From positions 18,910,001 to 18,974,000 of the forward strand of contig NC_090353.1 of NCBI RefSeq assembly GCF_035084215.1: a stretch of 64,000 nucleotides of DNA. The letters run 5' to 3'. The number at the start of each line of letters is the position of its first letter. Position 1 is the first letter of the stretch. The DNA is from Heptranchias perlo. Taxonomy: Eukaryota. The notes below the pieces were generated by a model that was not told the origin of the DNA, searched no databases, and saw only the letters and a list, made by a program, of their open reading frames with translations. Below are positions 1 through 64,000 of the stretch, piece by piece. Both the position numbers and the translations under genes were made by a program.

Positions 1-250
1 ATACTGATCAAAAAAGTTCTTCTGAACACACCTCAGAAATTCCTCCCCCTCTTTTCCCTTTACATGATTACTATCCCAATCTATATTAGGATAGTTGAAG
101 TCCCCCATTATCACTACTCTATTGTTTTTGTACCTCTCTGTAATTTTGCTGCAAATTTGTTCCTCGATATCCTTCCCACTAGTTGGTGGCCTATAGATTA
201 CACCCAGTAGTGCAATGGTGCCTCTATTGTTTCTTAACTCTAACCAAATA
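1..250 (-). mobile_element. CR1 LINE fragment, endonuclease region
   Basis: Reverse strand reads ...ATAATGGGGGACTTCAACTATCC (MGDFNYP), the APE GDFN motif; same region as the copy at 63400-64000. Confidence 0.7.
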
Positions 251-255
251 GAGTT

Positions 256-700
256 TCCATATTATAAAAAGGATATAGAGGCACTGGAGAAGGTACAAAA
301 AGATTTATTAGAATGATACCAGAACTGGGAGGTTATAAATATCAGGAAAGATTGAGCAGGCTGGCGCTCTTTTCTCTAGAAAAGAGAAGACTGAGGGGTG
401 AACTGTTGGAGGCCTTTAAGATTATGAATGGGTTTGATAGGGTAGACATAGAGAAGATGTTTCCACTTGCGGGGGAGACCAAAACTTGGAGCCATAAATA
501 TAAGATAGTCACTAATAAATCCAATAGGGAATTCAGGAGAAACTTCTTTACCCAGAGAGTGCTTAGAATAAGGAACTCGCTGCCACAAGGAGTAGTTGAG
601 GTGACGAGCATAGATACATTTAAGGGGAAGCTAGATAAACACATGAGGGAGAAAGGAATAGAAGGATATGCTGATAGGGTTGGATGAAGCAGGGAGGGAA
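256..700 (+). mobile_element. CR1 LINE 3' fragment (ORF2 C-terminus)
   Basis: ORF 313-687 LFSLEKRRLRGEL...FFTQRV..NSLP, the typical CR1 ORF2 C-terminus. Confidence 0.9.
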
Positions 701-1958
701 GAGGCTCCCTGTCCCCACTGCCACCTCTTGGGAGATACAAGGTCAGCCCTTCAGAACTCTCTCAACACCTTTTCGGCCTCTCCCCAACAGTATTTTATAT
801 AAATAACTGTCTTTGTATCGTCTTTTATATATATCACTATCTTTTAAATCTTTTATTTATTTTTAAATTGCCATTCTTTAATTGGTACGCTTTTCATTCA
901 TAAATATTAATGTAAATCAATCTGTAATAAATAGTAACTTTAAATTTTTCAACTATTAATATTTATTCATTTAATAAATTTAAATACACAAATTTTGAAT
1001 TTTCAATTCAATAAATATATATCTGTCTCAATTTATATATTCCAAATAATTTTAACATTTTACTTACTGACATTAGATGAGTGACCTATAATTTCCTCTG
1101 TAACATCTTTTTAATTATCATTTCCATATTTTACTCAATGAATACCAAAAATTATTTTAATATTTTGTTGACTAATTTCAGAAATTATCATTTCAATGTT
1201 TTATTTATTCTTTCCTCTAGATTACTCTTATTATTTCTAAAAATTTTAGAATGTTTCTAATTATGGTTACTTTCATGCTTTCGAAATTACAAAGCAATGC
1301 AGGAATGTTATGGACAAATAGCATTACATTAGCATCGGATGGGACACAATACAGTGATAGAAAATAATGTCAACAACTCCAACAGGGCATGAGCTACGCG
1401 AGTAACAGACTATCCTTGGACTCATTGGCAACACCTCAGAAAATCAACCAGTTTCTGAAAATGCTGACTCAATCCAACGAATATTAAGAATTTGATAACT
1501 AGTAACTGATCCATATTTCTAAGTTTCATATTTTTTGATATATTATTAAAAAATTTTAGTCCATATCACATAAATTCATCCAAATCAAAAGAAAATATAA
1601 AATATCACATTTAGGTAGGATCACATTGAATGTATAGGGCAACTGATAGGCTGAAATTCCTTTTTTTAAACTAAAAATGGGAGAATGCCTGCTATTCCCC
1701 ACAATTAGAGACCCACTAATGAAACTATGATAATGTCTGGCTTGGAAACATCCAATTTATAAAATTTCGTAGTTGGGGTCATTAATTCGAAAGAAAAACA
1801 GTTTTTTTTGGGGGGTTCAAAGAGGCATTCCACCCAAACATGAAAGTTGTGCACTATGTTTATAAGTAATGCATCTGATGACCTTTACAATTAACTGTCC
1901 ATCAATATTCCTTCTCTTTTTGACCAGTTGTTATGAAGTCAGAAAAAAACTGTTCTAA

Positions 1959-2330
1959 AAAACAGAAAATGCTGGAAATACTCAGCAGGTCAGGCAGCAC
2001 CTGTGGAGAGAGAATCAGAGTTAACATTTCAGGTCGATGACCTTTCGTCAGAACTGGAAGAAGTTCGAGATTTGACAGTTTATAAGCAAGTACAGAGCCA
2101 GGGAAGGAAGGGGGAGGATGGGAGGAAAGAACAAAAAGGGAGGTCTATGATGGGATGGAGGGCAAGACTCATTAAATGACAAAAAGGGGTGGTAATGGGA
2201 CAAGTAAAGAAACAAAAGGTGGGTCTAGAGGAGCTGTAAATTGCAACATCAGAACCATTACCAGCAGCTATTATCCGAAAATATGGGAGCAGTGGTTATG
2301 ATCTGAAGTTGTTGAAATCAGTGTTGAAAT
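1959..2330 (-). mobile_element. Penelope-like element terminal fragment (family B)
   Basis: AAACAGAAAATGCTGGAAATACTCAGCAGG end shared with 33896-34445 and, in opposite orientation, 60620-60680; carries a hammerhead-like motif. Confidence 0.6.
2019..2055 (-). ncRNA. Minimal hammerhead ribozyme motif (family B)
   Basis: Reverse strand AGUU-CUGACGA-A-AGGUC(AUC)GACCU-GAAA-UG-UU-AACU: core boxes, 5-bp stem II, 4-bp stem I. Confidence 0.65.
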
Positions 2331-3084
2331 CAGAAACTGTTCTGTTGGCCTGCGATACTTTGTAAATGCGTGGCACCTTTCAGAGATTGACAATGATAAA
2401 TGAGTTGACCAGAATACATCAACGTATACAATGACAAATATACATCAATATTTATCATTCATCATTCACTAAAATCGGAAGAGATACCCAGAATAGGAAA
2501 CTCCCAATTCTTACATGGAAACGTCAAAGCAAGAGTTTCTATATTAGATGACAATCTATTTTAAAACTGCAAAAAATAAACAATGTTATCTTAAATATGC
2601 TTATTTTTCATATAAATTGGATCTAATGGCAAAGTCTGAAGCTATGGTCTGTAGTTCCTTTTCTATTTCGCTCAGAAAATTTAAGGTGAATTGGTTCAAA
2701 TCATTGATCTGTTATTCCAATGTCTTTGAAATGATACTGCAGTGCAAGAGTTCTAGTTAGCAGCAGTTTGATGCTGTTTTAGGATAAAACCAACACTTTG
2801 ACAAAAATGAAGCATTTTTACTAATAATTTTGTTTGAGATTGACTTCAATTTAATTCTGTCACAGTACATAAAGGGTCAAAAACTAACTACTCAGAGGAA
2901 TCATGTATTAGTGTAGATAAGTATAATGTTGATGAATGTTTAGTGATAGTTTGCTTGAGGGAGGAGCCAAACCATTCAGTTCAAATACAAACATGTTGTG
3001 GAAATTGTTCACATATGTGTGTGATTGGCAACTTTTTGAATTTAACAGAGAGCTATTTAAATATTTGCTTGGTTCCAGTTAAGA

Positions 3085-3222
3085 AAGAAAGAACTTGCAC
3101 TTGTATAGTGCCTTTCATGTCCTCACGATGCCCAAAACACTTCACAGCTAATTAAGTACCTTTGAAGTTCTATGTAGGCAAAAATGGAAGCAAGTTTGCG
3201 CACGGCAATGTCCCATAAACAG
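3085..3222 (-). mobile_element. SINE/L2-type 3' tail remnant
   Basis: Reverse complement of the TGAAAGGCACTATA..AATGCAAGT tail seen on the fuller SINE at 17816-18180. Confidence 0.6.
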
Positions 3223-3849
3223 TTACTGTTCACATCCATACAACAGCCATGCGCTGGGGACATGGATTAGAATTCAAATGTAATGACTGAGACTATGGAG
3301 GTTCATTGGAAACATCCCTAAACAATCACACATGACATGTTTGAATAACGTCAATAACTTGTGCTTAGAAAAGGTTAGTTGTCAGTGAAGTCTCACCCGG
3401 CTATGGTTTGATTGGTGGCTCAAAGGACTAATCTCTGGACATGAAGAGCTAGAAATGGATAAGAAGTCAAGTCCTTGGCTTCCTGATCAGCTAAGAAATA
3501 AGGAAGCAAAGAAACAGACAGGCAAGGACAGCCTGCAACGTCTAGTAAGGAAGACAGATCTAAACAGACAGTCCATGGTTTATACGGGAGTCTTTTCTTT
3601 GATGCAAAAGCATGTGCTGTGCTTAAGAAACACACAGTACAGTAAACCATATATTAATGGACCAGGAAACGAGTCTTAAGTCACTTAAAGTGACTTCCCA
3701 GTTATATTAGTTCTTAACACCCAATAGAAGAGGAAAATACATTTTGTGTCAGTCCCATCACCCCAGAAGGGCTGCACATGACACTTCCCTTGAGAACATT
3801 AGCACCCAGACATCGGACATTGAAATCAGGATAAGCCGAAAAGTCCTTG

Positions 3850-4630
3850 AGCTTAACATTGGTAAAACCAAAGCTATCCTCTTCAGCTTCTGAGAACTCC
3901 CACATGCCTCTTACTTCGACTTCATTTACCTTCCAAGCTGCCGTCTCGGGCCAAGGCCAGAGGTGCATATCCAGATGGGTACAGCTCAACCCCAATCCCA
4001 CTTTCCTTTCCCACATCCAATCCATCATTAAGATCACTTTCTTCCACTTCTTCAACATTGCCATTTCTGCCCGTTCCTCTTCTGCCACCAAAACTCTAAT
4101 CCATGTCTTTACCACTTGGACTTCTCCAATGGTCACCTTGCCAGCCTCCCCCATTTCCACCATGCACAAACTACAAATCATCCAGAACGCCAAGGCCCAT
4201 GTTGTCACCTGTAGTAAGGTCCACATCCCTATCAACCCTATTCTCACAAAGTTCTACTGGCTTCCTGCATCTCAAAGAATTGGTTTTAAAATTCAAATTC
4301 ATCCACAGAGTCATTTCTTCTTGCTTCCATGATCTCCTCCAGCCCTATGTCTACACATGCACTCTCTGGTCCTCTGATACCCACTTTTCATTCCCTGCCC
4401 TCTCCACGCCAACATTGACACCTGCTCTTCGAACCACTTTGCCCCCACCCTCTGAAACCCCTTCCCTGAGCAAATCTGCCTTATTACCTCCCACTCTACC
4501 TTCAAAAACATCCTTAAAACTTTTCTCCCCCTAGACTCTTTTTTCTTTCTCCTCCTGTTTAATGTCCTCCACCCAGCAAAATGCTCTGATGTCTCTTAAC
4601 ATATTGAGTGCTAGCAAAATGCATGTTTTA
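3850..4630 (+). mobile_element. L2 LINE 3' fragment, degraded
   Basis: TLIHVFTT...KLQIIQNA...HIPINPILTKFYWLP...RIGFKI matches the L2 ORF2 C-terminus pattern. Confidence 0.75.
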
Positions 4631-6168
4631 GCATAGTGTTTCAAACATACATTCAGCATTGTGGGGGCTGAGTCAGCGGGTCAGTGACAAAAATCAGCAC
4701 ATATCAGGCCCCTCTCCCTTCAATGCTTTTCTGACAAGAATCCTGCTGCTAATGGAAGAAATCCTGACCACTGCATACTACAGGTAGGAATTTTTGCAGG
4801 AACAAGAGTTCCCGCCTACAGTAGGCAGCAGCCAGAATCCCTGAATTAACTCAGACTTTCTGCCGCTGCGCCATCGGAAGTGCAGTGTAATCCTGCGTAT
4901 AAATGGGGTTTCCACCGCCATTCCGCAAAGTTACGCAAAGCAGAGGCAAAAAGTCCAAGGAAATTCGGAGGCCTTGTTTTTGCTTTTGTTAGATTATATT
5001 TAATCTAACAAAATTAGATATATCTGTCGAGTGTGAAATACAAGAGCTTTAAATGGCTGAAAATGCATCATTTTAATGCAAAAATTCCAAATTTCTCAAG
5101 GAAGCACGTCCCTAGAAATACATCATCAATTTTCTGCATTTAGCAGTTAGATTTCCCCTTCAGGCTGTCACACACTATTTTTTTTCCTCCACAAGTGAAG
5201 GAATGTTGTGTATACTTACAGCTTAAGTTACAAATTCTGTGTAACTACTTGTATTCATGACATAGGATTACAATCATAAGAACATAAGAACTTAAGAACA
5301 TAAGAAATAGGAGCAGGAGTAGGCCATACATCCCCTCGAGCCTGCTCCGCCTTTTCAATCAGATCATGGCTGATCTTCAACCTCAATTCCACTTTCCTGC
5401 CCGATCCCCATATCCCTTGATTCCCCTAGAGTCCAAAAATCTATCGATCTCAGCCATGAATATACTCAACGACTCGGCATCCACAGCCCTCTGGGGTAGA
5501 GAATTCCAAAGATTCACAACCCTCTGAGTGAAGAAATTCCTCCTCATATCAGTCTTAAATGACCGACCCCTTATCCTGCGATTATGCCCCCTAGTTCTAG
5601 ACACTGCAGCCAGTGGAAACAACCTTTCAGCACCTACCCTGTCAAGCCTCCTCAGAATCTCATATATTTCAATGAGATCACCTCTCATTCTTCTAAACTC
5701 CAGAGAGTATAGGCCCATTCTACTCAACCTCTCCTCATAGGACAACCCTCTCATCCCAGGAATTAATCTAGTGAACCTTCGCTGCACAGCCTCTAAGGCA
5801 AGTATATCCTTCCTTAGATAAGGAGACCAAAACTGTACGCAGTATTCCAGATGAGGTCTCATCAAAGCCCTGTAACATTGTAGTAAGACTTCCTTAGTCT
5901 TGTACTTCAACCCCCTTGCAATAAAGGCCAACATACCATTTGCCTTCCTAATTGCTTGCTGTACCTGCATGCTAACTTTTTGTGTTTCTTGTACGAGGAC
6001 AAGTCTCTCTGAACACCAACATTTACTAGTTTCTCACCATTTAAAAAATGTTCTGTTTTTCTATTCTTCCTACCAAAGTGAATAACTTCACATTTCCCCA
6101 CATTGTACTCCATCTGCCACCTTCTTGCCTTCTCACTTAACCTGTCTATATCCCTTTGCAAACTCTTT

Positions 6169-6901
6169 GGGGTCAATTTTACAATGGTGGTGGGTTGGCT
6201 GTGAGGGGGTGAAGGTGCATGTGGCAAACCTGCCTGAACAAAACTTACTTTGCCGTCAGGAGCTGCAACGTGGGGCAGGGGGGGGGAGGGGGGGTAGAAA
6301 AAAAGAGAGCCAGGGGGTGGGGGAGAGTGTAAGATCGGGGGGGGGGGAGAGGGGAAGATCGGGAGGGTGAGGGGAAGATTGGGGGTAAAGAGGGGGACAT
6401 TGGGGAGGAGAGGGAAGATCGGGAGTGAAATAGGGGATATCGGGGGGAGAGTGGAAGATCGGGGGAGAGAGGGGAAGATCGGGTGGACATCGGGGGGGGT
6501 GAAGAGGGGGACATCAGGGGGGTGAAGAGAGGGAGATCGGAGAGGGGGACATCAGAGCAGGGTGCAAAGGTAGGTTCATTTGGTGTTTTAATTTCCTTCT
6601 ATGGTGTTTTATGTAATTTATTTAGTTTCTTTTTCCCTGATCCAGGCATGAATTAGAAGCGGTGGGCAAGCCAGGTAAGTTAAAAATCGTTATAATTACT
6701 TAATCGATCACAGGTAAAGTGCCTTAAGTACCTCAATGAGGTACATTTGGCTCTTTAATGCAGGACTTCCAGTTTCGAGTCATTTGCGTCCCCGGGAAAC
6801 TCGGAAGTCGGCGGGTTGGAGCCGGCTTCTGAATTTGAACGGGATTTCCGCAATTTTTGGAGCCCCCAACGCACCCGCAATTGCCTCCTAAAATTGAGCC
6901 C
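6169..6901. mobile_element. Non-autonomous DNA transposon (PIF/Harbinger-like MITE) inserted in CR1
   Basis: Terminal inverted repeats GGGGTCAATTTT / AAAATTGAGCCC (11/12 match); 3-bp TSD TTT (6166-6168, 6902-6904); removing it restores the CR1 sequence. Confidence 0.75.
6310..6555 (+). repeat. G-rich degenerate tandem repeat inside the MITE
   Basis: Repeated GGGGAGAGAGGGGAAGATC / GGGGACATC units. Confidence 0.8.
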
Positions 6902-6980
6902 TTTGTGTGCTCCTCACAGCTTACTTTCCCACCTAGCTTTGTATCGTCAGCAAACTTGGATACATTACACTCGGTCCCTT

Positions 6981-7250
6981 CATAGAATCATAGAAAGGTT
7001 AAAGCACGGAAGAAGGCCATTCAACCCATCAAGTCCGTGCCGGCTCTATGCAAGAGCAATCCAGCTAGTCCCACTCCCCCACCCTATCCGATATTCCTGC
7101 AAATTTTTTCCTTTCAAGTACTTATCCAGTTCCCTTTTGAAGGCCATGATAGAATCTGCCTCCACTACCCCCTCAGGCAGTGCATTCCAGATCCTAACCA
7201 CCCGCTGTGTAAAAAAGCTTTTCCTTATGTCACCTTTGGTTCTTTTGCCA
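6981..7250 (-). mobile_element. 5'-truncated CR1 tail (different subfamily) nested in CR1
   Basis: CATAGAATCATAGAA tail, GCCATTCAACCCATC hairpin region, reverse FFTQRVV. Confidence 0.8.
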
Positions 7251-8505
7251 TCTAAGTCATTAGTTTAGATTGTAAATATCTGAGACCCAAGCACTGATCC
7301 TTGCGGCACCCCACAAGTTACAGGCTGCCGACCTGAAAATGACCCATTTATCCCTACTCTCTGTTTTCTGTCCATTAACCAATATTGTCTTTCCAAGCTA
7401 AGATGTTACCCCCAACCCCATGAGTCCTTATCTTGCGTAACAACCTTTTATGTGGCAGTTTATCGAATTCCTTTTGAAAATCCAAATATACTACATCCAC
7501 TGGTTCCCCTTTATCTACCCTGCTAGTTACATCCTCAAAAAACTCTAATAAATTTGTCAAACATGATTTCCCTTTTGTAAAACCATGTTGACTCTGCCTA
7601 ATCATATTATGATTTTCTAAGTGCTCTGTTACCACTTCCTTAATAATGGATTCCAACATTTTCCCGATGACTGATGTCAGGCTAACTGGCCTAAAGTTCC
7701 ATGTTTTCTCTCTCCCTCCTTTCTTAAATAGCGGTATTCCATTTGCTACCTTCCAAACCGCTGGGACCGTTCTAGAATCTGGGGAATTTTGGAAGATCAT
7801 AACCAATGCATCCACTATCTCTGCAGACACCGCCTTTAGAACCCTCAGATGTAGGCCATCAGATCCAAGGGATTTATTAGCTTTTAGTCCCATTAATTTC
7901 TCCAGTACTTTTTCTCTACTGATATTAATTACTTTAAGTTCCTCACTCTCATTAGCCCCTTGGATCCCCACTATTTCTGGTATGCTTTTTGTCTCTTCTA
8001 CTGTGAAGACAGATACAAAATATTTGTTTAACGCATCTGCCATTTCCTGATTCCCCATTATAATTTCTCCTGTCTCAGCCTCTAAGTGACCAACATTTAC
8101 TTTTGCTACTCAATCAAGTCTGTTTTTGAGTTTTCAGCTTTTAAGGGTTGTATCAGCTTTTTTGAAACTTTTGGTCAGCAATTGCTAGTTTTCCTGCTTT
8201 TGCTGTGAATCAGATGCCATATATTATAATGCAGCCACAGACCAAGATAATTCTCAGACAAAGCCACCCCCACAGACATAACTGGTTGATGCTACTTTTT
8301 TAAAAATTAAGTTTGGCTTCACTCCTATTTTCTAAAATGAAATAAGAACAACTTGCATTTATGAAGCACCTTAACATAGAAAAAACTTCCCAGGACGCTT
8401 CACAGAGACATAAGGAAAAATTGAAACATGAGCTGAAGGAGTTATTAGGAGGTGTGATAAACAAGCTTGGTTGAAGAGGTGGGTTTAAGGATGATCTTAA
8501 AGGAG

Positions 8506-8754
8506 TGAGAATCCCTACGTGGTCAGTTTTTAGTAAAATATTAAGATGCCGACGTGGCAAAGAAGCAGAATGCAAAATGGTTAGAAAGGGTTAATTAGTT
8601 AGTAACTGAGATTGGGACAGATGGCCTGGCCCTCCTGCTGGGCCATATGTTTGCTTAGTCAGCAGGCCTGCATTGTCTTATCAATGATAGGTCTTTGATG
8701 TGAGTCAAGGACTGGTCTGAATGTCTCCATGTTTATGGCAGATCAATATAGGTA
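8506..8754 (+). repeat. 5' LTR, truncated (first 249 bp only)
   Basis: 245/249 identical to 11440-11688, then diverges abruptly after TATAGGTA. Confidence 0.92.
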
Positions 8755-10017
8755 TGTTTTGGGTATAGGGATTATCCCTTTGGATAAATAAATAATAAAT
8801 GAAGATTTGACAAATTAATCACTTGGGCTCTCAAGAAGAGCCGCAATGGATTTTCTGTGTTTCTTTTAAAACAGGTGACCCTGGGTTTTTTTTGGGACCA
8901 CGTGAGTGTTGATGGTGCAGGATTACCAAGAGTAGTTACAAAGTTACGGTGCAACCTTTGCTGGAGAAATTTGGTGCAGGAAACGATCCAGTGGTGTTAA
9001 AGATTTAAGACTTTAGCTGCAGACATCAGCGGATACCAAATGTCACAGCGTGGTGATATCAACCTGATTCTCTTCTTTTGAAAACATTTTGATTTGTTTT
9101 GTTTTAGCCTATTTGTTGTCTTCCGAGACAGAATGCTCGAGGTGGGGAGATATGGGAATTTCTCTAAAGTCATTGAATTGGGCATGATAAAAAAAATCAA
9201 TCCGGCATAAATATACAATCTAGTGGAAGTCAGGAAAGTGTAGTTGAGAATAGCAAATTGATAGCTTTCTCGTGGAGATATTTGTGTCCTTGCCTATAAT
9301 GAATAATGAGAAAACTACACTCAATAGCCTGGCCACTACCCTGACATCGGGACCATGCAGGGGGAGATAAGCACTCTCGACACCCCTGATCTTTTTGATA
9401 AGATAACCTGAAAACCTAAGAATGGCTACAGTGGACATAAAAGATACAAATGTATGTTGCCATCATCTGAAATGGAGACCAGGATGAAGAACATGATTAC
9501 AAAGGCCTGTGGCCTGGTGAGCTATTGCAACCACTCTTTAAACAAACCAGTTGCTTTTACAGGACTGAATCCTACAGGTCATATGATGTGTGCCATGGAA
9601 AATGTTCGGAAATACCATAAGGAAGAAGAGACTGGCCAGCAGAAAGTTAATATCCAAGAACACTAAGCTCATTCCTATGAGATGCTGCTAGTATGCGGAG
9701 ATACATGAAGAAGATACAGTGAAGAATGAGTCTCAGACAGGCTCAGTTACTTGACAACAGCACAACAGGAAAATGGTTAATGTGGTCCAGGCGAGTGAGA
9801 AATCCTTTTAAACAAGGCACTGACACATGGTCCATAGAGAAACCAACTAATTAATGAAACAGTCAGGAAACACTGGTATCAATCAAAAGGACTGAAATTA
9901 AAGTAAAGAGGGACACAGTAATTTGGATTTCCAAAATTCAGGGTTAGGTTCCCATCAGTTAACAATAAAATTGGGAGAAACAATATTTAGAAGATATCCG
10001 CACGATGGATACAAAAT

Positions 10018-10116
10018 TACAAGATTATGAGGGGCCCAGATAAAGTAGACTGGAAGTACCTGTTTCCCCTAGCAGAGGGTTCAAGAACTAGAGGACGTAG
10101 ATTTAAGCTGATTGGC
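10018..10116 (+). mobile_element. Internal CR1 fragment embedded in the ERV
   Basis: YKIMRGPDKVD...LFPLAEGSRTRGRRFKL, CR1 ORF2 C-terminal segment without tail; ACAAAATTA on both flanks. Confidence 0.8.
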
Positions 10117-10117
10117 T

Positions 10118-10870
10118 GGAACAAAATTAAAGGGATGTGTTACTAGACATGCTGTCACTGTATGTCCACATAGTGTTGGACACAGCCTAGAAGCACAGTG
10201 TGGGTTTAATAATACCGGTACCAATCAGGATATTAACTGTACCATGGAGGCCCTAGAGGCGGATCTAAAACCCACTTAAGTGGTATATGCCGGAGAGGGC
10301 GAATACTGTGTTACAACTAATTTGAAAACGTTTAAATATGCCAATCTAACTTGTGATATTTTAAGTCCAGAATTCTACTCCATTTCTGAAGTCCTGGTTC
10401 GGATTGGACCCGAGGAACTGGTAGAGATACACCGGCATAACCTCACCACCTTACAAGTTTCTGAGAATGCCAGAAAGGACTTCAAAGAATATCAGGACAC
10501 ATTTGGGTATCTGACACCCCTGTTGCCTAAATACTTGGAAGCATTGCGAATGGAGATACGCCTCTCCTAGAAGGGTTATTATAACCTACAACAGGACAAT
10601 AACAACATTAAGCATGACATTGACCAAATTAAAGTCACCACCTGGTGAAATTACCTCTGGAATTTGGGACTGAATATACAGATCCATCTTTGGATTAGAT
10701 TAGTTTCATATGTATTAGTCGTAGTGCAGTTTGTTGTAATGTGCTTCTTGATTTTCATTGCATGTAATAAATGTAAGCAGAGGATGAAGGTTTTGGCAAA
10801 GATAGTAAAACAGAGCCTGGGTGAGAATGTTCCCATTGTCTCTGTGGTTTCAACTAAGAACACATCTTAA
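10118..10870 (+). pseudogene. env: env pseudogene, C-terminal (TM subunit) half
   Basis: One frame with 3 nonsense codons (10277, 10568, 10646): Cys-rich ectodomain with N-glycosylation sequons (NNT, NCT, NLT), amphipathic helix, W-rich membrane-proximal segment, TM LVSYVLVVVQFVVMCFLIFIAC, basic tail. Confidence 0.8.
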
Positions 10871-11227
10871 TGGTACTGGGAGTAGCACCCGCTGGGGTAA
10901 GGTGCATGTAAAAGGGAAGACAATTATAGTTCGATAGGATTATCAGATGCTCTGCCTCTCTTCCACCCGGACTGGTGGCCAACACGAAGGGAACCTGGTT
11001 AAGATGAGGTACAGCATCTAACGGGATATTGTAGGGAGAATTTGGATTAAGGGATATAATGGGGAGGGTACCAATTCACAGGTGTAAAATGGTCTGAAAG
11101 GTACCATTCAGTCTAGTTAGGCTGGAAACAAAATATAAAGCACCATGGGATATTTGACTATGTTAGCCTTTTCAAACTAACATGAATAGGTTTAGCTGAC
11201 CAAGGACATTCGCAACTTACTTGAGAG

Positions 11228-11467
11228 ATGTTTAGAAGGAGTCTGTTCCTGAGAACAGATAAGATACAAAGGCGTATTGATGAAACATGTCTGTGTTCTA
11301 TTGGGACTTCTCTAGTTCAAGGGCTAGTCATATTCATTGTTATAATTCTTATAGTTTATTGCTTACTTAAATGTTGCTGCGCTGCAGAACCAGTGAGCAC
11401 CGTAATAATTGGTTATCATAAAATGATAAAAGGGGGGAATGAGAATCCCTACGTGGTCAGTTTTTAG
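11228..11467 (+). pseudogene. Putative accessory membrane-protein ORF remnant between env and 3' LTR
   Basis: LVQGLVIFIVIILIVYCLLKCCC hydrophobic segment plus Cys cluster; ORF reads through the PPT into U3. Confidence 0.4.
11428..11439 (+). promoter_or_regulatory. Polypurine tract
   Basis: AAAAGGGGGGAA immediately before the TG of the 3' LTR. Confidence 0.9.
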
Positions 11468-12111
11468 TAAAATATTAAGATGCCGACGTGGCAAAGAAGC
11501 AGAATGCAAAATGGTTAGAAAGGGTTAATTAGTTAGTAACTGAGATTGATACAAGTGGCCTGGCCCTCCTGCTGGGCCATATGTTTGCTTAGTCAGCAGG
11601 CCTGCATTGTCTTATCAATGATAGGTCTTTGATGTGAGTCAAGGACTGGTCTGAATGTCTCCATGTTTATGGCAGATCAATATAGGTAACGAGCTTAGCC
11701 AAAGTTGAAAGACATTCCGGGTTGGGAGATGAGGAACAGAAGGGACAGGGAAGAACATTCCAAGTTGGAAGATGAGGAAGTTATCCCCTTTGATGTCTAA
11801 CAGCAGCATGATCAGCACATGGACGATTTATGATTGGCCGGAAATAATGTAACCTCGCATGGCAACCTGTGCCCCGCTTATGATTGGTGTTGACCCTCGT
11901 TAAGTATGTTCCAACCCTATTCATCTGTATAAAAACGTGTGGATTTCTGTATGTTTTTGTTCTTGCTCTGCCAGCATAGAGGGACTCTATCAGGAGTCCA
12001 AATCAATGCTGCAGACTAAGAACCCTGCTATTAAAGATGTGTTGAACTTTAAAATGTATTCGACTTCAGTTATTACTGAACCAGACTGAGGGGAAAGAAT
12101 CCGGATCGTCA
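11440..12111 (+). repeat. Complete 3' LTR (672 bp)
   Basis: TG...CA; ~25-bp internal direct repeat (ACATTCC..GTTGG.AGATGAGGAA x2), two TGATTGG (inverted CCAAT), TATAAAA 11928, ATTAAA 12030. Confidence 0.9.
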
Positions 12112-14485
12112 GGAGCAAAGGGAGGGGGAGAGGCAGAGGGGTTTGGAGAGACAATTCCAGAGTGCGGGGCCTAGGCGGCTGAAGGTATGGCCACCAATTG
12201 TGGGGCGAAGGTAGCTGAGGATGCACAGTTCGAGGCGGGGGGGTGGTGTTGGTGTAGTTGTGGGGCTTTGAGCAGGTTACAGAGATAGGGAGTGGCAAGG
12301 CCATGAAGGGATTTAAACAAAAGGATGAGAATTTTAAATCTGATGCGTTGGAGAAATAGGAGCCAAAGTAGGTCAGTGAGGAATTGGTGTAGAATGAGGT
12401 ACGGAGAGCAGAGTTTTGGATAAGCTGAAGTAAATGGAGGGTGGAGAATGGGAGAACAGCTACGAAAGCATCGGAATAGTGAAGCCCCGGAGTGACAAAG
12501 GAGGGTTCTGGCAACAGATGGGCAGAGGTGGGCGATGTTATGGAAGTAGAAGTAGATGGTATTTATGATGGAGATGATATGGGGTCAGAAACTCAGCTCA
12601 GGGTCCAATAGAATTCTGAGGTTGTGAACACTCTGGTTCCGCCTGAGACAGTGGATGGAATCGATGGCAAGGGTACGGAGTTTGTGGTCAAAGATAATGG
12701 CTTTGGTCTTACCAATATTTACCTGGAGGAAATTGTAGTTCATGCAAGACCAGATGTTGATCAAACAGTCTGACATCACAGAAACAATGGAGGGTTGAGA
12801 CAGGTGGTGGAGAGGTAGAGCTTTTTATGTCTCAGTGTGTAGATGAGGAAGAGGTCAAGGATAGATTCTTGAGGGACTGGAGGATGGGAAAAGAAGCCAT
12901 TCCTGTATTTAATCTGACAACAATCGACGGTCGTCCCATTGAGCTGGATGACGGAGGAGAGCCACTGGAGGAGGATGGTTTGCTTGATCGAGTCAAAGGC
13001 TGGAGGGAGAATGAGGAGGGATACCATGGTCATAGTCACAGAGCTTGTCATTTGTGACTTTGGTTAGGGCCGTTTCAATGCTGTGGCAGGGGCGAAAATC
13101 TAATAGGAGAGATTCAAACATGGAGTTGCAAGGAAGGAGTGCATGGATTTGGGAGGCGACAATGCATTTAAGGACTTTGGAGAGGAAAGGGAAATTGGTG
13201 ATGAGATGGTAGTTTGCCAGGATAGAGGGTTAAGGATGTTTTTTGAGGAGGGGATGATGATGGCAGTTTTGAAAGGGAGGGGTACAGTACCTGAGGAGAG
13301 GAAACTATTTACAATGTCAACTAGTATGGGGGCCAGGAAGGGAAGTTGAATGGTCAGCACTTTAGTGGGAATCAGGTCAAGGAAGGAGGAAGTGGGTCTC
13401 ATGGATGAGATGACGTTGGAGCGGGCATGAGAGGAGATGGGAGAGAAACTAGAAAGAGACGAGGACTCAGGGCTAGGGTAGAGGTAGGCCTGGGGGGAGG
13501 TTTGGCTTGAATAGGAAAAGGGATGGGGGGAAGCAGCAGATGCAGCTGAATGGCAAAGATGTCCATGGGCTCATCGTACTTGTTGTTGGAGGTGAGGGTG
13601 GAGGGGCCAGAAGATAGATGTTTAGGGAGACGGTTGATAGTGGTGCAAAAAAGCCAGGAGTAATCTTTGCTCTCCAATGATGATTCTGGAGTAGTGGATG
13701 GTTTTGGCAAAGAAATGTGAGGCCTGATAGTGCTTGATGTGGTCCAGCCAGATGTGGTCATGGATGGCTAAACCAGTTGTTACCCAGATACATTTAATTC
13801 TGTGTTCCCTGGACTTGAAGTAGCAAAGATGGGGTCATACTAGGGGGAACAACCAGGATAGAAGAGAGTAAAAGTTTTTCTGGAGACAAGGGCATAAAGG
13901 TGGAGATGAGTGAGTGGTTGGTCAAATTATCATGGCAAATGGAATGCCAAAAGGTAGGCAGTTGGGAATTTGAAAGTGCAGTTGTAAATCTACTGTAAAG
14001 AGGGAGGAGATCTCGGTGAGAAACTCAGGGTGGACAAGAAGATATTAAAGGAGAGGTGACGGGTGGAACAGAGTAAGGTGATCAAAGGAGGAGATGATGT
14101 CTTTAGGAGTAGGAGGAGAGACCAAGGTGTGAATTGGTGACAAGGACCACATCATCGTAATGATTTGGGTGGGGCAGGTGGTAGAAAGTATGGAGAAATA
14201 AGAGGCAAGGTGTCACCACCCATGAACCAAGTTTGGTCAAAGCCAGAATGTCAATGCAGTCATTCACAACATGTTCATGGATGACAAGAGCTTTGTTCAC
14301 GTGTGAATGGACATTCTGGAGGGTAATGTGCAGAGGGTCAGTGATTGATCCGTTGGCAGAGTCCAAGGGAATAGTGGTGGATGGGGTGAGCTGATGGGAA
14401 GGATGTTGCCAAAGTAGAAATCTCCGTTTGTGTCACAGGATATATTTTTACAACCAGCATGGTTATCCCTAAGTATTAATTTTAT

Positions 14486-14800
14486 TGATGTGGAGATGCC
14501 GGTGATGGACTGGGGTGGACAAATGTAAGCTGTTGGACTATAACCTATTGTAAACAATTTTACAACACCAAGTTATAGTCCAGCAATTTTATTTTAAATT
14601 CACAAGCTTTCGGAGATTTTCTCCTTCCTCAGGCAAATGTTTGCCTGAGGAAGGAGAAAATCTCCGAAAGCTTGTGAATTTAAAATAAAATTGCTGGACT
14701 ATAACTTGGTGTTGTAAAATTGTTTACAATTGTCAACCCCAGTCCATCACCGGCATCTCCACATCAGGACTATAACCTGGTGTTGTAAGACTCCTTACAT
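14486..14800. mobile_element. Nested palindromic Penelope-like insertions (family A)
   Basis: Inner insert 14547-14766 with perfect 91-bp arms (14547-14637 / 14640-14730) and TSD GGACTATAACCT; outer related copy with TSD ~TTAATTTTAT; same family at 43291-43525. Confidence 0.75.
14640..14678 (+). ncRNA. Minimal hammerhead ribozyme motif (mirror copy on - strand at 14599-14637)
   Basis: UUUGC-CUGAGGA-A-GGAGA(AAA)UCUCC-GAAA-GC-UU-GUGAA. Confidence 0.65.
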
Positions 14801-14884
14801 TAATTTTATTGTTATTCATGTAATTCTGTATAACACCCCAAGTCCAAAGACAGAACTGGGAGTGATACCAACTTTTAAGTATCA

Positions 14885-15362
14885 ATGACGCGAGAGACCC
14901 GAGGCGGCGCTGTTTCGGCGTCCCTCGTGCTGCAATGACGCTCGGCGCCCTGAGGCGGCGCTGGTTCCGGCGGTCCCTCGTTGAAGTTGCAATGACGCTC
15001 GGCGCCCTGAGGCGGCGCTGGTTCCGGCGGTCCCTCGTTGAAGCTGCAGTGACGGTCGGCGCCCTGAGGCGGCGCTGGTTCCGGCGGTCCCTCGTTGAAG
15101 CTGCAGTGACGGTCGGCGCCCTGAGGCGGCGCTGGTTCCGGCGGTCCCTCGTTGAAGTTGCAATGACGCTCGGCGCCCTGGGGCGGCGCTGGTTCCGGCG
15201 GTCCCTCGTTGAAGCTGCAGTGACGGTCGGCGCCCTGAGGCGGCGCTGGTTCCGGCGGTCCCTCGTTGAAGCTGCAGTGACGGTCGGCGCCCTGAGGCGG
15301 CGCTGGTTCCGGCGGTCCCTCGTTGAAGCTGCAGTGACGGTCGGCGCCCTGAGGCGGCGCTG
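14885..15362. repeat. 57-bp GC-rich minisatellite (7 full units, one partial, one degenerate)
   Basis: Unit starts at 14935, 14992, 15049, 15106, 15163, 15220, 15277, 15334; unit RTGACGSTCGGCGCCCTGAGGCGGCGCTGGTTCCGGCGGTCCCTCGTTGAAGYTGCA. Confidence 0.97.
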
Positions 15363-15488
15363 CCGACGTCTTCTGGGCTATTCCCAGAGGCATCTGCAGT
15401 TTGGCGCGGTTAGAGCTGGTGTGCGAGAGCCAGGCTTTCCGTCCGTTGCTTCTTACACCAAGCGGTTGCCGCGGCCATCCCCAGAGTC

Positions 15489-31779
<16,291 letters not shown>

Positions 31780-33341
31780 GCTCAATAAATGTATAGACTG
31801 TGACTGTGGTTGATATTCGCATCAAGTGACATTCCTCTGAGGCAGTATCTGTAGCTATGGTGATGTGTATTTATGAAAAATATATTTCATGTGCTATTCT
31901 GTTTAAAGGTGCATTTATAATAACTGATTATCACATTTCTGACAAGTTGGATATACCATCTGGATTGCTGGGGGTCTGGAATGTTGCCTTAGATTGGTCA
32001 GGGTTGCCACTGTTAAACCAAAGTTGTACTATGAAAACTTGGGTAGTGGTTGTTTATAATCTCTCCCCTTTAACCCCCATAAGAATCAGTTACCATCCCA
32101 CCCCAAAGATTTTTTTTAGGTGAGGAGTTTTCTACCAGTATTTGTATTTCTCTTCGCTTTCCTACCCCTCCCCCCATGGCATGGTATTCCAAAGAGTGAC
32201 AAAGGAACTTGAGTAACTGGCATCCATGAACCATTAAGTTGGTTGAAGGGTGCATGTGCTCCATAGCCTGAGCTAGTAGAATGCTATGACCTCAAATTAA
32301 TAGGCAAGCTGACTCACCCAAGTGATTCTTGTGGTAGGTATTCATTTTTTTAATACCACTCACTATTACTAAGTTTAGCAGTTGTACATTCTTATAAAAA
32401 CCTGTCTCAAACCCACTGCATTCAGTTTAGAGTTTATGCCATTACTGTGCCTTATAGTGTAGTTGGTCCAGCAGACAATGTTTTTGTTAAATGTGGTTGG
32501 GATTATCAAGTTGTCGCTGTACTTAAAAGTGTATTAGGGTGTACAGTTAGACAGCCTGTGCAATCCGTCAGAAATGTCATTTTTTTAAAAAATGCCAGTG
32601 TCCATTATTGACTACTTATTGTTTTGGCGTTTCCATAGCAACAGAACTGATGCAAGAGTGGAGAGCAGAAGTGTTTTAAGAAGCTGTCTTTTTCAGAAAC
32701 CTGAGTATGCAAAATCTCTTTCATAATTATAATTAAGGTATATTTTGTAGTTGCAACTGCCAGATACTTGTCGGTGTTCTAACTTTTAGTGCAGGGCTCT
32801 AAACTGTTGCTGACTTTCTAATGTTTGTCTTAAAATGGATCTGGTAGAAATGTCACCAGCAGTTGTATAGGAATCAAAAAATATTGAGAGCCTTGCTACA
32901 AGTATACCAGATTTTCTGAAAAAGGTTGTTCAGTTTTTAATTACAAATGCAAAAAAAACCTTAAAGAGGAAAGTAAATGGCTTTCAAATATTTGTATAAA
33001 CTCGGTCAACAGTCTCTTTGTATTATAACAGTATATTATGGAATTAGTTCTAGATACCCATTGAAAAATGGATATTTATAAACTCTGGGACTTTTTTAAA
33101 GAAAACTAAATGTTGAGATTAGAAGCTAGGTCATTTGTTACTTTTTATTTTTAGTGTGGTGTGAATTTTTTAGAGCAAAGATGAACTTGAATATAAATTT
33201 TCAGTGTAGTAACTTTACAAATGTATTAAACTTTGAAATGTTCCTGTTCAGGTTATTTCTGTACAGAAAATAAGTTCAGAAGACCTATTTCATGTTAATG
33301 TATCTAGTTTTGTTATAAATTTTCAAAATAAATGGGTTTTT

Positions 33342-33347
33342 AATAAA
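33342..33347 (+). terminator. Candidate distal polyadenylation signal of ANP32
   Basis: AATAAA followed by a T-rich tract at the end of a repeat-free AT-rich 3' UTR-like stretch. Confidence 0.5.
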
Positions 33348-33895
33348 AAGTTTTTTTTTAACTTTTAGTTGAGGATATCTACCCTTTAACCTCCTGCAGC
33401 TTAGCGCATGAGCTATGTGTTCCCAACCCTCAGCCTGTATGAATAAAATTGGGTAAGCTGGGAGCCAAACATTCCTGTTTTTTGAGCTGCAAAATGCCAG
33501 AAGACTGGACTTGAGTGTCATCTGGAGTGATTGGGCATGAGTATCCACATCTTCACTCAATTATTGTATTTTGGGTTTAATTTACTTAATTTTAGCTGTC
33601 CAGTGTGAGGAGCTTGTTTATTTGGTGCCTTAACTGTAGGCTGGTAATAGGCTAATTAATTAGTTATGTAAGTGGTGACTAGCTGTCTTCTGGCTGTGGC
33701 AATTGGACTACTAGTAAATTAAGACAGTATAAATCACCACTGAGAGATTTGGTTTTGGTTTAAGCTACTGGAGTCTAGAAGAATATGGAGCTTGGTCTCA
33801 GTGTGAGTTCAGCCTTGAGGTACACTTGACCTAGAGTTATACTAAAGAATTATATCTCAAAACCAAAATATTGCATATGCTGGAAATCCAAAATA

Positions 33896-34445
33896 GAAAC
33901 AGAAAATGCTGGAAACACTCAGCAGATCAGGCAGTATCTGTGGAGAGAGAAACAGAGTGAACATTTTATGTTGATGACCTTTCATCAGAACTTGATAGAG
34001 ATAAACAGCTTTTTAGCAAGTGCAGAACCAGGGGAAAGGAGGGCAGGGAGAGGTCTGAGATAGGGTGGAGGATAGGAGTAATTAAAGAACAAAAGTGATG
34101 GTGCAAGACAAAAGGAGGTGATAATGAGCAGAGTAAGAAACAAAAGATGGGGCCAGAGGAGGTGTATATGGTTGCGGCAGGTCAGCAGAGGAAGAAAGAA
34201 GCATGGAAAATCTGACAGAGAGGAGAAGGCTTCTGTGTCAGGAAAGGCAGATAGACCCCAAGGGGTGCGGACTATCCCACCGGCCGTGTATCGATGGGGG
34301 ATTGACACCCCAAGTACCAGCATACCTCTGTTTCCAGTGGCTGTGGTGCAGCCATCCTCCATTACCCACACCTGCTGTCCGAGAGAAAATGGGAGTAGTG
34401 GTTAAGATCTAAAGCTGTTAAACTGAATGTTAAGGCCCAGAAGGC
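33896..34445 (-). mobile_element. Penelope-like terminal fragment (family B), hammerhead decayed
   Basis: Homologous to 1959-2330; reverse CTGATGA retained but GAAA changed to AAAA. Confidence 0.6.
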
Positions 34446-36344
34446 TGGAACATGTATCTCAAAGTTTGATTTGGGTACGTGCTAGTCAATATACGAATGA
34501 TATGCTGATACGGTTAGATGAAGTAGGGTGGAGGAGACTCGTGTGGAGCATAAACACTGGCATAGACCAGTTGGGCTGAATGGCCTATTTCTGTGCTGTA
34601 AATTCTATGTAGTTGGCATTCACATCCATGTGTTTCAATGTAAAGTTTTTAACAGGTATGCCTATATGTGGGAAAATGAGAAATTGGCATTGATCCTCGT
34701 TACTTACGCACTTCTCTTCAAATCAGAAATGTCCTGCATATCCTTCCAAGTGTGGCCGGTTTTGAAATTGTGTTCACCTGTGTAACTGCCCCTCAACGTT
34801 TGCTGGATCTGCTCTTGAATAGTGGGTTGGCCTGCTGACATGTAGAACACTTCTCCACTCACTCACACCATCCACAATAAGCTGGTGGGCCATTCTACAC
34901 CTTACTCCATTCATCAGCACTCCAGTTTGTGCAATTCATGATGCACTGCTCATTATTTATAGCATTTTGTATTCGTTAGAGGGTTAAGATCACTATTGCA
35001 GTTTTTTCTGATTGGCTGCTGTTCAGTTCATATTTATAATGCATCCTTACTCCAAGAATGCACATTGGGTAACCTTATTGGTTCCTGTAGGGGGAAAAAA
35101 TGCTCATTTAAAGCACAATCAGTGTACTAACCAAGTGACATAGGTGGGCTTCATTTTTCTCATTGGAATGCCCCAATAGCACTGTTTCTGCGTTCTGAAG
35201 AGGGATAGAGATCAGTTATGCCAGGTCATGGTCTTGTTCGTGCATGACTGTATTTCTGGGTGGGAGCAGAAAAAACCTGCGTAAAAGAGGCACAGATTTT
35301 AATTTTGTTAAAATGATATGCAAGTGATGGGTCAACACCTGCATCATTTTGCTCCAAGTGATAAGAATGCCAGTAAAAAGTTGACAGCAATTGTTGGACT
35401 GTGGCTGAGGTGCAAAGCTCATTAAAGGGGCAGGTAGGAGAAATAATTTTTGCAGCAATTCCACTTTGCACAATGCAAGGTGCTCTGGGGGTCCCATTGT
35501 ACTTGAGGAAGAACTTCTGGATGCTTGGAAAGTGAGGCAACATCGAAGGAGGGGAGCTCCTACCTGTCGTGATCCTGCCAACGGTCTCGATGCAGGGAGG
35601 TGACTGAGGAGCGATGCCTTCAGAGACTGATTCACCAATGAGACATGAAAGAGTTATGCAACATGCTGCGGGAAGGGAGTGGCTCTCCACCAATTATCAG
35701 TAAAACAGAAGGCAGGACTTAAAAAACAGGTTCGACAAGGCCAAAATTCAAGAGGGCACAGTCTTAAGCTAACAAGTGAGATAATGTCCTAGTAATCTGA
35801 GGGCTAAAGATATTTTTTCCCAATCATATGCAAAATATGATACTGAATATTACACAACACTGTCACAGCAGCCTATAAAGAACCTGACACATGCCTTGTT
35901 TAGTACATCTTAAAGAAAATGAAAAATTCTCACTTCCAGTTAGTTTGGGAACACTCATCTTTAGTTATTTTGAAATGGTGTGTAGATATTCACGCAACCC
36001 TATAAGGGTTAAGGGGTGGGTAAGGGAATTAGTGCTATTACTGATAGAATGTAGTAATATTCCTTCTGGCATCCAGTCCAACCTGATCTCTTAACTATTT
36101 CATCACATCTGTATCTGTTTACTTGAAATATTTTGTTTATGAGCATAAGCTGAAACCCCCCGGGACATATTCTGATTACTCTGGATACCTGCACGGTTAG
36201 GTTTGAATAATTCATACACTTTGCTTCTCTCCTTGTTTCAGAGACACCAGCTTTTAATTTATTGTAGATTCATTTTATAATTTATTTACGAGCACTGTTT
36301 ATTTCTTACCTGTTTCCATACATATCTTCCAGTAAAGACTCGTG

Positions 36345-36437
36345 ATGGTCAATGTGTTTGCATACCAGAGCTCTCAGATCGACTGGTGTGAAGACAATTT
36401 TCAGTTTTCAGAGAAAGTTGCTGAGTTTTACAACACG
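36345..36437 (+). CDS. ACER1: ACER1 coding exon 1 ([31 protein letters not shown])
   Basis: ATG 36345, donor GTGAGT. Confidence 0.95.
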
Positions 36438-39400
36438 GTGAGTGATAACTTTTGATTGTGTAATTTCAGGATTGTGTCAAACAACTTAAAGTACAAAACA
36501 AGCAGCATCATTTTAAACTCTATCACAGACTAGAATTAGAACAGACAGCAGCGTTTTAAACTATAATCACAGACTAGAATTGAAACAAGCTGTATAAAGC
36601 AGTATTTACTAAATTATAAACCTGTCAGGCTATTTTGACCAATCACAGATTTAACTTGAGTTCATGCTTATGATTTGCCATGAGGCATTCCTGATCTTAA
36701 ACTGACTGCGTACACCGATTGCCAAGCAAAAGGAATCACTATCTCCCCGTAGAGAGTACACAGCTCATAGTGGCTTGGATGCCTCCTTTCTGTATTTTAT
36801 TCCTCATTTATATAACTGATCTGCCACTGATGCAGCTGTTGATACTTGTGCCAACTCCGTAATATATATCTGGGTTCTCAGAAACATATCTGAGGGTGCT
36901 CTCCAGATAATGGTGGCTTGTTTTTGGGTTTTCCTCCAATGTTGGCACCTATATAAATATGACGGATACCAGCATTAAAGACATGTCTACAGTTAGTGAA
37001 GGAGTTTCACTGCCACTAACCTGCTGGGGGTATCCTCATCTGAGGGTATCCTCAGCCATTGGGGAGTTACCAGATCAAAAGAAACAAGGTTTTAAAACAT
37101 TTCCAAAACAAAAGCATATGGACAAGCCACTGCTGCTTAAATTATTTAGAATCATATGGCACAGAAGACGACCATTCGGGCCATCGTGTCTGTGCCAGCT
37201 CTTTGAAAGACCTAAACAATTTCTTAAATGATTTTTTTTCTTTTGTTTTGACAACTTCACAAAGGCTGGGGAAGCTCCATACTGGTGAGTGGTAGAGACA
37301 CCACTTCGCCATGTACGGAAGGGAGAATTTCAGTCTGGCAGTCAACGTACTTGTTTGCCATCTCTTCCGTCCTCACTATTTTTATAGTCTCTAACGTAAG
37401 TGAGCGAGTTTTAATAGAGGGAGGCAGAATGTAGATACATAGCATTATTTCAGTGGCTCTTGTGTTTCTAATCTTGGTTTTGTAGAAGCCGGATAGCCAG
37501 GCTACATTTCTGTCGTTTTATAGATGATGGAGTCTACCACAGAATAGGCTATTTTTATCCAATTCATTAGTTTCTTTGGACTAGTTCACGAGCAAGAGAT
37601 TTTTTTTTTTGCAGTGCTGTTCCATTACTACTCTAACTGAAATTGCTTAACTGAGCACAAAGCAGATCAACAACAATTTGCATTTATATAGCACCTTTAA
37701 CTAATAAAACATCCCAAGGTGCTTCAGGGGAATGTCTATGGATGTAGATTATGTGGACTTCCAAAAAGCATTTGATAAGGTTCCATATAAGAGACTTAGC
37801 TAAAATGAAAGCTCATGGAATTGAAGGCAAATTATTGACCTGGTTAGGAGATTAGTTAAGCAGTAGATGACAGAGATTAAGGATAATGGGTATGTACTCG
37901 AATTGGAAGGAAGTGACTAGCGGTGTCCCACAAGGATCTGTGCTGAGGCCTTAACTATTCATTATATTTATTAATGACTTAGATAACACAATAGAGAGCC
38001 ACATATCCAAGTTTGCAGATGACACAAAGATTGATGGCATAGTAAGTAGTGTAGACCGGAACATAAAATTAGAAAGATAGATTAGTGAATGGGCAAAACT
38101 GGCAGATGGATTTCAAAGCAGGTAAGTAAGTATGAGGTCATCCATTTTGGACCAAAAAAGGACAGATCTGAGTATTTTTTAAATGGTGAAAAGCTAGGAA
38201 CAGTGGAGGTCAAAAGTGATTTAGGGGTCCCTGTATACAGATCACTAAAATGTAGTAGTCAGGTACAAAAAGTAATCAAAAAGGCTAATGGAATGTTAGC
38301 CTTTATAACTAGAGGGCTAGAATATAAAGGGGAGGACATTTTGCTAAAGTTATACAGAGCCCTGGTTAGACCACATCTGGAGTACTGTGTACAGTTCTGG
38401 GCACCGCACCTTAGAAAGGATATATTGGCCTTGGAAGGAGTGCAGCGAAGATTCACCAGAATCTTACCAGGGCACAAAGGGTTAGATTATGAGGAGAGAT
38501 TACATAAACTAGGCTTGTATTCCCTGGAATATGGAAGGTTAAGAGGTGATTTGTTTGAAGTTTTTAGGATTTTGAACGGCATTGATAGGGTAATTAGAGA
38601 GATTTTTTCCACTGGTGGGGGAGTCTAGGATAGGGGGACATAACCTTAAAATCAGAGCCAGTTCATTCAGGAGAGAAGTTAGGAAACACTTCTTCATGCA
38701 AAGAGTGGTGGAAGTGTGGAACTCTCTCCCTCAAAAAGCAGTAGATGTGAGCTCAATTAATAATTTTAAATCTGAGATTGATGGATTTTTGCTAGCCAAG
38801 GTGGGTGGATGGAGTTAGAATACAGATCAGCCATGATTTCTTTGAATGGCAGAACAGGCTCGAGGGGCTGAATGGCCTACTTCTGTTCCTATAATCAGAC
38901 AAAAAAATTGTCACCAAGCCAAAGAAGGAGAAATTAGGACAGGTGCCCAAAAGCTTGGTCAAAGAGGTAGGTTTTAAGGAACATCTTAAAGGAGGTGGAG
39001 AGGTTTAGGGAAGGAATTCCATAGCTTAGGGTCTAGACAGCTGAAGGCACGGCCGCCAGATGGGACAAAATAAGACAGGGAAATCATTGAATCATACAGC
39101 ACAGGAGGCGATTCGGCCCATCGTGCCTGTGCTGGCTCTTTGAAAAAGCTATCCAATTAGTCCCACTTCCCTGCTCTTTCCCCATAGCCCTCCAAATTTT
39201 TACTTTTTAAATATATATCCAATTCCCTTTCAAAAGTTATGATTGAATCCGCTTCCACCACCCTTTGGGTTGAATGACCAGCCAACTGTGTGATAGAAAA
39301 GTGTTAGATTATATTTAAAAAATCATCAGTGAGGTGATGGAAAGACATAAAAAGAACAAACAAATGAGCCAAAAGTAAGAGGGACAAAAGATCATGGGAG

Positions 39401-42400
39401 AAACCTACACAAACAAAAGTGCCAGAAAATGGGAGAAAGAGAAAATAAAACCTGTAAATACAGCAGCTCTCAAATAAAACTGAAAATGCCAGCAAAACAC
39501 TGGGGGCCCAGAATCCCATGGCCACAGGAACAGGAGTAGGCCATTTAGCCCCTCAAGCCTGTTCCACTATTCAATGAGATCATGGCTGCTCTGTGGCCTA
39601 ACTCCATATACCTGCCTTAGCCTCTTAATACCTTTGGTTAACAAAAATCTATCAATCTCAGCTTTAAAATTAACAATTGAGTTAGCAGCAACTGCATTTG
39701 CGGAAGAGAGTTCCAAACTTATATCACCCTTTGCCTGAAGAAGTGTTTCCTAACTTCACTCCTGAAAGTCCTGGCTCTAATTTTTAAGCCATGTCCCCTA
39801 GTCCTAGACTCCCCAGCCAGTGGAAATAGGTCTCCATATACCATAAATGCCAGAATGCACCCACCTGTGACCTCTGGCACTGACCCTGCCAAAGTATGTG
39901 GGGTCTGGAGGAAGTTAAGCGGTGCATTGTGGGATCCCTGCCAAAGGGGGAAGGCAGCAAAATGTGGCAGGTGGTACTGAGGAGGAGGGGTGAAAAAACA
40001 AGCAAATCTTTTTATATCTTTCTGGGTCCTGGCCACAGTCTAGGCCTGGATCACCAAGTAGGCTTCACTTATGGCAGACAGTGAGCCAGTTCACCTGCTC
40101 TCAGTCAGTGCATCATTCTTCCACCAGGCATGGGGAGAGGAAACTCCCAATCTTGATAATTAAATGGAACTGCTTGCTCCCAGGAATTTCCTGATCTTTT
40201 TACCAGAGAGCACGATGCACTCAGCTTACTCACATAAAATGGGTGATAAAGGCCAGTGGAAGTAAGTTCTGAAAGCAGTTTTTTGATTGCTGCAACTATT
40301 TTTGATTGCTAAAACCTAAATTCTGAATACGAGAATAACTGAGTGTTATGTGTAACAAACCCAGGTATATCTATCTGGGAATGTCTGAGGACAACTGCCT
40401 TCTCAAGCTCCCCAAAACGTGCTAGCATTACTCCAAAATTGTGTTTACCAGCAGTTCCAAGGCTTTGTTGCTAAATTGGCCTATTCTCTGCTGTTTTTGA
40501 GACAGTTTTGCCTGGAATTGTACACTTCACAGCTGGACTCTCAAGCTTTCTGAAAGTTATGGGGATCAGTTCATTCAATAGATGTTTTAGAAATACGAAA
40601 AGATCGTTATTGCAGGTGCATCGTGATTGGCTGTTATTTTTCATTCCTGCTAATGAAATTGCAATTCTCACAGTCAACACTTTGCAATGCTGCTTTGCTT
40701 CTGTGATTTAATTTATATTTTGTTAAACTGTTCCCATTTTTTCAAGTAGAGAAATGTCATGCCCAGTGTCACTTTTAATAACATCCACCAGATCATTGAA
40801 GATAATAGAGAACGGAGTCAGACCAATGGTTTTTGATGGGTGAATTATAGAAAAGGATAGTCATATTAGACTTTAATAACTCTGTACTATAGTTACAATT
40901 ATACAAAACCCTCAAAACTAGTACTACTTTTTTTACAATTTTGGTGATCACAGAAAAAGCTAAAACTAAGAACAGACAAATCCATTTGTTATCACTTCTT
41001 ATTACTTTAATTTACAGATCAGCAATGTGAGTTTCTTTATATCTGCCCCTATAATGATGTATCTATTACATCCGTACGCTCAGAAGAGGACCAGAGCTGT
41101 GCATCTCCTCTGGGTCATGATGATGTTAGTAGGTGAGTTGCACGGCATAATAATTATTTGTCAGTTAGACCAAGTGCAGTCCTTCACTGAAAGTCATGAC
41201 ATATTTACCTGGGTTATATTAATCAATAGAACTGAATTTTTATGATTTATTTCTGCCTAATTACACTCGCTATACCCCATTTCCAATACCACCAGGTGAG
41301 CACACCAACAACACCTGAATGAAGTGTGGTGTAAATACTTGTAACTCCAGGTCTTTTTGAAATGTCAACGTATCTCAAGTTTTCTAAGCAAAATAATGAA
41401 TGTCTTTGAAATTCCCACTTCATTTATATCTCCCACTCCCAGCTGTCTGAATATTGGAATATTGGAACATCCAGCATTGGTATGTTTGGTAGATTTACCC
41501 ACAGTGAGCCTCAAGATCTCGTTCTTGATTAATACACTGTTCCATTTAACACGAACGTATTTTGTGAGTCCTTGCTCCCATACTTATTATTTACATTTGT
41601 CCACATTGAACCGCACCTGCCACCTACTGGTATAGATACATTAAAAAATCCAAATTCTTCTGAATCGAATTCCATGATTTAATTATTGCACTGCTACCTC
41701 TTTTTGTATCATCTCCAAATTTGGAGAATTTTTTCTTCTAAGCCACTTATATATTAAGAATAACAAGTGCCCCAAGATTGAGCCCCGAGGGCACCCCATC
41801 ACAACCTTTTTCCATGTTGAAAAGTTCTCATTTATGGCTACCCTCTGTTTCCTGTTTTTAAGTTGATAATTTTCCATCACTTTACCCCCATTCCACAACT
41901 TCTTAACTTAGCCATTAATCATTGATATTGAGCATTGTCAAAAATGTAATTGACTAGATATTAAAAGAAACAAGTATCTCCAAACTCTTAAACTGGAAAA
42001 GCATTTCACTATGTTGCTGTTATGTGGATGGAGCAGATCAGGGAGCTTTGCAAAATTATGTGAGTAGGGAGAAAAAGAATAAAAAGCAAAGGATTGTACT
42101 AGCCACCCTGAGCTTGGGCAAGGATCCCGAATGCTCCTCTCCCATTCCCGCTATTGTCTTTGGCTGTAGAATTTGGAGGGATGACTTCTTGTATCAAGTT
42201 TGCAGTTGGGAGGGCCACTTCTAGTCTGCATATGTTCTTCCATTATGTGCAGCCTTCACCTGTAAGCAGAAACAAAATGTTAGAACTTGAAAGAACAGAC
42301 TTGCTGGGGCAGAAAATCCTCGGACCCGTTCCGCTGCTGTAAGTCTGATGGAATGGGAATCCCTCTGTGCTTGTGACCAGCTCCTGACACTGCCGCAGTA

Positions 42401-45400
42401 TCCGGGGTCAGGGCAAACTTGCATAATTTGAACAATTCCAATGGGCACCAAGTTGGGCGCATCTTGAGTGTCCAATTCAGGAGGAAGGGGGCAATTAGCA
42501 AAAAGTGGCATTTTGAAGCTAATTCTTCAGCAGACCTGGTTTCACAGGCCACTGATGAATGTTAATTGGCTCCTTTCTACCAGAGCCAATTAAAATGTAA
42601 CTTCTTCCAGGCCATAACCCAGCCTAAAGACTCCTGAGGGACACACTTCCATGGATGTGCGTATTGGTTTACTTGCTGATGTCCAGATCACTTTGTGCAA
42701 AGTGGAGGGGGTGGGAGGGGGGCGTCACAGGAAATCCCACTCGAAGCTATCCCGCTAGCCTCACCTCCTTGTTACATAACGGGCCTGCATGGGGCAGACA
42801 GAACTTCCATCCACCTCATGCCCCAGCGGAAGTCGTCCTCAGGCGGAGACCTGACGTTTCCAGGTCCCACCAGATTTTCCTCCACCTCTTCCACTGCACT
42901 CCCGCTGTATTATGTCAGGAGTGCATCCCGGGTCCGGAGGACTTGTGACCTTATGTGAGTTGGTGGTCCAGCTTAAAAGATTTAGGTGCAACATTAGAAG
43001 CATATGTAACCGTCAGCAGCATGGTTTGCGCTGCTATGAATAAGAGTGATGATAAAACCGCAGAGGCAAAATATATCACTGAATCAGAGAAATGCATTAT
43101 ATGAAAAAATACCAGATATAAAAATAGTAAGGAAATAAAGAACAAAAAGAAAAGATTGAAGTTGGAGATAAGAAAAATAATCAAGAAAAAAAGGAAATAA
43201 ATAATAAAAACAAAAATAAGGTGAGCAAAAGAAAATTTAACAAATTAAGAAAAGCAGATGAGAGGAAAAAGGTCACAGTATTGCTGATTATGATGTGGAG
43301 ATGCCGGTGATGGACTGGGGTTGACAATTGTAAACAATTTTACAACACCAAGTTATAGTCCAACAATTTTATTTTAAATTCACAAGCTTTCGGAGGCTAC
43401 CTCCTTCCTCAGGTGAACGATGTGGAAATTCCCATCGTTCACCTGAGGAAGGAGGTAGCCTCCGAAAGCTTGTGAATTTAAAATAAAATTGCTGGACTAT
43501 AACTTGGTGTTGTAAAATTGTTTACTATTGCTGATTAGTAATTGAGATATGCTAAGGACGAACAGTTAGGCATGGATCGATGGTAGGAGAGAAGTGGAAA
43601 TTCTCAATCTTCACAATTACCCAATGGTGGATGTTAACCCTTTATATGCTAGTTCTAGAAATATTATAAGCTAAGAAATCCAACACAGGCAAAAATCCAT
43701 TTTACCACAACCCTGAAAACATTTCTCAATCCTTATTCACAGTGCGCTACTAAAGTACTGAGGTTAGTATGTAAATGTTCCATGAATGGCTAAGGAGACG
43801 CGCGGTCTCATTTCTACAACTTACGCGATTATCAGCATCACAATTTATTTTCTTCCTTGACTTTTACCACCATTTTTTTCCTTTCTAATCCTTTCCTGAA
43901 ACGCTCGAATTTGTCTCAAGGGCCTAGGCAGTAAGTATCAATGGATTGTTTGAGAAACAAAAATCAGGGCAATGTTGACATGCATACGATTGCTAGCAAG
44001 GGGATAGTGAGATCAATTGCAGAACCCCCACCAGACCCCATCTGCGATCAACTACTCCAACCCAGACCAAAGACTGAACTTGGGGCATTTCTAGTTTGTG
44101 TGACTTAGTACCGTGTCATGTGATGAATTTACTTATTGAGTCATAAGAGTTTAAAAACAAATATATTCTGAAAATTATATTTAGGAAAATGCGATGCCTA
44201 ATAGCTACAGTCCTTATTTAATTTGAATTATGTATATTTTCTCAATCTATCCTCATAATAGGAATTTTCTCTGCATACTACCACATGACCCTGAGTTACT
44301 TTGGTCAGATATTAGATGAACTATCCATCCTGTGGGTGTTGGCGATTGGTTATATGCTGTGGTTTCCCAGGAGACACTTCCCAACATTCATCAAAGGCCG
44401 GTAATGAATAAATAGCTTTGTGTTTTTTTTAAATTTAAATTTCTTATTCAACACTCAAACGTACAAACCCAATAAGTAATAGTTGAGACAGAAAGCACAA
44501 GTCGGAAGTTCCAGCACATACTGCCCACAATGTTTTGACCAATATTTCAAATGGCTACACAATCTTGTGCAACACACCTCTCAACTTCCGACATGCATTC
44601 TCATTTGGTAAGGCTTCCCACCGGAAGTACAAAATCAGAAAATTACCCCTATAATCTTAAATTCTGTAAATGTAGCAATCAAATCATGAACAATGTAGTA
44701 ATCAAGTCATGATATAGCATAAAACATATATACGGTAATGCGATGCACAGCAATGACCCAACAATAAATGGGATGGGATGTTATTGGGGCAGAGCAACAG
44801 GGCTTCAGCAGGCACTCAATACAAGACCCCCATCATCAACATCCTGGGGATCACCACTGACAAGAGGATTAACTGGATCTGTCATATCAGCAGGCAGAGG
44901 CTGGGTAATGGCTACAATTGGTTTACCTCATGACCCCTCAAAGGCTCACCACCATCAGCAAGGTTTAAATCAGAGGTGTGTGATGGGATACTCACCACTT
45001 GCCTGGATGGGTCCAGCTGCAAAAGCACTCAGGAAGCTCAATACCATCCAGTACGGAGCAGTTTGCTTCATCGGCGCCCCCTCCATTAGATGTAATATCT
45101 ACCCTCTCGATCACCGGTGCACTGCACTATCTACAGGATGCACTGCAGCAACTCACAGTACCTCCACATTCAATGCAGTGGTGACCTCCACAATAACAGG
45201 AAGAGCTGTCCTTGTGTTAAGAGTTGTCTGCAGGTTGGCCTAGAGAAGATGGCTTAGCTTGGTGACAGATTCCCATATGAAGCAGAGGTCGCAAAGACAT
45301 TTCTCCTCTGAGATGCCCAAATATGCTTGTGTTGATCTGTAATTGAGGTAAGCGCAGTAGTGTAAGTAATCACTGAAGCATGATTACCTCATGATGTCAT

Positions 45401-48400
45401 TTTCCTTTTCTAAATCATGCAGTTGGGGCCTCCAAAAGAATTCTCACCTTGAGCAATTTGTTTGCTGCAAGCCAAAATGCAGCTGTGAGCAAGATCATTG
45501 CATGAAAAGGAGTAGTAACTTTAAAGTTTTGCAATGCAAAACAAATGTGCCCTACATAACAACAGGAATCAATGACAGAGCTAAATGCAAAATATACTAA
45601 AGGACCGATTCTCTGATGTTTGACCTGGAGTGTGTACGGCACACAAAAATTGGGAAGCTAGGCGTCACCATGCTGGGTATTGAACTCCCAATTCTGCAGG
45701 AGACATTTTTGAGGCCATGCTACAGGGGAAGGAAATCTCTGGCACATTGCCACAGCATAAGGAGGCCCCAATGGGCCAGGAAAACATTGAGAAAAGTTTT
45801 TACAAATTGCTGGTTTTCCATTAAGTTGGTTTCAGTAATGGAATTGAGTAATTGCATTGCCAAAAACAGCTCTTTTGAGTTTTAAATCCACCCCCACAGA
45901 AGCCCTTAGCAACGATGAATGCTAAGGACACATCAACAGTGCTAGGGCACCAGTGATATGAAATACATTGTAAGACCATGCTGCCTTAATATGTCTTATT
46001 ATGCAACCATCCTCAAATCCAGCAGAAATTCTGATGGACGAAGAAAGGGGCAGGAACTTTGCGTCCCCATATTATGGTGTTTCACACAGCAACAGGAGAG
46101 CAGATTTTGGGCCGCAGAGTTCGTTGACAGTGTGCTGTATACACAAGAATAGTATTGATTACACTTTAATCATATGAATTTTCTGCACTCACTCACTTAG
46201 TGTGGTAAAGGACTTTGTTACAGAAGTGACTGTTTTATTTAAATATTAAACGTTTTGCACACTTCCTATACAACTTCCTGCATCATGATTTTGAGTAACT
46301 TTTTTGTCACCATTTACAATGGAAACTGTCCATGTCAACACTTATAATGGCAACTTCTCTATATAAACATTTACCTGTCATGTTGTAGTTGCATATCTCC
46401 CACCAATGGTGATACCATATAGCCTTCCCAACCTGTCAGTGAAGTGTTAAGCCTCTTGTGACTGCCTGCCTACCTTCTCTGCCCATAAATTTTGTTTCTT
46501 CTAACTTCTGGCTGCCTGCAATCTGACCCCTGCCTTCATTGCCTTCCCGGTCCCAAGCCTTGGCCCTGTTGGCCTAACTCTTTCAAAATTCTAGGCCTCC
46601 CTGCCCCCCTCCCCCTGACACATTCTTGACCCCAACCCAGGCCTGACATTTTTTTTAAAAATTGCCTCCTCCCCTCCCTACACCGCGGGTTCGTCCTAGT
46701 CCCAGCCCCAGGGGCCCAGTCTTATACGCTGGGCCCCTGCTCTCCTCCGGTCCTGCAGTTTCTAAGCCCCAAAGCCATCCCCAGCCCCAACTCTTGAAAA
46801 CTCTTCCCTCCACACATGTTCCCAACCTAAGCCTGGTCCGACTCGTTCAAAATTTTGCCTGACCACGGCTTCCCAGTCATAACTTTAGCCCCAACTGTTT
46901 TAAAATAATTCTTTGCTGCCAGCTTCAGGCCACATTATTTTTAAATTTTATTTTCTAATATTCCTAGCCCCAGTCTTCAAGATTTTTCTTCACTTACATA
47001 ATTTCCCATCTTGCTCCCAACCATATTGTCCAACTTCCCATGTGCAGCTCTATTGCATTAATTAAAATTATATAAATGCCCTCTCACCAAACATGTTGTC
47101 TTCTGTACTTTTGGTGATTCCTTACAGTTTAAATAACATCTATTCTTAGGTCACTTGGCAGCGGCTATTTATAGCTTGAAAGTAGATAGCTATGATATAA
47201 TACAGCCCAGTGAATAATTCTCTGCTATTCTATCCATTTTCATAGCCAAGTATGTTTACACTAATACAGCACCATGTTGGGAGGGAGTGGGGAAATCAAA
47301 GGAAAGAGAACACAGGACATCAGGTTCCCCCTGGGCACAATTCGGAAGTCAGATCCGAGAATTTGCCCAATGTTGCGCCCATTTTGCTGATATCAAGTTA
47401 CACCCAAGTATCCTCCCAATCTCATTAGAATATGCCCGAACTTAAAATGGGTGTAAATCATCGTAAACAACCAGGGCCCGAGGGAACACCAAACCCACAC
47501 CAGTATATTTCTTCTTTGAGTCTTAAAATTTAAGTTTCAACTCATTTAACCATTCTACATCAGGCACAGCGTGTTTAAGAACCTGCAATCAGGGAAGCTT
47601 TTAATATGTCTTATATTTTGTCATAAAAATGCATCAAAAGAATCAGATAATACAGAGCAAATCTCAATGAGAATACATTTGTAAAAATACTCAAAACGAT
47701 TGTAATTAAAAGACTATTAAAGTGACTTTGTTTCCTCCTGCGCCTGAAAATTGGGTGCAATGTTGAAAGACCCTGAACAAGTGGAATTGGAGCATATGCG
47801 AGTCGGGGGCGTGGACAGTTTTGTGGGAGGAGATTCGTTCGGAGGGAGGGTTTGATGGATGGATGTAAATGATCGAGGATACTTGAGTGTATTGCGGGTA
47901 GCTCATTTTTGCCCAAAATTCCGTGATCTTTTAAACCACATAATTGGTTTGTGCCCAGTTTACAGGTGTATCTGGGCGCAATTGCAGAGGAAACTCCAGG
48001 CCCAAATTTCTTTATTCCCTCAGATACAGAAATCAGCTTATAACCTCTCTTATATAAAAAGGAAAAAAACTAGAAATCCAAAATAAAAATAGGAAATGCT
48101 GGAAATACTTCCATCTCAGCAGCTCTCTTTGAAAGACATGAACCAATGGAGCTGAAATTAACTTTGAAAAACAAACCGACAGTCCAGAATTTACTGAAAT
48201 GTGTTTTTTTCCCTCCCCCCCCACCCAGGAAGTATTTTTCACTGATTGTCTTTCTTACTGCACTGCTGAGTACAGTCCTGTCGTTTTTTAAACCAACATT
48301 GAATGCTTATGCACTGAATAGTGTTGCCTTGCACATTCTTTATGTGCTTTCACTTGAAATGAAAAGGTAAGAACTTTACAATTCAGTATCAAATCTGGAA

Positions 48401-51400
48401 ACCTGATTTGAATTGAAACTGTTGTATTATTAATCCTCCTAGAATCAAGTCTTAAATTTAACAGCAGCCTGCTAACCAAAACATCCCAACAGATACGCTG
48501 TAATTAAAGTATGGTGTTATCGTGTAATTTTGGAGCATGTTCCATTCTTTGTCAATCATGTAAGTGCCTCGTGCATTAGTTTTGACTTCATGCCCGAGTA
48601 AATATAGAATCAAATTCATGAGGATACGGCAGGTTTTAATAGGATGGGTTTGATAATGTTATAAATCTTGAATCATATCAGTTCCTTCACAGCCAAAGAA
48701 GTACTTTTGAAGTGTAGTGACTATTGTAATTTAAAGAAACATGACTGCCAATTTGTTTGGAGCAAGCTCCTACAAACAGCAATGAGAAAAATGACCACAT
48801 AATTTTTTTTAGTGATGCTGGCTGAGTGATCAATATTGAACTCCCCTGCTCTTCTTCAAATAGTGCCATGGGATCTTTTACACCCACCTGAAAGGGCAGA
48901 TGAAACTGTGGCTTAACATCTCATCCAAAAGAACATCTCTGACTGCAGCGCTCCCTCTGTACTAGATTATGTGCTTGAGTCTCTGGAGTGGGCCTAGAAC
49001 CCACGACCTTCTGACTCAGGTGAAATTGTTACCACTGAGCCGTAGCTGACATAGTACGTGAAATAACTCTTAACTCAGAGAGTGCCCTGAATGAGGGTTC
49101 ATTTTTTAATTTCAGGAATGCAAAACTCTACTGTGCATTCTGGATGCATTATCACTAATGCGCAGATGAGAAGCTAATTGGATTGCACCTGTAATAATGG
49201 CGCAGAGACTAGGAAACAGCTACTTAACTGGTATAAATAGCGTAAAGTGGGCCAATTCAGCCGTGTGGTGTGCGATGTTGCGGCCCAACTGAGGGACAGC
49301 AGAGAAAGCTGCTTCCAGGAAGATGCCATGTAATTAATTACAGATAGTATGAGATCTAGAAACAAAGGGTCAACTCAAGCAGAAGATATAGCAGGCAGGG
49401 GACTCAATCAGCAGCCAGTGAACTCTGTCATCCATCCAACACATGTGGAGAAGTATCTGGAGGAAAGTGTCTTACCTGACGAAAGTGCAAACATGAGCAG
49501 TGAGGTCAAATGTAAATAAACTGATTCAGCCATATATGGAAGGTGCCATTCATGGTTATCAAATAAAGGTGCTGGTGTTAGATGTGCTTGCTTCAGCAGC
49601 TTACAAACTGGGCCAATTTCCCAGGGTCAGCCTGATTTGGATAATTTTGGTGACCTGGTGAGATTTCTGCGTGTGTCAGGAAGCCCACCTTGGAGGAGGA
49701 TGAAAATGGCTGTTGCAGTCCTCAAGTATCTGTATCACTGAAGCAGGCCAGCTGCTTCTGGGGCAGCTGGAGAGGAGGACTCATTGTTTTTTTTAAATTC
49801 TAAAATGTCTGGTTTGGGGGAGTGCAATCGATTGCCACACTCGCAACTCTGAGCTCCCGTAACATACTGGCATCTGTTGCATCCAGCACTGCTATGGTAG
49901 TATTGACAGAAAATACGGGACATATTCAATATAACTGGGATAATTGAACAGGAAAATCCACCTAATGTGTTCAACCCCAATGGACTCAGCAACTTGCTAG
50001 AGTCGTAACACTTAGGGAGCGAATGAAGATTAGAGCAGGACAAAAAAGGCAGGAAGTCGTAGATCTGGATTAAAAAAAAGGCAAAAATGCAGGGGAGATA
50101 AACAGCTGTTAACATTGGGAAAAGTGTTAGGAGTGAGAGATTTATGATCAAAAAGAGTGAGACAGATTGCAATTCTATTTAAACGCGTGGAGCTATGTGT
50201 TTATTTTTCAGATGTACAGATCAAAGAATAATTCATCTGGCCTTTGTGACCGTGGCTTGGTGGTTTATGGCGATTTCTTGCTGGCTAAGTGACCGCTTGC
50301 TCTGTGCTTTTTGGAGACGGATAAACTTTTACTACCTCCATAGCTTCTGGTAAAAAAAAATTAAACAAAAGCTTTTCAGTACTATCATTGTTGTTTGTGA
50401 TCTCAGTTTTCATTTTCAAAATAGGTATTATAGATGGTGAAAATTCTGTTACATTTTTGGGTCTATTCTATCCTTTTTCTAGATTTTTCAGGTATTTTGG
50501 GCTATTCTCCTAAATGAGACCCAATTCCCTATGGTCTCGTGGGTATCTTCAGTAGCCTTGATGTCTAGGTCAGCTTTTGGTAATTTTCCCAGGATAACGT
50601 ACTGAAAAATCTTTCTGCTAATTAACTACTGGAATTATCCGTACATCCACAGGGTCGTTCTTCCATCTGCAAAAAATAGCAGAACATCACAACATCAGAC
50701 CTTGTTTCAGACTTTGACTATCACGCAGATTTACTTAACAACTAATGGATTTTTTGTGGCATTGCTCACAGTGTGTCAGAAGATCCACCAGTGTGTAACA
50801 ATAGGATTGTTATACTGTTTAACAGATTGTAATATAATAAAGCCTTCCTCAGAGGGAGACCACATGGGGGGCAGTGAATGGGAGGAGAGGGGGCAAAGTG
50901 GAGCAGGCCTAACTAAATGGGTTCAGGGATTGAGTGGGGCAGGCAAAAAGAAACGGCTGCAGAGGTAGAAATGGATTTGGACTGAGAGGCCACTACGGTG
51001 TAAATAAATTCTAAGGTCAGAAACACAAAAGTTGGGCCAGGGGCTGAGGACAATTAAATAAAAACAATTCCTAGGGACTGAAGACAATTATTTCAATAAA
51101 GATCATTTCCAGGGGCAGCCATCTAAAAATTGGACCCGGGGCTGAAGAGCAATTAAATCAAAATAATTTTCAGGGGTAGCCAGGAAACATCGGGCCAGGA
51201 GCTGAAGACGAGTAAGTAAATAAAAATAATTACCACGGGCAGTCGAGCAAAAATCGCGCTGGGGCCAACAGCCTGTGGGTAAACACAAGGAAATCAAAAT
51301 TGCTAGGCCAGCCATGTGACAATCAGCCTGGGGCCAATGCAGATAGCAGGGTTGAAGACAAAAACATAGCACAGCAGGAATAGGGCTAGAGCAAAAAAAA

Positions 51401-54400
51401 TTAGGAGCAATACAAATTGCAAAGAATAACTTTTATTTGATATTTATACTTACATAGGAAAACTTACAGTAATTTGATAAGCAGAAAAATAGAACTTGAG
51501 GCAGAGGAGACAGTACAGGCTGAGCAAAATGGAGGCACACAGCACCACCACTGGTGGTGGGAGGCCTGTCATTAGACTGTGATAGGCAACTGTGGACATG
51601 GGAACTTGCCATTATGAATGTTTAACATTTTCACATTGCATATGTTGACATAAAAAGATTAGTCAGAAATCTTCATAACAGAAAGTAAGGTTCTGGGGCA
51701 GGGAACGCAAGTCAATCTCCCATTGCATTGTTTACAGAGAATGAAGACCAAGTGTAGTCTTGAAGGGGAAACATTTGCAGGGCTATGGGGAAAGAGCAGG
51801 AGAGTGGGACTAATTGGATAGCTCTTCCAAAGAGCCGGCACAGGCACGATGGGCCAAATGGCTACATCATTCTATGATTCAGGTGAAGCAGGGTTAGAGC
51901 CAGGGTATAATTGGACTAAGGTGTCCAGATGTAATTCAGTCCCCATTTTAAAGTCATATATTCTGTTCTTATTTTCATAAAACACTTTGATTCAATAATA
52001 ATTAGTTAAAAAGCAAGACTTATGGCCACTCAGGAAGCAGAGAATTAGAGTTGATTGGAGTGTAGCAGTTCCTCTGCAGTCCAGCCTGAGGGGCTGGCAA
52101 ATGCCAAACAGGTGTTACAGCACTACTATTGGCAGGAGGGTGTAATTACAGCATACATATACATAGCCAATTCCCATTATAAATGTGGAAATGGGAATTT
52201 ATAATGCAAGTGCATGCAGATGTAAGATTTTTAATATATTCTAGATAGATAACCAAGTGAATATAGCATACATATGTACAGTATAAATTATATTGTTTAG
52301 TTTTATACTAAATTACCATTCTTTTGAATTAAGATTTTATATACACAGTGATTCTTTTCTTTATATTCTCACCACTATGGGAGTTAAACTGTTCTGATCT
52401 GACTCTATAAGGTTCTAAGTGTGCATTCTCCCTAATTTGAACAATTTAATTTACTTAAATGCTCCTGAAAAGAGTTGTTTGGGCTACCTGGGTTTAAATA
52501 ACTGAGAGTGCAATTCAAAAAGGAGCTGTCAATCATACACATACTGGAATCAAACACACAGTATTGTTTATGTTTGAATGGTGTGGCTTGTATCCTCTCT
52601 CAAGCCTGTAATCTTGGAGAAAAATGACCAAACCTTGCAATGCTTCTAACAACTTAGGCTGGGGACATGAACCAAAACTGCAGTTGGCTTTTGAACTCTT
52701 TATGTGTTGTAACTGAATACATTTGACACCTTGTGGATCTTAAAGTAATAGGTTTGATTGACAGCTACATCTGAGTTGAAGACTTGAATCAGATTTTCAG
52801 TCAGAGGAACTTGACCTTGATTCGTTGTAACCCATTTGATGGACTGCTCCATAGCCAGGAGCTACTGATTGTTGCTTTATATTTGGCAACCTGCTCACTA
52901 ATCACATAGACTCCATCAGGAGAGACTAAGAAAGGTTGGTAATCAGAGGGATTTGGGTGTCCTTGTACGCGAATCACAGAAAGTAAACATGCAGGTACAG
53001 CAAGCAATCAGGAAGGCAATTGTAAGTTAGCGTTTATTGCAAGGGGGTTGGAGCATAAGAGTAAGGAGGTCTTGCTGCAATCATATAGGGCTCGGGTGAG
53101 ACCATACCTGGAGTATAGTGTACAGTTTTGAGCTCCTTACCTAAGGAAGGATATGCTTGCCTTGGAGGGGGTGCAATGAAGGTTCACTAGATTGATTCCT
53201 GGGATGAGAGGGTTGTCCTATGAGGAGAGATTGAGTAGAATGGGCTTACATTCTCTGGAGTTTAAAATAATGAGAGGTGATCTCATTGAAATGTACAAAA
53301 TTCTTCGAGGGCTTGACAGGATAAATGCTGAGAGAGTGTTTACCCCGGCTGGAGAGTCCAGAACTAGGGGTCTTAAGATAAGGGGTCGGCCATTTAGGAC
53401 TGAGATGAGGAGAAATTTCTTCACTCAGAGGGTTGTGAATCTTTGGAATTCTCTACCCCAGAGAGCTGTGGATGCTCAGTCGTTGAGTATTTTCAAGACT
53501 GAGATCGATAGATATTTGGACACTAAGGGAATCAAGGGATATGGGGATAGGGTGGGAAATCAGCCATGATCTGATTGAATGGTGGAGCAGGCTCGAGGGG
53601 CCGTATGGCCTTCTCCAGCTCCTATTTCTTATGTTGTTATGTTAGGGGTACAAGACTACTCAAAGGCTCAGTGATAGCAAGTGGCCATGTAAGAAGTATC
53701 TGACCATGTTTCAAGAGTGAATTTTATGAAAGAAGCCAGAATTCAGCCAATTTGATTCACTCCACGTGATATCAAGAAACGGTTGAGTGCATTAGATACA
53801 ACAAAGGCTATGGGCCCCGACAACATCCCGGCTGTAGTGCTGAAGAACTAGCCGCGCCTCTAGCAAAACTGTTCCAGTACAGCTACAACACTGGTATCTA
53901 CCGGACAATGTGGAAAATTGCCCAGGTTTGTCCTGTCCACAAAAAGCAGGACAAATCCAATCCGACCAATTACCGCCATATCAGTCTACTCTCAATCATC
54001 AGCAAAATGATGGATTGTGTCATTGACAGTGCTATCAAGCGGCACTTACTCACCAGTAGCCTGCTCACCGATGCTCAGTTTGGGTTCCGCCAGGTCCACT
54101 CAGCTCCAGACCTCTTTACAGCCTTGGTCCAAACATGGACAAAAGAGCTGAATTCCAGAGGTGAGGTGAGAGTGACTGCCCTTGACATCAAGGCAGCATT
54201 TGACCGAGTGTGGCACCAAGGAGCCCTGGTAAAATTGACGTCAATGGGAAAGAGGGGGAAAACTCTCCAATGGCTGGTGTCATACCTAGCACAAAGAAAG
54301 ATGGTAGTGGTTGTTGGGGGCCAATCATCTCAGCCCCAGGACATTGTTGCAGGAGTTCCTCAGGGCAGTGTCCTAGGCCCAACCATCTTCAGCTGCTTCA

Positions 54401-56318
54401 TCAATGACCTTCCCTCCATCATAAGGTCAGAAATGGGGATGTTTGCTGATGATTGCACAGTGTTCAGTTCCATTCCCAACCCCTCAGATAATGAAGCAGT
54501 CCGAGCCCACATGCAGCAAGACCTGGACAACATACAGGCTTGGGCTGATAAGTGGCAAGTAACATTCACACCAGACAAGTGCCAGGCAATGACCATCTCC
54601 AACAAGAGAGAGTCTAACCACCTCCCCTTGATATGCAACGGCATTACCATTGCCAAATCCCCCACCGTCAACATCCTGGGGGTAACCATTGACCAAAAAC
54701 TTAACTGGACCAGCCACATAAATACTGTGGCTACAAGAGCAGGTGAGAGGCTGGGTATTCTGCGGCGAGTAACTCAACTCGTGACTCCTCAAGGCCTTTC
54801 CACCATCTACAAAGCACAAGTCAGGAGTGTGATGGAATACTATCCACTTGCCTGGATGAGTGCAGCTCCAACAACACTCAAGAAGCTCGACACCATCCAG
54901 GACAAAGCAGCCCACTTGATTGGCACCCCATCCACCACCCTAACATTCACTCCCTTCACTACCGGCGCACCGTGGCTGCAGTGTGTACCATCCACAGGAG
55001 CACTGCAGCAACTCCAAGGCTTCTTCGACAGCACCTCCCAAACCCGCAACCTCTACCACCTAGAAGGACAAGGGCAGCAGGCACATGGGAAGAACACCAC
55101 CTGCACGTTCCCCTCCAAGTCACACACCATCCCGACTTGGAAATATATCGCCTTTCCTTCATCGTTGCTGGGTCAAAATCCTGGAACTCCCTACCTAACA
55201 GCAGTGTGGGAGAATCTTCACCACACGGACTGCAGCGGTTCAAGAAGGCGGCTCACCACCACCTTCTCAAGGGCAATTAGGGATGGGCAATAAATGTTGG
55301 CCTTGCCAGCGATGCCCACATCCCATGAAAGAATTTTTAAAAATGTTGCGTGTTAGTGCAGGAGAAGTGTCTTTGACATTTCGAGGAGAAAAGTAAAGTT
55401 TATAATCACTGACCTTCTACTGTTCTTTTACCTGTTTAATATTTGATGAATTTGTCTAGCAGTTTATGGTGTGAGCCATAATCTAATACAGTGTATATTC
55501 CTCTCTCTCTGAAGTGTAGGAGGACATGTAGCGACAAGTTGCAGTAAGCCAGACTGCAATGATAAGGGTTTTCTGTTTGACCCCTAGCACTCAATGTTTA
55601 CTAGATATTGGACAGGAAAGGCATACTCTGGTTCAAAAGGGATGCCAGATCTTCTTACAGGAATGACCGGTGACGCTGAACCCAAGTAAAAACCTAAAAA
55701 TGTAACACCTCAGCAAAAACTCAGTCGATCAGCATCTCACTCAATTGCAGCTCACAGTAATTTCCCATCTTATGTAACTAGTGGTTGTTGTTCCAGTTTA
55801 AACAAATATGAAACTGATTTTATTAATTTGTAGTTGTACTCGACAGCATTAGTACATTGCTGCCCTTCTATAGGGATATTTGGCTTTGTGTAAACCACAC
55901 CTCCAGGCCAGGTTGATCTCATCAACCAATGCTGAGACATTCCTTTTGTCCTACGTCTTCTTCCAGACAATTTACAGATGACATAGTCATGCACTCTGTA
56001 ATCTACTTATCTACTTTCATGGCTAGGTATTGAGTTTGGTGTTTGGTTTTATTGTGTGAAGGAGACTAAAATACAACAATAAATAAATGAAATCCTATGT
56101 GTCTACACAACTTATCTCATTGTTCTGGATTTTTTTGCAGGCATGTGCTGATTAACATCGCTGTTGTCCATGGCACAACACTGTTTGCATATTTTGATGC
56201 ACTTTATGAAATTCGAGAGACCAACCCAGAAGTGAAATATTGGCCCATAAATTCGCGATGTCTGGGACTACCATACCTTGCTATAGAAACCAAGGATCGT
56301 CTGCGAAAGTCTTGCTGA
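36345..56318 (+). CDS. ACER1: Alkaline ceramidase 1, 6 coding exons, 266 aa
   Basis: join(36345..36437,41018..41132,44262..44400,48229..48366,50212..50349,56141..56318) = 801 nt open frame; DWCE.N, AEFYNT, CREST motifs SAYYH, LDE, HSFWH; ACER1-like FAYQSS, HPYAQKR, NAYALNS.ALHILY. Confidence 0.95.
36511..36581 (+). repeat. Short tandem duplication
   Basis: TTTTAAACT..ATCACAGACTAGAATT twice, 43 nt apart. Confidence 0.7.
37665..39070 (-). mobile_element. L2 3' end split by a CR1 insertion
   Basis: Tail at 37665-37727 resumes at ~38893; homologous to the L2 that hosts the ERV. Confidence 0.7.
37728..38893 (+). mobile_element. CR1 LINE RT region to 3' tail
   Basis: [35 protein letters not shown], tail. 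Confidence 0.92.
39085..39830 (-). mobile_element. Cluster of CR1 3' tails (39085-39265, 39525-39830)
   Basis: GGCCATT.AGCCCCTC / GATTCGGCCCATCG tails; reverse [12 protein letters not shown]. Confidence 0.75.
41018..41132 (+). CDS. ACER1: ACER1 coding exon 2
   Basis: Acceptor TTTACAG; [24 protein letters not shown]...; donor GTGAGT. Confidence 0.95.
41560..41915 (-). mobile_element. Old CR1 RT fragment
   Basis: RKQRVAIN...[16 protein letters not shown], a degenerate [10 protein letters not shown]. Confidence 0.7.
43291..43525. mobile_element. Palindromic Penelope-like insertion (family A) in ACER1 intron 2
   Basis: Long inverted arms around ~43423-43433; 12-bp TSD TATTGCTGATTA (43279-43290, 43526-43537). 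Confidence 0.8.
43438..43476 (+). ncRNA. Minimal hammerhead ribozyme motif (mirror copy on - strand)
   Basis: UUCAC-CUGAGGA-A-GGAGG(UAG)CCUCC-GAAA-GC-UU-GUGAA; Watson-Crick stems I and II. Confidence 0.72.
44262..44400 (+). CDS. ACER1: ACER1 coding exon 3
   Basis: [25 protein letters not shown]...; acceptor ATAG, donor GTAATG. Confidence 0.95.
44800..45200 (+). mobile_element. Degraded fragment of the 53735-type LINE family
   Basis: [12 protein letters not shown]...LRKLNTIQ matches [13 protein letters not shown]...LKKLDTIQ. Confidence 0.75.
48229..48366 (+). CDS. ACER1: ACER1 coding exon 4
   Basis: [38 protein letters not shown]...; polypyrimidine-CAG acceptor, donor GTAAGA. Confidence 0.95.
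48685..49050 (-). mobile_element. Deu-domain SINE
   Basis: Reverse complement of the 17816 element (AGTGCCATGGGATCTTTTACACCCACCTGA; CCACTGAGCC A-box end). Confidence 0.8.
50212..50349 (+). CDS. ACER1: ACER1 coding exon 5
   Basis: ...[24 protein letters not shown]; acceptor TTTTTCAG, donor GTAAAA; not in the ORF list. Confidence 0.95.
51030..51365 (+). repeat. Degenerate ~60-bp tandem motif
   Basis: Recurrent GGGGCTGAAGACAATTAAAT...AATAATT..CAGGGG. Confidence 0.55.
52935..53645 (+). mobile_element. CR1 LINE 3' part
   Basis: ORF 53192-53569; highly similar to the 5383-5970 copy. Confidence 0.92.
53735..55340 (+). mobile_element. 5'-truncated CR1-clade LINE (distinct family) with nearly intact RT
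   Basis: 461-aa ORF: [40 protein letters not shown]; frameshift near 54945; tail GGGATGGGCAATAAATG. Confidence 0.92.
56141..56318 (+). CDS. ACER1: ACER1 coding exon 6
   Basis: Acceptor TTTTTTTGCAG; HVLINI...KYWP...GLPY...C*. Confidence 0.95.
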
Positions 56319-56629
56319 CGGGGTTGTGCATTATTAAATGATACTAAACACTTTATTAATCAGTGCCTACATATAATAATATAGAGTTACTATGGGGATT
56401 TTATTGATGGTAGATGGAAAGAGCCTAATCTGCATTGATATATTTGTCTTTTATTTACACTGTTCACAATATTGTTGGCCATGCATTATTGATAGAAGCC
56501 TTGGGTCAGATTTTAAAATTTGGAGCATTTATTTCTATTTTAATTATTTCTAATTTATTTATTTTTCTGTGTTCATCAGGTGAAGGCTGGAGAATACATT
56601 TTTTAAAAACTTTCTATGCCCAATGTTTA

Positions 56630-57025
56630 CCTTCGAGCAGAGAATGTTAAGGGGAGATTTAACAGAGGTGTTCAAAATCATGAAGGATTTTGATAGAGTA
56701 AATAAGGAGAAACTGTTTTCACTGGCAGGAGGGTCAGTTACCAGAGGATACTGATTTAAGATAATTGGCAAAAGAGCTAGAGGAGATCTGAGGAGAAATG
56801 TTTGTACTCAACAAGTTATGATCTGGAATGCACTACCTGAAAGGGTGGAGGAAACAGATTCAATAGTAACTTTCAAAAGGGAATTGGATAAATACTTGAA
56901 AAGGAAAAATTTGCAGAGCTATGGGGAAAGAGCAGGGGAGTGAGACTAAGTGGATAGTTCTTTCAAAGAGCTAGCACAGGCACGATGGGCTGAATGGCCT
57001 CCTTCTGTGGTATATGACTCTATGT
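56630..57025 (+). mobile_element. CR1 3' fragment in or near the ACER1 3' UTR
   Basis: LRGDLTEVFKIMKDFDRV..EKLF; GGGCTGAATGGCCTCCTTCTG tail. Confidence 0.85.
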
Positions 57026-60000
57026 CAGTATAAGCATTCCTGGGCAACTTATTGCATGGATCATTAGTAGGAAAAAGCTCCTTCTGAAAGAATATGATAT
57101 TCCAGTTTCCGAAACCAGCCATCCTTCTGGGCTCCCTGAAGGAAGAATGACAGATTAGTGTGAGTTATGGGTAATTTGTACTGTGTTCTCCTGTCCATGA
57201 AGAACTGAGGGGACAAAACCCCATTTTACCCCAAGCTGGGGAAAATACCTATTTTAATTATTATTGAATACCCACTAATGAAATTGCAGGAATGTATATC
57301 TTTTGAAATGTATCCTTTCTACAAAAACGATTTTGTTGGTATGATCATATATTACCCAATCGCAATGCGAGACTTATGAGCCACTTAACAAGAATGAGTG
57401 TTGAAAAGTTTCTTCATTCAGCTCTGGAGTGTGCAATTCATAGAAACATAGAATTTACAGCACAGAAGGAAGCCATTTGACTCATCATACACAACTGAAC
57501 CTGCTTACTCTACTCCTATATTCTAACAGTCTCCTTATATCTGCTTGTTTTCCTTTTTAAATACTTATCCAATTACACTTTAAATAACATTCTCAATAGC
57601 CACTCATAGTAAAGCATTCCTTGTTCTAATAACCATCTGTAAGCATTTCATTTTCTAATAACTGTCTGAAAAAACTCTTAACTTTCCCCTTCTTTCGTGT
57701 CATGATAATCTGAGTCTATGCCCCCTTATTACTGATTCAACAAACAGTGGAAAAATCTTTCATGGTTTATCCTCACAAAATTTGTCATAATTTTGGAAAC
57801 CTCTATTCGAACCCACCTCAATCATCTCTGAGTTTCCTGGTGATGTTTGTATATTTTGCCAGACTGACAGTTTCAGTAAGACAAATTCAAAGTGTACAAT
57901 CATCTTTCATAAAAAACAAACATGTAGACGTTTGTAAAGTTAAAATTCTCTATTTCTCACAAGGACATAATGTAACAAGTGGAAAATTACCGGGTTTTGG
58001 GCAGGAGAACAGCAGACAAAGCCAATCTAGAAAATTAGCAAAAGCTGACCAACAGCTTAAAAAGTGTTTGCACAGTACCAAAAAAAAGATGACAACTCAA
58101 AAAACCGCCCTGAATGTTGGCTTATAACTTGGGCTACTGATCTTTGACAACTAAATAGGTTAAATTCTGTTTATCCGAGAATTTGATTGGTGTTTTGGGA
58201 GCTAATTCCACAATTCATCACATTCATGTTTTTCTGTGAAACTGAAGTCCAGTGGTATTGTCAGAACGTGAAAACAAGTAGTTGCACTGAAAGTGCAGTG
58301 GGACAGAGTCATGTTATAAGTTAAGCTACAGGTATACCCAATATTCTATCTCTTGTATTGCAAGAAAGAAAAGTGAAACTGCTTTGTTTTTTTCAGTAGC
58401 TGATAGAGGCATTTCTGAAGGGAATATGGGCGCCAAAAGCAGGGAATTTGTTTTGAGGGAAACTAGGAACATGCACTTCCAGGAAATTTTGATATTTGGC
58501 ACTTCATTTGGTGCATTTTGGAGTCCACTATAATTCTGCATTTCAAACCAAAAAAATCTCAAAAGGTAACATCTCTTTTATATATGGAAGTAAAATAGGT
58601 GTGCAGACTTCAGTACGATTTGAGAGAGTACAGTTCCTTGTATTGAGAATTTAATTCATACATGCCTGTTTTACATGGACAGTTAGCATTCGAGTGGTTT
58701 GACTTTGCGGTCCCGTCTGTTTCACTTCCTCTTGGAAGCTAGTAGTGAGTGGCCATCTGTGCTCATCCTGCTTCTTAAGTGCTTTACAATTTTTATTAGC
58801 CTTCTAAAGGATTACAAAATCTTTGGATTCTGGTCTTTCCCTTCTTTCTCTCCCCAGATCTCTTCATTCTGCTTTCCTGCCTTTTGACCTCACTGACCCA
58901 CCCAACCCAACTGATTTTGACTGACTTGCCTGCCCGGGGAGAAGGAAAAGGCATGGCTTTTATATATCTTAAATTTCACTACAGCAAGCTACCTTCTGGG
59001 ATTAAATGTCCTTTCAATGGTTATCCCTGTCATCTGGGATATATCCTAGGTATCAATCAAATAGATAAGCATACATCAGTAACTATGATGGTCAAATTTC
59101 AAATATTTTTGATGAAAGCCATACCTTCCTGGTCAGTTCACACCTCTTAGTATATCTTATCAATCAGCCACAGCCAGAGGGCCATAAACCAGCTCTTTTG
59201 TTTATCTCTTGGCTAACTTCACAAACAACTTTGACCCATCAAACTGTCTCTTGGGTTGCTGTCAGATTTATGACATTTGCAGTTCCTGTGTCAATCAGTC
59301 ACTTGTTGGTTGTCTCATTTGTGATTTCCTCAACCTCACTTTCTTGTGATCTTGGCTTCCCCGGAATACTAATATTAACCCTTTAGGTTTTCCCAGAATT
59401 CATTACTGGTAGTTCTACCATTTCAATATCCATCTCTGCTGCAAAAAATGAGACATAGTACTTATTTAGTATTCATGTCATTCCCTCAATTTCCATCACA
59501 AACTTGCTTCCTTTATCTCCTTTATGTGCCTAGATAACATTTGGGTTTTGATGGCCTTGCCTGAGCAGAATTTTGTCAATTTATAATATTTCTTATATAT
59601 CAAATCAGCATTTTTAACTTAACATTAAAGCCAGCTATCTGGGATTAGTCTTAACAATGGTCTTCTGAAGTATTAATGAGCTATCAAGAGCTTATGGGAC
59701 ACTCATAGATGTCTTAGAAATGGACAGATACTTTAGAACAGCTAGCTTGAAAAGTGAGTTTTGACTCACAATGGTGGAAGGGATGCATTCCACTGTAAAA
59801 ATTATATTTAAATATTTCATGTGAAATAAACCTATTTGTTGATTTACAATTGTGCCTCGTCTTGCTAGAGTGCTTTTCAGTCTGTCTTCCATAAAGACAG
59901 GAGAACTCATGCAGTGTAAGACTATAGTAGCTGGTATGCCAAAGGGTTTACATTTTGGTCCCTAAGTCACGCTATTGCTTATCTAGATATTGGGCAGTAA

Positions 60001-61009
60001 AAGCGCACTCCCAATTGTACAGGATATGAGGTCAACTGACGTTGAGCCCCAGGGAATATCTAGTGCAGTACCTGTGAAATTTGTATCTTGATTTATGCTC
60101 TTTCCGATCCTTGTTTAAATATTTCCCATTGATGATCCACAGTTCTATTGGCCATTTTTTCCTCCCATTTAATCTGAGCAAGGTATCCATTTATCACATT
60201 ATAATTTGTGATCAACTTTTCTTTTCCTCTTACACTGAACCTAATTATATTGTGGTCACATGTCAAATGTTCCACTACTTTTGATCACCTACTTCTCCAC
60301 TACATTATCTAGAACCAGGTCAGGGAGTACTTCTTTCCTTGTTGGAGTAGCAATGTACTGACTGAAAAACTGTCCTGAACACACTGCAGAAAAAAACCCT
60401 CCCCTTTCTCACTGCAAACATTTTTGCTATCCAAATCTATTTTTGGATAATTAAAATATCCTACTATTATAACTTTATTATTCTAATTTATCTAAAAATT
60501 AGACTTCCACATCTGAGCACTGGATTAACAATCCTGTTTGTATCTCCTCCCCTTTCCCATCATAAATATCCAGTCGTCTACAGACCCTTCTCTCAGTGTA
60601 TCACTTCACACAGGTTTGATTTCTCTCTCCACAGATGCTGTCTGATCTGCTGAGTATTTCCAGCATTTTCCTTTTTTATTTCCCATTTATACTAACTGAT
60701 TGAAGCCACTTCCAATCCTTGCCAAGAACAATGTCTGATGCGGAACAACTTTAGTACAACCATCATTTTAATGAAATTCATAGTGTGCATATGTGCCTAG
60801 TGTTTCTTACCTGCTTTCCCTCTGTGCCAGTGTGTGAAGTGGGAACTGTTAAAGCTAATCTAGTGTTCCTCCTAGATGTTACCTGAGTAGCAGGATGGAA
60901 TGGCTGGTTCCTGATTAATATGAGCCTCTTGGGGCCAAGATGCCCCTCATATTATCACAGCTAAGTGCCGAGATGAACCTGGTGGAAGCTGCACCTTGTG
61001 TGGTGCTGC

Positions 61010-61545
61010 ATAGGAACAGGAGTAGGCCATTCAGCCCCTCAAGCCTGTTCCGCCATTCAATTAGATCATGGCTGATCTTATCTTAACTCCATTTACCCGC
61101 CTTGGTTCCGTAACTGTTGACTAACAAAAATCTATCAATTTCAGTTTTGAAATTTTCAATTGACCCCCAGCCTCAACAGCTTTTTAGGGAGAGAGTTCCA
61201 GATTTCCATTACCCTTTGTGTGAAGAAATGTGTCATGACATCACCCCCGAACAGCCTAGCTCTAATTTTAAGGCTATACTTCCTTGTTCTCGACTACCCC
61301 ACCAGGGGAAATAGTTTCTCTCTATCTACCCCAACAACTCCTTTGATCAACTTAAACACCTCAATTAGATCACCTCTTAATCTTCTATATTCAAGGAAAT
61401 AAAAGCCTATTCTATGAAACCTTTCCTCATAATTTAATCCTTTTAGCCCCGGAATCGTTCTGGTGAATCTTTGCTGCACCCCCTCCAAGGCCAATATATC
61501 CTTCAGAACTAAACGCAGTAATCTAAATGTGGTCTAACCAGAACT
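61010..61545 (-). mobile_element. CR1 3' fragment
   Basis: Minus ORF ALEGVQQRFTR...RRLRGDLIEVFK. Confidence 0.88.
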
Positions 61546-62589
61546 GCATGTGTAAGCTGAGCCTGCTACATTTTGCCGCATCCAAGGAGCTGGTGATCGA
61601 GCACTTATGTGCTGATATCTTGACAGACAGCACCATCATCTGAGGGCATTCCTGCCAAGCTCTTAGTACTGGGCACTTGCCTTGCGTGGTCATGAATCAT
61701 GGGGGAAATAGACCTAACTGTACCAACCAGATTGATGAATCCCTGCCTAGTGGTTGTCCACCCTGCCTCATGGTTGTCAAGTATGTTTAAGCTCTCCAAT
61801 ATGGTGCTTGAGGCCTCTAAGGCAGTAATTTGAGCATCCAGGAAAGAAGCACAGATTGGCTTAGGGCCTCTGTCATGGGGGCTTCCTCTGAAAGTGTCCT
61901 TGGAGCTACCACATATTCTAGAGTGCACTGTAGCAGCATAGATGCAGGTAGTGGACGCCTCCACTGGACCTGCTATGACAAAACAAAGCACTTTTGTCTA
62001 GGATTTAGCGTGGTATGAACTTTTAAAATTCTGTCAAGAGCATAGGGAATTTAAAACTGTCCTAAGCTAGCAGATGCTCAGCACATGAGCCCTGTCAGCT
62101 GCCACATCAAGGACACAGAGCCTGAATCAATGGCATGATATATTTATCAGCATAGGATTTTGGTCTTACCATCACAAATCAAAACTGGTTGAGGGACATG
62201 AAACTGCGGCTGTACCCTTCAGGGTAGACAGGTTTTAATGGGCTAACTCTGTCTCGCTATCTATATCTTTCTGAGTGCTGAGGGACATTTTGAACTACTA
62301 CTGGTCCACTTGCTTCTTGGTCTGTGAGTGATATTGTACCTCGCCTATCATTTATGTTTTTTTCTACTCTAGATATTTCTTGGGTTGAGTGTCTCAGTTC
62401 ACTTTCAGATCAGCCTATGTTCTAGAGGGAGCTTTAACTTGCCCAGATATCTGGTAATTTTTTAGTGTGCCCAGGGATCAAATGGAAAAGCTTCCACTTT
62501 ATTTTGGATTTATCACGTATTTGCACACTGTAGTTTTACAGTGGCTACACTTAATTATCTCAAGTAGAGAATAAAATCGCAACAAATAC

Positions 62590-63397
62590 GCAGTTCTTTG
62601 ATGAAGTAACGAAGAGGGTTGATGAGGGTAATGCGGTTGATGTTGTGTATATGGACTTTCAAAAGGCATTTGATGAAGTACCAAGTCATAATAGACTTGT
62701 AAGCAAAATTAAAGCCCATGAGATTAAAGAAACAGTGGTAGCGTGGATACAAAATTGGCTAAGGGATAGAAAACAGACACTGGTGGTGAACAGTTGTTTT
62801 TCACACTGGAGGGAAGTATACTGTGGTGTTCCCCAGGGGTCGGTATTAGGACCACTGCTCTTTTTGATATATATTAATGACCTGGACTTGGGTATACAGG
62901 GTATAATTTCAAAGAATGCAGATGACACGAAACTTTGAAATGTGGTAAACAATGTAGAGGATAGTAACAGACTTCAGGGGGACCATAGACAGACTGGTGA
63001 AATGGGCAGACTCATGGCAAATTAAATTTAACGCAGAGAAGTGTAAAATGATACATTTTGGTAGGAAGAATGAGGAGAGGCAATATGAACTAAATGGTAC
63101 AATTTTAAAGGGGGTGCAGGAACAGGGAGACCTGGGGGTATATGTACACAAATCTTTGAAGGTGGCAGGACAAGTTGAGAAGGATATGGGAACCTGGGCT
63201 TTATTAATAGAGGCATAGAGTACAAAAGCAAGGAAGTTATGCTGAACCTTTATAAAACAATGGTTGGGCCTCAGCTGGAGTATTATGTTCATTTCTGAAC
63301 ACTATACTTTAGGAAGTACGTAAAGGCCTTAGAGAGGGTGCAGAAGAGATTTACTAGAATGGTACCAGGGACAAGGGACTTCAGTTCTGTGGAGAAA
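62590..63397 (+). mobile_element. CR1 RT fragment
   Basis: [35 protein letters not shown]. Confidence 0.9.
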
Positions 63398-63399
63398 CT

Positions 63400-64000
63400 T
63401 ATACAAATGCACGGAGTATAAGGAATAAATTAAATGAACTACAGGTTCAAATTCAAATTGGAGGGTATGACATGATAGCTATCACTGAGACATGGCTGCA
63501 GGATGGTCAGGATTGAGAACTAAATATACCGGGTTATAAGGTCTACAGGAGAGACAGGGAAAATGGAAGAGGGGGAGAAGTATCCTTAATGATTAGAGAT
63601 GAAATCACTTCAATGATAAAGGAGGATATAACGAGAGGTAAGCAGCCAACAGAGACCTTATGGGTTGAATTGAGAAATAGGAAAGGATCTAAGACTATAG
63701 TGGGAATTGTGTATAGGAGCCCTGGCAGCAGCTCTGAAGTGCTAGATTGTATAAATGCAGAGATTAGACAAGCGTGTAAGAAAGGCATAGTGGTCTTAAT
63801 GGGGAACTTTAACTTTCACATAGATTGGGAAAAGCAGACTAGCAACTGTAAGAAAGGTAGTGAATTTCTTGAGTGTGTTCGGGATAGTTTTCTACAGCAG
63901 TATGTCCTGGAGGCAACAAGGGGGCAAGCTATACTAGATTTAGTAATGAGTAATGAACCAGATTTAGTTAACGGCTTAACTGTACACGAACATCTATCCA
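63400..64000 (+). mobile_element. CR1 ORF2 endonuclease domain (separate copy, runs off the window)
   Basis: NARSIRNK...AITETWL...GIVYR...MGNFN...LDLV APE motifs. Confidence 0.88.

Follow-up and report, generated by a model that had tools for sequence, protein, structure and literature searches.

Results

A deleted provirus at 8506–12111

The window, by which we mean the whole 64-kb stretch of Heptranchias perlo DNA that was analysed, contains a deleted provirus at 8506–12111 on the forward strand, with a truncated 5′ LTR, a full 3′ LTR and a GGAG duplication. Its features, in window coordinates, are as follows:

8502–8505 (+): 5′ target-site duplication GGAG; the same 4 bases stand at 12112–12115
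8506–8754 (+): 5′ LTR, 249 of 672 bp kept; 4 differences to the 3′ LTR in 249 bp
8755–10017 (+): internal stretch of the repeat family, repetitive in the manner of the env part; no remnant of gag, pol or env recognisable in it
10018–10120 (+): 3′ fragment of a CR1-LINE ORF2, adjoining the env remnant; repeat family D6
10118–10870 (+): env, C-terminal ~250 codons; stops at 10277, 10568 and 10646
10136–10354 (+): six-cysteine cluster, gaps 8, 11, 12, 22 and 14; predicted, likely F-type domain I/II region
10520–10700 (+): Pro-rich turn, likely heptad helix (HRB/HR2) and Trp-rich membrane-proximal stretch, from heptad register and WDSV Env alignment
10709–10765 (+): transmembrane (TM) anchor, then a short Cys/basic tail, from hydropathy
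10928–11431 (+): candidate second membrane-protein frame, 6 stops in 168 codons, TM-like at 11312–11368; low confidence
11428–11439 (+): polypurine tract (PPT) AAAAGGGGGG plus 2-nt AA spacer, read from the sequence
11440–12111 (+): complete 3′ LTR, 672 bp, TG..CA; TATAAA at 11928, ATTAAA at 12030
12112–12115 (+): 3′ target-site duplication GGAG, matching 8502–8505

The 672-bp length given for the LTR in the original prediction is that of the 3′ copy. All four differences between the two LTRs lie inside 7 bp and may represent one event; counting all four (d/2u), at the rate of 2.2e-10 assumed in PMC4422223, yields an age of ~36 Myr with a very wide range. The fragment at 10018–10120 is 72% identical over 103 nt to a LINE copy at 19298–19738, with which it has a peptide motif in common, and comparison with repeat contigs revealed loose ends at 10018 and 10116 on either side of it. 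Because this CR1-LINE piece adjoins the start of env, only the last ~250 env codons are present. One contig of organism B spans the same place; the fragment may predate the spread of the family, or organism B may hold the orthologous locus. With three stops and the 5′ part of env lost, the copy cannot make protein, and it is dead, with no intact env.

No gag, pol or primer-binding site was recognisable in the copy at 8506–12111, and profile and chain tests of the internal stretch at 8755–10017 remained at shuffle level. A shredded pol in 8755–10017, the pieces of which are colinear by eye, was considered and rejected (score 30.7 against 26.3 ± 3.8 for shuffles, maximum 37.5; a second test was again at the null). 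Two strong splice-acceptor-like pyrimidine tracts are found in this interval, near 8860–8876 and 9085–9109. A tRNA search of 8000–12500 found none. Positions 10976–11000, between env and the 3′ frame, resemble a tRNA-Arg primer-binding site, probably by chance. The frame at 10928–11431 (+), between env and the PPT, has a TM-like stretch and then a CCC motif at its end; it could be an accessory membrane-protein gene. A family search with it gave no match, and a gamma-type TM reading of it was rejected, the scores being merely TM-driven. A 3′ accessory ORF is described in SnRV (PMC12193657).

Elsewhere in the window are two near-perfect long palindromes of one family (14547–14730 and 43325–43530; arms of 91–98 nt, MITE-like), a tandem array with a 57-bp unit (14874–15419) adjoining a GC-rich island (15001–16000), and a 507-codon open frame (53770–55293, +) over repeat families D12 and D20 that is likely a LINE reverse transcriptase.

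A much-repeated family with few protein relatives

The stretch, whole or in part, is present in 12 runs from 5 organisms and 6 studies, and no RNA dataset was listed among them. The whole internal region is heavily repeated. Summed word depth, which is not copy number, was 95,000–252,000 over 8764–11442 outside the LINE bin in run X1 (21,515 contigs), in which a unique flank contig had a depth of 48; in X1 and X10, which are runs of two species, repetition of the 8755–10017 interval resembles that of the env part. Organism C provided an 877-nt contig over 10161–11037 with 25 differences, and organism B provided pieces at 98–99%, one of them spanning the LINE piece.

The only protein relatives found by word-index searches were four Heptranchias perlo gene models. 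The env peptide is 57% identical to P0003 and 53% to P0002 over 84–87% of its length, and homology to the relatives begins at 10112. In the gene models P0002, P0004 and P0155 an env piece is spliced into zinc-finger, ENDOD1-like and emp24-domain genes, which are probably annotation artefacts and possibly cases of exonisation. P0004 also joins the env piece to a gamma-type exon with an immunosuppressive domain (ISD), so gene models can evidently mix elements. No env relative was found in viral, metagenome or prokaryote contigs, and a related env was present in 0 of 31 metagenome integrase loci. When a profile that included the zinc-finger tail of P0002 was searched against 1.84 billion representatives, the best 150 matches were all to that tail.

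The env frame is real and is not gamma-type

Read through with X at its stops, 10118–10870 gives the peptide originally quoted, followed by a hydrophobic TM at residues 198–216 (hydropathy). That the frame is real is shown by the number of its internal stops, 3 in 250 codons where base composition predicts 16.6 (P ~6e-5), by its identity to P0003 and P0002, and by the features that it encodes: six ectodomain cysteines, all conserved, then a stretch with heptad periodicity, a segment rich in Trp and a TM. The gamma-type signature consists of an ISD plus CX6CC between HR1 and HR2 of the TM subunit (PMC9967133). Both LQNRxxLD and CX6CC are absent from P0001, P0003 and the env part of P0002; in 3 of 3 shark sequences the 190 aa that precede the TM contain neither ISD nor CX6CC. 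CX6CC is present in the gamma and delta reference Envs. The earlier statements that neither motif occurs here and that the env is not gamma-type are therefore upheld. Pfam and PDB-sequence searches with the env piece and its alignments returned nothing relevant, including no match to PF00523 in a scan that covered the C-terminal env fragment only. In an F-like Env a furin site, a fusion peptide and HRA would be expected ~200 aa upstream of the cysteine cluster; the DNA upstream of the env remnant scored at shuffle level.

Cysteine spacing points to a probable F-like Env

The natural references for comparison were 17 foamy Env, 38 paramyxovirus/pneumovirus F, 45 baculovirus F and 42 rhabdovirus-set G candidates, along with 6 gamma, 7 delta and 1 WDSV Env; from the initial 40 F frames and 47 baculovirus loci, two each were left out (length or no frame). 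Pfam was checked for 38 of the 42 G candidates (31 rhabdovirus G, 1 PF24664, 6 neither), and 35 entered the G profile. Chain scores for env were TM-driven and are excluded from the argument.

A five-cysteine pattern, C-x7/8-C-x8/14-C-x7/19-C-x22/34-C, whose ranges were set after the query had been seen, occurs in all three shark sequences, 186–191 aa before the TM, where the domain I/II cluster of class Ib fusogens is expected at 160–220 aa. It likewise occurs in 38/38 paramyxovirus/pneumovirus F (161–169 aa before the TM), 17/17 foamy Env (194–201 aa) and 33/45 baculovirus F, and in none of 56 other proteins (the 42 G candidates and the gamma, delta and WDSV Envs). In shuffled shark ectodomains it arises with P 0.0003–0.0016. 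The gaps of P0003 are 8, 11, 10 and 22, and those of L055, a metapneumovirus-like F, are 8, 14, 10 and 22. More broadly, paramyxovirus/pneumovirus and baculovirus F have the same first gap of 8, then 14 vs 11, 7–10 vs 10–12 and 22–23 vs 22, the shark figure standing second; the shark cluster differs in belonging to an LTR element and in its greater distance from the TM. Matches to L024 and L095 were rejected as chance motif matches.

On a joint F, foamy and baculovirus profile, the segments of which were cut with the same post hoc pattern, the shark sequences scored 5.9–8.2 bits in register, and 2 of 500 shuffles scored as high; single rhabdovirus-set windows reached up to 7.3 bits. With leave-one-family-out profiles they scored 3.1–6.6 bits, compared with a median of 1.9–2.4 for the held-out true family. 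On the rhabdovirus G profile they were at the null (152/300). Profile-profile comparison by hhalign was non-significant against foamy Env, F, baculovirus F, rhabdovirus G and gamma Env alike, and its positive controls failed too (foamy vs F, E 0.2; F vs baculovirus F, E 0.098); hhalign has no power here because known F-type homologies were also missed.

The original prediction had drawn a parallel with the spacing of the foamy TM subunit. Four cysteines align in register; the profile-profile comparison was not significant, though by a test that misses known homologies. The likeness to foamy Env (class Ib) extends to the distance to the TM and to the Pro-rich turn before the HRB helix (PMC11468914), and both Envs are without ISD and CX6CC. 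As for the F-like type itself, it is likely from cysteine geometry, but no fusion-protein match came from the structure check, for which the models were too poor. We consider it quite probable that this env is F-like.

Possible kinship to walleye dermal sarcoma virus (WDSV) Env

P0003 aligned with WDSV Env (locus L048) at z 7.5 (0 of 1000 shuffles), colinear over ~135 columns of the membrane-proximal ectodomain, and this was its best of 149 natural targets; its mean z was 3.9 for the 17 foamy Envs, 0.7 for F and 0.2 for G. The pairwise z was 3.0 for P0002 and -0.4 for the window's own env protein, and a three-sequence profile gave z 4.3 (0 of 300 shuffles). With the beta region alone WDSV Env still ranked first among families (z 2.2, 12/400), and 8 of 833 decoy windows scored as high. 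An apparent kinship to delta Env (z 5.6 with the three-sequence profile) was traced to a 15-residue Trp stretch and rejected.

Identity in the WDSV Env alignment is 22%/19%. The first cysteine of C-x8-C and two further cysteines are invariant, and W-x-x-L-x-x-W before the TM is common to shark and WDSV Env. The RKKR site of WDSV Env lies ~205 aa before the first cysteine, a distance that is 193–223 in F-type families. On the joint F, foamy and baculovirus profile WDSV Env itself was not significant (50/500).

Like the shark env, WDSV Env is non-gamma and has a C-x8-C pair ~180 aa before the TM, with three further cysteines colinear with P0003, and the integrase of a shark relative is epsilon-like, as in WDSV. 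The two differ in that WDSV Env is without the second cysteine pair of the shark env and has a tail of >300 aa vs ~35 aa in the shark copy; no counterpart of the WDSV cyclin-like orf-A/B was found in the shark copy, and WDSV is a teleost exogenous virus while the element here is a shark ERV. The env kinship is weakly significant, and it seems somewhat more probable than otherwise that the shark env is kin to WDSV Env.

PPT junction and linked integrase indicate a probable epsilon-like lineage

The PPT-LTR junction reads AAAAGGGGGG-AA-TGAG. It is MLV-like and not foamy-like, as had been noted at the outset: GGGGGG-AA-TG stands here vs AGAGGG-TG in the 10 foamy junctions listed, none of which has a 2-nt spacer. 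The PPT-AA-TG arrangement matches L032, L040 and L043 (gamma), and also the 2-nt spacer of L006, which we take to be a Xenopus ERV and whose env is gamma-type by Pfam.

The copy at 8506–12111 has no pol, and the link to an integrase comes from one predicted gene model, P0155, in which the same env piece (75%) occurs together with an integrase core. Its integrase is 46–49% identical to walleye epsilonretrovirus integrases vs 29–36% to foamy; L025 and L038 are, we presume, WEHV. In a first tree, in which the query has a long branch, it groups with epsilonretroviruses at 96/93. When 11 metagenome integrases were added it stayed with the epsilon viruses (83/86), beside a metagenome element (95/84), inside gamma plus epsilon (84/87) and apart from metagenome elements with the RT motif YIDD, which were taken for ERV-L-like. 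The tree covers 111 columns and does not knowingly include SnRV or lokiretrovirus references.

Two metagenome contigs, L279 and L290, have intact gag and pol frames, and of all integrases theirs comes nearest to that of the shark (51%); no env was found in either. A further metagenome LTR-type element (L263:7228–8424) has a 1797-aa frame and a second, env-like frame with an RTRR site and a hydrophobic stretch, for which there was no Pfam match.

Junction and integrase both point to class I, epsilon-like viruses, and the foamy/lokiretrovirus label of the original prediction is not supported. Nor is its suggestion of a possibly chimeric lineage needed, since a coherent epsilon-like virus would account for the MLV-like PPT as well as the non-gamma env.

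The alternative that fares best keeps the F-like env but places it on a backbone that is not epsilon, whether SnRV-related (clade Huo, class III) or other, or supposes an env swap; the likeness to WDSV would then be one that F-type proteins have in general. The elephant shark is known to have SnRV-like ERVs (PMC4422223), the integrase link is indirect and could reflect a gene model that mixes elements, and two of the three sequences give a weak WDSV signal. However, the PPT junction belongs to the 8506–12111 copy itself and has the class I form, the linked integrase is placed within gamma plus epsilon and apart from the YIDD elements, and WDSV Env is the best natural target of P0003. We regard this alternative as unlikely, if one to be taken seriously.

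Structure models and a class III signal

The two AlphaFold models (pLDDT 36.8 and 32.6) were both too poor to use. The Foldseek search returned no fusion-protein match and nothing at E ≤ 0.001, which from such models is uninformative either way, and VIA placed them closest to generic beta-sandwiches (best Z 4.7), with no F protein listed. The TM anchor is the sole confident part of the relative's model, in which the likely HRB helix is also seen at low confidence. In a language-model feature search (Atlas) the top rank went to glycoproteins of Monjiviricetes (class III; 0.93 with 177 shared features), and with class III skipped no F-type family was among the matches listed.

This signal would be explained if the env were a class III fusogen, like the G of chuviruses, xinmoviruses or rhabdoviruses, captured by a shark LTR element. 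The top Atlas matches are PF24664 clusters (0.92–0.93, 173–186 shared features), and 8 of the 10 best Atlas family matches share a family or clan. Yet PF24664 is carried by 18% and 28% of the members of the top two clusters, and shuffled proteins reach an Atlas score of 0.9 in 4–10 of 100 cases. The env has no Pfam match to PF24664 or rhabdovirus G and is at the null on the rhabdovirus G profile, and L175, the only PF24664 protein compared, is without the cysteine pattern (z 0.1–0.3). Capture of a class III fusogen is in our judgement improbable.

Discussion

We propose, at roughly even odds of the whole being correct, that the copy is a dead provirus with an internal deletion, that the much-repeated ERV family to which it belongs is likely epsilon-like (class I, clade Mu), and that its env is not gamma-type, is likely related to WDSV Env and, with cysteine spacing as the sole basis, is predicted to be F-like (class Ib). 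Two other readings of the env fare worse than those considered above. It could be a retroviral membrane protein of another, unrecognised fold in which the cysteine match is due to chance. No library, PDB-sequence or fold match was obtained, and the pattern ranges are post hoc; still, the pattern, its position and the flanking helix-Trp-TM layout agree together, and such a coincidence is very unlikely. Least probable of all is a true foamy-like or lokiretrovirus element, a reading which draws on the mean z of 3.9 between P0003 and the 17 foamy Envs and on the four cysteines in register with the foamy TM at a foamy-like distance from the membrane, but which is opposed by foamy PPT junctions without the 2-nt spacer, an integrase outside the foamy clade, a profile-profile score against foamy Env no higher than the shuffle mean (17.0 vs 16.9) and a lokiretrovirus paper that names no cartilaginous host in its abstract and in whose main text the word "shark" is absent (PMC7947760).

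If the env of this likely epsilon-like family is indeed F-like, its ancestral form would have been a furin-cleaved trimer. The piece that survives would then run from the domain I/II base with its disulfide bonds through the HRB helix and the membrane-proximal stretch to the anchor. Once the trimer was triggered, HRB would pack against the coiled coil of HRA, which is lost in this copy, and a six-helix bundle would form as in foamy Env and paramyxovirus F, according to the class Ib mechanism described in PMC11468914. For integration the virus would have used an integrase of class I, which removes two bases at the end of U3.

F-like Envs have been published for foamy viruses (PMC11468914) and lokiretroviruses (PMC7947760), and errantiviruses carry an F-type env (10.1101/2023.10.26.564294). 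Foamy Env had no significant profile match to the shark env, and neither the PPT junction nor the linked integrase here is foamy. Lokiretroviruses are marked by an RT that is sister to those of all retroviruses. Lokiretrovirus Env, which we compared by description, is an F-like env in a vertebrate LTR retroelement, as is proposed here; Loki Env detectably matches PF00523 (PMC7947760), to which the C-terminal fragment of the shark env gave no match, and the integrase linked to the shark env lies inside the class I retroviruses. Shark ERVs related to epsilonretroviruses and to SnRV have been reported (PMC4422223, PMC6001957, PMC10699275), among them CmiERV lineages II/III of the elephant shark, epsilon-related ERVs of a cartilaginous fish that were also compared by description (PMC4422223). 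The Env of WDSV and WEHV has been described as distinct, non-gamma and recent (PMC9967133), and a Viro3D table gives no class-I hit for WDSV against RSV F (PMC12583693). In our literature search no paper was found that assigns the Env of epsilon-like or shark ERVs to the F-like fusogens, although such a placement may be in print; the portions available of PMC12440569, PMC13709493, PMC11237817 and 10.1101/2024.03.17.585361 contain nothing on the shark env described here.

It is tempting to go further and to suggest that WDSV-type Env of walleye epsilonretroviruses and the shark Env form one F-like (class Ib) fusogen family within Orthoretrovirinae. Foamy, loki and epsilon viruses would then all have an F-like Env, which could be the fusogen that retroviruses had ancestrally and that gamma-type Env replaced. 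We offer this as a tentative idea that may well prove wrong, and one that exceeds what the specimen can prove, the 8506–12111 copy being a poor one, without pol and without the 5′ part of env. A single F-like family would contradict the view of WDSV-type Env as a recent development. If the idea is true, WDSV Env, so far an orphan, would be assigned to a family and given a fold, and the abundant ERVs of sharks would make it possible to test which fusogen retroviruses had first, a matter on which four scenarios have been set out (PMC7947760).
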